Source of the DNA: Oopsacas minuta
Lineage: Eukaryota > Animalia > Porifera
NCBI GenBank assembly: GCA_024704765.1
Contig: JAKMXF010000210.1
Coordinates: 434,001-498,000 of the forward strand
Reading direction: 5' to 3'
Length of the DNA stretch: 64,000 nucleotides
Shown: positions 1-64,000 of the stretch, piece by piece
How positions within the stretch are numbered: position 1 is the stretch's first letter
How the letters are laid out: every line of letters starts with the position of its first letter
Program-made: the position numbers and the translations under genes
The notes under the pieces: generated by a model
The model's input: only the letters and a program-made list of their open reading frames with translations
What the model was told of the DNA's origin: nothing
Database searches by the model: none

Positions 1-498
1 CATCACTGCAGTACATGCAATCGCTGTGTTCAAAGAATGGATCATCACTGTCCGTGGATTAATAACTGTGTAGGTGCATACAACCAAAAGTTCTTTGTGT
101 TATTCTGTTTTTATATAATGATGGTATCTGCTACCGGTCTGTTAATGTGCTCGATTCACTTCTATGAATGTGCTTCTACCAACTTTAGCGATTGTAATGG
201 TCTCATTACCGGTGCTCCTCATCTAGTGATCATTATACTAGCCGTATTGGAGGGGCTTTTGTTCGTACTTTTCACATTCATAATGTTCTGCTCACAAATA
301 TACGCGATAGCTTATGACGAGACGGGAATTGAGAGACTTAAACACGAAGATGTGGAAAGAGAAACAACATTCATGGAGAGCATGCGAGAAGTGTTTGGAG
401 GTAGAGTTTCCTGGTTTTGGTTGTCACCCTTCAATTCTCTACAAGGAATTCACTATAGAAGGAAACCATACATTGCAGATGATATTTTAGACGTTTGA
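1..498 (+). CDS. DHHC palmitoyltransferase, ZDHHC3/7-like (5' partial)
   Basis: Frame 1 from base 1 reads [25 protein letters not shown] (DHHC-CRD), then TM segments and a DETGIERLK (TTxE-like) motif; stop at 498. Confidence 0.9.
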
Positions 499-703
499 AC
501 AACTGTGAAACAAAGAATCAATTCTATATCTAACTAGTTATCAAGATATACTACTCATAGTAAAGATGTTGTATTAATTTTAATTCGTATACAGAATTCT
601 CAAGTTATTACATTCTATTTACATTATATAATGCAATTTTTCTAAAAATATAATATTTGAATGGATATTTTATTTTAACGCTTCAGTATTGTCAATTTGA
701 GCT

Positions 704-1509
704 ATGTCTGCCACATATCAAGATGAAGACTCTCTCAAGGCTCTGATGCCAATCGATCCCATCCCTCCCCCTCCTATTGCTACCTTCTATTCCGAAAAGG
801 CAGAGAGACAAGGCCTCAAGCGTATCAAGGGATTCAGTCTGGTGTCTGGCGTCTGGCTATTGTCAACTTTCTTCCTGGTGATTGGTCACGCAATCAGCCT
901 TGGTTTCCCTCACTGGATTGCTCAGACAGAAGCAGTGCTATCTCCTAACCCAGCTAAAGTTGGTATTGTAGGTTTGGAGTACACACCAAATGACATCCTT
1001 CAGTATATATCCTACCTATCCCTAGACGGTGCAGACCTGGGTAATACTATTTTTCAATATTATTAATTTATAGTAGCAGTATTTCATATTACATATATTT
1101 AGCTTCAACTGATGTCCCTGGTGCCTTTACTGCTACAGCTGTTCTCTACTGTACTGGCAGTGCTGTACTATTCCTGTCTGGAATATTTATCATTATCGGG
1201 ATGCTGATACCTAAGATACGCGCTCTTAACAACTTCTCAATATTTGCAATCAGTTATGTATTACAGTTAATATCTCTCATTACTCTAATTGTCGGTCTTA
1301 TTGTGTACCCGATTGGTTTTGGGAATACTTTCGTTACTCAGTTCTGCTTTACCTCCACGCCCTTCAACACTGGAACCTGTATTATTGACTGGGCTTACAT
1401 CCTTGGTATGGTTTTCACTGCGGCTACATCATTTCTACCCCCGCTTGCTATTTTCTCAATGAACGTAGTAGACGATCTCCCCTTCATATGTGCTAAGCCT
1501 AACTTCTAA
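704..1509 (+). CDS. LHFPL/TMHS-like tetraspan membrane protein, 2 exons
   Basis: Exons 704..1040 and 1103..1509 (GT-AG intron of 62 nt, phase 1) join two ORF-track pieces into 247 aa. YPIGF...C...G.CIIDWAY matches the LHFPL family pattern. Confidence 0.75.
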
Positions 1510-1828
1510 TAGGTAACCCTTTCACTATCATGACTTCTCTCTTATTTATTTTTCTATACTCTTTTTCCTTATATATGTCTAACTTTGAATTCTTACCTTT
1601 CTTACTCATTTTCACTAATAGCATTTATTATAGAATAAATTTACTTATATTTATTTAAAGTATCTTATAGTCACCACGTATTAACGTACTAACGTATTAA
1701 TGAAGTAATGTTAAATGAGGAAGCATTGAAGGGGGATAATAGCTAATAATGCGTGCTTACTTAACCTAGCCTCTCACTTCATCGTATATAATTAATGTAA
1801 TATAGATTAGAACTAATTAGGAATTTTA

Positions 1829-2296
1829 ATGGCATCAAAAGCTGAGGAATTCTCTCTACCAATGGCCTGCATAAATCGTATTATCAAGGAAAGCCTGCCT
1901 GATGGTACTATTGTCTCTAAAGAAGCTAAGTTAGCTTTAATGAAAGCTACATGTGTTTTTATACTTTACTCTACTTCAGTTAGTAACGAATTTGCTTCAA
2001 AAGCTCATCGTAGGACGCTCAACGCTGAAGATATGTTTCAAGCATTAGAGGATATGGAGTTAAATGAGTTTATTCCTGATTTAAGAGAGATGTTGGAAAC
2101 TAACAAATCGAGCAAAGCCAAAAAACAAACTTCTAGTAGAAAATCAAAATATTCTGAAATGGATCCAGATGGGGATCCTATCGAATCTGGAGAAGTTGAG
2201 GTGATGGAAGTGGAGGAGAGATTGCAATCTGATGATATATTCAGTGAAGAACCAGTATCTGGAGCAATGGGGATGGATAATAGTCAGAAATTTTGA
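1829..2296 (+). CDS. POLE3: DNA polymerase epsilon subunit 3 / CHRAC17 (histone fold)
   Basis: LPMACINRIIKESLPDG..VSKEAK.A...FILY.TS...TLNAEDMF.ALEDME histone fold followed by an acidic tail. Confidence 0.9.
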   Translation: MASKAEEFSLPMACINRIIKESLPDGTIVSKEAKLALMKATCVFILYSTSVSNEFASKAHRRTLNAEDMFQALEDMELNEFIPDLREMLETNKSSKAKKQTSSRKSKYSEMDPDGDPIESGEVEVMEVEERLQSDDIFSEEPVSGAMGMDNSQKF

Positions 2297-2726
2297 TTGT
2301 GAAGAAGAATACAAGGTTTACTTTGTAAGAATCTCTTTTTGATTTCAAAAAGGAAGGCATTCATTACTTCTATAACTACTCTAATTGGGTTAATTTCGTT
2401 CAGTTTAACATTCAATGACTGAATTTGTATTGAAACACCCGAGATCCATAGTATAAATCTTGTAACCATAAAAAGCAATAATTGTCTTCCGAATGGAGCA
2501 TTTTGTTGACAATATTATCTAGTGATTCTAGTAAACATTTTATTCGGACAAAATGTGCTATTAGTTAACATCTGTCTAAAACGAACCGTCAGTATAGCCT
2601 GAATTTTGAGGCGAATTAATACTCATTAATATATTTAAGAAATTTCTTGTCATTGTGACATTATCTTGTATTCTTTATTGACTACTTATTTATCAGAATA
2701 ATTTGTCAGAAACATAGGATAGGCAA

Positions 2727-4469
2727 ATGACATTTGTCAATGATATTAATCTGTTCACACAAATAGAAGATAGTATAGTAACAGGATCACTACCAGAACA
2801 ATTACCATTATTAATTAAAGTTAATTCAGATCGTATCTTAAAACATAAATATTCTAACGGCCTCACTGCTATTCATCTTGCTGTACTATACAAACGGGAG
2901 AATCTCCTGAAGCTTCTTCTTTCTCTAGAGCATAGTGATGCGAACTGCAAGGTTGAATTCGGTCTGACTCCACTACATTTTGTATTAAGTAAACCACAAA
3001 GATTCACAACGTTACTTTCATACTATAATAAACTGAATATATACCCAACGCTTGGAGAGAGGAGAATGGTAGTTTCACTTATAAAATTGTTAGTTGATTA
3101 TGGTAGTGCTAGATTGCTACGTTGTGAGCATAACTTCAGTGTTCTATCTCTTGCTGTGATTACAAAAATGGATATCGTTAAAAATACAATCATGCATTAT
3201 TTCGATTTGGAAGTTAACAACCTTTTCGATTATTTTAATATTCTAGCTTATACCATAATTGATCCAAAATGTATACATACGCTCATCAATGTTTGCAGGA
3301 AGCGTATTGCCTTCTTGGTTAAACAGGGTCTCCCTATTGATTACACGTTAGTTGAGATTGATTATAGTTGGATTTTGCTTTGGGAGAAAATTCAATCTTG
3401 TTTTACAGTTGATCATAGTCTTGATATATTGAAAGGAGTCAATTTCAGGCTTCTTTGTCTACACAAAAGTATAGACATAAGGAATGAGGGCTTGTTTGGC
3501 GAGGTAGCTCAAAGGTTTATATACGGTTATTCTTCAGTTATGAAAGATATTCCAGTACTGTTGAAAAAATATGATTTATCCATAATTTCACGATCTCTAT
3601 ACCTCAATATTATCTTGTCTTTAGAAAGTACTCTTTTGCCCACATCTTTTTCTTTCAATACCCAACGTGTTTCTTGGACGAATGACTTGAACGGCGATTT
3701 ATGGCAATCCCACTGTAAGTTATGGCAATCAGTCTTCGACCACTTGAATATTCTATGGCAACATGATCCTGGTAAATTCGATATTACTCCAATCGTAGAT
3801 ACTCTGTTCAAATTCTTTGATGAACGTCTCGTTTATATATTTAAGCCAAATTTTCTATTTGCTTCAGATGCTAAAGTCCCTGCTCGCATAAGCTTCAATT
3901 TTCTATGTGTTTACACAACATTATTCCTTTATTTGTCTAAAGAATTTTCAACTTATTACAAGTCTAATAGTTATGACAGGTTTTACAGATACTTACAAAT
4001 CATAATTCACTCGTCACGATCTAAGACGTACCTCATTAATTTGTTGATTCACCCTGTTAACTACGAACGTACTTTCGAAAAGTACAATGTTTCCATGACA
4101 GATGCAATTTCATTTCTTCTTCTGTACAATTTGGATGTTAATCACAGAAGTATTATTGATGGGAAAACTTTCCTTCATGAAGTAACCCATCAATCGATCA
4201 ATCCTCTTCCCTTAGTAAAGTTCTTACTTAGTGTTGGTGTATACCCGTTTTCACTTGACAGCGAAGGGAACTTATTCTACCATTATTTTAGTGAGTCCGA
4301 TCAAAACGAGATTGTAAAACTTCCATCTTTACAACGCCCTTACCCGTTACAAACTCTTTGTTGTAAGTTCCTTGTTGGAGAGTCAGAAAATGTGGAGAAT
4401 TTTCGGACATTATTGCCTCCACCTGTTTATACCTTTCTGAAACTTCACACAAAATTTACTGATGTATAA
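2727..4469 (+). CDS. Ankyrin-repeat protein with C-terminal BC/VHL-SOCS-type box (divergent FEM1-like)
   Basis: N-terminal ankyrin repeats (GLTAIHLAV, GLTPLHFV), a C-terminal ankyrin (GKTFLHEV...LLSVG...DSEGN), and a terminal PLQTLCCKFL...LLPPPVYTFLKLH box. Confidence 0.65.
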   Translation: MTFVNDINLFTQIEDSIVTGSLPEQLPLLIKVNSDRILKHKYSNGLTAIHLAVLYKRENLLKLLLSLEHSDANCKVEFGLTPLHFVLSKPQRFTTLLSYYNKLNIYPTLGERRMVVSLIKLLVDYGSARLLRCEHNFSVLSLAVITKMDIVKNTIMHYFDLEVNNLFDYFNILAYTIIDPKCIHTLINVCRKRIAFLVKQGLPIDYTLVEIDYSWILLWEKIQSCFTVDHSLDILKGVNFRLLCLHKSIDIRNEGLFGEVAQRFIYGYSSVMKDIPVLLKKYDLSIISRSLYLNIILSLESTLLPTSFSFNTQRVSWTNDLNGDLWQSHCKLWQSVFDHLNILWQHDPGKFDITPIVDTLFKFFDERLVYIFKPNFLFASDAKVPARISFNFLCVYTTLFLYLSKEFSTYYKSNSYDRFYRYLQIIIHSSRSKTYLINLLIHPVNYERTFEKYNVSMTDAISFLLLYNLDVNHRSIIDGKTFLHEVTHQSINPLPLVKFLLSVGVYPFSLDSEGNLFYHYFSESDQNEIVKLPSLQRPYPLQTLCCKFLVGESENVENFRTLLPPPVYTFLKLHTKFTDV

Positions 4470-6051
4470 CATTATACTGTTTGAAATATTTTATCTTTTT
4501 GATTAGCACTTTGTATATATTTCATTTGTATATTTCTTACCCACATATTACTCAAAGTTATAAAGATTATTGAAGTGCATTTCAGGAAATACATCATTTT
4601 CATGATACCAGTACTTGTTCAAGATTTATTAATATACTTATTACTCTCTAACTTAAATCACCACCCAGGCCTCAGTAGTCAGCACCAAATTACCTTATTT
4701 GTCCACAAAAACTCTTATAAAACTACCATATTTTTTATTCGCTTTTTATTGATGATAAATCACGATATCATTCGCACAGTTTGACCTTCTCTGGGCAGGT
4801 TTTTTGTTCATGCAAACAACCAGATCAGATTAGGTGATATAATAATCCAGTTTAATCACATGAGAATGTCATAATAACTGCTTCTTGTGTTTCATGCCCT
4901 GGAAATATCTAATCTAATTGGATGCTTAGGCTTAATATACCGAAACTTATTCTATAATTTATATCCTTACAATCTCAGTATGCTGAATAGGAATCCTATC
5001 CTATCAATCAGCTCACTTAATATATTACGGCTTGTTCGTCTATTCACAAGGAATTTATATATACTACTACAGTAATTTAGGTATAAGCCTGCAGCATTTG
5101 ATTTTGACATATTGTCACTGATAATAGCCTTTAAGAGCTTTCAATATTTGCAATTACAAGGTAAATATGAATATATGTATAACATCAAAATAACTCGATA
5201 GCTTATACAATCCGCAATCTCAATGCCCGTTACTCAAACATCTCGAACAGATTTTGATTTGCTAAAAGATTCGAGATACAGAATCTGTTTGATAACTATA
5301 ATTCATGTAAATAGAATGTACAAGAGTGGAGAGTTAATGTAAGCTGTATTGAACAAAGAGATTAATATCGAATGCTTGATTAATTGAGAGAAAATATAAA
5401 TAAATAAATAATTCTTGATATTGTAGTAATGTTCTAAGCTTTCCTTCTTAGAACATTTGTTTGGCCCGAGAGGAGCAAACAACTCACGAACTTATCATAT
5501 TTCAACATTTTAATATCTACTTATGAGTTTAGCATTACCTGAAGTATTTACCTTGAATATTATGTAGAGCATTCCCTCACTATAATTAGTACTAATTCTA
5601 CGTGATTACATCATAGGGAACTTTTCAGTCCGTTCTATATTACGTAACAATAATTAGTAATGTCATGTTTGGAAATCCCGATTTCACTTGCCTAATGCTT
5701 ACATAGAATCTCCATATGGCATCAAGTATGATTAGGTCCGCTTCATTTTGTATTTATAGCTTCATTGTTTTGTTCACTCTTATGCCATATGTATCATATT
5801 ATGGAACTTTCTCTTATTGATTGAATGAATACCTCTATAAATGTGTGATTAGGCTTCTATCCTATATTTTGACGTTTGTAATAATTGTTTTGAACCCATT
5901 TATACAGTGATAATATTGCAATTCTAAGTTCTCTTAGTATTCTGCAAATTGTTTGTTAGTAGAGCAATGTATTGGACTGAAACCGTTAAATAGTGTTTAG
6001 CTTCATATGCTTACTATATAGATAATTAGCTTAATTAATATTTAGCTATTA

Positions 6052-8616
6052 ATGGCATCTAATGAACCACTTGATGAGAAATCGAATTATTCTCAATCTA
6101 ACAATTATCTCCCTACACGTACTGTGCCATTCTTCAGTCCAGATACTCAGAAACTTAAACTACGTTTGAAACATACGAGAAGAGCGAAATCAGTGCACAA
6201 CACGCCATACAGAAGATACGATTCTCAGTTTCATAACTCGCATGCTATTCAGATAGAGGATAGAATTAACGGATCTTCTAATCCACGGGTATCTTCTTTC
6301 ATACATCCTTCTACCAGATCTGTTCCTCAGATTTCTCCAGCTAGAAATGAGGAACTATCAGATGATTCTAACGAATTCCTTGGTAACAATTTCGTTGTCA
6401 TAAAGAATCCAATTGACCACGCTAAGTATGAAAACAATCACAAATTCGGAATGTTGAAATGGAAGAGTCATCTCGCAGTTCGTCCCTTAGCAGAGAGATC
6501 TCCTCAGGTCCAAGCTCTCTACCATCCTACTCATGAGACGCCAATGCATGTGAAGATAAATGCATGTAATACTTTTGGTAACATCGTATACTGCTTGTTA
6601 TTTGGGTGGTGGGTAGCTTTTATCTATCTGATAGCTGGAGTTATAATGTTTATGACTATTTGCGGGTATCGATACGGATTTTATTGTTTTCAACTTTCTA
6701 AATACTTCCTTTGGCCTTTTGGAAAGTTCATTTACGTACCTTCTACGAGTAGATGTCCTACTAGGTCCCAAGGGACACTACGCTCCAGGTATGAGAGTTT
6801 AGAGCTCTCACATTCTACAGATAATATACAGTATGAATCCATTTCTAGACCTGCACGTTTGGTTGAAGAAGGGAAACTTTCATCTGAACAGGCTGATGAT
6901 AACGTCACTAACCCCCTCCTACAGAGTGGTATAAAGAACAATGATAGCGAGGAGGAAATGAGATTTTCAAGCTATAGATCCTCCACATACATGCAACGTG
7001 CCCGCAAAATGTGTAGGATTCCTAACATATGTAAATATCCTCAGTTTTGGATGTGGGCTATCATCAGCTTACCATTTCTCTTCTTGATACATCTAATCTT
7101 ATTCATTATTACTTGGGCATTTATCGTGAGTATCCCTGTTGCTAAAATTCACAGAACTGCTATGTTTAAGTTACTTCTCCTCGATCCCAGAACGACACAA
7201 ATTAAGAATTCAGATTGGATCCTTGATAACTCAGAGCATGATGTTGTTCTATGTACTTACCAAGCTTTTTCTCGCTACTACATCAAATACACTGTAGATG
7301 GTATGAACGTTATAATGTTCAATATGTTTTTCTTGGTGATAATCGCACTGGTTTTCAACTACACGATAGACTATATGAATGTCACTCCACAAGCATCTCA
7401 CTGGATTAAATTCATAATATCAGTTTTTGGAGTTATTCCGCTTGCATACTACATTGGAATGGCAATTGCAAGTATTTCTGCACAAAGTACGTATGCAGTA
7501 GGCGCTGTATTGAATGCTACATTTGGCTCTATCGTAGAAATAACGCTTTATATTGCAACTCTCGTACATGGTAAGTCTCAGAATACTCTTAAATGCACTC
7601 AGTCTATTGTTAAGAACTCCCTCACTGGCTCACTACTATTAACCATGCTTTTGCTACCAGGACTCTGTATGGTCGTTGGTGGTATTAAGTACCCTGAACA
7701 GAACTTCAATGCCCGATCAGCTGGCGTAAGCTCTACTCTGCTATTCGTATCTATTGTGGGAGCTTTTGCTCCTACTTTCTTTAATAAAGCTTTCGGGACT
7801 TATACTTGCGATAGCTGTGAATGGCTTTACGCTAACTCAACGAACATAACAAATAATATGAATGCCACGCAGCATATAACATACATTAATAGTCCAGATA
7901 GTAATATTAGTAAGTCAGTAAATGCTACCAGTTTTCAATGCCAAGCTTGTATCTACTTGACTTCGGAATACACATTTCTCAAGGCAAAATATCTGGCTTT
8001 TGTGTGTATGGCTCTGTTACCAATTGCTTACTTTGCTGGGATGATTTATAGCTTGAAGACTCACGACCATATCTACAAGAATACGCCGGAATCTCAGGAA
8101 AAGGAACACTCTCCACACTGGGGTAGGCTGAAAAGCACGTTTATTCTCGTATTGATGACTATATTAATGTCTCTTCTAGCTGATACTATTGCAGAGAATG
8201 TTATGCATGTCCTGGGTAGTGTTGATTTCATAACTCCAGCATTTCTCGGATCCACTATTTACGCGATACTCCCGGATGTCCCTGAACTAGTTACCGGAAT
8301 ACAATTTGCCTTGCAAGGCATTATATCTTTGAGTATCGAGGTCGGAAACCAAATTGCGGTTCAGATCTGCTTGCTTCAAATACCTGTCCTAATACTTGCA
8401 GACATAATATATCCTCAACTCGGATTTGTATTGCTATTTAATGACCTTCAGCTCTTCTCAGTATTAATGAGTGTACTGGTTATTAACTATATCTTCTCAG
8501 ACTCTAAAACTGATTATTTCCAAGGAACTTCCTTGTTGATTATCTACCTCATAATGTTAACTGTGATTTTCTTATCGCCAGATTCCAGTGCTGATAAATG
8601 CATTGCAACTGAATGA
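6052..8616 (+). CDS. Type II cation/H+ exchanger (CAX/VNX1-like) with YccF-type domain
   Basis: NTFGNIVYCLLFGWW...FLWPFGK N-terminal domain; exchanger alpha-repeats LNATFGSIVE and GNQIAVQICL; about 13 TM segments; single exon. Confidence 0.88.
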   Translation: MASNEPLDEKSNYSQSNNYLPTRTVPFFSPDTQKLKLRLKHTRRAKSVHNTPYRRYDSQFHNSHAIQIEDRINGSSNPRVSSFIHPSTRSVPQISPARNEELSDDSNEFLGNNFVVIKNPIDHAKYENNHKFGMLKWKSHLAVRPLAERSPQVQALYHPTHETPMHVKINACNTFGNIVYCLLFGWWVAFIYLIAGVIMFMTICGYRYGFYCFQLSKYFLWPFGKFIYVPSTSRCPTRSQGTLRSRYESLELSHSTDNIQYESISRPARLVEEGKLSSEQADDNVTNPLLQSGIKNNDSEEEMRFSSYRSSTYMQRARKMCRIPNICKYPQFWMWAIISLPFLFLIHLILFIITWAFIVSIPVAKIHRTAMFKLLLLDPRTTQIKNSDWILDNSEHDVVLCTYQAFSRYYIKYTVDGMNVIMFNMFFLVIIALVFNYTIDYMNVTPQASHWIKFIISVFGVIPLAYYIGMAIASISAQSTYAVGAVLNATFGSIVEITLYIATLVHGKSQNTLKCTQSIVKNSLTGSLLLTMLLLPGLCMVVGGIKYPEQNFNARSAGVSSTLLFVSIVGAFAPTFFNKAFGTYTCDSCEWLYANSTNITNNMNATQHITYINSPDSNISKSVNATSFQCQACIYLTSEYTFLKAKYLAFVCMALLPIAYFAGMIYSLKTHDHIYKNTPESQEKEHSPHWGRLKSTFILVLMTILMSLLADTIAENVMHVLGSVDFITPAFLGSTIYAILPDVPELVTGIQFALQGIISLSIEVGNQIAVQICLLQIPVLILADIIYPQLGFVLLFNDLQLFSVLMSVLVINYIFSDSKTDYFQGTSLLIIYLIMLTVIFLSPDSSADKCIATE

Positions 8617-8918
8617 CTCTCAGCAATCGATATAACAGTTGAATGACGTTTTAACTTTTTATTAGATATTACTTGTATAAAATTGCATATCTTGAGTATG
8701 TAAATGATTCTAAGAATTTTGTTTAAAGTTTATCAGAATGTGTATTGTTGTATATTTATGCTTAGAACTTGTATATTAAATTATTTTAATTAGCAGCTAG
8801 TTATTAATATTAATTTCCCTTTATTTATTCACAAATATCATCATTACAGCATTATTTAGTAAATAACAAACAAATATGCAAAATATGCAGTGTATCATAG
8901 GGCATACATAGTAAATTT

Positions 8919-9260
8919 CTAATAATCGTAATACCAATCAGTATCCATATCCATATCCATATCCATATCCAATATTTCAAAGCCTGCTTTTTGATATTTC
9001 AATTCCTCAACCTCCTTTCGAAGCTCACTGAGCTCAAACATGAGAGTGTCTATCTCTCTCAATTTATTTGGTATTTTTGTTCTAGAACGTTCGAATTTCT
9101 TCTTGCTATATTCACAGATTTTCACTCTTCTTCTCTCATATTTGATAGACCTTTTCTGGCCCTCATCAAGGGCATTGTCTTTGAAGTATTTGTTCAATTT
9201 CTTTATTTCCCATCCTGTAAATTGTTCATAGGGAAAGGTAATTCCTAATTTGCTTGCCAT
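8919..9260 (-). CDS. Small degenerate Maf-like bZIP protein
   Basis: FPYEQFTGWEIKKLNKY...IKYERRRVKICEYS aligns by eye to the Maf extended homology and basic regions, followed by a heptad zipper and a (DM)4 tail from an ATATCC repeat at 8947..8970. Confidence 0.6.
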   Translation of the reverse strand: MASKLGITFPYEQFTGWEIKKLNKYFKDNALDEGQKRSIKYERRRVKICEYSKKKFERSRTKIPNKLREIDTLMFELSELRKEVEELKYQKAGFEILDMDMDMDMDTDWYYDY

Positions 9261-9636
9261 CTCAATTGATAATTTCTTTTTGATGATCTTTCTGAGTATT
9301 TTTCTTCTGTTCTTGTTAAGAAGTATTTATATATTTTTTGGATTGTAAATTCCATCTCTACACGCTTTAGCTTAATAATTTGCCTGGAGTAGAGCTGATG
9401 GTTTCTGGTTTGGTATTGTTATATATCCTTTGCGAATAATCCATCAATTCTATGTATATATGCGCTGTGTAAACACGGTTAATCTGTATGTAATTTTATA
9501 AAAAACGAACATATTCACTTCGCAAAATTCATTTTATATTACTTAATGTGAATTCTGCGAAGCAGCGATTCTCAAGGTATCAAATGCCGCGATTTTCTTC
9601 CTGAAATGTGTTAACAAATATTTGTTGTTAGAATTT

Positions 9637-11148
9637 ATGGCAGCAAAGGTTACCACATTATCATATGGAATCCACACAATTGTTTTACCACATCAAACGC
9701 CACATTGGGAAGAAATTTCAAAACTCCTCACAGAGATTAAAAGCAAGCCTACAATGGATATGACAGAATTCGTTAAATTGTATAGATCCATTTATTCAAT
9801 ACCTGAAGCTCAATTATTACAGCCACCATTGAAGAATTTGAAACAAGCGAGTATGGCGAAATCTGAACCCGGCAGCTTAATTACTCAACTCCTACCTTAC
9901 ATTGCTGACCTAGCTTTGCGTGTAGATTTTCTGTTTCCAGAGCCAATTCCCTTATTAGCCCAAGGAATGCAACATACTGCTTGTGTAAGTCGTTTACAAA
10001 TAGCTTGTCTGCTTGCTAATGCTTTATTCAATACGATTCCAACTCAAGGACAAAACATGCAGACCTTGACGTTAGTTGATCTCTTAAATCTCTCATTCTT
10101 TACAAGTCAGATCTCCAAGTTGACTTGCATCATGGAGTATTTTAGGAGAATACGAGAGCACGAGCTTAAGGACGACTTAGACTATTTGAAGAGAAATATA
10201 AGCGTAGAACGTAGATTATTATTTTCTGCCAAAACACCATGCTTCAGTGAGTCTACAGTACCACTGAGCGCGTTTAAATCGTTTTCAACTGGCTTAATAG
10301 AAGATGCACACGGTTGTTTGCAAGCAGATTTCGCGAATCAGTATATTGGCGGAGGAGTACTGACTACAGGAAATGTACAGGAAGAGATTCGTTTCGTTGT
10401 CAGTCCAGAATGCCTGTTTTCTCTTTTAGTATGTGAAGTTATGCTTCCTAATGAAGCGATAATTATCACAGGTATGTTATTAGAAGTGAAACCATCAACA
10501 ACAAACAAACAAACAAACAAACAAACAAACGAACAAATATACAAACAAACAAAATTAATTGATTTAAATCACAAATAAATATAATGTATTTTAGGTGCTG
10601 AAAAGTTCTCAAATTACTCTGGCTATGGCGGCAATTTTAGATTTGAAGGTCCATGTATTGATAATAATCCAGTTGATCAAAACAACCGTTCTCTTACGTC
10701 AATTGTTTGTATTGACGCGTTAGAGGGGTGTGGTGGGATTAAGGATCAGTGCAGTATAATACCTTTTAAAAGAGAGTTAATTAAATCTTTCTGTGGATTC
10801 TCTTGCGATGAGGTGTTATCAAAAGATGGCGAAAATTTTCATAGACTTCCTGTAGCTTCTGGTAACTGGGGGTGTGGGATGTTTGGAGGAAATAAGGAAG
10901 TTAAGACTATAATACAATGGATATCCGCTTCTCTATCTGGTCGTGATTTATACTATTTTACTTTCAATGATAAAAATCTTACTGCAAAACAAGAGGAATT
11001 TGTGAAGATCTGTATAGATAATAAACTGACTGTTGGAGACCTGTACAATTACTGTATTGAGTTTGGGGGGAAAGATACGGAGGAAGTTAGCATATTTGAA
11101 TATATCTATTACAAGTTTCCTAAAAAGGAACAAATGATATGTGACTGA
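9637..11148 (+). CDS. PARG: Poly(ADP-ribose) glycohydrolase, 2 exons
   Basis: Catalytic GGGVLTTGNVQEEIRF. Exons 9637..10471 and 10595..11148 restore ITGAEKFSNYSGYG and give GNWGCGMFGG; 462 aa. Confidence 0.93.
10497..10552. repeat. (CAAA)n microsatellite in PARG intron
   Basis: Directly visible ACAA/CAAA tandem run. Confidence 0.9.
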
Positions 11149-11504
11149 TTCCACTAATTTAGTACAGAGCGTGAACGATAGAGATAAATTTATTTTAGAT
11201 AAATAAATTATTATTATTCTCTCATTTTTGTCAAGTATTGTTGTTTGTTTGTATATTTGTTTATATTCTTCTACGTACATACAAGACCGCTAAGAGCATC
11301 AGGTCATGATAACACATGTGCATATTTATGTGATCTACATTTTCAGTACTATCTTAATATTTGATTACATATCCACCAAACTTGTGTACCCTTTTCTGAC
11401 CCAATTACAGCATGTTTACATACATTTACATGTTGTATCAACGTAGAAACTTACTTATCCACCACAGACTAGGTATTTAAATATTATGATTTTCTGAGAT
11501 CATT

Positions 11505-13302
11505 ATGTCAATAATAGCCTCTGATGTAAATGCTATTCTTAAATATTCTTTAAACGCAATCAATCCTTATCAGCTTTTGAGATCAGCACTACTTTACCAG
11601 AGTGATAACACGTTATGTGTACAAGGTAGAGCATACAAGTTACGTAATAATGTTAAGTTAATCGCAGCTGGTAAAGCTGTTGGAGGGATGGTACGGGCTG
11701 TACAGGACCTTATCGGAGACCATGTTATCAAGGGTGTTGTATCTCTCCCCCTTGGTTACACGGATACCTTCAAAAACAGAAAGGATTTATACCCACTCCC
11801 TTCTCCTAAGGTATCCTAATACGTATTTTAATTACTTTTATCTGTAATATAAGAATGTTCTAAATTTACTTTGTTCTATCTTTGGAACAGATATTATTAC
11901 AATATCCATAAGGTATATGTGTAAATTGATATACTCAAGTCGTCATTTTCTAGGTGAATATATTTGAAGGAGGTAAGGATAATCTTCCAGATGAGCAGTC
12001 TCTCACTGCTTCTCGGGCTATTTATCAATTAGCAGACGGGGCTAGTATTGACGAGCTAATCATAGTATTGTTAAGTGGGGGTGCTTCTACACTGACGTCA
12101 CTACCTATTAGTGGTCTATCTATTGGTAAGATTTATTTATTTTTCATTTGAATGATTTAAGTTTCTATTCTTATTTCAGATAACAAGCGGTTTATTTGCT
12201 CCTCGTTAAGTCAGAGAGGAGCATCAATTAACGAGCTGAATACAGTCAGGAAGCATGTGTCTCTGCTAAAAGGAGGAAAGTTAGTCCAGCTCTGTCAGCC
12301 TGCTGAGGTAGGCACTTGGTTTATTTTCTAGAATTTTTTACTTGATTAGCCTAATTCTTCTAGGTTTTAACACTTATTCTGTCTGACGTCATTAATGATC
12401 CTCTTGACATTATAGCTTCAGGTCCTTGTTATCCTGATTCTTCTACTGGGGCTGAATTCTTAGCGATATTGCATAAGTACGAAATCACGAGTTTAATTTC
12501 CCGATCAATAATTGATTCTATATTGCAGACATCAAGTTATAGGTATCCTCCTTTAGTGTCCACTCCCCAGCATGTAATTGTAGGAAATAATAAGTTAGCC
12601 CTAGATGGTGCAATGGAATATGCAATAAAATTAGGTTATGATGGCTTTATTTGGTCTAGCAAGGTCAGCGGAAGTGTAGTAGAGGTAGCTTCCTTCTATG
12701 CAGCTTTTATTCTACACTCAGTTCTATGTATTTTTCCTCATGATAAGATTGGGTTGAAACATGAAGCTATGGAACGTTGTCTAAAGGTTCTAGGAATATC
12801 ATCTACTGAGGATAGCATAACAATACAGAGTTTATACGAATCGTATCATGAAATACTGACTAGTGTAAGTTCTGAGAAGGTGTGTTTATTGAGTGGAGGG
12901 GAACCTGTAGTTAAAGTGAAGGGAGACGGTAAAGGAGGACGTAATCAGGAGTTGTCGCTTAGAGTAGGAATCAATTTAGATTTGATTTACGACAACTTTA
13001 GTTGTATTCTAGATGGGATTGTTAACTTGGAAAAGTTTCGCGAATTTTGGGATTTGATTTCTATAGAGTTTGCTAGTGTTGGTACTGATGGCCAGGATGG
13101 TCCTACCCCAGTTGCAGGTGCTAAATTATCTCAGAAATTCATGAGAGATAATGAGAAATATCGCGATTTTATTCACTCGTCACTTTCTCGAAATGATTCA
13201 TTTACTCTCTTCTCTAAACTAGGTTATGAACAATACCTCATCCACACTGAGCTTACTGGAACAAATGTAATGGACATTCACTTAATATTAATTTCTGTTT
13301 GA
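11505..13302 (+). CDS. GLYCTK: Glycerate kinase (MOFRL family), 4 exons
   Basis: Exons 11505..11810, 11954..12125, 12180..12307, 12364..13302 (all GT-AG, in phase, 514 aa). Motifs AAGKA, LLSGGAS, ELNTVRKHVS.LKGG, SDVINDPLDIIASGP, GGRNQEL, GTDGQDGPT, TGTNVMD. Confidence 0.93.
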
Positions 13303-13545
13303 TATACGTTGACTGCCAAAAATGATTTATTTACCATGATTTTGCCCTTACTGCCACCACGGCCATGTACCTTAGCTCAAATCTAGATTTTGTCTACTTA
13401 GTCATTTTGGCTAATAATCCTTTTTCTAAGTTGCTCATTTTCAAAATTTTAAGATTTTATCCATTAATTATAATCTTTTCACATTCCATATCTTATCAAT
13501 GTAATGTGCATATTTATTAACTCATACTAGAAATTGTAGATTTAA

Positions 13546-16500
13546 ATGGCATCAAAATCTAATGATATTCAGAATTTATTGGAAGAGACTGGACTTTTGA
13601 AAGTAAAAGAAAAGTTATCAGACCTCGGTATTGAAGAGCTGACTGATATGCAATACTTACAGCAAGAAGACTGGGATTCTCTAGGCTTAACTAAAATAGA
13701 ACTCAACAAACTTAAATTTCATCTGAATAAGGAGGATAACCCAGAACCTCCTGTCACTGATTCTGAAATATCAGTTGTGCCTAAGCTAGCCTCTGGTGAG
13801 GGTTTAATCTATTATATAATATATAGCACATTGATACCAAAACAAGGTCAAGTTAAGCTGAATTTGGATGAGACATCATTCGACGGCCTCGTGTCAGCTA
13901 TTTCAGCACAAGAACAGCTCCCTGATGGTGTGACTGTTGAGCTATATGCTCCACAAGGGTATCCCCTCGCGCCCGATTCATTTGCTTATGGAAAAACACT
14001 TCGCTACTGGCAGATAGACAATGGTTCTCTCGTTCTAGCTATCCCAAGGAAGAATCTAATGATGTCTGAATCTGGACTCCCGGGACTTGACCCGACAGAA
14101 GGTGCCTCTCAGATTTTCGTGAAACACAACAAGACTAGTGTTATTCGAGTTGATATCACTAAAGATAATGGAAAGACTCTTCGACAGAAAATCTCTAAAA
14201 AATTGGATATTCCTACCCCATGTATTAAGCTCAGCTATGGAGGTACATTAGTTCGTTCTAGCGATGCTAAACTATCTTCTTATAATATACAGGAAAACAG
14301 TACCATACAGATGTGGACATACGGTGTATCATGGGCAACCTCATGGAGAAATAACTTCACCAACAAATCATGTCTTCCTCTTTTCGAGCAGTCAGAAGAT
14401 TCTTTGACTTGTTTCAACTCTGCTCTCTACTGTGCGGCAATGAAGATGTGTAAGGCCAAGCAAGAAGACATTGAGAAAGTTCTAGGTCACATTAGACGCT
14501 TGGTTAGGTGCCCTCCTCTCATTGATTCGCTAAACAAACTGTTCAAAAACGAAGGTCTTCTATTCTCACATAAAGTTGCTATCCAAGAAATTCTCTACCA
14601 TCTCTTCAAACAGCTGTTAACCTCTACTAATGGATTACCTACTGATGTGTCTATAGATGATAAAGAGATACTTACCAGCTCTCCTACTCTATTCGCTTAT
14701 CTCATTTCTGAAGCTAAGAGCACAGATAAAGAAACTGAAAACTTTAAAGAATTTGATTTACTCTGCTCACTCTCTAATCTCCGTGTGGAGGACCCTGTTC
14801 TCATCCCTGGTTCTAGTCTACCATTTGACAGAGAATCTGTATTGGATAAGATTAGAGACGCAGAGCCAATTCCCAGTTGTGCTCTTGACGATTTGACTGA
14901 AGCAGACTTGCATCCAGACTTAGTACGAAAGAATCTACTATTATCATTCACATCTGATTCTGCTTACATCTGGCAGGGTAAGTGTACTAGTGATGACTTA
15001 GCAAAAGGTTATAGCAATCCAGTAGTGACATGTAGTTGGTCTGAACTCACAAACAAACGGAAAGCCCTTAAGTACTTGGAAGTATTGAAACCTCTTGAGT
15101 TAAAAACACACTCTAGCAATCCATATGTGCTCACTCTTAACTCAAACAAGACTGTTGTAGTATATGTAGAGAGAGAGGCCTGTGCTGCTACTAGTCGCGA
15201 TTACGTGTTATTTAATCCACAGCTGGGTTCCACTGAGAGTATTGATCCTGATGAATTAGCTAGAATCCTATACGGTACTGTCACTAAGGCTAAAACACAG
15301 TATACTGGAGGTGGTTATAAAGAAGAACAAATAGATTTATCAACAATACATCTACAAGATCCTGTGGTTACACGTAGGCCAGAGGAAGCTATCATTGTAC
15401 TTATTGATATCAGTGGATCAATGAATGGAAATTGGGACAGTGGAGTAACTCGTCTCGGCGCTGTTAAACAGTTGTTCCATGCCTTTGCGAACCGTACCAT
15501 GGCTTATAACCTATTTCATGTAGTTGGTCTTACTGTATTCGATTCCACTATTACATGTGTTTCAAAGGTAACTGAATTATTTGAAGAGTTTAAGGAGTAT
15601 GTAGATGCTCTATACACACGTGGTAGTACATCTCTCTATCAGGCTATTAATGATGGTATTACACAATTGATAGAATTCACTACTACACATCCTAGCGTTA
15701 TATCATCTGGTGGTAGTGGTATAGTTCCAGAGGGTGCTTCAAGAGGTGCTACTGGTTCCTCCGCTCCTAGCGAAGGTCTCTTTTCTAAATTGTTCCGATT
15801 AGGCAGCTCTGCATCCAAACAACCAGAGAAGACCCCAGCTGTTCCTGATACCACCGCTACTACTGATAGTAGTCCTAAGGTTCCTCCTATCAGGAGACGT
15901 ATAATTTGCCTAACTGATGGACATGATAATGCATCCAAGGTTCGTCCGCTTGAAGTTATTAATCGCTGTCTTAGAGAAGAAATTGTTGTAGACTCATTTG
16001 TAATAGGAGATGGTAATGACAATATGAAAGCTATCTCTCACGCTACAGGGGGGTGTAGCTTCCTACCCAATGAAATAGCTGCTGCTCTCAAGCTATTTGA
16101 GATGGAAGGAGTACTCAGTATGTCCCGTCGTGACGTCAAACCTGCCCGCGGGCCAATACAGGAACAGAAATTACAAGAATTTATGAGAGGAGATTACGAT
16201 AATGAGCCAGATACTCAAATGCCATTTGAAATGTGTAAAAAAGTTATTTCAGCAAAAGCTTATCTTGCCAAACAAGCTACAGCATCAGCTTCAAATATTG
16301 GTCGTGCTTCCAAACGTATAATGGCAGAACTTGCTAAAATCCAGAAAGATCCTCATGGAAGTATCGAGATCTATCCTTCAGAAGATGATATCTCTTTCTG
16401 GAGGCTTTTGGTCACGGGTCCTGAGTTCACAGCCTACGAGAACTGTGTGTTCCTTCTATATGTGAAGTTCCTCGAGGGTTACCCTATGTCTCCTCCAGAA

Positions 16501-17049
16501 GTGCGGTTTATTACACCTATTTATCACTGTAATATCAATCACAGTGGTCGCATATGTCATAGTGTATTCGGTCGTAATTATTCCAGTGATTTGTCTTTGC
16601 GTGAGATTTTGGACTGTATGTATGGATTACTATTAGAACCTGAGCCTAATGATCCACTTGATAGTAACATGGCTGAGCAGTACTTCTCAGAGAGAGAGAC
16701 GTATAATCAGAAAGCTAAGAAGATGGCACAACAACACGCTAGCAAGAGTATAGCTGATTGGAGGAAAGAATTGTTAGGTGCTGTTGTGACAGACTCTGAG
16801 ATTGGACAAGTTCCTAAAGAGCTGATATGTACACTTTGTGGAGAGATGTTCACTGATCCCGTCAAAACGCCTTATGGGGACACTTACGAACGGATGGCAA
16901 TCGAGAATCATCTTGATTCAGTTCAGACAGATCCCAAAACAGGACAACCTCTAAAGAAAGAACAGCTAATTGAAAATATTGAGATGAAAGAGAAAGTCAG
17001 GCTTCATCAGGAAGCTAACGTAGTTCCCAAAGGATGGTGGGATAAATAG
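13546..17049 (+). CDS. Multidomain E2/E3 fusion: SAM - UBL(s) - U-box-like - VWA - UBC - U-box
   Basis: Single 1167-aa ORF. VWA MIDAS IDISGSM; E2 core YPMSPPEVRFITPIYHCNINHSGRIC; C-terminal U-box VPKELICTLCGEMFTDPVKTPYGDTYER; ubiquitin-like IFVKHNKT...SYNIQENSTI; N-terminal SAM-like helix bundle. Confidence 0.85.
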   Translation: MASKSNDIQNLLEETGLLKVKEKLSDLGIEELTDMQYLQQEDWDSLGLTKIELNKLKFHLNKEDNPEPPVTDSEISVVPKLASGEGLIYYIIYSTLIPKQGQVKLNLDETSFDGLVSAISAQEQLPDGVTVELYAPQGYPLAPDSFAYGKTLRYWQIDNGSLVLAIPRKNLMMSESGLPGLDPTEGASQIFVKHNKTSVIRVDITKDNGKTLRQKISKKLDIPTPCIKLSYGGTLVRSSDAKLSSYNIQENSTIQMWTYGVSWATSWRNNFTNKSCLPLFEQSEDSLTCFNSALYCAAMKMCKAKQEDIEKVLGHIRRLVRCPPLIDSLNKLFKNEGLLFSHKVAIQEILYHLFKQLLTSTNGLPTDVSIDDKEILTSSPTLFAYLISEAKSTDKETENFKEFDLLCSLSNLRVEDPVLIPGSSLPFDRESVLDKIRDAEPIPSCALDDLTEADLHPDLVRKNLLLSFTSDSAYIWQGKCTSDDLAKGYSNPVVTCSWSELTNKRKALKYLEVLKPLELKTHSSNPYVLTLNSNKTVVVYVEREACAATSRDYVLFNPQLGSTESIDPDELARILYGTVTKAKTQYTGGGYKEEQIDLSTIHLQDPVVTRRPEEAIIVLIDISGSMNGNWDSGVTRLGAVKQLFHAFANRTMAYNLFHVVGLTVFDSTITCVSKVTELFEEFKEYVDALYTRGSTSLYQAINDGITQLIEFTTTHPSVISSGGSGIVPEGASRGATGSSAPSEGLFSKLFRLGSSASKQPEKTPAVPDTTATTDSSPKVPPIRRRIICLTDGHDNASKVRPLEVINRCLREEIVVDSFVIGDGNDNMKAISHATGGCSFLPNEIAAALKLFEMEGVLSMSRRDVKPARGPIQEQKLQEFMRGDYDNEPDTQMPFEMCKKVISAKAYLAKQATASASNIGRASKRIMAELAKIQKDPHGSIEIYPSEDDISFWRLLVTGPEFTAYENCVFLLYVKFLEGYPMSPPEVRFITPIYHCNINHSGRICHSVFGRNYSSDLSLREILDCMYGLLLEPEPNDPLDSNMAEQYFSERETYNQKAKKMAQQHASKSIADWRKELLGAVVTDSEIGQVPKELICTLCGEMFTDPVKTPYGDTYERMAIENHLDSVQTDPKTGQPLKKEQLIENIEMKEKVRLHQEANVVPKGWWDK

Positions 17050-17306
17050 AAATGTTATTCTTGCATGTTTTACTTTTAGTTTCCAAAGTTCATCGAATTA
17101 GTATTTTCCATTCCTTGTATTGAAAGATATTTACAGAGTGTGTACACATATTTACCAATTTCCTTCTATCTATTTCCATTTATTCGATTACCTAACTACA
17201 AACATTGTGTATCCTGTATTCTTTATTATGTAATAATATTGTTATGATTCAGCTCACAAAGGACTGAAGTTAGGAACTGTATCTCAAAATCAACAGTAAT
17301 TCCCTG

Positions 17307-20300
17307 ATGTATTTCAAAGTTATTTGTGCTACTCTGGTCTGCTCTACTATCGTCCTAATTGGTTTCCTAAGAGTTCATCGTAGGTCCTAATTCTAATTTG
17401 ATTTATTTTGATAAATACTTTTATGTGTGGTTAATTTGAATAGGTTGGAACTGGTTACGAATCAAAAGACCTAAAGAAGAGGCAATAGAAACTACACTAC
17501 CCATCTCTCGCACAAATACACCTCCCATAGACCAGACAGAAGAAGTGAAAGCTAAGCCGATGTTATGCCCTGGTCCCAGTACACAACATCTACAACATGA
17601 TGGAGTTGATGTGTATGTGATATCTAGCATGACAGAGTGCGAGGAAATACTCTCCAGTATTCCAAGACAGAATCTCTGTCTCTTAGGATTTGATTGTGAA
17701 TGGGCTCAGTCTTATCATTTAGATGAAATAGTACAAGCAGCACGAGGAGATTGTCTCTCAGCCTTCGTTTATCCTATAGCTTTAATTCAAATAGCAACTA
17801 TGGATTCTAGATGTTATCTTATCAGACTATCTCAGATGCAGAATCAAATTCCACCATCACTTGTGGACATCTTACTAGATGAAAAGTTAGGCAATGTGTT
17901 GAATAGATTGCTTACCCATAATTTAATTGTTGTTTTTATTTCTAGATGCCTTAAGTTTGGTGTCAGCTCTTTAAACGATTTGAATCGTATTAAGAATCAT
18001 TATCTCATACATCCAAAGGGTGCTGTCGATCTGAGACACCTTGCATACCACAGGATGATAGGGTAGGAATTAATTACATTTATTTGTACCAATAATAATT
18101 AATTAATTATGAATACAACAATTTGAGGAAAAACGGAAAAGTATACACTGGAATTTAACGATTGTCTACTTTGTAGTTTTTCCTGAATTTATCATCGAAA
18201 ATTCAAAAAAAGATTAGTAATTAATCATACTGTAATTAGATACATCTGTTGTTATCCATACTCTCTACAGAGCCCTATTATAGATTCAGTTTTATTATCT
18301 TTTGAGTATTTATTACTGAAATGAGAGCGATTATTTTCGTTATTTGTTTGTCTATTCTCGCGGCTAATTGCCAGAAGGTGGACATCCACATAGCTGGAAT
18401 CTATCCCGCAAATGGTAGTTGGTCTGCTCCTAATATTCCAATATCTGTACGCCTTGCTCTAGAACACATTAACTCAAACAATGTAGTACCTGGCTATACT
18501 CTTAGGATTGATCTTGAGAATAGTCAGTGTAAGAATACGATAGGATTAAGTAGATTATTTCATTTTATTCAGAACCCTAACTACACTTACGTATCTCTGT
18601 TTGGGGATGGTTGTTCGGTAGTTACTGGAGCTGTAGCAGAGATTAGCTATCTATACGGTCTTGTTTCTGTTGCATTTGCTTCGACCTCTCCTTCTCTTGC
18701 GAACACAGAGCGATATCCAACGCTGATACGTAGCCGACCTTCTGAATCCAGCACTATTCCAGCTAGATTGCGATTTATTACAGAGAATGGATGGAAACGA
18801 ATTGCAATAATTAATCAACAGGAAGATCTGTTCGTCTCGACTAGTCATGAGCTTCAAAAACTTCTCAATATTGATAGTGTGCACTATCGTATCGAAATCA
18901 TTGATCCTAAGGGACCAAATCTTCTAGAACAGTTACAAGGAGCATTAGCTCTCATAGAGAAAGAAGGTTATCGTATTATAGTAGCAAACATGTATCAAAC
19001 TCTAGCTGTTCAGTTGTTATGCATTATGAAATCCTCTGGTTTGCAACCTCCATTAGTGACGTGGATATTTCCAGGTTGGTATACAGATAGCTGGTACGAT
19101 AGTCCTGTACAACTTTCCAACATTACTTGTACTCCAGAAGAGATCAAACGCTTGTCTAATGGGTCTCTAGCTTTCTATGCTGGTCCGAGGTTTGTAGATT
19201 TCAATGCTGAGAATAGCACTACAATTTCTGGCTACACTGCTGAACAGCTGTTTGCCGAATACAGCGAGAGAGTTGAGAAAGAATCGAACACTTCACCTAA
19301 CCCTACCTTCATAGAAACAGCTTATGCTTACGATTCTATGTGGATGATAGCTCAGGGTCTTAGTAAGATTGCTTTAGCTTATGACCTTACTAAGCACCCG
19401 TCTGAATATGCTAATGATCTGTATAACAATATTACTTCTCTAAGTTTTATCGGATGGAGTGGAGAGATTTCTTTTGTTGGACATCAGCGAGTGGAACGCA
19501 GAGTTCAGCTTCTGGAATTTGTGAATGGAAAACTTGAGTATCGCGGCCTGTTCGATAATGTTCCTGTTCACGAATCTGATTACATACAAACTGATGATAT
19601 AACTTATAATGAAATTTATCCTTTCACTGTATGGAGTCCTGATAAAGCATCTGATGGAATTGAGATTCACTTTGTAGATATTTGGATTGTTGTTGTTGTC
19701 TTTATCTCTGCAGTCATGTCCTCAATATATGTTAGTATTGTGATTATTGTGATACTGGTTGGTATTGCTAAAAAGCTGAAGGCTGTAACCACCTCACAAC
19801 CATGGATAACAATCTTGATAACTTCTGGCAACTATTTTGTGTTCATTTTGGCAATTGTCTTTGTGATAGATGGTCGTATCTTAGGAATAGGTAGCAAAAA
19901 GAATGAACAAGCTTGCTACTTCATCTGTCATTTGAGAATCTGGCTAGGAAGTGTGTGGGTGAGTACAACTTTTGGAGGGATACTTGTAAAATCTCTCCGA
20001 TATTATATAATTGCGATAAAAAATAGGTTTGAGTATCGACGGGAATTAAGCACGAAATACATACTTATCTTCCCTCTACTACTCGTTGGTATAGATACGA
20101 TTTTCGTGTTAATCCTAAGATTAGTGCAGCCTGTCACGTTTATGGAAAGCGAAGTCTCTTCTGGTAAAATAAACCCACCTATCTATCAGATAAGTGAGTG
20201 TGGTATCGAAATGGGAAATAGCTATATCGTAATTTTGATAATTCTCGTACTGTTTAAGGTATTGTTGATGTTACTTAGCATATTAATGGCTTACAACATT

Positions 20301-23300
20301 AGGAATATTGTGAATAAGAATCAACGCTTTTCTGCCATAGTTTCATGGGTTACATATAACGGAACTGTATTTGTGATAACTGTAAGTCTAATTTATTCAT
20401 TCGTTTCTGATGTCAACATTAAGTATCCTCTATGTGCTATCGCTATTCTTGTTGGGGGGTTAATTACTGCTTCTATCATTTCTGCTCCCACGCTCCACTA
20501 CATGAGGGTTGATCCGAATTACATCGAGGGTGCGCACACTGGGGCTACGGACGCGTTTCCCGAAGATATTCAGATATTGCGTAAGAGGATTGAAGCTCTT
20601 GAGAGAGACAAGAATAATCTGGAGCACAGACTAGTGAAGAGGCTCAGTAGATCTATTCCTAACGTTATTATGGAAGATGAAATGATGCGTTCAACTGAGC
20701 TAATCTTGCAAGATTCATCCTCAATCCATTAATTTTTGAATATTTAGCATTTTCTTATATATAATTATCCATTTTTTGATTTTTCTCCATTCATTGAGAG
20801 AAATAATTAATTTTCCTTTAATATTATTTACAATTTAATATTTTTCTTAGTCAACGACTTGGTTTACAAGGATTAAGCAAACATTTTCTTGGAATTGAAT
20901 TGAATAAAGATCCACAATTACAAAGAAGTAACTGGCAGTCTCAAAACCTTACATTTCAACAGGTAGAAACTTATATACTTGGGTAGTTTTCAAATAATTT
21001 AAGTTACTTTCTTATAGATAAAGTACGCTTCAATAGATGCTAAGGTATCTCTGGATATTCTCTTCGCTATCCTCCAAATAATCTGCAAAGAACGTTCCAT
21101 TCCACAAGCAGTACAATGTCCGAGTATATCCTCAGAATTTATCGATCTGGTATTTGATATATGCGGTCCTTTAATTGATATTCCTTTTGGCGGGGGAAGT
21201 AGCAAGACTCAACAGAGACAGCGCAATAATTCTGGTAGTATTCACTCTATTAGGAGCAGAAATAGAACTAGGAATAGAATTAAATTACCTTATAATACAA
21301 ATCAGAATTTTACCCCAAACTAAAATTAACGACATGATCACTTGCAATATTATTAATATCCAATCCTTACAGATTTAGCTTGCAATCTTTCTCGTATTTG
21401 GGCTTAAATTCAATTATTTCATAAAATACGTAGTTTTCCTATCGAGTACTAGCTTGTTAGAACAATGGCCACCTCTACCAGTGCGTTATTACCATTAGAA
21501 CTGATCGACAAATGTATTGGCTCTAAGATTCACATTCTTCTAAAGAATGATAAAGAAATAGTCGGCACACTGCTCGGATTCGATGATTTTGTCAATATGG
21601 TATTGGAAGACGTGACTGAGTATGAAATGACGCCAGAGGGCAGACGGATAACTATGTTAGAGCAAATCCTGCTTAATGGTAATAGTATTACCATGATGAT
21701 ACCTGGAGGGGAAGGACCTTCTGTTCAGAGCTAGATTTCCGTTATTTTCTATTAATAAACTACATAGCTTTTCCACAGAGATTCATATTTTTTGGGTCGA
21801 GTTTAATTTAGTAATTTCTAGGAATGAGGGCAAAATTGATTTAACTGTTGAGTCACTGTTAGTTCAATTGTGACTTCAAATGTCTGATATACCTGATGCA
21901 AATGTAACTGATCTGAACTCATTTCTACTTTCACCCTTGTTATACTCCTACCAGCTGAATGACAGTATGAAAAGACGTGTTATTAAACATTTTGAGAGTA
22001 TTGAACTTCCAAATGACAAAATTGGACAGTTCCGTCTAGAATGGGAAAAATTAGCAAATACTCATTATACAAACTTGAAATCAGAATTATTGTCTGAAAT
22101 AGCGCTGAGTAAACTTGAAAGTCTAGATCCAGAATTTAATCAAGAACTTGAAAAGTTTACACAAACTGAATCTGGAGACTCAAAAGTTTCCAGAATAGAA
22201 GAGACAATTAATGAATTATGTTACAAAAATGAATTTGAGCTCAAGTCTAAACTGTTGAGTTCTTTGAAAGTTTTGAATGAGAAGTTAACCGAAAAATGCG
22301 ACCAGATTGAAGAAAGAGTTCTTAAAGAGCAACAAGCAATATCTACTCTATATGAAACAGTAAAACAAAACATGAAATAACTGTCCTTATTATCTTAAAA
22401 CAATCTCTTATATTTACAAAAAGTTCCATAAATATTGGCTAGTGATTTGTTAACATTCAATATTTGCTATTTATCAATTTATATCTGGTTTAATCTATTA
22501 GGTGTAATCACTGCAGACTCGCCTAGGGTTAAGAATATAACCACTCCATATGTAACAAGGAAAAGAGCCCTGTATGAGAATTGCCGGCTCTTGGCACCAG
22601 ACAATGAGCTCCTCTCTTTAATAGATACAAGAAAGGCTAATTGGTATTTTGAGAGAGACTTGGCTGGTGAGTTACAACTACGATAGTTATTTTATTAATT
22701 TATTAATTTCACTATTTATAGAACTTGTCAGCGAGGAACCTTATGTAGTCAGGTTAAAGTTTGAACCAAAGACTCGTCCTGAGAAGGGAAATATAGATAA
22801 GCTATACTATCAAGCTGAAAAACAGAATATTTGTGTAGTTTGTGGGTCCAAAGATGGTAACGGAATCAGGAAGAAAATCGTTCCAGCTGAATACAGGAAG
22901 TGAGTTTAATAATTTGGCTAAATTTAAAGTATATTAAATTACTTAACGGAAGATATAGCTGGACAAATATTTTGTATTTCTCTCTCAACCTTGTTAGACC
23001 ATAGCTTCAGTATTTCTGCAGGGCCATACCGCCATAGATTTATCATGAATGCTGGCTCCAGGTTTTCAACTGCATGTACCCATCCTCTGGGTAGATACAG
23101 GACTTCTCCAGGGTTCAAGGTAACTTGGATTGGATTGGCCTTTAGGAGGAGTGGGAATTTTGTTTTATCGAGTTTTTCCAATGTCTCTAACGCACTGCTC
23201 CATTCTAACGAGCCCTTAGCACTGACCATATATAAGAAAGGATGGTCTTGGGGCGAGAACAATGTCCATCTTTTCCTTCCAATCATCTGATACACGAAGT

Positions 23301-26272
23301 TATCCTTCGAGTCAAAATGTCCTTGTGTGTATGTACCAGGCATTCCCATCCAAATAGATGGAGTTAGAAAACAAGACTCAGGATTTCCGTAGAAAGGAGG
23401 ATATCCTATTAGCTCTCCAAACTCCTCTGACGTGATCAATCCCTTCTTAGCAAAGTATACGAGTTTTTCCTCTTCTCGAGCCTCTCTTTTGTTTGTTGTT
23501 ATGTCTACAAAGTCTTTTATAGACATTCTAACACGATTAATAATCTTTTTTCCTGATTTGCTTATCTCGTCTTTGTATTCTCCTTGTCTAACGTCTCCAA
23601 ACAGCATATGTCCATATTTGGAAGAGATGTATTCCCAATGCCACTTGCTTAGTACTTCCTGACTAATCATATCTGTAAAGACTACAGGCAATCCAACAGG
23701 AGCTATGTAGCTATTGAAAAGATCCGAAGAGGGAGTTTTCATACGAGCAACTTGTCTTATTCTTGGTAGTAATGAGCTAGCTCTCTGTATAGTGTCTAAG
23801 GAGTCTATACTATTATCACTCCAGCCCTTCAACTGGCTTAGATCCATGTCTTTATAAAGTAATGGTGTTTCAGATTCACTCATCTCTTCGGTAGGCATCT
23901 GTGTGGTTGGCTCGAATTTGTTGATTTCCAGAGCGTATGGGAAAGGGGACATATAAAGGTAATTCAGAATACATAGTTGGATAAGTAGAGCCACAAAGAA
24001 GAATGAGAGAATTATTACTTTCCATGTGAACGAGTTCATTACTGAGGTTTTATTATATGAATAGTAGGAATGAAGTTTGTTTGCTTGTCAGTTTAGCATT
24101 TATGGAACATTATCAACAAGCAAACTCGGACTAATAATATATTAACACAACATCAAGTAGATTTATGTGTAAAATGATAATATTCAATAACTAATAAGAA
24201 TTGATAGAAAGAGAAATCAGGCCAGTAAACCTTTTCGAAGAGAAGCAAGGAATTGCAAGCCTGCCATAATAGAAAGCTAGACAGTCTCCTCTCTCCAGAT
24301 GTTCTAATCACAAGACAAGGCTCAGGGCTAGGACTGGTGTACAGATTCTCACTTATATCTTTCTCTGATATTCTTCTCGTCGGGTTAGCTAGATGTATCT
24401 GGTTGATTGAGTTAACAATCTCTTCTGTTGACAAATAAGCTACGCATATATTGAGTGTGAATGCGTTATTCCTCTTTGAATCGTTTTGCACTCTCTCTAC
24501 GATATCTTGCAAGTCTTGAGGAAGAGTTGATATCTTTCCTATTATTTTTATCCGAGCTCCTGTCCTGATGAGAGATTCTCTATGTGATAGCATCTGCTCG
24601 AACTTCTCTCTGGCCAATTGCATTAGACCGTCAACCTCATCTTGAGGCCTGTATGTGGAGAATACATTTACACATTTAACTTACATCCATACCAGAGATG
24701 GAACCGGTTAGCTTTTTCATGACCCGACCCGACCGGCCGCTCGACCGGTCGATGGGAACTTTGACTATACACTGCCTGGCCAAAAGTATTGGAACACCCT
24801 GCCGCTTGTGATAGAGAAAAGACAATAGTGGATTTAGTAGTCAAGATTAAAATCTTCTATAAGATCTGTACTAAATTGTTTATTTATGGTCTAGTTTAAT
24901 CGAACTGCTAAGTTGAAGTTTTGGTCAATATGATTACAGTATCAAATTCAGATTTACCATATTCAGAAATTATGACCGGTACCCGACCCGACCCGACCGG
25001 TTCCATCTCTGATCTATACTACTGTTTAAATATCTACCTGTTAAAGTTTTCAAGACTGAAAGCATATACAGTTGCCTCCTTCACTCCCAGATCTCTGCAC
25101 CACCTTACCACATCGATCATCTTTTCAAATCCTGCTCTATGCCCTAGAGTGACGTCATCCAGCTTGTTCTTTCTCGCGAATCTCCTATTTCCATCCATAA
25201 TGATAGCGATATGATTCGGTATGCTTGTGCTAGGCAGGAGGTACCATAGTATGTACATGATGTACTTTTGGATTAGCTTTATAATCTTCCTGATGAACAC
25301 CCTCATGTTTATCCTGCAACCCTTTAAATTATTAGATGACCCGTTTCTGCCAACAAAATTATATCCATTTGGTTAGTCAACAACAACAGTTATTAATAAC
25401 TATTACATCTATTGTGTGTGCTATATCAAGTATCTATTTGCACCAATCTAATTATTCCACATAATTATGTAGAATTGTAGTATCCATTACTTTTAACCTC
25501 TCCCTTATATTGCATAGTAGGCTTATTTACTTTATTATAAGTTGCATAAGTTCCTCCTTCCCGGACATAATATTAGCTAGATATCCTTCTCCTTTCTTCC
25601 TATATTTTTCAGTTATTTTATATTTATTAGACATTTTCCTATTGATCACAAGAGCTACAAATCTCATGACAACTTGTTGCTTTGTGGTTCTTGCCATCTG
25701 ATAACAAGCCTCAATGAAGATATATTAAAATTACGTATCTCTAAGGAGTATGATGCACCAATTGACTCAGGAGCTTCCAAACTTAACTCTGACCCAATTT
25801 TATACAAAGTAAAGAATGCTGCTAGGTATGTCTTAATACGTATTAGCTATTTATAATTACATGACTTTAATATGGATATTATTCCTCAGGGCATTGGCAC
25901 AATCTAAAAATCCACTACCTGACGAAAGGGCAATTCAGTACAGAGAGATTCTTAAAGATTTCTACCAGGTAGAGGAATTGGATGAAGAGCAAATTCGAGA
26001 AGCTGCTAAGATCGATCCAAAGTAAGTTAATTCTGTAATTAGCTATTCAGGAATTTTGTTCTAGATTAATTGTATTATAAAATTTGTGAAGGAATGAGAA
26101 TCCAAATTACCATGGTCATGGAGAAAAGGTAGTCGAACAAGTGATGGCTAATGGAGAGTTACTTGAATTCCAGATGCGATGGAGACAACATTTTCTTGAG
26201 ACTATGAAACCAAAATTCTTACCAGAGCTTTGGTCAGCAACTCATAACCCTAATAAAGATAAATATTTCTAG
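17307..26272 (+). CDS. EXD2: EXD2 3'-5' exonuclease, 10 exons, hosting five nested genes
   Basis: Exons 17307..17379, 17444..17885, 17946..18062, 20851..20962, 21018..21234, 22502..22666, 22722..22899, 25631..25825, 25890..26021, 26092..26272 total 1812 nt (603 aa), all GT-AG with matching phases. N-terminal TM anchor, LGFDCEW, SNW...[34 protein letters not shown] and [16 protein letters not shown] are colinear with EXD2. The exon 5 donor could alternatively be an in-phase GT near 21199. Confidence 0.92.
18321..20732 (+). CDS. Class C GPCR, GABA-B receptor-like (nested in EXD2 intron 3, same strand)
   Basis: Signal peptide, Venus-flytrap domain ([36 protein letters not shown]), 7TM region and C-terminal coiled coil; single exon of 803 aa. 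Confidence 0.9.
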   Translation: MRAIIFVICLSILAANCQKVDIHIAGIYPANGSWSAPNIPISVRLALEHINSNNVVPGYTLRIDLENSQCKNTIGLSRLFHFIQNPNYTYVSLFGDGCSVVTGAVAEISYLYGLVSVAFASTSPSLANTERYPTLIRSRPSESSTIPARLRFITENGWKRIAIINQQEDLFVSTSHELQKLLNIDSVHYRIEIIDPKGPNLLEQLQGALALIEKEGYRIIVANMYQTLAVQLLCIMKSSGLQPPLVTWIFPGWYTDSWYDSPVQLSNITCTPEEIKRLSNGSLAFYAGPRFVDFNAENSTTISGYTAEQLFAEYSERVEKESNTSPNPTFIETAYAYDSMWMIAQGLSKIALAYDLTKHPSEYANDLYNNITSLSFIGWSGEISFVGHQRVERRVQLLEFVNGKLEYRGLFDNVPVHESDYIQTDDITYNEIYPFTVWSPDKASDGIEIHFVDIWIVVVVFISAVMSSIYVSIVIIVILVGIAKKLKAVTTSQPWITILITSGNYFVFILAIVFVIDGRILGIGSKKNEQACYFICHLRIWLGSVWVSTTFGGILVKSLRYYIIAIKNRFEYRRELSTKYILIFPLLLVGIDTIFVLILRLVQPVTFMESEVSSGKINPPIYQISECGIEMGNSYIVILIILVLFKVLLMLLSILMAYNIRNIVNKNQRFSAIVSWVTYNGTVFVITVSLIYSFVSDVNIKYPLCAIAILVGGLITASIISAPTLHYMRVDPNYIEGAHTGATDAFPEDIQILRKRIEALERDKNNLEHRLVKRLSRSIPNVIMEDEMMRSTELILQDSSSIH
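21465..21734 (+). CDS. LSM5: U6 snRNA-associated Sm-like protein LSm5 (nested in EXD2 intron 5, same strand)
   Basis: [47 protein letters not shown]...[18 protein letters not shown]. Confidence 0.97.
21880..22380 (+). CDS. Uncharacterised 166-aa coiled-coil protein (nested in EXD2 intron 5)
   Basis: ATG-initiated ORF with E/K/L-rich heptads; no family recognised with confidence. Confidence 0.6.
   Translation: MSDIPDANVTDLNSFLLSPLLYSYQLNDSMKRRVIKHFESIELPNDKIGQFRLEWEKLANTHYTNLKSELLSEIALSKLESLDPEFNQELEKFTQTESGDSKVSRIEETINELCYKNEFELKSKLLSSLKVLNEKLTEKCDQIEERVLKEQQAISTLYETVKQNMK
22939..24039 (-). CDS. JmjC/cupin-8 2-oxoglutarate oxygenase with N-terminal membrane anchor (nested antisense in EXD2 intron 7)
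   Basis: Metal-binding triad GHFDSKDN ... WVHAVEN; [10 protein letters not shown]; [13 protein letters not shown]; hydrophobic N-terminus. Confidence 0.88.
   Translation of the reverse strand: MNSFTWKVIILSFFFVALLIQLCILNYLYMSPFPYALEINKFEPTTQMPTEEMSESETPLLYKDMDLSQLKGWSDNSIDSLDTIQRASSLLPRIRQVARMKTPSSDLFNSYIAPVGLPVVFTDMISQEVLSKWHWEYISSKYGHMLFGDVRQGEYKDEISKSGKKIINRVRMSIKDFVDITTNKREAREEEKLVYFAKKGLITSEEFGELIGYPPFYGNPESCFLTPSIWMGMPGTYTQGHFDSKDNFVYQMIGRKRWTLFSPQDHPFLYMVSAKGSLEWSSALETLEKLDKTKFPLLLKANPIQVTLNPGEVLYLPRGWVHAVENLEPAFMINLWRYGPAEILKLWSNKVEREIQNICPAISSVK
24153..25306 (-). CDS. DHDDS: Dehydrodolichyl diphosphate synthase (cis-prenyltransferase), 2 exons (nested antisense in EXD2 intron 7)
   Basis: Exons 25306..25038 and 24648..24153 (phase 2, 254 aa). 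[48 protein letters not shown]. Confidence 0.93.
24693..25011. mobile_element. hAT-type MITE in the DHDDS intron
   Basis: Perfect 16-bp TIR CAGAGATGGAACCGGT / ACCGGTTCCATCTCTG; 8-bp TSD ATCCATAC / ATCTATAC (7 of 8 match); subterminal GACCC repeats. Confidence 0.88.
24768..24803. mobile_element. Tc1/mariner-like terminal fragment inserted inside the hAT MITE
   Basis: TA+CACTGCCTGGCCAAAAGTATTGGAACACCCTGC matches the reverse complement of 58430..58464 with 3 mismatches; no second TIR nearby. Confidence 0.7.
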
Positions 26273-26318
26273 CATGAGACTTTATTGGTGAAATTTTCAT
26301 TTTGACTTATATACAGTG

Positions 26319-26790
26319 CAGGGTTCTATCTAGAATGTTAAATTTGGGGAGGAAGCTTTTGAAAATCTTAATGTTATGAATTATCAAAATACTGCAGAAC
26401 CATTAAATATCGAACTTTAAAATTATTTCTTAATCGTGAAGGTTTAGCGAAACATAATAATTCTCACAAACTGATTTTGCTAGTTGTTTAGGAAAGCATT
26501 GAGTGGAAACTTTTGCATCGTTCTCTGGTGGTTGTGGTTCAGACTCAGATTCATTGTTGGAATCAGAAAACTAATTTATCCATGTTGTAACACGAGGGTG
26601 ATCACTTATTACGTATGAGGAGTTAACAAGAAGAATATACATATATCCTATGGCTGTAGAGTAGCCACAGGATATATGTATATATAATTAGAATATTTGA
26701 AATTGTGATTTATATTGCAGTATAGGAAACCTTTGGTTGGGAAACTGAAGTATTTGGTGGAGAAGCTTCCCACCAGTAGATAGAACCCTG
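26319..26790. mobile_element. hAT-like MITE downstream of EXD2
   Basis: Perfect 14-bp TIR CAGGGTTCTATCTA / TAGATAGAACCCTG; decayed 8-bp flanks ATACAGTG / ATACGGAT (5 of 8 match). Confidence 0.72.
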
Positions 26791-26971
26791 ATACGGATTT
26801 ATATCAATACCATATCTGCAATCATAAGGCCATAAATCCTAATTTCTATGTATGCTCCTAATTATTCCAATTCTACGTTAATTAGGGATATTTTATTACC
26901 AATAAACCTATATATTGTGTATAATTTATTTTTTCTTCCGATTTAATTAGCATATATTAGTTTACATAGAA

Positions 26972-28462
26972 ATGATTACAAATGGTATTAACAGTGGAAA
27001 TGAAGATTATGATGAGACCATACACCTCTTCTCAGGATCACTTGATCCTAAATTCGTGGCTAGAAGAAAAGAAAAACTTATCCCTAGCTTGTTGGTGAGC
27101 TTAGTTTTGAGTCTACACGGTCTTGTTTCTGGCTATGCATTAGGCTATACTGCACCAGTAGAAACCAGCATAGTGCATAGTGAAACAAATCCTGATGGTA
27201 TAATGACAATGCCTATTTTCACCATATTCTCATCATTTTTTAACATCGGCGCTGCTGTTGGAGCATTGTCTACTGTATTTTTAAGTGATCTAATCGGACG
27301 TAAAGACACACTGATCATTAGTCTGGGCACTTGGAGTTTAGGCTTTTTAATGCTTGGGGTGTATCCCAATCAATGGTTGCTGATAGCAGGCCGTATTATT
27401 ACTGGAGTAGCATTAGGGATGTCTACTTCTGTAGCACCTATGTACATGGGAGAAATAGCTACTGCTAAATACAGAGGTATGCTTGGTACTCTATTCCAGC
27501 TCATGATTACTATTGGTATTTTGTTAGCATACGTAGTGGGTACTCCCTTTGCAAAAGTATCATATGGATATCTATGGGTTGGACAGGTAGGCTTGGGAAT
27601 TTCTCTTGTATCATTGGTATTGCTTGTGTTCCAACACAGGTCTCCTGTTTGGCTTGTGTATAAAGGTCGCGAGGAGGAGGCGATGTTAGCCCTTCGGGTT
27701 TTGAGGGGAAAAACCGCATCGATTCAAAATGACATGAGTAATGCTGCAAATCTTGCAGCCTCAAAAACAGAGAAGTACGACTATTCAATTATCTTTACAA
27801 AGCCTATATTCATGCCATTCCTACTTAGTGCAATGTTAATGGCATTCCAACAGTTATCAGGAATAAATGCAGTTATTTTCTACTCTACTGACATTCTAAA
27901 GGAAGCTGTCCCTGAAGTGCAACCTGAACTCATCCCATTACCTCCCGCGTTGGTGCAGGTGATCGTAACATTTGCAGCTTCCTTCTTTGTGGATCGTCTC
28001 GGTCGAAAGATCATGTTGTTGATCGCTAGTTTTGGAATGTGTGCCAGCTCAATTACGATTGGTACTTATTTCATACTTGTAGATAAGGTGTATACAAACT
28101 GTACTTCCGTTCACACTAACAATGATATTGCATGTCATGTTTTAAGTCCGATAGTAGTGATAGCTGTTTGTTGTTTCTTGGGGTTTTTCTCAGTGGCGTG
28201 GGGACCAATTCCCTGGGTATTCGCTTCTGAAATTCTCAATGTCAAACTCAAGAATGTGACGATCGCAATAGTTACTTTATGCTCATGGATGTCAAGTTTT
28301 GTTGTAACTATGGGGTTCCCTCCTTTTGTTAATCTTGTACATGAATACGGAGGCTTCTATACATTTGCTGCTATCAATATTATAGGGATCATTTTTATAT
28401 TATTCTTCCTGAAAGAAACAAAAGGTAAAACACTTGAGCAACTACAAAATCTTTACTCTTGA
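26972..28462 (+). CDS. SLC2A8: Facilitated sugar transporter, GLUT8/class III-like (MFS)
   Basis: 12 TM segments; DLIGRK, APMYMGEIATAKYRGMLG, QQLSGINAVIFY, DRLGRK, GPIPW, KETKGKTLEQ. Confidence 0.85.
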   Translation: MITNGINSGNEDYDETIHLFSGSLDPKFVARRKEKLIPSLLVSLVLSLHGLVSGYALGYTAPVETSIVHSETNPDGIMTMPIFTIFSSFFNIGAAVGALSTVFLSDLIGRKDTLIISLGTWSLGFLMLGVYPNQWLLIAGRIITGVALGMSTSVAPMYMGEIATAKYRGMLGTLFQLMITIGILLAYVVGTPFAKVSYGYLWVGQVGLGISLVSLVLLVFQHRSPVWLVYKGREEEAMLALRVLRGKTASIQNDMSNAANLAASKTEKYDYSIIFTKPIFMPFLLSAMLMAFQQLSGINAVIFYSTDILKEAVPEVQPELIPLPPALVQVIVTFAASFFVDRLGRKIMLLIASFGMCASSITIGTYFILVDKVYTNCTSVHTNNDIACHVLSPIVVIAVCCFLGFFSVAWGPIPWVFASEILNVKLKNVTIAIVTLCSWMSSFVVTMGFPPFVNLVHEYGGFYTFAAINIIGIIFILFFLKETKGKTLEQLQNLYS

Positions 28463-28683
28463 ATGAAACCCTCTAATAATACATTTCGTGTAATTCCAGC
28501 ATTTATAGTGCTTATGTAATATCCTTTACGATCGTTTAGGCGAGTGATTTGATTATATTTTTATTTTCTATGATATTTTCTATCGCATTTATCTTTACAT
28601 TATTTGCCTGAACTGTTGTTTTATTAACCTGTATTTCGAGATTTATTGATTATCACATGTAGGTATCATATGTTAATTAAATA

Positions 28684-28920
28684 TACTGTAAAATGGAGTT
28701 ACTTTTGCCCACTGGGTTTGCTTTGCGAGAAATATTGAACTTTTCAAGTAATTTCGAAAAGATTCAGTGTTAACTTCAAAATGACCAGCCAAACATTCAA
28801 ATATTCTAATATGCGTGTTCTTTTTAAAGTGTAATACTGAATGACTTCGAAATTTCTTTCGAACTTCAATATTCGGGCTAAAGCAAATCAAGTGGGCCAA
28901 TGTAGCCTCATTTTACGGTA
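28684..28920. mobile_element. Tc1/mariner-pogo-like MITE
   Basis: Imperfect TIR of about 55 bp: TA+CTGTAAAATGGAGTTACTTTTGCCCACT... versus ...AGTGGGCCAATGTAGCCTCATTTTACGG+TA; TA at both ends. Confidence 0.75.
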
Positions 28921-29030
28921 CGTATTCGTTGATAATATTCAATCCTCCGGTTAGACTTGATCCTTATGTCCATATAAACATTATACGAACTAAGATGATC
29001 ATATATGAATAATCAAATAACTTATATATA

Positions 29031-29190
29031 TATATAGCTCAACTATACTATAGTACAGTTTTTGTGTATTAGCTTTTCTATATTCGATGAAAGGTCATTT
29101 GTTAGGCCTAATGAAAGTCACCTTTTGGGAATGAGGGTATGGGTTTTTTGTGTTACAAAAAACTGTACTATACTATAGTTGAGCTATATA
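29031..29190. mobile_element. 160-bp MITE in TA-rich context
   Basis: TIR of about 34 bp TATATAGCTCAACTATACTATAGTACAGTTTTTG / CAAAAAACTGTACTATACTATAGTTGAGCTATATA, near perfect. Confidence 0.8.
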
Positions 29191-29246
29191 TAAGGAATCT
29201 GATATATAATACTGTGTAGTGCCACTATTATTATCCAATTTACTTT

Positions 29247-30143
29247 ATGACTGATCAAATACTTCTTAGTAGAATGGAATCCCCACCAGTAAAACCTAAA
29301 CAACCTATCAAACTAGGAGATGTTGATATTTACAGCGATGAGAGGGAAATTAGAGGAGCTGGAGGATTATTTCTAGAAAGAGTTTTGTCTTTCATATCTT
29401 GGATATTTGTATTATTTTTTCCGTTATGTTGGTTCTCAATGTGCAGGAATATTCCAGAGTATGAGCGTGCGGTTATTTTCACTTTCGGACGATCTGGTGA
29501 TTTCAAAGAGAAGGGACCAGGCTTTTTCATTGTTAACCCTTTGACGCAGAAGGTGATACAAATCGACAAACGACTCCGCACCCTGAATGTCCCTGTTCAG
29601 GAAATCTTAACCCGAGACGGAGTCTCTGTTCTTGTAGATGCTGTAATTAACTATAGGGTAGAAAACTGTGTGTTTGCTGTTAATAATATTATATCTTATG
29701 AATACGGCACAAGTCTCCTCGGACAGACAACTCTCAGAAATGTTCTAGGTTCTCAGAGTCTCTCCGAATTAATGTCTGATCGAGATAAGCTATCAGCAAA
29801 CATGCAAAAATTGCTAGACATTGCAACTGACCCATGGGGTATCAAGGTTGAGCGAGTTGATATCAAAGACTTGCGTCTTCCCACAGAACTCACTCGCGTT
29901 TTGGCAGCTGAAGCGGAGGCTCATCGCGAGGCCCGGGCTAAGATAATCGCGGCTGAGGGTGAGAAGAACGCAGCCACAGCACTTAACGAAGCAGCTCAGG
30001 TAATCGCCAGTAACCCTGCAGCACTGCAGTTACGTTACTTGCAGACCTTGAATACAATAGCAGGAGAGCACCAGTCTACAATTCTATTCCCTGTACCAAT
30101 GGATATGATGCAACCTGGTGCTGATAAAGTAAAGACACTGTAA
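29247..30143 (+). CDS. STOM: Stomatin/band-7 (SPFH) protein
   Basis: YERAVIF..GR, DPWGIKVERVDIKDLRLP, AAEAEAHREARAKIIAAEGE, LQLRYLQTL. Confidence 0.92.
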   Translation: MTDQILLSRMESPPVKPKQPIKLGDVDIYSDEREIRGAGGLFLERVLSFISWIFVLFFPLCWFSMCRNIPEYERAVIFTFGRSGDFKEKGPGFFIVNPLTQKVIQIDKRLRTLNVPVQEILTRDGVSVLVDAVINYRVENCVFAVNNIISYEYGTSLLGQTTLRNVLGSQSLSELMSDRDKLSANMQKLLDIATDPWGIKVERVDIKDLRLPTELTRVLAAEAEAHREARAKIIAAEGEKNAATALNEAAQVIASNPAALQLRYLQTLNTIAGEHQSTILFPVPMDMMQPGADKVKTL

Positions 30144-30353
30144 CTACAGTCTTACTGAATAATAAATATTTCCTATTCAACGTATTTATCAGTATATTTC
30201 GCTAATAGTATGTATGCCTAAGTAAGGTAAATTCTTAGTTGTGTGAAGTTAACTTATTCCTTTATGATATTATATATTTAGAAAATACTAATATTATGTC
30301 CGAAGGCAACAACTATACCGCGGTTATAGTATTATTTGTATGATAATCTAGTT

Positions 30354-30707
30354 ATGAATGCACCACCACCCTTTGAGTCATTTCTACTCTTAGACGGGGA
30401 GAAAAAGATTGTTATTCAGAAAGATACGAAAGTACCAAATGCTGCACATTTCATAGTGAATAAAGAAGATCATACACTGGGTAATCTTCTACGCGCTCAG
30501 CTCCTTAAAGATCCACAGGTCATTTTCGCAGGCTATAAAGTCCCACACCCTCTTGAACACAAATTCGTACTCCGTGTACAGACGAATGATGGATACACAC
30601 CGCAGGAAGCTCTATCTGTTGCGATTACTGATCTCATTAGTGAATTGAATTTGTTAGAAGAGAGTTTCAAAGAAGCTGTGGACGAAAAGAAGATGGCTCG
30701 CATGTGA
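30354..30707 (+). CDS. POLR2J: RNA polymerase II subunit RPB11
   Basis: [17 protein letters not shown]...[31 protein letters not shown]; first ATG is at 30354. Confidence 0.97.
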
Positions 30708-31130
30708 CTATTTTGTTTAATTTGTCTTTTCTATAAGATTTTATGATGAAAATGAATTATATAAGGTGTCCGAATCATTAAATAAACTTGACTGTTTATA
30801 TAGAGCGTGATTTTTCAATCGCTCTACGTACTTTCTATTTTTGAATTACGTCAATAAGTTAGGTAATTTGAGGCACACCGTGTATGTAGAAACAAATACA
30901 ATAATACTGTTCTGCTTTAGTCTAAGGTTAGGGTCCAGATTTCTTATAAATGACTAAAACAATCGAAACAATTTCTAAGGCTTGTGTCATTATATATTGT
31001 GTTAGACAGATTGAATTTGTAATACAAACTTTTGAAGGAAATCTGAGCTCATTTTTAACAGAAATTATAATAACTATTGATATTGTATATAAGCATTCTG
31101 ATTTTATAACGATTGTATATTTGCTGATAG

Positions 31131-34100
31131 ATGTGGGTACAACCAAGTGAAGTGTTTTTCGCTCCTTTTTGGTCTGTTGAGAGAGCAAACCCTTTCTTCT
31201 CTCTACAGCACCGTGTGAGTCACAAGGAGAACGGATTTGTAGCCAAAGTACTCGGTACTCTTGACACTGTTCGTGAATCCAAACCAACTCCCTACCGTAT
31301 TCTCTTGCAGATGCGTACACAGGACTTCATGATGTCATGGGTAGTAGCTGTTGGGCACAGCAAGGAGGAGATAGATTATTATTGGAATTGGCTTGATTCT
31401 AATATGATTAGCACATTAGAAGCTTTTGATGATAATGTAGAAGCATGTAGTTTTGCTAGAGCAAAGGTTGAGAGTCTTGTCGCAGAGGAGGAATTCAGGA
31501 GATCTCCAGCTGATCCAGAGATGAAAAGATTCGACGAAGCTGAAAGGAGATTTCTAGAAACCTTCAAGATTTCTTCAGAAGAACGAGAGAGGCTTGTTAA
31601 CTACTTTTCATGTTCTCACTGGAATAGCAAATTACCCAGACACGGTTGGATGTATTTAACCCTAAACAGACTCTGTTTCAATGCCTATACATTTGGTAGT
31701 GAGCTTAATATTGTGTTAAGATGGACGGATATTAGTCATTTGGAGCATACTACATTCAGAATGATGGACGCTATAATTGTTAAGTCTGGAAAGGATAGAT
31801 TTGTATTTTGTTTTATCTCTCAACAGGGCGAGAGATGTTTCCAACAGCTACAACAACTAGCTAATGAGTGTGTACAGAGACATCTAAAGCATACAGCACT
31901 GCCTGAAGAATCACAAAATGAAGTTTCTAGACAGACAAAAAAACCTTCTGTAAGATTGCTAACTCAGAAAACCCCGATTGATAAGAGAGAAAAGTTTCTT
32001 CTTAAAAACAAACTTGACACTAAAAAACTGACTGAGGAGAAGATTAGATTTTTTAGACTGCCGAAAGAAGAGCTTCTACACGGTCATCTACGTTGTAGCT
32101 TACATAACCCTTCTAACAAGGAAGATGCTATCCATGGTTCAGTGTTCTGTTTTCAAAACTTCCTATGCTTTGAAAGTAAAGTACGAGAAAGAATGTGGAT
32201 TGTTATTCCACTGTTAGAGATATCTGTAATAGAGAAAGCTACATTTAGCACTTCTGCCTTGTACATCAACACACGCAATCAGATTTGCTATATTTTCGAT
32301 GATCTTAGCAATCAACGTGATTTTCTATGGAAATTGATATCTGATTTCTTGGCTAAAACTTCTTCAACTCATCACAATAAAGCTAGTGTTACTCCTTTCG
32401 AAATTCAGCAGCCCCTTCATATCCAGTTCCCTCCCCCTCCCTCTTATTTCCAGAGCACTTCAGAGACTGAACGCACGTTAGAAGAGAAAGAACACGCATG
32501 GGAACATCACTTCAACATGTATGGACGAGGTGTATGTATGTATCGTACACAAGAGCTCTGGGATCTGGTACATAAGGGAATTCTACAGAAATACAAGCCT
32601 GATATATGGATGATATTCTCAGGTGCTATTTTCTACCTAAACTCTAACCCAGGCTACTATGAGGAATTAGTTATGAAGAGTGATGAAACGTATTTGGATT
32701 CTTTTGAAGATATAGAGCGTGATCTACACAGATCTCTCCCAGAACATCCTGCTTTCCAGACAGACATTGGTATAGCAGCACTCCGTAGAGTCCTGAGAGC
32801 ATACGCTCTGAGGAACCCTTCTGTTGGGTACTGTCAAGCTATGAACATAGTTACCTCTATGATTCTACTGGAATGTGACGAGATACAAGCCTTCTGGCTG
32901 CTGGCTGCTCTAACAGAACGTATTCTCCCTGATTACTATAATGCTAAAGTTGTTGGTGCTTTGGTAGACCAGAGAGTGTTTGAGTGTTTAGCCGAGCAGT
33001 ATATCCCAGAGTTACATGCTAGGCTGGATAGTCTCGGAGTACTTCCTATGATAACCATGTCCTGGTTCCTAACTATATTCATTAATGCAATGCCTTACTC
33101 AAGTGCTATGAATCTCGTTGATCTGCTATTCTATGATGGATGTAAGTCATTATTCCAAATCGGTTTAGCTCTGCTGGACCTGAACAGAGCAGAAATCATG
33201 AAATGTACAGATGATGGAGAAACAATGAGTCTGCTCTCCTCTTACTTAGAGAGGATCACTAACGTGTCTAACCCCCATTCTGTAACCAGACATGGTCCGG
33301 GTCACACAGTGGGCGCTCTAGCAAATCAACCCTCAATTGACATATTAGAACTGATAGAAAGTGCGAATAATAGATTCGGACATGTAACTAATGAGATGAT
33401 AGAACAGAAACGTAATATGACTCGGATTCACGTGTTCAAGAGTTTGGAGGAATCAGCTCGTAAATCCGTTTTGAGAGGAGTTATTAATGGGACTCTATTC
33501 ACGCAGACAGAGCTAGAGCAATTGTACCAATTATTCGTAGACGGGGTCCCTGAGGACGGATTCCTCCCGATTAGCAAGACAGCAGGAGCCCCCTTCAAGG
33601 AACAGAAAGTAGACTGTACAATATTCTGTCCTCTGTTCTTATACTTGTCCGGGTGGTCAGAGAATGAGAAATCAGGAGAGTACGGGAATGAATTAGCAAT
33701 GCAAGCATTCAGACTCCTGGACACAGATATAGACGGTCATGTCTCTTTCAAAGAACTAATCTCTCTCGTATCTCTCCTGGCTAAGGGCCGGTTACAACAC
33801 AAACTAGTACTGTTATATTGTCTACACATAATGCCTGCTTTAGATTCTAACGGTCTTCCCCCTGATATACCCGATAAGATTACTACAGAAGATATAGATA
33901 CTACTGATAAAAAGGATTTGACCACTACAATTGAGAAGGAGATTAATGCCTGCCTAGAGAGGAGGAAGAGAGAAACAGATTTTTCTATTAAGTTTCTCTC
34001 TTCAAATCCTCCTAATTTAACAATGGAGCAATTCTTCCAGCTTTGTAAGACAGTACAACATCTCTCAATTATTAAGGAGGACAATGAAGAACTGTTTAGA

Positions 34101-34604
34101 GCTATTCAGGAGTTTATAGCTGGTATAATACAAGAAGGTAGAAACAATGCTGATTCCACTAACCAACAGGATAAAGAGGTCCAACAGACTAGAGAAGAGA
34201 TTCTCATAACTTCTCCCGCTAAAGATACACTACAGTTACCGACAGTAGAATCTAGTGAACAGTCCTCTCGTACATCTTCCTCAATGAATGATTTTGAGTT
34301 AGTTGATGCTACAGATATACCTCATCTTATAACCAATAACCTCTCTATAGATTTAGAGGAATTAACTTCTGGAGAAGGAGACACTCCAGAAAATCAAGTT
34401 CAACCCAAAAATCCTTCAGAAGACCTCTCTATTAATCCTCCCACTGAGACTCAGGCAGCCTCACAGACAGGGAAACAATTCACGAATCAATATTATCTTC
34501 CTCCTGACTGGTTTATAACTTTTGATCAGTTTTTAGCTCACTTTGAGCAACATGCTCCGCTTTGTGAGTTCCTCAGTGAATTGACTATAATCAGCTTACA
34601 GTAA
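31131..34604 (+). CDS. TBC1D9: TBC1D9/TBC1D8-like Rab GAP (GRAM-GRAM-TBC-EF-hand)
   Basis: MWVQP.EV..A..W..ERANPFF.LQ N-terminus; IERDLHRSLPEHPAFQ, GYCQAMNIV; EF-hand LDTDIDGHVSFKEL. Confidence 0.9.
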   Translation: MWVQPSEVFFAPFWSVERANPFFSLQHRVSHKENGFVAKVLGTLDTVRESKPTPYRILLQMRTQDFMMSWVVAVGHSKEEIDYYWNWLDSNMISTLEAFDDNVEACSFARAKVESLVAEEEFRRSPADPEMKRFDEAERRFLETFKISSEERERLVNYFSCSHWNSKLPRHGWMYLTLNRLCFNAYTFGSELNIVLRWTDISHLEHTTFRMMDAIIVKSGKDRFVFCFISQQGERCFQQLQQLANECVQRHLKHTALPEESQNEVSRQTKKPSVRLLTQKTPIDKREKFLLKNKLDTKKLTEEKIRFFRLPKEELLHGHLRCSLHNPSNKEDAIHGSVFCFQNFLCFESKVRERMWIVIPLLEISVIEKATFSTSALYINTRNQICYIFDDLSNQRDFLWKLISDFLAKTSSTHHNKASVTPFEIQQPLHIQFPPPPSYFQSTSETERTLEEKEHAWEHHFNMYGRGVCMYRTQELWDLVHKGILQKYKPDIWMIFSGAIFYLNSNPGYYEELVMKSDETYLDSFEDIERDLHRSLPEHPAFQTDIGIAALRRVLRAYALRNPSVGYCQAMNIVTSMILLECDEIQAFWLLAALTERILPDYYNAKVVGALVDQRVFECLAEQYIPELHARLDSLGVLPMITMSWFLTIFINAMPYSSAMNLVDLLFYDGCKSLFQIGLALLDLNRAEIMKCTDDGETMSLLSSYLERITNVSNPHSVTRHGPGHTVGALANQPSIDILELIESANNRFGHVTNEMIEQKRNMTRIHVFKSLEESARKSVLRGVINGTLFTQTELEQLYQLFVDGVPEDGFLPISKTAGAPFKEQKVDCTIFCPLFLYLSGWSENEKSGEYGNELAMQAFRLLDTDIDGHVSFKELISLVSLLAKGRLQHKLVLLYCLHIMPALDSNGLPPDIPDKITTEDIDTTDKKDLTTTIEKEINACLERRKRETDFSIKFLSSNPPNLTMEQFFQLCKTVQHLSIIKEDNEELFRAIQEFIAGIIQEGRNNADSTNQQDKEVQQTREEILITSPAKDTLQLPTVESSEQSSRTSSSMNDFELVDATDIPHLITNNLSIDLEELTSGEGDTPENQVQPKNPSEDLSINPPTETQAASQTGKQFTNQYYLPPDWFITFDQFLAHFEQHAPLCEFLSELTIISLQ

Positions 34605-34838
34605 TTACAATTATGTTATGTACATTCTTTATTGTATATGTATATAATGAGAATTGAAATTTCAGTGTAGCGATTGTAATTGCAGGCGTATAACAGTGCA
34701 TTTTGGATGAATGAATGAATGAATTATTTCTACCTTTGTTATATGATCATTTAGCTTACATTTATAATATGAATCCTACGTTAATATATTTATGTTGAGA
34801 ATGGCCGGATTCAACTATCTCTATTACTTGTCTAGTCG

Positions 34839-36266
34839 ATGAGGAACAATAGATATTCTAATCATTTCTACATCAAACTACTGGTAACTCTTGTTTTATT
34901 TGCATATGTATTCTTCACTCCTTGGCGATACAGTTATACAGAAGAAGAATTTATCGCAGAATTTCCTCAGATAAACTCAGATTATGTAGCAGATAATGCT
35001 AGACTGTATCAGTTAGCTGCTGAATTAAATCCATTAGTACGAAATACTGTGTATGATAATTTGAAGGAGGAAGACATTACACAAGAATTTATAATCAGTG
35101 AAGTTAAGAGAACAGCTAAAGAGAACGATATCCCTGTTCTCATTTGGTGGTCTAACTTGTACCCAGATATGACCGATTTTAAACAATGTGGAAAAAGCAC
35201 CTGTGTAGTAACTAGGGATAGAAAAATATTCAGTGATAAAGAGTTCGAAAACGTAGCAATATTGTTCTACGGTTCTAGCGTAAATTGGGATGACCTGCCT
35301 CTCCCTCGAAGTACACAGCTTTGGGGTCTATTGCACGATGAATCTTCTAAGAATAATATCGAACTCAATTTTATAGAAGTGCTAAGTTTGTTTAATTATA
35401 CTTCAACATTCAGTCGTTATTCAGATGTTCCCCTTACTACAATGTACCTACCCACATTAAATTATCTAACTGAGCCTGTCAATTACCCTCCTAGTGAAAT
35501 GCAGGAGTCACGAGGATCTGTTCTATACATCCATTCAGATTGTCAGGTACCGACATACCGTGATCTCTACACTAAAGAACTGATGAAACATATAACAGTT
35601 GATTCGTATGGAAGTTGTTTGAATAACAAAGAATTCCCTGATTACTTGAAAAGTGGCGGTAACATACTTAAATTTCAACATGAAGATCTATACAAGTTTA
35701 TACAAGGATACAAATTTACATTAGCATTTGAAAATTCTCGCTGTGATGACTATATCACTGAGAAATTATGGAGACCTCTTCATATGAGGTCAATCCCTAT
35801 CTACCATGGTGCTAGAACTGTAAAGGATTGGGTACCTGCTGAACATAGCGTAATATATGCAGAAGATTTTAATAATCCAAGAGAGCTAGCTGACTACCTC
35901 AAATATCTAGAGGCTAATGAAACTGCTTATGAAGAATATTTCAGTTATAAAGTTAAGGTTACTAACCAGAGATTAATCAATGCTATGAATGATAGAATAT
36001 GGAATTATTACAAAGATGGAATTGATTTTATTGAAGGGTTCAATTGTTTAATGTGTCAAAAGCTAGATGAGCTATCTATAGCTAAAAAGGAAAATCGAGT
36101 TATACCTCCTAGGATTGTAGATATTAAGCATTATAACTGTGAAACACCTCAGAAAAGATTAACTAAGAAATATATGGATCATTTTGACTGGTACGGAGTG
36201 TATGCAAGAGGATACAATCATGCTAAAGTAATCAGAAACCGCGTGTTGAATAACACACACTTTTGA
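34839..36266 (+). CDS. GT10 fucosyltransferase, FUT10/FUT11-like
   Basis: Type II membrane anchor; YKFTLAFENSRCDDYITEKLWRPL; HDES.KNN; SDC..P..RD.Y..ELMKHI.VDSYG.CL. Confidence 0.9.
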   Translation: MRNNRYSNHFYIKLLVTLVLFAYVFFTPWRYSYTEEEFIAEFPQINSDYVADNARLYQLAAELNPLVRNTVYDNLKEEDITQEFIISEVKRTAKENDIPVLIWWSNLYPDMTDFKQCGKSTCVVTRDRKIFSDKEFENVAILFYGSSVNWDDLPLPRSTQLWGLLHDESSKNNIELNFIEVLSLFNYTSTFSRYSDVPLTTMYLPTLNYLTEPVNYPPSEMQESRGSVLYIHSDCQVPTYRDLYTKELMKHITVDSYGSCLNNKEFPDYLKSGGNILKFQHEDLYKFIQGYKFTLAFENSRCDDYITEKLWRPLHMRSIPIYHGARTVKDWVPAEHSVIYAEDFNNPRELADYLKYLEANETAYEEYFSYKVKVTNQRLINAMNDRIWNYYKDGIDFIEGFNCLMCQKLDELSIAKKENRVIPPRIVDIKHYNCETPQKRLTKKYMDHFDWYGVYARGYNHAKVIRNRVLNNTHF

Positions 36267-36393
36267 CTCGATTTGAAATTTGGATTGGATTTTAATTTGT
36301 AATTTGGCATTATTTTAATTAATACACATATGAATGTTATTTGAATATAACTCTTATATTATTGGCTATTAATTTATAGTTTTAAGATATTTA

Positions 36394-37098
36394 ATGCGGT
36401 GTGGAGGGTATAACAATGGAATAGCTGGGGAGAGGCTACATGAAGTTTGTTATCTAGGAGATCTTAATGCTGTCAAAAAAGTTATAGAAACAGGAGTAGA
36501 CATCAATGTAGCTAATAAAGTTAATAAATGGACTCCATTACATTGGGCTGTCTCACAGAGCAATTTCCCATTAGTTGAATACCTTATTGGCGAAGGTGCT
36601 GATAGAAATATGGAAAATGATAAAGGACAGACACCAGTCCAGCTATCTACTAGCCAAGAGATTGATAACTTACTGAAATCTGAAAACGGTGTGATTGAAG
36701 AAAATGCTACTAAAACGAGCGAATTTTCTAAAGTTAACATTCGTGAAAAGCATGGATTTGTCCCTAATTTTATAGAATATCCTCATATCACATATCCTGG
36801 CAGAGAAGACGATCATTTGAATGAGTCTGTACTTATTCAGTCTAGAGAGATTTATGTCAAAGTTAGGATTGCAGAAAACGAAGAGACAGATTTCATTGAA
36901 CTAGATATTGACGTTGAGGGCATTTCATTCGAAGAATTTAGGTTCATTTTATGCCAAGAATTACAGATAAATACAAAACAGCAATCAGTAAAGAAAATAC
37001 GAAAACTTCCAAACACAATTGTTAGGAACGAGAAAGACATTAAACGTCTAAAAGAAGGGACAGAGGTAGAACTAATTTTGATTGATAATCAAGTTTAA
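36394..37098 (+). CDS. ANKRD40: Ankyrin repeat domain protein 40-like
   Basis: GVDINVANKVNKWTPLHWA; FVPNF; C-terminal DFIELD...KIRKLPNTIVRNEKDIKRL. Confidence 0.88.
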   Translation: MRCGGYNNGIAGERLHEVCYLGDLNAVKKVIETGVDINVANKVNKWTPLHWAVSQSNFPLVEYLIGEGADRNMENDKGQTPVQLSTSQEIDNLLKSENGVIEENATKTSEFSKVNIREKHGFVPNFIEYPHITYPGREDDHLNESVLIQSREIYVKVRIAENEETDFIELDIDVEGISFEEFRFILCQELQINTKQQSVKKIRKLPNTIVRNEKDIKRLKEGTEVELILIDNQV

Positions 37099-37348
37099 AT
37101 ATACTATTTCCAATTATGTTGATATTGTAATTAGTCTTGTCCAAGGGTCTTATCCACCACATGAACAAAATTGAACAATATGCCTTATATATTGCAAGTT
37201 ATACGTGTATAAGTATAGCCCATTTTAATACGAATAGTCCCTGGTATGATAACTATAATATTCATAAGGAGGAATACTATTAGTTTGTGTTATTATAATA
37301 TTATTCACAAGTTATTTTATTAACAAATAGATCTTTTGCTATAATACA

Positions 37349-38014
37349 ATGGGTACGTGTCTTATCGTGATGAAAATCTTCTTAATATGCTTCTGTGTAT
37401 TACTTTGGGGTATTGCAGCAGCTCTCTTATACGGAATCACAACATACTTTATCTCAATTAATGACCTCAGCTCATTGACTGAGGGCTCTAACTTGCTATA
37501 CACACTATTACCACTTCTGGTGATTATCGTAGTAGCTCTAGTACTGGTTGTATTAGGGGTCCTAGGTATAATTGGTGGCATAATCGGTAACAAAGCTATG
37601 CTCTCGATCTTCTCTTGTATACTTGTTATAGTGATGGTAGCACAGATAGCAGCTGGTGTGCTAGCTGTCGTATTCAGAAGTGAGGTTATAAATCATCTGA
37701 GCACTGGGCTACAGATTAATATACAGAGATATGAGAATTCTACCACTGTACGTGACGCTGTTGATTTCTTACAGTCTAGTTTACAATGTTGTGGTGTTAC
37801 TAATGTCACTGACTGGGATGAACAACCACTGCCTAATTCGTGTTGTCGTAACAATGACTGTGAAACTAATGAGCCATTCATGACAGGATGTCTCAGCAAA
37901 ATAGAGAGTACGATAATACAGTCTTCTGCTATAGCTATAGCTGTAGCAGTGGTATTAGCTCTGGTAGAGACTCTGGGTATTGTATTCGCATGTATTGTGA
38001 TGTGTTTTGACTGA
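37349..38014 (+). CDS. Tetraspanin
   Basis: Four TM segments; large extracellular loop LQCCG...PNSCC...C...GC. Confidence 0.92.
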   Translation: MGTCLIVMKIFLICFCVLLWGIAAALLYGITTYFISINDLSSLTEGSNLLYTLLPLLVIIVVALVLVVLGVLGIIGGIIGNKAMLSIFSCILVIVMVAQIAAGVLAVVFRSEVINHLSTGLQINIQRYENSTTVRDAVDFLQSSLQCCGVTNVTDWDEQPLPNSCCRNNDCETNEPFMTGCLSKIESTIIQSSAIAIAVAVVLALVETLGIVFACIVMCFD

Positions 38015-38284
38015 GCTGTACAAGCATATGTATATATTCAACTCATGGATTGTATCATACTATTTCATAAGCTAGAGCTTTTAAGTGTCTCTACGCATGT
38101 ACTATACTTTTGTAACATTCTATTAGTTCTATAACATCATGTATAATTTGTATATGTTAGTTAAAACTTGTCTTTCTTAGGAAAGTTTGTGCCATTCTAT
38201 TATCACTATGTAAATTGATAGCATGTTTTATCAGCCAGTCACCTTAACACTTTTTCTACTTGGTACGTAAACGTTAATATTGAA

Positions 38285-38374
38285 AATATTGATAATATTA
38301 ATAATATTGATAATATTAATAATATTGATAATATTAATAATATTGATAATATTAATAATATTAATAATATTGAT
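38285..38374. repeat. 9-bp AT-rich tandem repeat AATATT(G/A)AT x10
   Basis: Units mostly alternate GAT/AAT, giving an 18-bp higher-order period. Confidence 0.92.
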
Positions 38375-38557
38375 AATTTTGGGCTAAAACTATTGAAATG
38401 TACAATTCAATAATGCAAATATATTGCATAATATATGAAAATGTGGCTGTGTAAATTCTCAATTACCTATCAATTTCTTTTGGATATATGCCGGTGGCTT
38501 CGTTCTCTTACGTATCTGAAGTCTTACTTTCCTTTAGATTTGTGGCTCTGAATTTAA

Positions 38558-39826
38558 ATGATGTCCGACCTTGTAAAATGTATCGGAGAGAAGTTGGTTA
38601 GGAAAGAAGGAGAGGATCTGATTAACGTAAATACAGAATCCTTAGTTAAAGAGGGGTCACTGGTCGGACTGTACTTCTCTGCTTCTTGGTGTTCACCTTG
38701 TCAAAAATTCACTCCCGAATTAGTAAAATGGTTCACCGATCTTACATCTACGGGGAAGAAACTGGAAGGAAAGCTGGAAATAATTTTTCTAAGTTCTGAT
38801 GAGGATGAGACAAAATTTATTGAATATTTCAAAATAATGCCTTGGTATGCACTCCCTTATTCAGATCGTGATAAGAAGAAGGAAATTGCAGAAAATTTTC
38901 AAGTCAAAAATATTCCTACGTTAATTTTCCTTGATGCGAAGACAGGTGATATCCATACCAAAGACGGACGTCAGATTGTGAATAAGGATAAGGATGCTAT
39001 TGAATTCCCTTGGCTGCCTGCCCCCGATTCTATAAGCAGTTTCTTTAACGATCCTATCGTTGATAATCAAGGCAATACATTCTTACCGGATGAAGTTATA
39101 AATGGTAAATCTGTGAGTCTGTTTTTCTCAGCTCATTGGTGTCCACCTTGTAAACGCTTTACTCCTATCCTTCTTGACCTGTACCAACTTGTGAATAAGA
39201 ATGAGAAGAAGTTAGAAATTATATTCTTCAGTTTAGATAGAAATTTAGATGAGTACAATCAATATTTCGCAACTTTACCGTTTAAAGGTCTACCATTTGA
39301 CGTTAAGAAAACCAAGAAAATGGCTCGTCGCTTCTTCATAAGCGGTATCCCTGCTTTAGTGATGATGAATGATAAAATGGAAGTGCTTAATCTGAATGCA
39401 CGTACACATATTGAGCTAGATCCTACAGCCAAACTATTCCCATGGAAAGCCGGCATATTCGGTCAGATGAAGTCTACACATGATGCTGCGTATGCTATAG
39501 CTCACCCCTCTGTTATATATGCTCCTAATACTAATGAGGGAGAAATAGAGGAAGCAAAATGTATTCTACAAGAAATTCATAACAGTTTCAAGGATAGGAA
39601 CGATATTCTATTAAACTTTTTCTATTACGTGAAAGACCCTGATATAGCCATCACAGACCCATGTGAGGAGATATACCAGAAAGCTATTGGAAAGAACGGT
39701 GTTTGTATTCTATTTGATGCTAAAAACAGTTGTAAATATGTGTTTGACAAGATTGACAAGAATGACATGCGGGATAAAATACAACAGTTCCTGAGTGATG
39801 GTCTTAAAATGGAATCATTGACCTAA
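38558..39826 (+). CDS. NXN: Nucleoredoxin/tryparedoxin-like protein
   Basis: Two thioredoxin domains with FSASWCSPC and FSAHWCPPC, each followed by an FPW motif, then a third CxxC-less domain. Confidence 0.85.
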   Translation: MMSDLVKCIGEKLVRKEGEDLINVNTESLVKEGSLVGLYFSASWCSPCQKFTPELVKWFTDLTSTGKKLEGKLEIIFLSSDEDETKFIEYFKIMPWYALPYSDRDKKKEIAENFQVKNIPTLIFLDAKTGDIHTKDGRQIVNKDKDAIEFPWLPAPDSISSFFNDPIVDNQGNTFLPDEVINGKSVSLFFSAHWCPPCKRFTPILLDLYQLVNKNEKKLEIIFFSLDRNLDEYNQYFATLPFKGLPFDVKKTKKMARRFFISGIPALVMMNDKMEVLNLNARTHIELDPTAKLFPWKAGIFGQMKSTHDAAYAIAHPSVIYAPNTNEGEIEEAKCILQEIHNSFKDRNDILLNFFYYVKDPDIAITDPCEEIYQKAIGKNGVCILFDAKNSCKYVFDKIDKNDMRDKIQQFLSDGLKMESLT

Positions 39827-40317
39827 ATATTATTTGAATTTTATAGTGTGTATTGCTGTATTTTAACAATTTAGAGTATTTTCTGGGAATATTTTGGAGA
39901 TTTTGATTTCGCTGATGAATTATATACGTTTTTAATATTCTAGTCTATGGTGGGTGTTACAGGTAAGAGGTATAGGTTAAACGGCCAAGAGCTCTTGGTA
40001 AGCATGAAGATTATTTTTTGATTAGACGAGTGAAAAGGGACATACCTTGTGATTGCCCCTCCAATTGTTCCGGGATCGCGACTTATTGCAGCCCCGTGGG
40101 GAAGCTTCATTATAAGAAATGTAATTCGTAGTATGATTATAATCCTAATAATGTAATAGTATATAGAATTGTAATGTTCGCACAAGAATCTTGAGATTAT
40201 AAGCAATCTAACCATCTTAACATACTAATACAGACAAAATAATATATCCTATAGCAATACACCCAAGAAACTAAGATATAGATAGAGAGATAGATTTATA
40301 CGTATTAGAGGGTAACA

Positions 40318-41857
<1,540 letters not shown>

Positions 41858-42489
41858 TTATTCAATAAATAGTCTTGTAAGTGTGGATCAATAAAACTAT
41901 ATCTATGTGTATATGTATAGTCGAATTTATGGGACGTTTAATTCAGGACATTAAATTATATAGGCTTGAAGCCAGAATGGCTCAGGTTCAGACTGGTTTG
42001 GATCTGTCACAGAAGGACCAGATCTAACTGATGTCACCCTCAATTACATTCATTTCTAACTAAATGCAACTTCCGAACCCTGATCTGACGTAATTAATCA
42101 GTAGTAATGTCTATTAACTGATTAATACGTCAAACTTATGAATTAACTCTGAGAATAATTATGACTTAAATGATATGATAAATCGAACTGAATCATTTGA
42201 AGAAACTCACACAGATTCTTGTGTGGCTTTCAGTTGCTCCCAAATATGTTTAGGCTTAGCTGCCTATGTTCCACTAATTTGTAAAAATTTCTATTTTTTT
42301 GCAACCGTGTTATTTGTGTCTTTTCTAATTTGTAATATTAACTCTTGGCCACATTCCATGTAGACTGACACCAAATTATCAATAAATCACTTTATTTAAG
42401 AATTGCAAACTAGCTCATGTAAGCTTACGTCCATTATAAATAGTCTACTCGTACTATATTTTGCAAATCAAAATCTACCTAAACTCTTC

Positions 42490-43353
42490 ATGGCATCATA
42501 TCTTAAACTCAATACAGTGCTTGAAGGTCCTAGAAATGACCTTTTTAAACCCCCAGGATGGTCACCAGAATGGTTTTCCAGCTGGAGATCATATATTCTG
42601 AGTTTATTAAGCGATGACGTAATAATTGTCCCTAACGATAAAAGCTATGATTTTCCCAAATTGAATTTACATATGAGACATGTGCTTGAAATTCTTGCTG
42701 CCTGTATTAAACTTCCTCCCAGTGAGCATGTATTTGACGAGTTGATCAAAGAGCATATCAAAGGGATCGCTGAAGCCTGTTCCATGGATCTGGAAAACAC
42801 CGACAAACTCCTAAAGAATTTTCAAATATTTTTATGTGAATTTACAAAACGGCATGAATATACCTTGCATTCTTGTATCGAATCAATCGTCCTTAACAAT
42901 GATTCCACTAGCTTGTTTCGTGGTTCTTTGGATCATCTGCTGTTTGGCAAAATTGTTGGTGATGCACTAGGCTTGCATCCAGTATTTGGTGCTATGCTTA
43001 ACCCGACTGGTGGAATATGTGGTCCTGATAATAGCAATATCTTTCTCCGTGCTCTTGGCAAGATTCCAATGATGCGCAGACACAGTATTGTCCATGATGC
43101 ATCTGGATATCTACGCCTATACCATGGTGTTGGACCAGGATATCTTTATTTCAAAACTGGAGAAATTCGTGGGAGGGGCGTACCAACTAATGGCCATGAA
43201 CATGCTTGGCAATATCCTTGGACTGATATGAAGATGCTTGTCTGTTGGCAGGCAGGAGAACTGAAGGATATGTGTCGAACATCCTCTTTACCTGAATTAA
43301 TAACTTTTTTTATAATTCTCAGTGTTGTGATTTTATTAATAATTATGTTTTGA
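42490..43353 (+). CDS. Uncharacterised tail-anchored protein with a PLA2-like CGxxN...HD motif
   Basis: First ATG at 42490; GGICGPDN...RRHSIVHDASGY; C-terminal TM helix. Confidence 0.7.
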   Translation: MASYLKLNTVLEGPRNDLFKPPGWSPEWFSSWRSYILSLLSDDVIIVPNDKSYDFPKLNLHMRHVLEILAACIKLPPSEHVFDELIKEHIKGIAEACSMDLENTDKLLKNFQIFLCEFTKRHEYTLHSCIESIVLNNDSTSLFRGSLDHLLFGKIVGDALGLHPVFGAMLNPTGGICGPDNSNIFLRALGKIPMMRRHSIVHDASGYLRLYHGVGPGYLYFKTGEIRGRGVPTNGHEHAWQYPWTDMKMLVCWQAGELKDMCRTSSLPELITFFIILSVVILLIIMF

Positions 43354-44356
43354 TTTTCTAACTTACTTTTTTGTTGTATGTCATCATTATTATTAAGATA
43401 TCCTCCTGAATTTTAGTATATTTATTTGATATATACGCACATAAACAATTAACTAACAAATGTTACAATAAATATTATATTAACTAATTTAAGATTTGGA
43501 TTTACAGTAATTACTCTTTTAATAAGTTCATTTAATCTGATTATCTACATAACGCATTATCTTTGTAGTGATTTCCTAAACAGGTGGATAGTTCAGTTTT
43601 GTGAATTATTGAATATGATCTGCTTCTAATATAATTTTTTGTATGTTAAAGTGAGAGGAACTAAGTGTCGAAACAGATTTCATGGTCTGGCTACTCCCTA
43701 TTAGGGAGGTTCATTATTTTTGCTATGTTATTGATATCGTTATGAACTAATTTTCCTTCAGCGAACCTATTATACTATTGTTAGGGTTCACTAGTGAACT
43801 CGTGCCATATTCTTCATAAATTATCCTAGTGTGCATACGTAAACACGGTAATTCTTATTGCTAATATTCTGTAGACTTGTAAATACGGGGCACTAAGGCC
43901 TATAGGAAAAACTCATTACCGCCCGGGGTTAATTGTCCAAAAGTATTCTTATTAAAAAGGAATTAAATAAGCTGTTTATTTTCCATATTTACAAGAGACA
44001 GACAGTAATTATGTATTTCTTTATTTAGAATACACGAGGACTCATTCAAAACATATTTGCAACAAGGTATTATATTTTTAGATATATTATCAACAGCTCT
44101 CTCGTGTTTAGAACACATGACATACATAACGTCGGGATTATCTTGAATTACAACATAATAATACACAAATATTCCACAAACTAATATTTCTAAAACTGAG
44201 GCATATCCATATGTATAAAGAATTGGAAGATAGAACACCACCTCCACCTCCGCGTGACTAATATCGATGTGATTTGATTCATTTACCCTCTTATAAAAGC
44301 TTTGGCGATCTTAATAGATAAATTTTATTTATCACATAATTAGAAGCAATCTCAAT

Positions 44357-45161
44357 ATGGAATCAGGTAACTATTGTTTATAGAATATTTAAGAAATTTA
44401 TTTATTGCTATCTTCTAATCTTAGGTTCCTCAATAATCGGACAGCATCTGTTCTTTTCGAGTAATATTCAGCTTAATCACACTTATGGTCAAATATATGG
44501 CATAGAAGTAAAAGTGCAGAAAGTAATGTCCCTACTAACAGAAGTTTATAAAGACCTCCAAGAACTCAAAACTGACTCGCCTGACCGACAGAATCCCTTC
44601 AGCCAGAGCCAACTTATTACGTCACATGATCTCTCAAGACAGAATCTAGCTTCACTACATTACACAAATGAAACGAATCAGGAAGGCATTACTGTTGTGA
44701 ATTTAGTTGGAAATAAGGACATAGTGAATCCATGCAAATGCCACATGTGTGATAAGGTGTTTGAAGATAGGTTAAAATTACGTAATCACTTACGTATCCA
44801 TAAACAAACTAAAAAATATATATGTGATATATGTACCCACGGATTTCCGGTCCCCTCCAAGCTGAAGGAGCACATGCGAACCCATACAGGAGAGCGTCCC
44901 TACCAGTGTGAACTTTGTATGCGATGTTTTACGAAATCAAGTAGCCTCAAGCGTCATAAACGTATCCATAAAAAAATTGTACCACCAGATTGTCCGTCGC
45001 TTTCAACCATGCAGGACCAAGTAGTCCAGAATGTTGAAGAACTTCTGAGCCCAGCTTTCAAGGTGGAACAAATAGGACCAGAATCTCCCCTTATCACTTT
45101 TGATGAAAACTTTCATGCCCACACGGAATCTGAACTCAGCTCAGGTTCCGCATCACCCTAA
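44357..45161 (+). CDS. Three-finger C2H2 zinc-finger protein, 2 exons
   Basis: Exons 44357..44366 and 44425..45161 in phase; three C2H2 fingers with a TGERPY linker. Confidence 0.85.
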
Positions 45162-46690
45162 CCTTATCCTATCTAGTATTTACCCCTCCCTCAACACACT
45201 TTTTATCTTCGTTACTTTATCTGAAATAAACTACTTTTGTTAGAAATATATATTGTGTGTATTATCCTGATTAAACTATCTTGTAATGACTAGCTTCATT
45301 TTTGCTTATAGTATTGGTTTAAATTCATTAACGTAATACCTCATAAAAATTAATAATATATTGTGTCACTTCTATTCAAGATATAAATAAATTTCCTTAT
45401 TTTCCATTTTAATCTTAGGTGACGTACTTGTCTAATCTTTAATTAGTGGGCAATTTTGGTTGTAATAATTCTACGGATTATTCAGTACTCTCTTTTGTTA
45501 AATCACTAATTTGATTGTTAATCATTTTGCATATTTTACCTGCAAAAGGACTTGTTATTGCACTGAAAGATCTCTCTTGGACATCTTGTTTAAAGCTTAT
45601 CTTCTTATTTGAATAACTATTATGCAATGTATTTAATTATGATAATAACTTGCAATTTACTTAACATTGCAAATGCTGAAAAATCTGAATAATTAGTCCA
45701 ATCCATAAGTACTTTATAGGATGCGAATTACTTTCGCAAAATTCAAATAATATTTGTGCTATATTAATTAATCGATAACAAATAAGGTATTTAGCTGTAC
45801 GTATATCATGGATTGTCCTCTTTTTAAGTGATTCAACACATTACTTTCGCAGAACAAATTGTGTAGTCGCAAGTTTTATCTCTTAGTACTATGTTATACA
45901 TTTTAGCTAGCCCCTAAAATTGGCTTCAAATCTATTCAAATTACATATGATTCTTATTATTTTTCATGGTTTCATTCTCGAAAATAATTTCAGGCTTACT
46001 TATAATATATTAATATACTATTGAGTTCATTAGCGTTAAGTATGTATGGATTGGTATGGTATTGCAGACCACTTTTGAACAGCTGGGGAAAACCACCAAG
46101 TAAAAATTGCCTACAATTTTTAGATGAATCTACATCCGTGCAGTTTTGTATTAAAAAATGTATGTTTAATTATACAAGAAAAATGAGTTATTGAATTGAA
46201 CTTCTAATCGAATTGAACATGCTGCTTAAAATTTTTCAGTTTTAGTACAACAGCTTCCTTAGTTAGCATTATTTTCCATAGTTACACTTTTATGACATTG
46301 AAATGCGTGTAATTGCCCTCTATAGTAATGGATGGTCGAATTTATGTTATCTTCTCAAGTATTCAAACCGTCACCTACAATAACTGAAACCCAACATCTA
46401 AACAGACAGTGATTAGTATTCGTAACTGCACTATCTTGGGTTAGAAGTTTTATAATAGAAGGTAGCTCCAAGTGAAGGTTTCTTTATCTGTTCTCAAATA
46501 TATGCACAGCGACTCTTGACTGATACTCGCAACTCAAAGTCCTATGGTGTCAATAAGGCTTTCTATTTACATGTAGCTTGTTTATATGAAGCATAAATAA
46601 TAAAAACAATCCAAATATTGTACAAAAGTAAAATGAATGTTTATTTTATTTGACGATTTCGCTATGAGTTTTACTTCAATACACAGGATA

Positions 46691-49600
46691 ATGCAGAAAG
46701 GAATAAATTCTTTCGGACAGAATTCCAATGGGATCAAACGTCACAATATTGGTGACCACAGGTAGATATACTGATAGAATTGACTCACTCTTTTCTCAAT
46801 ATATTTATTCATTATTTCTACCGAATTTTTGTTATTTTTCACTCTTCATTTTATTTTTGTCTGTTTTCGGCTTCTTCATGCCATCTCTTATCACATTTAT
46901 AATATCCACATTGTTGCTCTTTCAAAATTCTTTCTGATTGCATGATCTAATCGAATGGATGCGACCAGTCTATTACAGAAACCATAAAATTACCTTAAAT
47001 CACCTAATACAGTAAAAATTCATTAATGCGTTTGTAAACATTTTGCGCTGAATGATTTCTTGGACAATAACCTTATTTTATAATTGTGAAAGTTGATTAA
47101 AACTAGTATCATTGACGTAATCCTATAGAACTTCCAAATTGCTAATTAGTACTTATGTTAATTGTCCTAAAATTGGTCTCCTATTAGTAGACAGATTATG
47201 TGTATTTTTGGTGTAAGTATTAGTTCTCTCGTGTTAATTAAGATAGCTGATTATTGTGTTTCAATAGGGTTACTTTTAATATCTGTTTCCCCAATGGAGA
47301 CACATTTGAGGAGGATTTCTACATGAAGCAACCACTAGCTCAACAGCTAACTAAAATTATCAACGAACAAAGGGTAAATTTTGTATTCTCGTAGATGATT
47401 AAACAATCATTGGTTTGCATTAGATTTAATATTTTGTCCTTGTACAACGTTCAAACTCGTTAAGGACTCGTTTATGAGCTATAGCTTAATAAGTAAATAT
47501 CATACGGAGAAATCCATTATCTGCTCATACGTACAGGTCATGATGAATAAATATGTCTTCATAATAATTGATAAGCAATCTAAACCCTTATTTCCTTTAT
47601 AGAGACAAGGTTCAACTTTCATGAAAAAGAAATATTACTATCATGCGCTACACCCTGTTGACCTATTAATCATAGATGAGGTATAGAATTCATTTTCAAT
47701 TTTACCTTATGAGTTATGATATAGTAGTCTTATGAAACGATTTCATGATTATTTTCTTGGTAACAGGATCATAAGTTTATTCCTAATGACAGACCACCAG
47801 GTAACTGGCCTACGATAGTGAAATGTATCATGCAAGAGAGGAAACCTCTTTTATACGTTTGGAGCTTCAAATTTTGTGAGAAGGACAAGGTCTCTTTTCC
47901 TGATGTAGCACACATGACTGAACCTAAGTTCTTTAATAAAAAGCCAGATCAAATTAATCAGTCAGAACCCACTCTTTTGAACTTACCTATAATGAGAACT
48001 AATTCAATCTGTGAATTATCACCACAAAAGATTCCCATTCATTTTGAGAACTCACAAAGGTAATCTTATGTAACTTCCACTAGCTATAATTAACCAAGTT
48101 GTTTAATACGAATTTAGTTGAAGATCCCGTAAGTAGAGAGTTGATGAATGTCATAACGCTTACACTTGTACATTAGAATACGAATATACAACTTCAATAA
48201 TACTTATATCATTAAAATAGAATAGAATATGATAGCTAAAATATGCTAAATGTCATACATCTTCTTTGTGTTTCTCCTTGTTGTGCATAGAACTTCATTC
48301 AATGCTATATCCTTAATTTTGGCAATCCTCTCTGCAACATGTAAAATCATAATTGGGTGAGAGAACTTTAGCTTATCCTTTAAGTCAGTAGGAATCATAT
48401 AAGGTGCATCTGTTTCTAATAATATTCGTTCTAACGGGATCAAACTTGCTGTTTCCCTCACCTGTGGCAATCTTTTAACAGTTATACTGCCGGTTATTCC
48501 GATATACAAATTTGGAAATGTAGCAATTAATCCAACAGCTGTTGGAGCTTGTCCAGTATAACAATGTAGATGAATCCGCCAGTCTTTTGGTAGCTCTTCT
48601 AGCAAAATACTTTTTAATTCGTTTTCAGCTTGCCTGCAGTGAATCTGCACAGGCTTGTTGTATTGCAGAGCTAGTTGGAGTTGGTCTTTAAGAATGCGTA
48701 CCTGGGTTTCTCTGTCGCTAGGACTCACGTTTGAATAATCAAGTCCTATCTCTCCTAACGCTATACACTTAGGGTGTATTAAAGCCTCGCATAACTTTGC
48801 TTTGAGTGTTTCTGTATAATATTTAGAATTGTGAGGGTGTATACCAAATGTTGCCCATACTTTCGGATCCTTGAGTATTTGGTCGAATGAACCTAGAGAT
48901 GAGAAAGCTGTAGGATCACAGAATGTACTGATGCATCCATCGAATCCGTTAGGGTATTGATTAGCTATCATAAATTCTTTGAATGCATTCTCAGATATGA
49001 TAATATGGTGTCTCTCAAATACATACTCAAGATGACAGTGTGTGTCAATGTAGTGAGTTTCTTCTTTGATCAAACATGTCAAATCTACCAAAGTAGTTAG
49101 GTATAATGATTCTGCCTTATCTGCCCCTTTGCCTTTGCCTTGACAAAACGGTGGGTTGAGTATTTGACCGTTACCAGCTTCTTGTAGAGATTCTTGTTCT
49201 GCGAATTTCACTGGACAGTTCGTTTGTACGTGTCCCTCATCCTGACAGTAATAACATATTATGATTTTCTTACTTCCTGAGTAGCCCCCCGTTGGTTTTG
49301 ATCTTACTAATGAAGGACAGTTCCTCTTGGTATGACCTTTCTCACCACAACCATAGCACACTACTTCCCTTGTTCCGCTCCGAGATTTTCCCCAATATTT
49401 CCATTCAGATCCTTCTTTCTGGTCATCACTACCTTCAGCCATTTAATTCATAGACCAAAATACTACTTTCTGTGGCAAATTGTATTGCTTCTATACATAA
49501 TTATCGCAAAGTAATATCACTATGGATACCTGATATACATAAAGCAGGTCATTACATTGCTTTTATATATTTCATTTTAGCCCACCAAAAGCCAAACCCA

Positions 49601-50640
49601 GAAATCGCAACACTTCTACTTTGATAAACTCAACGGCGCTGCTTTTGAATGGTGCCCCACCAATTCCTCCTAAAACAAAGTGTTCTAGTATGACTTGTAT
49701 AGATGAACAGATTGGACAATCACGAGTACGTGAGGATACCTTTGAGAATCATTTTATGAATGGTACTGACCCTCTGGCGCCACAGATGCAACAGTTAACT
49801 TTCAAACGAAGTCAAAAGGTTTCAAAAATAAGACCAATGCTGCCTCCAACAGGAAAAGTACATATGACACCAAAAGAATTGCATACAGAGAATACTTTCC
49901 AACCTATTCCACCACTGAGAAATAGCAGTACTCGTAGAACAAAAATTAATAGTTTTATCTTACCAACAGAGTCTTATGGAGAGTTTTCTTCAGATTTTCA
50001 AGCTAGCACGTCAAAATTTAATGACAGAGATGTAAATTCATATAATCATGAGATTGCTCCTAATTTTAATACCAGACCTTCAACTCCTCTCTCTTCTTGC
50101 TTCTCCCCCCTTCTCCCTCCAATAAGCCGACGTGTTGCTCCTCCTCCTATTTCAGAACTTCCCTCCCGTACAGGGCCTACACCAACTCAATCATATAAAT
50201 TCAAACGTGATCAAAGCTTGCAATCTTTTACACTGCCTACATTCCACAACAATACAATGTACCATAACGGTAATAGCATAAACACAAGAGATGATATCAG
50301 CCTTGTTGCACCAGCTGTTCCTCCTAAAAGTAAACGACTAGTATCATCAAACTCTCAGTTACCGGTTGCTATGCCTAGAAAAAGAAAGCCTGAAGAGAGT
50401 AGACAGCATAATCTCACTCAAAATATATCCTCTCCTCCTCGCCATTCTCTAGGGCCTTATACTAGTACACCTTCCTCTTATCCAAATGTTGGGAACGGTT
50501 TAGCTTATCCACGTGATCATCAACACGTGCTACGCCCGATACCTTTTCCGCAGAAAACCAAGAACACTATGCCTACAGCATTTTCTAATCCTATGATTCC
50601 CGCTAGGATGAGATCTAACTCGCTGTATCCTACGTATTAG
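46691..50640 (+). CDS. Putative 5-exon adaptor-like protein (ubiquitin/RA-like N-terminus, Pro-rich C-terminus) hosting a nested gene
   Basis: Exons 46691..46761, 47268..47373, 47603..47680, 47767..48059, 49581..50640, all GT-AG and in phase (535 aa). This explains the ATG-less ORFs 47818..48063 and 49621..50640. The 5' end may extend further. Confidence 0.55.
48246..49442 (-). CDS. TATDN2: TatD-family nuclease (TATDN2-like) with two N-terminal CCHC zinc knuckles; nested antisense
   Basis: CYGCGEKGHTKRNC and CYYCQDEGHVQTNC; IDTHCH, GIHPH, GEIGLD, IHCR, LHCY, LLETDAPY. Confidence 0.85.
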   Translation of the reverse strand: MAEGSDDQKEGSEWKYWGKSRSGTREVVCYGCGEKGHTKRNCPSLVRSKPTGGYSGSKKIIICYYCQDEGHVQTNCPVKFAEQESLQEAGNGQILNPPFCQGKGKGADKAESLYLTTLVDLTCLIKEETHYIDTHCHLEYVFERHHIIISENAFKEFMIANQYPNGFDGCISTFCDPTAFSSLGSFDQILKDPKVWATFGIHPHNSKYYTETLKAKLCEALIHPKCIALGEIGLDYSNVSPSDRETQVRILKDQLQLALQYNKPVQIHCRQAENELKSILLEELPKDWRIHLHCYTGQAPTAVGLIATFPNLYIGITGSITVKRLPQVRETASLIPLERILLETDAPYMIPTDLKDKLKFSHPIMILHVAERIAKIKDIALNEVLCTTRRNTKKMYDI

Positions 50641-51040
50641 AAATTGAGCTGAATTGACCATTCACTATTCCACTTCTTAAGAATCTGTATTCACGAATCA
50701 TTAACCAATTTATCCATTAAAGTTGTTGTTTTGTATACTTTTTATGACCGCAAACCCAATGTATATTTGAGATATTTAAACTATTAATTGCAATGAGTAG
50801 CATTTAATTGAGCATTTTTTTTATTTTGTGATCTGAAAACATTTTCTTTCAACAAAAAATTTTTTGCATAAAATCCCAAACCTGTGACTTTCAGAAACCT
50901 GCTATATGGAATAACCTATTCATATATTATTCGGGCATAATTACCTATATGTGTATATAGGCATTGAACTTAAGCCTCTCCCTCAATTGAATATAATAAA
51001 CAAACATCTACGCATTGTAGATTGTAAGAACCTTGTAAAA

Positions 51041-51568
51041 ATGTCAGAATTTATTAGTTCGGGTGGGTGGGCTATATTATTTTGCATTTCATGTGGTTGT
51101 CTCCCATTGATAACGTGTATTGTTATACTTTGCATTTGTGTTCGTATGCCAGGATGTCTACTACACAACCAAGAGATTAGCATACGTGGTAGGGACGGAA
51201 GAATTATACCTAAAACTAAAAATAGAATATTTAATTTTCGCTCAGAAAGTTCTCAACCAAATCAATCTTATACTCCCCCGAATGTTGCTACCCCTCAATC
51301 TCAATCTGAACTTCCTCGTGTGATCTTATATAAACCTACTGTACCAAATACTTCAGCACGACATAACACTCCTACACGTCGTGTTCCAACCAATCTTACC
51401 CTCAGAGACATAGCAGAGGCAAAAGAGATAGTTAATAGAGCAAAACCGTCAGTTTCCCCTACAGCTCCACCTAGTGAATCCCAATTTGAACCTCCTCCTC
51501 CATACAATGACGCTGTAATGATGCAAGTAGAACCTATTCCATCTACTAATATTAATGCTGTTTCATAG
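51041..51568 (+). CDS. Single-pass Cys-rich membrane protein with PPxY tail (CYYR1/Shisa-like)
   Basis: TM with Cys cluster, PGCLL motif shared with 52664..53329, and PPPPY near the C-terminus; an upstream exon is possible. Confidence 0.7.
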   Translation: MSEFISSGGWAILFCISCGCLPLITCIVILCICVRMPGCLLHNQEISIRGRDGRIIPKTKNRIFNFRSESSQPNQSYTPPNVATPQSQSELPRVILYKPTVPNTSARHNTPTRRVPTNLTLRDIAEAKEIVNRAKPSVSPTAPPSESQFEPPPPYNDAVMMQVEPIPSTNINAVS

Positions 51569-51775
51569 GTTTGACATATAGGAGATACAACGCCGAGATG
51601 ACTAGAGGGTCAATCGAATAACTGTTATATTATTGTATTCATTTAATATTAATAATAACTATCTTAATAATATTATTTATTCTATTTCAGGTTTCATGGT
51701 AAGTTGTGAATCTCTCAGTTAAATGGCTAGGTTTCCGTTAGCATACATAATATCATATCATGTCAAACTAAAAAT

Positions 51776-52214
51776 TTATAGCATCAGAGGACACATAACA
51801 GTACATATACTTGTGTATGTACTACATTTTAGATTCGTCTCAGCCAATTCCTTAATGTATTCTTTGTCGCTAGGAGTGATGTTTGTTAGTAGAGCACTGG
51901 TAGGATTGGTAGAATAGGTTGATATTGCTGGATTATGGTTCCCTTCTGGTATCGGTATGGTAGTTAGGGCCTCGATTATATTTGCTCTCAGTTTTGCTTT
52001 CAGTCTTCTTATCTTTCTATAATTGTAATATCGATGAAGACCCCAAATGGCAGAGAAATGGCGATAAGAGAATGGCTAAACCAATGGCGCAACCTGGTAA
52101 CAAAAGTCCAAGTTGATCCAAAATAGAAACAGCAAATGAAATGTCTCCCCCCAGAACTATTTCAAAGTGTAGGCCAATTACAATGGATAGAAATGCCAGT
52201 GTGGAAATCATCAT
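51776..52214 (-). pseudogene. Frameshifted small type I membrane protein (pseudogene or assembly error)
   Basis: Removing one base at 52049-52050 joins signal peptide and TM (..AILLSPFLC) to IWGLHRYYNYRKIRRLKAKLR..., giving a 145-aa ORF. Confidence 0.5.
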
Positions 52215-52663
52215 ATCGCAACTCTCTTTCCTTGTTAATCGAAAATGTACTTATAATGTGCAGATGGATTGTTATTTTTCTTTGTAATCAGAAAAGAAAG
52301 TTACAGAATTTATACTACACATCTTGGGTGTAGTCACTGATATATTCAAAATGATTGCAAAAGATGAAATCTTATTTCAGCCCGTAAATATCCTTGTTCT
52401 AATGTGTAAGTAACTGATATATACAATATGATTTCCATGAGATGGAAGATGAATACCTCTCCTAATAAACTATTCATGTGGTTTATTACAATGTTTCTAT
52501 ACTTTACACCTAAGCACACCTTTCTCAATCACATACAATAATAATAATAATACAAACAATAAAGTAATTTACATAACTAATCAGCTCAATACTTACTGGA
52601 CTCTAAAATAATTCACTGATTAATTAATACTTATAAGTCAGGCTCATAAATATCACACATAAC

Positions 52664-53329
52664 TCAAGACTGGAACCCTATACCATGGGTTTGGGGCTGT
52701 TCCTGGGCTGCATTGTAGGTGGGAGGGGCCTGATCGGTTGGATACGGATTGTAGCCAGGGTTAGGAGGATAGTTGTACCCATCTGCAGACTTTACCGGCT
52801 CTGTCTGTGGCGGATACGCCTGAGCAGGTGCGGTATCTGGGTAATACCCTTGAGTGGCAGGGTACTGGGGATAAGTTTGCACTGGCTGAGGGTAACCAGC
52901 CTGTGGCGGGTAACCTGTTTGGGGATATGCTGTTGGCGCTGTTTTTTCAGGATATCCTGGATTACCTCCTGCATTTACTGTAGTGGTCGTTACTACCTGA
53001 TTAGAGTTCCTATTGCCCAGAGGACACCCTGGAATCATAAAGCAGCAACAAACTACTATTGCTGTTATGATACAGGGACTGCAGAAAACGCAACAACATA
53101 TTATGCCACCAATTATGTATGCTGCTGGATAGTAGTAACTGGTGTAGTAGTAATTGGTGTAGTAGCTGTTGGAGTTGTAGTCGTAGTAGTAGTAGTAGAT
53201 GGTCTGTCTCACATCCCTCTCCGGTACTGCTGCTCCTACGCTATCAGATTCCTCCCCCAAACTGAGCTGGCATTGCAGACTCAGTATAAAGAGTAGCAAA
53301 GCAACTATTGATATCAACTTTAGCTCCAT
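52664..53329 (-). CDS. Tyr-rich type I membrane protein, copy 1 (CYYR1/Shisa-like)
   Basis: Signal peptide, RDVR site, 15 Tyr in 30 residues, Cys-rich TM, P/Y/Q-rich tail with PPTY. Confidence 0.85.
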   Translation of the reverse strand: MELKLISIVALLLFILSLQCQLSLGEESDSVGAAVPERDVRQTIYYYYYDYNSNSYYTNYYYTSYYYPAAYIIGGIICCCVFCSPCIITAIVVCCCFMIPGCPLGNRNSNQVVTTTTVNAGGNPGYPEKTAPTAYPQTGYPPQAGYPQPVQTYPQYPATQGYYPDTAPAQAYPPQTEPVKSADGYNYPPNPGYNPYPTDQAPPTYNAAQEQPQTHGIGFQS

Positions 53330-53947
53330 GTGCTATTAGAAATAAAGTTTAGGTATTAAATTATTAATAGCAAAGTATATTCTATACGGCCTATTAATTT
53401 ACACATACAGACGTATTTCATTAATTCGTGTCAAATATTTCCCAACTATATCATTTCATTTATAATTGAAGAATCCACTAGAAATTATTATCCATAATAT
53501 ATGTATATTGTAGATATTTATAATTCTTTAATTTCATGGCTTTTGCACTGGGCCTAATGGTTTCATATGTGTTTATGCAAGCTATTCTTTAATTATAATC
53601 TGTATCCGTGCCATCTTTATTATTGATAGCATACGCAATAAATTTGAGGCACAAACTTATCATTTCATGTACTTTCATTTACACTTAAGGAAATGGCGTG
53701 TGTAATAGTCCATACAGGAAATTAATAGACCAAATATCTGACGAAACGCCAGGATTGAACAAAATTGAACTTATCGAAGCCAAGAGGTCCGCTAATTAAC
53801 TGAAATAATCAATAATTATGTCAACTTAACCCGAGATTTAAATTTAAGGAATTAATATAGACACATCAATAATACTGACAACTAATCACCACTATACATT
53901 CTGACTCTAAAATAGTTCACTTAGTAATACTTAGGATCAAACACTAC

Positions 53948-54603
53948 TCAAAACCTAAACCCGATACCATGGGTTGGGGTCTGATCTTGGATTACTTCTG
54001 ATACTAGGTTGTAGGCGGGAGTAGCTTGTCGGTTGGATACAGACCATCCTGGGACTCTACCGGATCAGCAGGTGCGGTATTCGGGTAATACCCTTGCCCA
54101 GCTGTTGGGTATTGAATATTTGCTTGTACTGGCTGAGGGTAACCAACTTGTGGGTAAACTATTGGTTCTTGTTTTTCATGGAATTCTGTATAACCTGTAG
54201 TCGTTGTAGTGGTTATCGTGTGATTAGTTCTCTTACCTCCGAGAGCACAACAGCAGCAAAGTACTATTGCTGTTATGATGCATGGCAAACAGATAATACA
54301 ACATCCAAAAATGCCTGCTACGTATACCCACCCAGCAACATAGGATCCAGTGTAGTAGTAGTATGGATAGCCGGTGGTGTAGTAATCATAGTAATTGTAA
54401 TCATAGTAATTGTAATCATAGTAGTCGTAGTATGGATAGCTGGTGGTGTAGTAATCATAGTAGTAGTAGTCGTAGCCCTGTCTTGCATTCCTATTTGATG
54501 CAGCTGCTCCTACGCTATCAGATCCCTTTCCCAAACTAAGTTTGCACTGCAGATTCAGTATAAAGAGTAGCAAAGCAACTATTGATATCAACTTTAGCTC
54601 CAT
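53948..54603 (-). CDS. Tyr-rich type I membrane protein, copy 2; 1-nt deletion near the 3' end
   Basis: Nearly identical signal peptide to copy 1, RNAR site, 26 Tyr in 47 residues. The open frame stops at 54004, but the homologous THGIGF tail continues in another frame to TGA at 53948. Confidence 0.8.
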
Positions 54604-55619
54604 CCAGACTTTGGAAATCTAAAATATTTCAATTGTTTGTTACTAGCAGTAGTATACAATTTTATAGGTTGCGCCGAATTTGAAATTATAAATGTAGATT
54701 TTGGAAAAATAATGCTCGCTTTTACAAACTTTTAATAAACGGGGCACCTAATAGGCAAATATCACATACACACATATATTATTTCATACGCTTGGTTATA
54801 TGCATACATACCCGTATATCCATATCTATTGAATGGTACATAATATAATCTTCCTATCTCAGATATGGCTGATGCTTGCAGATAATATTACAAAAATTTG
54901 TATTACAAGTATTTACGACACATTTTCATCTAAGTATATGGCGAGTATTTATTATTTAACGAGGCGCTTCGCTTGCACACGCTGTGCGGCTTGCGAACAC
55001 TTAGTGTTCGCACGGGACTCGGCACTTCGTGCCTCGAATTTAGCAAAGTATAAAATTGCAAAATTGAATTAATAAATTAATATTTCAACAATTTTTTATT
55101 TTATATTCATAAAAACCACAATAAATTTACATATAAGAAACTTGAAAATGCGAAATTCGGATATAGCGAACTTTGTTACCCCATTGTAGCCCTTAAGAGC
55201 AAGTCTTTCGAGATTTCAACTATTTGTTTACTTTATATTCATAAAACAACCAATAAATTTACATATGATTATTTCCAAAGTGTGAAAGTATACTTGATTA
55301 CCCCTATGTAATTCTTTAATTTTCCTATATCGTCAACAGAAGGATATGTTGTTCCCTATATTATATCGGCAGATCATCTTCCCCTATCATTATAATACAA
55401 AGTGGAGAAACACAAACACACACACTCTGGACGGTCCGGACCGGTTAATACAGAAATCACAATTGTTAGTCCTCACTATTATGTAATGGCAACTATTACT
55501 TTGAATGAGCGAAGTTATCAAATTTGGAATCATCATTAGTCGCCTATTTGTATGGGTTCTTATAATGAATCGTATATATAAGATTGTTTGAGGCCTATTA
55601 TTATTTCTTATTTACTACT

Positions 55620-57287
55620 ATGATCAAGTTCATTTATCTCACGCTCCTCTTGCTTATCGTCGTCCAGCTAAATGCAATACCTCTGACATGGCAGAAAGTA
55701 GCTACATCTTCTGATGATTTCCCATCCTCGTATCAGCTAGGAGCTCTTGGTTATCTTGACAAACGACAACAGTTGATATATTTTGGCGGGATTGGTAATA
55801 CAGGAATAACTGCAGACACGTTCATCTGCCAGTTACTAGGCCCACGTGGGGGAAATGTAGCTTGTAATTGGTCACAAATAAACACTACTAATGCGCCTTC
55901 GCCAAGGTTTTACCATTATTCAGGTGTTTGCGAGTCGGAAGAGATATTTGTAGTAGCTGGTGGTCAGGACAACAACAAAGTAAATTTGAATGACATTTGG
56001 TATTACAGATTCGATTCCCAAAACTGGTACTCCATAAATGCAACAGGAACCATTCCTGCCGTGAGATATGCAGGAAGTAGTGGAGTGGTGCCAGGTACTT
56101 GTGAGTTTTTTCTGACAATGGGATTCGGAGGAACTTATCGCAATTCAGACACTTTTATCATTGACCTAACTAACATCACACGAACATCTACTGCGGAGTG
56201 GCGATTAATCTCTCCTTCTTTCAATTCTTACGATCCATCTGGTCCTCACTCACGTTGTCTGAATGCTGGTACTTTTTTGACTGAGGATACGTTTGCAATA
56301 TTTGGAGGTTGTCTCAACTCTCTGGGGTATTTAAGTGGAGGGCCGTGTCCTTCATGGGACAGTTGGTACTTCGATTTACCTTCTAGGACCTGGATTCAAC
56401 TACCCAACTGTCTCGCTCCTCGAAGCTTTGTGCAAATGAGTAATCTTCCCAATAACTCGGCCAGTGCTGTATTGTATGGTGGACGGATTGATAGTAAAGT
56501 TATCTCTACAGTCTCTACTTCCACACCCTCAGATGATGAAGTGGATATTCTAGACTTGACAACTCCTCAGAAATGGTTTCGAAGAATCGCAGAACCTGAT
56601 CCAGTAAATGGTGTACCTACCTGGAGAGACAATCATAATATGATTACAGGATACGGCTTAGTGTTTGTATTTGGAGGAAGTAGTGGACAAGAGCTTTGGA
56701 CACTTTCTGGTGATTATAAAGAGAATGAAGACATTCCTTGTCCTCAACACTTCTTCACTACAGAAATTGCACATGGAATTCTTATGTTCCTTGCTTGGGG
56801 TGTATGTTTCCAAATGGGTGCTGTGATTGCACGTTATGCACAGTTTGCAAATCCTCTCTGGTTCTATTTACACATTACGTTTCAGTTGCTTGGCCTCACC
56901 TTAGCTGTTGCCGGTTTTATTCTAGGATTCCTCAATAGAAGCAAACCATACTTCCCTCATGCCATGATTGGTATAGTGGCAATGGCTCTTGCTCTCTGGC
57001 AGCCGATCAATGCCCTTTATCGTCCTGACCACAAGAAAGGAGAGAAAGATTCTGTATTCCGTTGGATTTGGTACTTTATCCACATGGTGACTGGGCGTAT
57101 CGCTTTACTCATGGGTCTAGTTAACATATGTTTAGGGCTTTTCTTGATAATCTCCCCTAGACCAGTGTGGATTATCTGGTACATCATTCTCTTCGCTTAT
57201 GTCGTGTTTCTTATCGTAATGGAGACCATTTTTTGGATAAGGCGCTATCGCAATAGGAACGATGAAAAACTGAGGAAGAAGGAGTGA
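55620..57287 (+). CDS. Secreted Kelch/beta-propeller fused to a cytochrome b561 (FRRS1-like) domain
   Basis: Signal peptide at ATG 55620; repeated GG-containing Kelch blades; four His-bearing TM segments AHGILM, WFYLH, PHAMIG, FIHMVTGR. Confidence 0.82.
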   Translation: MIKFIYLTLLLLIVVQLNAIPLTWQKVATSSDDFPSSYQLGALGYLDKRQQLIYFGGIGNTGITADTFICQLLGPRGGNVACNWSQINTTNAPSPRFYHYSGVCESEEIFVVAGGQDNNKVNLNDIWYYRFDSQNWYSINATGTIPAVRYAGSSGVVPGTCEFFLTMGFGGTYRNSDTFIIDLTNITRTSTAEWRLISPSFNSYDPSGPHSRCLNAGTFLTEDTFAIFGGCLNSLGYLSGGPCPSWDSWYFDLPSRTWIQLPNCLAPRSFVQMSNLPNNSASAVLYGGRIDSKVISTVSTSTPSDDEVDILDLTTPQKWFRRIAEPDPVNGVPTWRDNHNMITGYGLVFVFGGSSGQELWTLSGDYKENEDIPCPQHFFTTEIAHGILMFLAWGVCFQMGAVIARYAQFANPLWFYLHITFQLLGLTLAVAGFILGFLNRSKPYFPHAMIGIVAMALALWQPINALYRPDHKKGEKDSVFRWIWYFIHMVTGRIALLMGLVNICLGLFLIISPRPVWIIWYIILFAYVVFLIVMETIFWIRRYRNRNDEKLRKKE

Positions 57288-58214
57288 TTCTTCAAACAGT
57301 TTCCCCTTACTCATTACTTTCTTTATTTTCTGTTTTATTTATCATAGCATTCTCTCTTCTTACATTTAGCAGCATATTTAACCATCTTTCTTGTTTTTGT
57401 GTTTCAATTCTCTAATACTGTAATAAACACATTCTATCAATTTATATGAATCAATCATAGGCAGGGACGCCCAACTTGAACGACCCCCAAGCCCTCTGCC
57501 ACTCCGGGTTCTGCGTCTATGGTCATAGCTCATAGGTTTCTATACTTAAGGCCCCTGTTAATGAGAAACTTGTTTCAGCTCCACATGACTTTGATCTAGT
57601 ATGCATGCTGGCGGGCAGCTCATTATCATTATCTTTTATGACGTTATGATAGCGTAAAGAGGCCAATTCAAGGAAAAGTATAATAATTATACTTCAAAAA
57701 TGTTAATTGAGTGTGTCAATGTTAATACGAGCTACTATTGACCCGTTTGTTAGTAGAAATGTTGTGTGTAGATGAATTTCACTGAGAAATAGTGAAGTAA
57801 TGACCAAAATTCCAACAATGGCAATATTCCTGCTGCAAGTAAACTCGATGAGGGCGGTGGAGCTGAAACAAGTTTCCGACTAACAGTGGCCTAATCAAAC
57901 TTAGATTATGCGATTGCCTAATTTGTTACATACTTGTTAATTATATTGTGGGGCTCAGATTAGTGATTATCAGTTCTACATAATTACTACGTATTTTGTT
58001 GACAAATGGAAATATACTTTGGTCAACTCGACAAGAATATCTAATGTATATGTTGCTTTCCTAGGCACTGCGTACTGCAAATTGCAGGAAATATAGCTTA
58101 ATTACTACTCATGATTAATGTGTTAGAAGACACTACGTATATATTTAGAGTTTAGTTATAACATTCTAATCCATGTGTAAATGATGCCCGCATTATTTCT
58201 CTAACATAATAATG

Positions 58215-58462
58215 CACTGCCTGCCCTGAAGTATTAGAACACTACACCACTTGTGGCATACGGCGAGAATACGTTGAAAGATTTTATGAATATATCAGAA
58301 AGTAGGACAATAGCTTCTTCTTCTTATCATTTGTTGTTTATGGTATACGTATTTATGTTACAATTGTTAGAATAGATCTTTAGTCTATAAACAAAGGTGA
58401 CATGCCTGTAGTGCAAGGTGTCAATTGTGGCAGGGTGTTCCAATACCTTAGGCCAGGTAGTG
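58215..58462. mobile_element. Decayed Tc1/mariner-like MITE
   Basis: Left CACTGCCTGCCCTGAAGTATTAGAACAC and right GGTGTTCCAATACCTTAGGCCAGGTAGTG+TA; same family as the fragment at 24768. Confidence 0.7.
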
Positions 58463-58730
58463 TAGTTTACGAGGACATTTTAATATCTAAATTTCTATAA
58501 TTTTGCTTCGACGTATATTCACCTTCCAGGGACATCCACCTCCACATGGAAAGTTCTACTTTACAAAAGGTTACGTATTAGTCGAATTAGTCTTCTATCA
58601 AATTTGTGTTCTGTACGCTTTAATGGTCCGGGTGCTACGCTATCCTGGTCGGCCTGGCAGTAACAGTTCGGGGTGGAAAAATCATGGCATGTAAGGCTTT
58701 AAGGGTCAGTATGGTTTACTATAAGTATCC

Positions 58731-58810
58731 CCGGGCCAGTTGTGCAATTATAGTCGACTATACTGGTCCGAGGGATTACTTGTAGTCAGCTATATTATAA
58801 CTGGTCCCGG
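58731..58810. repeat. Imperfect palindromic repeat remnant
   Basis: CCGGGCCAGTT ... AACTGGTCCCGG arms, with a perfect internal palindrome TATAGTCGACTATA at 58749..58762. Confidence 0.55.
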
Positions 58811-59016
58811 CGTCACAACTAATAGTGTTCCCCCGCTCAAACTTACTAGTAATGTTCTATCAAACAAGTTTATTAGGTTACTTCATGAAATACCCTGATT
58901 CATACTCGTAGATAGTGTTTGGGAAATCGATTCACTCATGACTAGATTATTGTTATTCTCTAGTATTTTCCAATAGCGCAGTGTTGTTCACATACCTAGT
59001 TGCATCCAAATTCAAA

Positions 59017-62000
59017 ATGGCTACAAGCCCAGAAGCCTTGGAAGAAGCCATTGAACTGGACATAAATACAAAAGCCAATGAATCCCTACTTCCTACAGAC
59101 AGAATTATAGATACTCTCACCCTCTCAGACCTATCAGCACCTGACACCTCCCAACTGGACACATTCTCTCTATCAGCTGAGCCGAGCAAACCTAGCCAGA
59201 ATTGGCAGCTGACGTCATATAAGAAGGAGAATGAACGTCTCAGGAATCAAGTTGTGAAATTACGTAAATATTTGGATTCTGAGAAGGAACAGTTGAAGTT
59301 TATCAAGAAAGATGCTCAGGAGACGTTAGTACGAGTAAGGAAGGAAGAGAGAGACACAGCTCGACACAAACACAATGAACTTCAGCTGAAACTAGAGAGA
59401 CAGAATCAGGGACAACTGAAGAGCTCTGAATCTCACTGGCAGAGTGAAGTCGTGCGTTTACAAGGAGACATACGACAGTTGAGACAGGAGACAGCTAGAT
59501 TGAAAGTACAGCAACAGAACTTAGAAGTTGCAAAGAGACGTGCTGAAGAAGATCTACGTAAATTCTCTCAACAGCATGATAGTGAAGTAGAGGTGCTACG
59601 TCGTGCGGGTGGACAAGATCTCAGGAAGCAACATGATGAGTTGAGGTCTCGAGATAAGGAGTTGAGAGATAAGAAGAGAGAACTGGATCATGTAAATGAA
59701 CGGGCGCTTCGTATGGAGAGTAAAGTTGATGAGCTTGAAGCTACATTAGCCAGGTTGAAGGGTGGTTTATCTCTGGAAAAAGCTAGCCCCAGGGCTCTAC
59801 TGGACTCACGAGAAGCATCCATAGGAGATCGATCTTATTCTGACGTCACAACGCCTCTGCACTATAAAGAAGTGGTTACAGGTGGACCAGAAGAAGTAAG
59901 TTTAGCTAGTCCAGTTACGGATAAAGATAGATCTGTTATGCACAAGAACGCTGAGTTGAGTGCTCTTGCTCATAGGCTAGACGAAAAAGTGAAAAAGTTA
60001 AATGGAGAAAAACAGGAATTGTTAGATAAGTTGAAGAAGGGGCAGATATCCTCTGATCCTCTGAAAGAAGACAACAGGAAATTGAGTTCCAAATGCAGTG
60101 ACCTATCCAGTTCTCTGCGTAGAACTGAGGAAAGAGAAAAACAAGCCCTAGGAGAGGCTAAGAAGTTGAAACTAAATCAAACTAAATTTGAGGAACTAAT
60201 CACTACAGCTAAGCAAGAGTTATCAGCTGAGAAGAGTAAAAATTTACGTCATAAATTGGGCAGACAGCAATTGGAGAGAGCACAGGTTGAGCTAAAACGC
60301 TTACAATCAGAATTAACTGGCCATAAGGATACAATACAGAACTTGGAGAAAGAACGAGAAGACCTAAAGAAACGAATTGATCTCCTCAAACATTCAAAGA
60401 AACTTCTCAGTGAGGAGAGAGACAACGCTATGAAGCAATCAAATCAACTGATTACAGATCAGAACAATGCCAGTGAGAAGGAATGGGAGAATGCATCACA
60501 AGCAAGCTTCATACAAGCTGAGATGGATCAGGTCATATTTGAGAGAGACGAATTGAAAGCTTCTATAGTACAGTTACACCTGGAACATATAACACTACAG
60601 AGAGCTAACAGCTTACTCAATGAACTGAATGAGGCTAGCAACAATAAAGAGGAGAGTATTGAATCTGAATTGAAGAGATCTGATGAATTAGAGAGAATTG
60701 AGAGTGAGCTTAAACTTAGCAATGAGCGAATAGCAGAACTAGAATCTGAGTTAGCTATACAAGCTGGGACTATTGATAATTCTGAGCTAGACCAACGAAT
60801 TTCCTATCTAACTCAATCTCTAAGCTCTACAGAAGCAGAGCTGAGTGTGGCTAATGACAGAATAAATGAGCTTGAAGGAGAATTACAAACAAATATTGCT
60901 GCTGAGGAGGACAGGCAAATTACTGTTGTACAATTACACGAACAGATTGAACAATTACAACAAGATATTAAAGTGAAAAGCGTAGCTCACGAGGAAGAAC
61001 TGTCACTTGTCAAATCTGAGAGGTCCCGATTACATGAGCAGTTAGATGATAAGATTAATAGAGTTACAGAGTTAGAGATCAGTTTATCAGAAGCTATTGA
61101 TAATACCGCTCAGCTGGAAGCAAGACTGGATCAGCTGTCTAGTGACAAGATAGAGCATACTAATTTAGAGGAGATGAAAAATCAAGAGGTCCAGCACCTT
61201 GAAACGGAGCTGAAATCTGCTCAAGAAGCACTTGGAAATATCTCTAATGATAAAATACTTCTTTCTAATGAAGTGAGTGAATTGAGAGAGTCTCTAAATG
61301 CTATAACAGAGCTGAAAGATAAAGAAGAAGTTGAGAGAGAAGATCTCCTGGAGAGATTAGAACAAGTTAAGCAAGAGCTAGCTAAAGCTCAGGATGACAG
61401 AGATCAGATGAGAGACAGATTAACTGTAGCAGAGGTTAGTTTAATGGGTGAGCAGCATTTGAATGAAAAGATACAAAACTTAGAACAGCTGAACAAGAAA
61501 ACTTCAGATGAGAATGCTGTGTTACAGATGAGAGCTGATCAGCTGGGAATTATAGAGTGTGAGCTAGAGACTAACAGAAATCAGCTGGAAAGATTAAGAG
61601 ACAAGGAGAGAGAGCTAGAAGGAGATATTAGAGTATTGAAACTAGAGAAAGAGGAATCTCAGTTGGATCTACAGATCTGTAGAGAATCTCTGAATAAGGA
61701 AATTAGTAAATTAAATGAAGAGAAGAATAATATGGTGGAAGCTTATTCCTTACAGCTTAGTGAGGCTCAGACAGAGATTGATCATCTCCGTTCTATTACA
61801 ACTACGGCAGACAAATCCGGAGAGGCAAAATCATCTCCTGACGCATCTCTTTTACGCTCTCGGGTACAAGCTCTAACTCAGCAACTGGAAGAAGTGCAGA
61901 GAGAGCGAGATAATCAGGAGCAAGAGATGGAAAAGACATTACTAGCTAAACAGACAGAACTAGACCAGATACAATACAACCTACACGAGACTGAGGCTAA

Positions 62001-64000
62001 ATTAGCTGATGCCCTACAGAATGCATTACAAATGAGTGAAAGTAAGCCTATTGCACCATTGGATAGTCCTAGTAGTGTTTGTGATAACGATATGAAACGA
62101 GAACTTAAAGTACACATAGAAGCAGCTCTCCTTAACATGAGAGAGGGAACACCAGAAGCTACTAAGAAACATTTACATGTTATACAAGGCATCATTGAAC
62201 ATATCTCTCTTAATCAGAACCCTGAAAATACTGGCACTAGTGACGAGTTTAGTTTCAATAATATTATTGTTGAGATTGATAATGATAAAGAAATGATGCG
62301 ACAGGAGTTAGCTGAGTTCCAAGAAGCTTTCTCAGCTCTAGAGGAGGAGCTGGAAGAGGCACGAGCTACTCTGCAGTCTTTTCAGGATCAAGAAAAGGAT
62401 TTAACTCAGAAAAACAGGATGATACAAGATCTACGTTCTCAGGTTTCAGATTTAAAACTTATAATTTCAACAGAGACACAACGCAATCAGCACGAAAAGT
62501 CTAGCCCCGGTTCTTTAGGAGATGAGCACTCTATCACTGCTAGTCTGCTTGATAGTCCTCAGTCCAGGTTCTTAGAGCCCCGTCTATTCGTTACTCTGTT
62601 TGACTATGATCCTATGAGTCTTTGCACTACAGGACATCCTGAGAGACAACTCCCTCTTAAAGCTGGTGATATTATAGTAGTGCATGGAGACATGAATGCT
62701 ACTGCTCACTATCAAGCTACACACGGAGGTACTGCTGGATTAGTGCCTGCTAACTTCATAGAAGAATTGATAATATCAGATACATTAGCTAGACAGAGAC
62801 TACTGCACCAGTCTCTGTCACCTGAGAAGAAGGATAGGATTAGAAGTGTAGGAGAAGAAGCTTATTCCTCAAGTGAAGACGACAACAACGAGGTTAGACA
62901 CTCAGGAGTTAGAATTCCAATGTGTGTATCTGACCTCTGTGTTGATAAGGTATTTCAAGACAGTATTGTTCTCAGCTGGGAGCCTCCAAAATTATCTTCC
63001 TCCGGTAAATCTAATGGAGCTTACGTGCTAGGATACAGAGCTCTTGTTAACAATGAACCTAAGAAGGATGTGATCGGTGCCCTGCAGGTAAAGTGTTTGC
63101 TAGAAGGAATGACCTCGGGTGTCCCTCTAACTATTCAACTCATTACTCTATCTGATAATGATTTATGTTCACACCCCTGTACAATTCAACATCCACCAAT
63201 ATATTCCTCTCATTCACGGCCTTCTACAGCCTCTTCTCACTTCTCTCTCCCTGCTTCTCTAGCCGACACGATCTCCCCTGCTACCAGCTCATCCACCATT
63301 CTAGAACCTTCTCATAATGTGGTTGCTATCTACGACTATAATGCAATTATTGACTCACCTAATGATAACCACGAGTTTGAACTAAGCTTCAAAGGAGGCG
63401 ACTTAATTACTGTATTCGGATGTGTGATGGAAGATGGTTTCTACTTCGGAGAACTTAATGGGAAGAAAGGGCTTGTGCCTTCTAACTTTGTACAAGAGTA
63501 TTGCGAATCTGATATACAAACTCTAGATACAACTCGAGCTACGAATCAGAGCACGAACAGGCCACAGAGCTCAGATTCTCAATCTCTAATTGCCTCTACT
63601 CCAGATCCTCAGTTACCTAAATCGAAACAAGTACAGGTATTGGCTTTATACTCATACGATCCTTATACAATGTCTCCTAATGAAAATCCTGAAATAGAGC
63701 TGGCATTCAAAGAGGGTGATATATTAAGAATACAGCCTGATATGGATAAGTATGGGTTCTTTCAGGGTGAAATGGATGGGATTCAGGGTCTTATACCTTC
63801 TAACTTTGTTACTGAGTTAGATACTGATTTCAGTGAAGTACAGCTCGAACAAGCTAGCGGCGTTTCACCTCTTCCAGAAATCTTTTCTGACAATGATGCC
63901 GAGGATATTGCCAACCTCATCCAGGAAAAACCGCGAAAAGGTGTCTTCAAAAAGGGAAAGAATTTTGTAAAGAAGTTAGGACGCATAGGTTCTCCCAGAA
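59017..64000 (+). CDS. RIMBP2: RIM-binding protein-like scaffold (long coiled coil, SH3, FN3, SH3, SH3); 3' partial
   Basis: Frame-1 ORF runs off the window end, so it is absent from the ORF track. SH3 domains LFDYDP...GLVPANF, IYDYN..SPND..EFELSF...GLVPSNF and LYSYDPYTMSPNENPEIELAF...GLIPSNF; FN3 SWEPP...GY. Confidence 0.85.
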   Translation, partial: MATSPEALEEAIELDINTKANESLLPTDRIIDTLTLSDLSAPDTSQLDTFSLSAEPSKPSQNWQLTSYKKENERLRNQVVKLRKYLDSEKEQLKFIKKDAQETLVRVRKEERDTARHKHNELQLKLERQNQGQLKSSESHWQSEVVRLQGDIRQLRQETARLKVQQQNLEVAKRRAEEDLRKFSQQHDSEVEVLRRAGGQDLRKQHDELRSRDKELRDKKRELDHVNERALRMESKVDELEATLARLKGGLSLEKASPRALLDSREASIGDRSYSDVTTPLHYKEVVTGGPEEVSLASPVTDKDRSVMHKNAELSALAHRLDEKVKKLNGEKQELLDKLKKGQISSDPLKEDNRKLSSKCSDLSSSLRRTEEREKQALGEAKKLKLNQTKFEELITTAKQELSAEKSKNLRHKLGRQQLERAQVELKRLQSELTGHKDTIQNLEKEREDLKKRIDLLKHSKKLLSEERDNAMKQSNQLITDQNNASEKEWENASQASFIQAEMDQVIFERDELKASIVQLHLEHITLQRANSLLNELNEASNNKEESIESELKRSDELERIESELKLSNERIAELESELAIQAGTIDNSELDQRISYLTQSLSSTEAELSVANDRINELEGELQTNIAAEEDRQITVVQLHEQIEQLQQDIKVKSVAHEEELSLVKSERSRLHEQLDDKINRVTELEISLSEAIDNTAQLEARLDQLSSDKIEHTNLEEMKNQEVQHLETELKSAQEALGNISNDKILLSNEVSELRESLNAITELKDKEEVEREDLLERLEQVKQELAKAQDDRDQMRDRLTVAEVSLMGEQHLNEKIQNLEQLNKKTSDENAVLQMRADQLGIIECELETNRNQLERLRDKERELEGDIRVLKLEKEESQLDLQICRESLNKEISKLNEEKNNMVEAYSLQLSEAQTEIDHLRSITTTADKSGEAKSSPDASLLRSRVQALTQQLEEVQRERDNQEQEMEKTLLAKQTELDQIQYNLHETEAKLADALQNALQMSESKPIAPLDSPSSVCDNDMKRELKVHIEAALLNMREGTPEATKKHLHVIQGIIEHISLNQNPENTGTSDEFSFNNIIVEIDNDKEMMRQELAEFQEAFSALEEELEEARATLQSFQDQEKDLTQKNRMIQDLRSQVSDLKLIISTETQRNQHEKSSPGSLGDEHSITASLLDSPQSRFLEPRLFVTLFDYDPMSLCTTGHPERQLPLKAGDIIVVHGDMNATAHYQATHGGTAGLVPANFIEELIISDTLARQRLLHQSLSPEKKDRIRSVGEEAYSSSEDDNNEVRHSGVRIPMCVSDLCVDKVFQDSIVLSWEPPKLSSSGKSNGAYVLGYRALVNNEPKKDVIGALQVKCLLEGMTSGVPLTIQLITLSDNDLCSHPCTIQHPPIYSSHSRPSTASSHFSLPASLADTISPATSSSTILEPSHNVVAIYDYNAIIDSPNDNHEFELSFKGGDLITVFGCVMEDGFYFGELNGKKGLVPSNFVQEYCESDIQTLDTTRATNQSTNRPQSSDSQSLIASTPDPQLPKSKQVQVLALYSYDPYTMSPNENPEIELAFKEGDILRIQPDMDKYGFFQGEMDGIQGLIPSNFVTELDTDFSEVQLEQASGVSPLPEIFSDNDAEDIANLIQEKPRKGVFKKGKNFVKKLGRIGSPR

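Follow-up and report, generated by a model that had tools for sequence, protein, structure and literature searches.

EXD2 of the glass sponge Oopsacas minuta spans ten exons and very probably hosts five genes in three of its introns

The question raised by this locus is whether exonuclease-like exons that alternate with unrelated reading frames over almost 9 kb make up one EXD2 gene, and what the reading frames between them are. We rebuilt the gene model from the sequence of the window, i.e., the whole stretch of 64,000 nucleotides of Oopsacas minuta (Hexactinellida) DNA that was analyzed, and place EXD2 on the + strand at 17307-26272 (Table 1). Collectively, our results make it very probable that O. 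minuta has one functional EXD2 gene at this locus, with five independent genes in three of its introns.

The host gene covers 8,966 bp and has ten exons, which when joined give 1812 nt, or 603 codons plus stop, with no internal stops. All nine introns are of the GT..AG type, and their lengths from first to last are 64, 60, 2788, 55, 1267, 55, 2731, 64 and 70 nt, i.e., six are short (55-70 nt) while introns 3, 5 and 7 are long. This reconstruction arrived at the same ten-exon GT-AG structure and 603-aa product as the original prediction, and the long-intron boundaries proposed there (18063..20850, 21235..22501 and 22900..25630), as well as the short introns of 55-70 nt, all match. Long intron 1 splits the exonuclease domain in two, and the junction of exons 7 and 8 falls inside a conserved stretch (...VPAEYRK/HFP...). 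Exons 4 and 5 lack any Met, which rules out a gene of their own for this middle piece.

Table 1. Coordinates of the EXD2 host gene, its guests and other elements of the locus, numbered from the first letter of the window (a slash marks the splice site)
Feature	Position	Strand	Description
EXD2 exon 1	17307-17379	+	ATG, predicted hydrophobic N-terminal anchor; kept in L003 and L004
EXD2 exon 2	17444-17885	+	3'-5' exonuclease domain begins; FDCEW motif
EXD2 exon 3	17946-18062	+	gene model
EXD2 intron 3 (long intron 1)	18063-20850	+	donor AGG/GTAGGA, acceptor TTAG/T; 2788 nt
Guest 1, GABA-B-like class-C GPCR	18321-20732	+	803 aa, single exon; ANF_receptor 4e-41, 7tm_3 1.5e-15
EXD2 exon 4	20851-20962	+	exonuclease domain, continued
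EXD2 exon 5	21018-21234	+	YASIDA ExoIII motif; linker begins
EXD2 intron 5 (long intron 2)	21235-22501	+	donor CTG/GTAGTA; 1267 nt
Purine-rich block	21246-21290	+	AGAAAT and AGGAAT repeats; just past intron-5 donor, near-invariant in four species
Guest 2, LSM5	21465-21734	+	89 aa, single exon; LSM domain PF01423 5e-20
Guest 3, conserved all-helical ORF	21880-22380	+	166 aa; orthologues in L002-L004
EXD2 exon 6	22502-22666	+	gene model
EXD2 exon 7	22722-22899	+	first CxxC of C-terminal zinc/HNH-like region
EXD2 intron 7 (long intron 3)	22900-25630	+	donor AAG/GTGAGT, acceptor TTAG/A; 2731 nt
Guest 4, JmjC-only (Cupin_8) predicted hydroxylase	22939-24039	-	366 aa, single exon, hydrophobic N-terminus; Cupin_8 8e-34
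Guest 5, DHDDS exon 2	24153-24648	-	Prenyltransf (PF01255) 7e-39
MITE-like high-copy element in DHDDS intron	24693-25011		16-nt perfect terminal inverted repeats
Guest 5, DHDDS exon 1	25038-25306	-	Prenyltransf (PF01255) profile positions 1-54
EXD2 exon 8	25631-25825	+	second Cxx-type motif of C-terminal region
EXD2 exon 9	25890-26021	+	gene model
EXD2 exon 10	26092-26272	+	stop codon; RWRQHF... tail common to animal EXD2

From residue 81 to its C-terminal end, the spliced model is colinear with named animal EXD2 proteins (34-38% identity), which bears out the predicted family. Residues 81-603 align with residues 57-593 of an EXD2-like protein of Ostrea edulis in a single BLASTP alignment (E 2e-114, 37% identity), four further full-length EXD2 proteins align similarly, and the only PDB match of the host protein is human EXD2. 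The match to the exonuclease profile PF01612 is divided, with profile positions 41-108 in exons 1-3 and 123-165 in exons 4-5; scored separately, the two halves reach 23.7 and 21.6 bits, i.e., at or just under the Pfam cutoff of 23.6. The ExoI DxE (FDCEW) and ExoIII YxxxD (YASIDA) motifs as well as the CxxC motifs are readable in the model, and the C-terminal Cys/His (HNH-like) region, including CVVCG, aligns together with the tail to shark and oyster EXD2. By colinear similarity, catalytic motifs and C-terminal region, the host is identified as the predicted EXD2 gene of O. minuta. It shares with other animal EXD2 proteins a predicted hydrophobic N-terminal anchor, a DEDDy-type exonuclease domain, the Cys/His region and the conserved tail, and differs by a 15-residue insertion after the DxE motif of the exonuclease domain.

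Outside sponges, intron positions were compared with elephant shark; for the oyster and scallop proteins, no gene was recorded. The positions of short introns 4 and 6 are identical in elephant-shark EXD2, and that of intron 9 is within 1-2 residues of a shark intron, whereas the shark gene has no introns at the positions of O. minuta long introns 2 and 3. The amphioxus EXD2 copy is intronless, and we know of no guest genes in vertebrate EXD2. Within a collection of 5.8 billion proteins, a search with the EXD2-derived portion of the public chimera described below found no sponge protein of 554-1762 aa, i.e., no full-length sponge EXD2, and a search with oyster EXD2 gave, among the matches listed, closer relatives of the oyster protein only.

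All five guests are complete ORFs whose whole coding region lies between a host donor and a host acceptor. Their spans fill 87%, 61% and 83% of long introns 1, 2 and 3, which agrees with the original prediction that these introns are nearly filled by other genes, and about 60% of the whole host. The GPCR, LSM5 and the 166-aa ORF lie on the host strand, JmjC and DHDDS on the opposite strand. As these three introns contain genes they cannot shrink, which would explain why they are the only long EXD2 introns in a compact genome.

The four family names proposed earlier (GABA-B-like GPCR, LSM5, JmjC and DHDDS) are supported by domain and PDB matches. Guest 1 carries an ANF_receptor ligand-binding domain followed by 7tm_3, and its public name is GABA type B receptor. 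For LSM5, all seven PDB matches are LSm5 (human 1.4e-44). The JmjC guest has no other domain, its nearest solved relatives are JMJD5, FIH and JMJD7, and 39 nt separate the exon-7 donor (22900) from its stop codon (22939), exactly the distance that had been predicted. The DHDDS guest has two exons within 24153-25306 (-) and encodes 254 aa, which is the length of the public model; its closest solved relative is human DHDDS (3e-31). No match of the 166-aa ORF was found in Pfam, Atlas or a PDB profile search; its AlphaFold model is all helix, with a low pTM of 0.36. Among non-coding RNA genes, neither an Rfam family nor a tRNA was found in 16500-27000.

To compare the locus between species we used three other glass-sponge assemblies (loci L002, L003 and L004), giving four species with O. 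minuta. In each of the three, ten exons encode an EXD2 protein of 598-600 aa (72-77% identity across the aligned residues). All nine intron positions are shared, and the five guests occupy the corresponding three introns, i.e., the host-guest arrangement predicted from O. minuta is common to three other glass-sponge genomes. Their homologues of long intron 1 measure 2738-2867 nt. The guests are conserved as proteins: GPCR orthologues in the same place are 72-75% identical (dN/dS 0.15), LSM5 is 91-97% identical to the O. minuta protein, and the orthologues of the 166-aa ORF, also in the same place, are 166-168 aa long (dN/dS 0.15). Between O. minuta and the other glass sponges, synonymous divergence has reached saturation (pS 0.65-0.78); for the unsaturated pair L003-L004, dN/dS is 0.085 for EXD2 and 0.11-0.15 for the guests. 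Thus, EXD2 and all five guests are under strong purifying selection. With ORFs intact in four species and dN/dS values of 0.085-0.15, EXD2 and the five guests are all supported as functional genes.

Conservation among the four species starts and stops exactly at the proposed long-intron splice sites. The intron-5 donor context CTG/GTAGTA is invariant, and the residues VITAD just past the intron-5 acceptor are kept in L003 and read VFTAD in L004. Likewise, the intron-7 donor AAG/GTGAGT and acceptor TTAG/A are kept in all four species. On this comparative evidence, the host exons would be joined across the guest-bearing introns in one mRNA. Alternatively, the EXD2 exons might be relics of a gene broken by insertions and no longer yield one protein. 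This is extremely unlikely, as all four species retain ten open exons whose frames and phases match, despite the saturation of synonymous sites, with the low dN/dS given above. Additionally, all 8 differences to a close relative, organism B, in exons 6 and 7 are synonymous (one in exon 6, seven in exon 7), and the splice sites and the DxE, YxxxD and CxxC motifs are kept.

The interleaving of host and guests could also be an assembly artefact that mixes separate loci, a possibility included in the original prediction. Four of five sequencing runs found were aligned, and their contigs may stem from the sample behind the window assembly. The runs have flat depth and no splice joints, which indicates that they are DNA. 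The high-copy, MITE-like element in the DHDDS intron shows ~100-fold excess depth in these runs and breaks short-read contigs, which speaks for such an artefact. However, contigs cover 20301-24721 and 24987-26300 without rearrangement, so that 20301-26300 is contiguous apart from the repeat at 24722-24986. The gap is bridged by DHDDS itself, as its two halves, one on each side of the repeat, match successive segments of a single Pfam profile. Since the assemblies of the three other species also give the same order, the chance of a misassembly is practically negligible.

The public O. minuta models split EXD2 in three, and if they are right there is no single EXD2 but a 211-aa exonuclease fragment, a 1007-aa fusion with the GPCR and a separate 186-aa gene. 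These are deposited models made by BRAKER1/Augustus with RNA-seq hints, and parts of them coincide with ours. The 211-aa model (P0001) has a start identical to exon 1 and the same introns 1 and 2, and the 1007-aa chimera (P0166), a GABA-B receptor fused to EXD2-like sequence, uses EXD2 intron 5. However, the 211-aa model then terminates after a single codon of long intron 1, so that the exonuclease domain is severed between its motifs. The chimera depends on a weak intron of 182 nt (GTTCAA..TACAAG), which removes the last 13 codons and the stop of the GPCR and joins EXD2 exon 4 at a point 20 bases downstream of the conserved acceptor, while L002-L004 encode the GPCR as an ORF of its own, 800-809 aa long. 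Furthermore, 2432 nested genes are reported in Aphrocallistes vastus versus 83 annotated in O. minuta, and according to the authors, this low number probably arose because nested prediction is disabled in some gene-modelling programs (Francis et al. 2023, PMC10282587). It is therefore very unlikely that the public annotation is right. LSM5 and the 166-aa ORF are absent from the public gene table at the locus, and an exact-product look-up found no record of the exact LSM5 protein sequence.

With one EXD2 gene as the preferred reading, ordinary GT-AG splicing would remove the three gene-bearing introns, and each guest would be its own transcription unit, with promoter and 3' end within spacers of 39-324 nt. 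Outside the host, neighboring ORFs are separated by comparable or longer distances. Although divergence is saturated, conserved motifs precede JmjC, DHDDS and LSM5, e.g., TGTTCCATAWAT ~70 nt upstream of the JmjC ATG, and those near the LSM5 start suggest that LSM5 has its own promoter. In the AT-rich DNA of the short spacers that separate same-strand guests from the following EXD2 exon, a search for canonical poly(A) signals of these guests gave no clear candidates. End-to-end pairing of the long introns, by which guests could be looped out, gave duplex energies that were not consistently better than shuffles (z -2.8 to +2.0).

The purine-rich block just past the intron-5 donor includes a 15-mer common to all four species, which was reached by 0 of 200 shuffles. 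That the block is a general signal of long introns was rejected, as it is unique within the window. It is in frame with EXD2 exon 5, and it shows no drop in conservation at third codon positions relative to the first and second, which favors a nucleotide-level element over a coding tail. The block bears on an addition to the preferred reading, not exclusive of it, in which same-strand guests are matured from the EXD2 transcript, or compete with it, through internal polyadenylation and/or spliced-leader trans-splicing, with a fraction of EXD2 transcripts perhaps terminating in intron 5 as a short, exonuclease-only isoform. Such a route might fit the mere 87-237 nt between the stop codon of a same-strand guest and the next EXD2 acceptor, the near-invariance and frame of the block, and the trans-spliced leader reported in A. 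vastus. However, that leader is on only 4% of long reads (PMC10282587), the equal conservation of third codon positions speaks against a coding tail, and LSM5 appears to have its own promoter. Mammalian guests are nested on the same strand and on the opposite strand at about equal frequency, with no special route reported as needed (PMC11694760). We consider this addition unlikely. More specifically, the EXD2 transcript could be either spliced across the same-strand guests or cleaved and polyadenylated (perhaps trans-spliced) at them to give guest mRNAs or a short EXD2, with the purine-rich block as the switch; this is a speculative proposal and somewhat less likely still.

Hosts with several guests have classical examples in human NF1 and Drosophila dunce. 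The original prediction called five guests in one host extreme, which is overstated. In PMC10282587, nesting is abundant and conserved in glass sponges, with 12.4% of A. vastus genes nested, and O. minuta annotation is said to miss nested genes. In mammals, the 95th percentile is 3-4 guests per host, with maxima of 77 and 186 (PMC11694760), so five is just above the mammalian 95th percentile. Like the EXD2 locus, the nested genes of glass sponges are complete, mostly single-exon guests in a compact genome that automatic annotation of O. minuta missed; the locus itself, with five guests in three introns of a 9-kb host that is ~60% guest, is not described in the part of that paper available (PMC10282587). 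Mammalian guests also lie wholly in host introns, on either strand, preferably in the longest introns and sometimes several together. However, hosts in mammals are large genes whose introns are very long (PMC11694760), whereas the O. minuta introns barely exceed their guests, with flanks of 39-324 nt.

What is new here is the annotation correction of the EXD2 locus, and its value is mainly practical: the public record holds a false 1007-aa GABA-B receptor/EXD2 fusion, and LSM5 and the conserved 166-aa gene are missing at the locus. LSM5 is a core spliceosome/decay subunit. The O. minuta genome paper reportedly makes the case that this genome lacks key metazoan genes. Since intron-nested genes at loci like EXD2 escape annotation, such absence calls deserve a recheck on the DNA. 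With three same-strand and two opposite-strand guests in 9 kb, the EXD2 locus, compact and deeply conserved, lends itself to testing how intronic genes on the host strand exist alongside host transcription.

Translating the + strand in three frames from 17.3 to 26.3 kb reveals fragments of a single protein, interrupted by other ORFs. Joining these protein fragments at GT..AG sites gave 1812 nt of EXD2 exon sequence with an open frame of 603 codons plus stop, in exact agreement with the ten-exon, 603-aa model with GT-AG introns that the original prediction had read from the sequence. The nine introns measure 64, 60, 2788, 55, 1267, 55, 2731, 64 and 70 nt, and the three long ones (introns 3, 5 and 7, here long introns 1 to 3) hold five guest genes, all complete.

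Coordinates of the EXD2 exons (GT..AG model) and of the guest genes in its long introns
Feature	Position	Strand	Description
EXD2 exon 1	17307-17379	+	
EXD2 exon 2	17444-17885	+	
EXD2 exon 3	17946-18062	+	
EXD2 exon 4	20851-20962	+	
EXD2 exon 5	21018-21234	+	
EXD2 exon 6	22502-22666	+	
EXD2 exon 7	22722-22899	+	
EXD2 exon 8	25631-25825	+	
EXD2 exon 9	25890-26021	+	
EXD2 exon 10	26092-26272	+	
Class-C GPCR	18321-20732	+	803 aa, single exon; ANF_receptor and 7tm_3 domains; public name GABA type B receptor
LSM5	21465-21734	+	7/7 PDB matches are LSm5, human at 1.4e-44
166-aa ORF	21880-22380	+	All-helical, conserved; no recognisable family
JmjC/Cupin_8 protein	22939-24039	-	366 aa, JMJD5/FIH/JMJD7 type; domain and structure matches
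DHDDS	24153-25306	-	Two exons, 254 aa, complete

The name EXD2 is upheld by BLASTP and by structure. One segment, residues 81-603, aligns with an Ostrea edulis protein of 594 aa named exonuclease 3'-5' domain-containing protein 2-like (its residues 57-593; 37% identity, E 2e-114), whose relatives are EXD2 across molluscs and vertebrates, and four further full-length proteins align similarly. Among solved structures, the exon 2-3 sequence matches only the exonuclease domain of human EXD2. The match to the Pfam 3'-5' exonuclease profile falls into two successive halves, positions 41-108 in exons 1-3 and 123-165 in exons 4-5; long intron 1 therefore splits the catalytic domain. As exons 4-5 lack any methionine, this middle part cannot stand as an independent gene. 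A full-length sponge EXD2, possibly transcript-derived, was not found in a collection of 5.8 billion proteins.

Guest spans fill 87%, 61% and 83% of long introns 1 to 3, and about 60% of the whole host. Splice sites lie 39-324 nt from the guest ORFs, and outside the host the gaps from one ORF to the next measure 244-377 nt. Domain and PDB matches and, for the GPCR, domains and the public name agree with the predicted guest names (GABA-B-like GPCR, LSM5, JmjC and DHDDS). As had also been predicted, the JmjC stop codon starts 39 nt past an EXD2 donor, that of exon 7 (21-49 nt in relatives), and antisense overlap of the JmjC 3' UTR with exon 7 is almost certain.

The interleaving could in principle result from misassembly of separate loci. 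The sequencing runs for the window behaved as DNA (flat depth of about 90-200, no splice joints), and their contigs cover 20301-24721 (one 6126-nt contig, extending further upstream) and 24987-26300. They are interrupted at a high-copy element in the DHDDS intron (24693-25011, bounded by perfect 16-nt terminal inverted repeats), and the flanking DHDDS exons are consecutive parts of one Pfam profile. Given the contigs on either side of the repeat, the colinearity of DHDDS across it and the same order in other species, misassembly is excluded. The MITE-like element itself shows about 100-fold excess depth in DNA runs of both O. minuta and its close relative, organism B. The DHDDS inter-ORF gap is <100 nt in two other glass sponges (L003 and L004), and the insertion therefore looks lineage-specific.

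The same neighbourhood is found on contigs from three ENA metagenome-style assemblies of other glass sponges (L002, L003 and L004), each with all ten EXD2 exons in order. Their GT-AG models encode 598, 600 and 600 aa, with 72-77% identity to O. minuta over aligned residues, and all nine intron positions agree. The long ones are again introns 3, 5 and 7 (2738-2867, 1234-1328 and 2249-2464 nt), which hold the same five guests in the same orientations. Synonymous sites are saturated between O. minuta and these contigs (pS 0.65-0.78); L003 and L004 are not saturated against each other, and this pair gives dN/dS values of 0.085 (EXD2) and 0.11-0.15 (guests). Organism B, whose DNA is about 95-96% identical, has contigs linking EXD2 exons 6-7 with the 3' end of JmjC, and the 5' end of DHDDS with exon 8; read in the frame of our model, none of its 8 differences in exons 6-7 changes an amino acid. 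In four-species alignments, conservation ends at the donors of long introns 1 and 3 and resumes at the acceptors; in long intron 2 it resumes at the acceptor, and past the donor it runs on into a purine-rich block. The intron-5 donor context CTG|GTAGTA is invariant in the four species, and the residues directly after the acceptor, VITAD, are kept in L003 and read VFTAD in L004. All five guests were already in their introns in the ancestor shared by the four sampled glass sponges.

Two further features were seen. EXD2 intron 7 opens with the same 16 bases, GTGAGTTTAATAATTT, in O. minuta, L003 and L004, and L002 has three differences there (window 22900-22941). Upstream of EXD2, an intronless 1167-aa ORF (13546-17049) with SAM-like, ubiquitin-like, VWA, E2 (UQ_con) and U-box domains lies in the same place in the three relatives (L002, L003 and L004).

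The public gene table, made with BRAKER1/Augustus and TopHat hints, has EXD2 in three models. P0001 (211 aa), encoded on JAKMXF010000210.1 of GCA_024704765.1 (accession series of the O. minuta genome, PMC10280926), matches exons 1-3 exactly and adds one codon from the intron. The 1007-aa "GABA type B receptor" P0166 spans 18321-22903 and is a GPCR-EXD2 chimera, its residues 791-1007 being EXD2 residues 219-435; it requires a weak 182-nt intron from the interior of the GPCR tail to 20 nt into exon 4. The third is a 186-aa model of exons 8-10. P0166 uses intron 5 (21235-22501) and the short introns 4 and 6, and P0001 uses introns 1 and 2; coming from RNA-seq-guided prediction, this is at best indirect support for the EXD2 junctions. 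LSM5 and the 166-aa ORF (21465-22380) are absent from the public annotation, no protein on record matches the exact LSM5 sequence, and JmjC is modelled with 319 aa versus 366 aa in our ORF (354-365 aa in orthologous ORFs of relatives). According to PMC10282587, low nested counts in some annotations are probably due to gene-modelling programs with nested prediction disabled.

The host is most likely spliced by the ordinary GT-AG machinery, with the guests as separate transcription units. About 70 nt upstream of the JmjC ATG, all four species share a 12-mer with TGTTCCATA (TGTTCCATAWAT; 24040-24152; 0/200 shuffles reach it). A conserved TTGAYTAACCAA-like motif precedes the DHDDS ATG by about 70 nt (25307-25630), and TATCGAGTACTAGCTT is found 15-25 nt upstream of the LSM5 ATG in three species (21440-21464). 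These are candidate core promoter elements, and their conservation despite saturated divergence argues for separate guest promoters. The same-strand guests have only 87-237 nt to the next EXD2 exon, and no decisive poly(A) signals were seen for these three in the spacers before it. Looping out of the guests by pairing of intron ends was not supported by a pairing test.

The purine-rich block (about 21246-21290, AGAAAT/AGGAAT repeats) begins 12 nt past the donor of intron 5. It is nearly invariant among the four species, exceeds the preceding coding sequence in conservation and occurs nowhere else in the window. Though in frame with exon 5, it is conserved at third codon positions no less than at the other two, and O. 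minuta has no later GT donor. We read it as a putative nucleotide-level element, which might enhance splicing, act as a distal element of the LSM5 promoter or belong to an isoform that retains the intron.

Intron positions were compared with one gene, elephant-shark EXD2 (8 coding exons). Introns 4 and 6, both short, coincide with shark introns; intron 9 is offset from a shark intron by no more than one or two residues, and long intron 1 by up to about 5 aligned residues. The shark has no intron within 10-25 residues of long introns 2 and 3. This single comparison dates nothing firmly. The EXD2-like P0122 of Branchiostoma lanceolatum (603 aa; L005 501-2312) is one uninterrupted exon, as opposed to 8 in the shark and 10 in the sponge, and is possibly a retrocopy.

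Nested genes are known from both glass sponges and mammals. PMC10282587 reports 2432 in A. vastus (12.4% of genes), notes that many are conserved, counts only 83 in the O. minuta annotation, and describes extensive microsynteny between the two. Among mammalian hosts, the 95th percentile lies at three to four guests and the maxima at 77 and 186, and same and opposite guest orientations are about equally common (PMC11694760). Since the arrangement is documented in both groups (PMC10282587, PMC11694760), it is not new in kind, and the EXD2 locus is a real, well-conserved and unusually dense case of it.

Follow-up and report, generated by a model that had tools for sequence, protein, structure and literature searches.

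A dense nested-gene locus in the glass sponge Oopsacas minuta: five complete genes within the introns of the EXD2 gene

Introduction

It is established that glass sponges often have genes nested within the introns of other genes. In Aphrocallistes vastus, 2432 nested genes (12.4%) have been described, many of them conserved, with glassin as one example (Francis et al. 2023, PMC10282587). The EXD2 locus of Oopsacas minuta is a clean and dense example of this arrangement: like the A. vastus set, it belongs to a compact genome in which most genes have a single exon and whole genes lie within introns, and it differs from that set in that five guests occupy three introns of one host and in that the locus is misannotated in the O. 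minuta release. The A. vastus study (PMC10282587) gives neither strand statistics nor an explanation of the expression of same-strand guests, and the glass-sponge genome papers leave the question of how a host splices across 1.3 to 2.8 kb that hold same-strand genes, dozens of acceptor-like sites and 3′-end signals.

Spliced-leader (SL) trans-splicing has been published for hexactinellids (PMC10282587, and cited in PMC7986045), with a trans-spliced leader of ~37 nt in A. vastus (PMC10282587). In the operons of C. elegans (SL2), Ciona and Oikopleura, same-strand genes likewise lie 100 to 150 nt apart, with an acceptor before the downstream ATG, but these operons do not sit in the introns of a spliced host, and polycistronic RNA has been demonstrated there, whereas at the EXD2 locus it would be hypothetical. 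The cholinergic locus, where VAChT lies within the first intron of ChAT on the same strand and the 5′ exon is shared, likewise has a same-strand intronic guest, and splicing can make the expression of that guest dependent on the host promoter; unlike VAChT, the EXD2 guests occupy internal introns behind a long host coding sequence, so that their start codons would be buried in any mRNA with a shared host exon. In Drosophila and mammals, nested genes on the host strand have their own intronic promoters and poly(A) sites, and the host reads through them, with transcriptional interference possible (PMC5174743, PMC3192792); unlike the EXD2 locus, they belong to lineages with long introns and without leader trans-splicing.

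Results

The window analyzed here is a 64,000-nt stretch of O. minuta DNA. By tblastn and reading of the sequence, the DNA-repair gene EXD2 comprises 10 exons on the + strand between 17307 and 26272, spread over 9 kb, and three of its introns house five complete guest genes. The features, in positional order, are as follows.

17307..17379, + strand: EXD2 exon 1; ATG and N-terminal hydrophobic helix; the public O. minuta protein P0001 has the identical sequence at residues 1-25
17444..17885, + strand: EXD2 exon 2; start of the 3′-5′ exonuclease domain, GFDCEW motif (tblastn and PDB matches)
17946..18062, + strand: EXD2 exon 3; donor GT at 18063
18063..20850, + strand: EXD2 intron 3; 2788 nt, contains the GPCR; acceptor TTCTTAG at 20850
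18321..20732, + strand: guest 1, class C (GABA-B-like) GPCR; intronless, 803 aa; Pfam ANF_receptor (4e-41) and 7tm_3 (1.5e-15)
20851..20962, + strand: EXD2 exon 4 (tblastn)
21018..21234, + strand: EXD2 exon 5; contains the YASIDA motif; donor at 21235, shared with the public model
21235..22501, + strand: EXD2 intron 5; 1267 nt, contains LSM5 and ORF166; junction as in public model P0166
21465..21734, + strand: guest 2, LSM5; intronless, 89 aa; Pfam LSM (5e-20)
21880..22380, + strand: guest 3, ORF166; 166 aa, by its look a candidate helical or coiled-coil protein
22502..22666, + strand: EXD2 exon 6 (tblastn)
22722..22899, + strand: EXD2 exon 7; first half of the HNH-like motif, CVVCG (tblastn)
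22900..25630, + strand: EXD2 intron 7; 2731 nt, contains two antisense genes
22939..24039, − strand: antisense guest, JmjC/Cupin_8 protein; 366 aa; Pfam Cupin_8 (8e-34)
24153..25306, − strand: antisense guest, cis-prenyltransferase (DHDDS-like); two exons; Pfam Prenyltransf (7e-39 and 4e-20)
24693..25011, no strand assigned: MITE-like element; 319 nt, 16-nt perfect terminal inverted repeats; within the prenyltransferase intron
25631..25825, + strand: EXD2 exon 8; second half of the HNH-like motif (tblastn)
25890..26021, + strand: EXD2 exon 9 (tblastn)
26092..26272, + strand: EXD2 exon 10; conserved C terminus; stop TAG at 26270-26272; acceptor AAG

Four full-length EXD2 orthologues (P0012, P0029, P0033 and P0038) gave colinear, abutting tblastn matches on the + strand across 17611-26269, and the guests occupy the gaps between these matches (18321-20732, 21465-22380 and 22939-25306), with query residues 164/178, 288/328 and 422/422 meeting across the three long introns. 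This bears out an earlier sequence-only reading, which had placed the GPCR, LSM5 and the ORF at 21880 on the host's strand inside EXD2 introns. DEDDy-type exonuclease motifs are followed by a CxxC...H...CxxCH region and a conserved C terminus, colinear with the orthologues (tblastn); the exonuclease and HNH-like motifs are intact, the latter divided between exons 7 and 8 by the 2.7-kb intron 7. All 10 exons are open, consistent in phase and bordered by GT..AG, and exons 4, 6 and 8 contain no start codon. Exon 5 has an alternative in-phase donor at 21199 and, if read through, a stop at 21321. Exon 2 is 63% identical to an ORF (P0002) of another glass sponge. Individual exons score under Pfam thresholds, and the best PDB matches are EXD2 6k17—weak for one exon (E = 0.27)—and the WRN exonuclease. 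Ordinary introns here measure ~55-70 nt, so that introns of 1.3-2.8 kb are exceptional. EXD2 is thus one intact gene with introns that hold co-oriented complete genes.

The public O. minuta annotation, made by Braker/Augustus with RNA-seq hints (PMC10280926), breaks EXD2 up, joins a portion of it to the GPCR and contains neither LSM5 nor ORF166. Its protein P0001 is KAI6655158.1 (211 aa), and its model P0166 uses the 21234^22502 junction and ends at exon 7.

Homologues of the same-strand guests occur in other glass sponges. The GPCR matches single ORFs at 72-74% identity in two other glass-sponge assemblies, under the public name GABA type B receptor; a scan of metagenome contigs with it gave no match. 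LSM5-like ORFs are present at 91-98% identity in seven ENA assemblies, and LSM5 matches named U6 snRNA-associated Sm-like protein LSm5 reach 74-89% identity. ORF166 has three homologues, so far in glass sponges only, each of 166 aa and 61-64% identical; it fell into no Pfam family, and an ESM Atlas search with it was empty. The homologues' longest-contig values coincide in three cases: 458,075 is common to those of the GPCR, LSM5 and ORF166, 1,051,070 to those of LSM5 and ORF166, and 1,105,760 to those of EXD2 exon 2 and LSM5. These matching values suggest that linkage, and perhaps nesting, is conserved in other assemblies. The protein collection searched held no transcript-derived O. minuta LSM5, ORF166 or GPCR protein, and Rfam and tRNA scans of the window gave no matches. 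The MITE-like element has partial or full matches at dozens of O. minuta genome sites (76 matching pieces).

The acceptor-like motifs and the AATAAA quoted in the sequence-only reading are all present in the sequence.

18300..18306, + strand: TTTTGAG; acceptor-like AG 14 nt before the GPCR ATG (18321); GAG, not YAG
21454..21460, + strand: TTGTTAG; acceptor-like TAG 4 nt before the LSM5 ATG (21465)
21754-21759, + strand: AATAAA; starts 20 nt after the LSM5 stop
21856..21862, + strand: CTGTTAG; acceptor-like TAG 17 nt before the ORF166 ATG (21880), with TTTAAC 19 nt upstream

The YAGs nearest the GPCR ATG are CAGs ending ~31 and ~50 nt upstream, and LSM5 has another TAG, which ends 12 nt ahead of its ATG. 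Of the antisense guests, JmjC has a CAG ending 2 nt ahead of its ATG, and the prenyltransferase has one ending 7 nt ahead. A YAG lies within 25 nt of 54% of all ATGs in the window, and each of the three same-strand guest AGs, taken singly, does not exceed chance expectation. The enrichment of acceptor-like TAGs upstream of starts is nevertheless real when the whole window is considered: 20 of the 27 starts have a TAG at most 25 nt upstream, compared with 33% of all ATGs (p = 1.7e-5). This fits hexactinellid SL trans-splicing (PMC10282587, PMC7986045), since an acceptor near the ATG is typical of leader-receiving genes. An acceptor-like motif precedes non-nested genes and EXD2's own ATG as well; since it is found before non-nested and antisense genes too, it does not point to processing from a host transcript. 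We compared the acceptors of EXD2's nine introns by hand, and the ORF166 acceptor has every feature of the host's own (pyrimidine-rich context, TAG and TTAAY ~19 nt upstream), so that competition with host splicing is a real prospect.

From the host donor to the first guest ATG there are 258 nt (GPCR) and 230 or 266 nt (LSM5), distances equal to the stop-to-ATG spacers of non-nested neighbours in the window (235-258 nt). Spacers of 128-260 nt are the norm among same-strand neighbours across the window; in the two tandem pairs they measure 146 nt (LSM5-ORF166) and 113 nt (prenyltransferase-JmjC). AATAAA occurs at most 100 nt after the stop in 4 of 28 window genes, compared with 8.4% of random 100-nt windows; with so few genes followed by it, its role as this species' poly(A) signal is not established. 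No promoter motif was recognizable: TATA-like k-mers are enriched upstream, which may only reflect AT-rich noncoding DNA, and k-mer enrichment for poly(A) and promoter signals returned AT/T-rich words only. We also considered a looping-out of the guests by pairing of the long-intron ends and rejected it, as RNAduplex energies of 5′ against 3′ flanks were close to those of shuffles (z = -0.5, +0.4 and +0.6).

A search for the SL RNA gene by a donor-plus-Sm-site pattern gave 56 matches, which we rejected as candidates, the recurrent ones being short introns of repeated genes. A motif with a core like AACCA[TAC]A, ~50-61 nt upstream, is common to the genes for U2, U4 and U5 and is less clear at U1; this motif is too short for finding an SL RNA gene across 61 Mb.

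Discussion

We consider it probable that this is an ordinary, if unusually crowded, nested-gene locus, with guests that are independent leader-trans-spliced units and a host that is cis-spliced across them. EXD2 pre-mRNA would be transcribed through all five guests, bypassing their 3′-end signals, and then cis-spliced across them at the predicted junctions. Each guest would be its own transcription unit with a putative promoter in the ~230-260 nt between host exon and guest; in each tandem pair, the downstream gene has a spacer of just 113-146 nt. The hexactinellid leader would be joined at a TAG or CAG a few bases before the ATG, as for most genes here. What counts against this reading is the scant space in the two tandem spacers, the lack of a recognizable promoter motif and the host-like acceptor of ORF166. 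The antisense guests lie opposite the host strand; the host transcript cannot give rise to them, and they must be driven by promoters within the intron. According to the outron rule of C. elegans, an acceptor that has a donor upstream in the same RNA is cis-spliced, not trans-spliced. The sequence-only reading had argued that same-strand nesting implies a special route, possibly an intron operon or exon-to-exon trans-splicing of EXD2; we find no support for this, the motif being general, the spacers ordinary and cis-splicing favoured by the outron rule. Its proposal that the guests receive a spliced leader fares better: leader addition is plausible, as it is published in hexactinellids and the TAG enrichment is window-wide, whereas the individual AGs on which the proposal was built are at chance level.

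Some modest likelihood falls to co-transcription of the tandem pairs alone, LSM5 with ORF166 and the prenyltransferase with JmjC, each pair having its own intronic promoter and a leader-trans-spliced downstream gene, and the host being uninvolved. The very short spacers leave little room for a 3′ end and a promoter, so that the pairs could be co-transcribed; both downstream genes have acceptors (TAG 17 nt before ORF166 with TTAAY upstream, CAG 2 nt before JmjC), and LSM5 and ORF166 seem to remain on shared contigs in two other assemblies. However, 128-260 nt is typical of all same-strand neighbours, which makes short spacing not specific to the pairs, and an AATAAA follows LSM5.

We consider improbable a polycistronic precursor, formed by the host pre-mRNA or by the introns cut out of it, from which SL trans-splicing at the AGs and 3′ cleavage would free the same-strand guests, EXD2 and guest mRNAs being mutually exclusive; to our knowledge, such a layout is undescribed in any animal. 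A host donor lies upstream of the first guests, a situation in which the outron rule favours cis-splicing; the acceptor-like motif is found equally at non-nested and antisense genes, and the antisense guests show that promoters act inside these introns. What speaks for such a precursor is the presence of leader trans-splicing in the lineage (PMC10282587, PMC7986045), the acceptor-like TAGs 4-17 nt before LSM5 and ORF166 and the operon-sized 146-nt spacer between these two genes; against this, no hexactinellid operons have been reported (PMC7986045).

Splicing as at the cholinergic locus, with host 5′ exons cis-spliced onto guest acceptors as alternative terminal exons, is very doubtful. Same-strand host donors do lie upstream of the guest acceptors, and the pyrimidine contexts of the guest AGs resemble those of host acceptors, but joining to exon 3 or 5 would leave the guest start codon in the wrong frame, after a host reading frame of 200-290 codons, so that the guest would be poorly translated. 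The public GPCR-EXD2 fusion model relies on other splice sites, which are weak, and has the look of a predictor artefact.

That EXD2 is not one gene but a set of fission products, or of pieces decaying between other genes, is hardly credible: public models do end at the first (P0001, 211 aa) and third (P0166, exon 7) long introns, and exon 5 read-through meets the stop at 21321, but the 10 exons are open, phased, GT..AG bounded and colinear with orthologues, exons 4, 6 and 8 are without start codons, the HNH-like motif is split over exons 7 and 8, another glass sponge has a conserved counterpart of exon 2, and the annotation pipeline calls few nested genes (83 in O. minuta, compared with 2432 in the manually curated A. 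vastus; PMC10280926, PMC10282587). With EXD2 read as one gene, our result corrects the public annotation, which lacks LSM5, a factor central to splicing and decay; such annotation errors can inflate claims of "missing core genes" for the O. minuta genome.

Structure of the EXD2 host gene

The single exons of EXD2 are too short for Pfam detection, and exon 2 alone found EXD2 and the WRN exonuclease as its best PDB matches with weak scores, so the host gene was delineated by alignment to orthologues. We searched exons 2 and 3, read through the short stop-free intron between them, against a representative library, and compared four full-length EXD2 orthologues from that search (proteins P0012, P0029, P0033, and P0038) with the window by tblastn. 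All four produced the same colinear plus-strand series, in which neighboring matches abut on the orthologue (e.g., at residues 213/212, 366/367, and 422/422).

EXD2 orthologue matches in the window (tblastn)
17611-18042, + strand, match 1
20861-20968, + strand, match 2
21018-21239, + strand, match 3
22549-22665, + strand, match 4
22721-22900, + strand, match 5
25629-25835, + strand, match 6
25888-26031, + strand, match 7
26090-26269, + strand, match 8

The resulting model, for which homology was assessed exon by exon, has ten exons separated by GT..AG introns of consistent phase. It features an N-terminal hydrophobic helix, the exonuclease motifs GFDCEW and YASIDA, and an HNH-like motif interrupted by the 2.7-kb intron 7, with its two parts in exons 7 and 8. 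Three of its introns are long and hold guest genes.

Long EXD2 introns and their guests
Intron 3, 2788 nt, contains the GPCR gene
Intron 5, 1267 nt, contains LSM5 and ORF166, with a spacer of 146 nt
Intron 7, 2731 nt, contains the minus-strand cis-prenyltransferase and JmjC/Cupin_8 genes, with a spacer of 113 nt

Across 17307-22899, the public gene models of O. minuta are incorrect. The product of 17307-18063 shares 99% identity with KAI6655158.1 (hypothetical protein LOD99_2447 from Oopsacas minuta; 211 aa), which comprises EXD2 exons 1 to 3 only and ends at a stop read through the intron 3 donor. A second public protein (P0166), a 1007-aa “GABA type B receptor,” joins a GPCR that lacks its final residues to EXD2 sequence (part of exon 4, then exons 5 to 7), and treats the region holding LSM5 and ORF166 as intron. 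When the exact LSM5, ORF166, GPCR, and JmjC proteins were sought in the protein collection, they were absent.

The guest genes

The window is AT-rich (GC 32-41%) and packed with long single-exon ORFs, and its introns measure about 55-70 nt. The three same-strand guests are real genes. The GPCR (803 aa) carries ANF_receptor and 7tm_3 domains (Pfam) and has single-ORF homologues, 72-74% identical, in two other assemblies, while the 89-aa LSM5 ORF matches Pfam LSM (5e-20) and has counterparts 91-98% identical in seven ENA assemblies. ORF166 (21880-22380) matched no Pfam family and had no Atlas neighbor; its product is, from the appearance of the sequence, putatively helical or coiled-coil. Because it has three homologues, each of 166 aa and 61-64% identical, in three other glass-sponge assemblies, and belongs to no family, we count it as a conserved gene restricted so far to the glass-sponge lineage. 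In two of these three assemblies the ORF166 homologue lies on the same contig as LSM5. Guest and host homologues in other assemblies agree in the length of their longest contig (458,075, 1,051,070, and 1,105,760 nt), which indicates linkage, not nesting; a scan of metagenome contigs for related loci gave no match.

Intron 7 also holds a 319-nt element (24693-25011) whose 16-nt terminal inverted repeats are perfect and which contains GACCCGACCCGACCGG direct repeats internally; it is located in the intron of the antisense prenyltransferase gene. Because matches to it, full or partial, recur at dozens of genomic sites, the element looks MITE-like.

Nested genes and a trans-spliced leader are both already known from glass sponges. 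In Aphrocallistes vastus, 2432 nested genes (12.4%) have been described and in the annotation of O. minuta only 83, such between-genome differences being ascribed to annotation method, and a leader of ~37 nt was recovered from long cDNA reads (Francis et al. 2023, PMC10282587). That work gives neither strand statistics nor a mechanism for nested genes, and maturation of guests from a host transcript has not been reported. The EXD2 locus is a well-resolved case of nested genes in a glass sponge with leader trans-splicing.

Acceptor-like motifs upstream of start codons

The sequence-only reading had drawn attention to acceptor-like AGs before the same-strand guests, and these lie where it placed them: the GPCR ATG (18321) has TTTTGAG ending 14 nt upstream, TTGTTAG ends 4 nt before the ATG of LSM5 (21465), and CTGTTAG ends 17 nt before that of ORF166 (21880). 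Taken alone, they are no more than chance provides. Within 25 nt upstream, YAG occurs at 54% of all window ATGs and TAG at 33%; the GPCR start has only GAG over this distance. The numbers of host-strand YAGs in the three long introns are 83, 41, and 85; a pyrimidine-rich context like that of EXD2's own acceptors surrounds 30, 13, and 37 of them, respectively.

At the level of the window, TAG is genuinely enriched upstream of gene starts: a TAG falls within 25 nt of 20 of 27 starts (p=1.7e-5), and the flanks of these 27 start codons contain 28 TAGs versus 8-17 for permutations of TAG. These TAGs are not restricted to the reading frame of the ATG. A CAG likewise ends 10 nt upstream of the ATG of EXD2 itself, and others end 2 nt (JmjC) and 7 nt (prenyltransferase) before the ATGs of the antisense guests. 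The motif characterizes genes of this genome in general and is not specific to same-strand guests.

Expression of the guests

The proposal that same-strand nesting implies a special processing route, with guests released from the host pre-mRNA by trans-splicing, is not supported by the present analysis, given that the motif is general, the spacing ordinary, and intronic promoters present at the locus. Such a route stays a minority possibility. Each guest would instead be an independent transcription unit with its own promoter inside an EXD2 intron. Intronic promoters function at this locus, because the antisense guests (22939-24039 and 24153-25306) must have promoters within intron 7. Spacing also favors independent units. 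The first guest ATG lies 258 nt (GPCR) and 230 or 266 nt (LSM5) from the EXD2 donor, in line with the 244, 258, 235, and 251 nt that separate stop and ATG between ordinary neighboring genes of the window. The reading of hypothetical cis-spliced products points the same way, since a guest whose acceptor was joined to EXD2 exons would have its ATG out of frame after 200-290 host codons.

Under the outron rule of Caenorhabditis elegans, an acceptor undergoes cis-splicing when its RNA also contains a donor upstream of it; trans-splicing at the first guest of an intron thus fits a transcript initiated within the intron better than the EXD2 pre-mRNA. Operon-like readings, which we consider the lesser possibility, draw on the very short spacers inside both tandem pairs (146 and 113 nt) and on the complete acceptor upstream of ORF166. 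The two ends of each long EXD2 intron were examined for RNA pairing that could loop out the guests, and none was found.

Splicing, 3'-end, and snRNA gene signals

A TTAAY motif whose second A lies 9-30 nt upstream occurs at seven of the nine EXD2 acceptors versus 9.1% of all window YAGs (binomial p ~2e-6), making it a candidate branch-site motif. Among 28 ATG-proximal acceptors it is found at 10, including that of ORF166, and is absent at LSM5 and the GPCR.

EXD2 acceptors with TTAAY (+ strand)
17443
17945
20850
22501
22721
25889
26091

Intron 9 (26022-26091) ends in AAG (tgtgaAG) and not in YAG. As this is the sole acceptor that fits the orthologue alignment, non-YAG acceptors are in use in this genome.

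It had further been argued that the host must ignore poly(A) signals. The AATAAA after LSM5 is present (21754-21759), but the argument is weakened, because AATAAA is not established as a 3'-end signal here: it follows the stop within 100 nt in only 4 of 28 genes (absent for the GPCR and ORF166), barely above the 8.4% frequency in random windows of 100 nt. A search for a different 3' motif was likewise negative; O. minuta probably uses a 3'-end signal other than AATAAA.

Leader RNA genes were hunted in the assembly containing the window (G000) and not found. One recurrent match proved to be a false candidate, namely, an intron-bearing dispersed gene. It has at least 20 copies among the pattern matches, on many contigs (including loci L007, L010, L013, L014, L018, L019, L028, L029, and L032), shares a conserved 66-nt intron (GGTAAGTAATCTAG...CAATTTTAG), and is probably a transposable-element gene. 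Among the snRNA genes of the same assembly (U2, U1, U5, and U4; loci L001-L006), those for U2, U4, and U5 have in common a short motif with the core AACCA[TAC]A, roughly 50-61 nt upstream of the start, together with a TATA-like element roughly 22-33 nt upstream, and the U1 gene has a looser version of the upstream motif only (AGACCCTTA).
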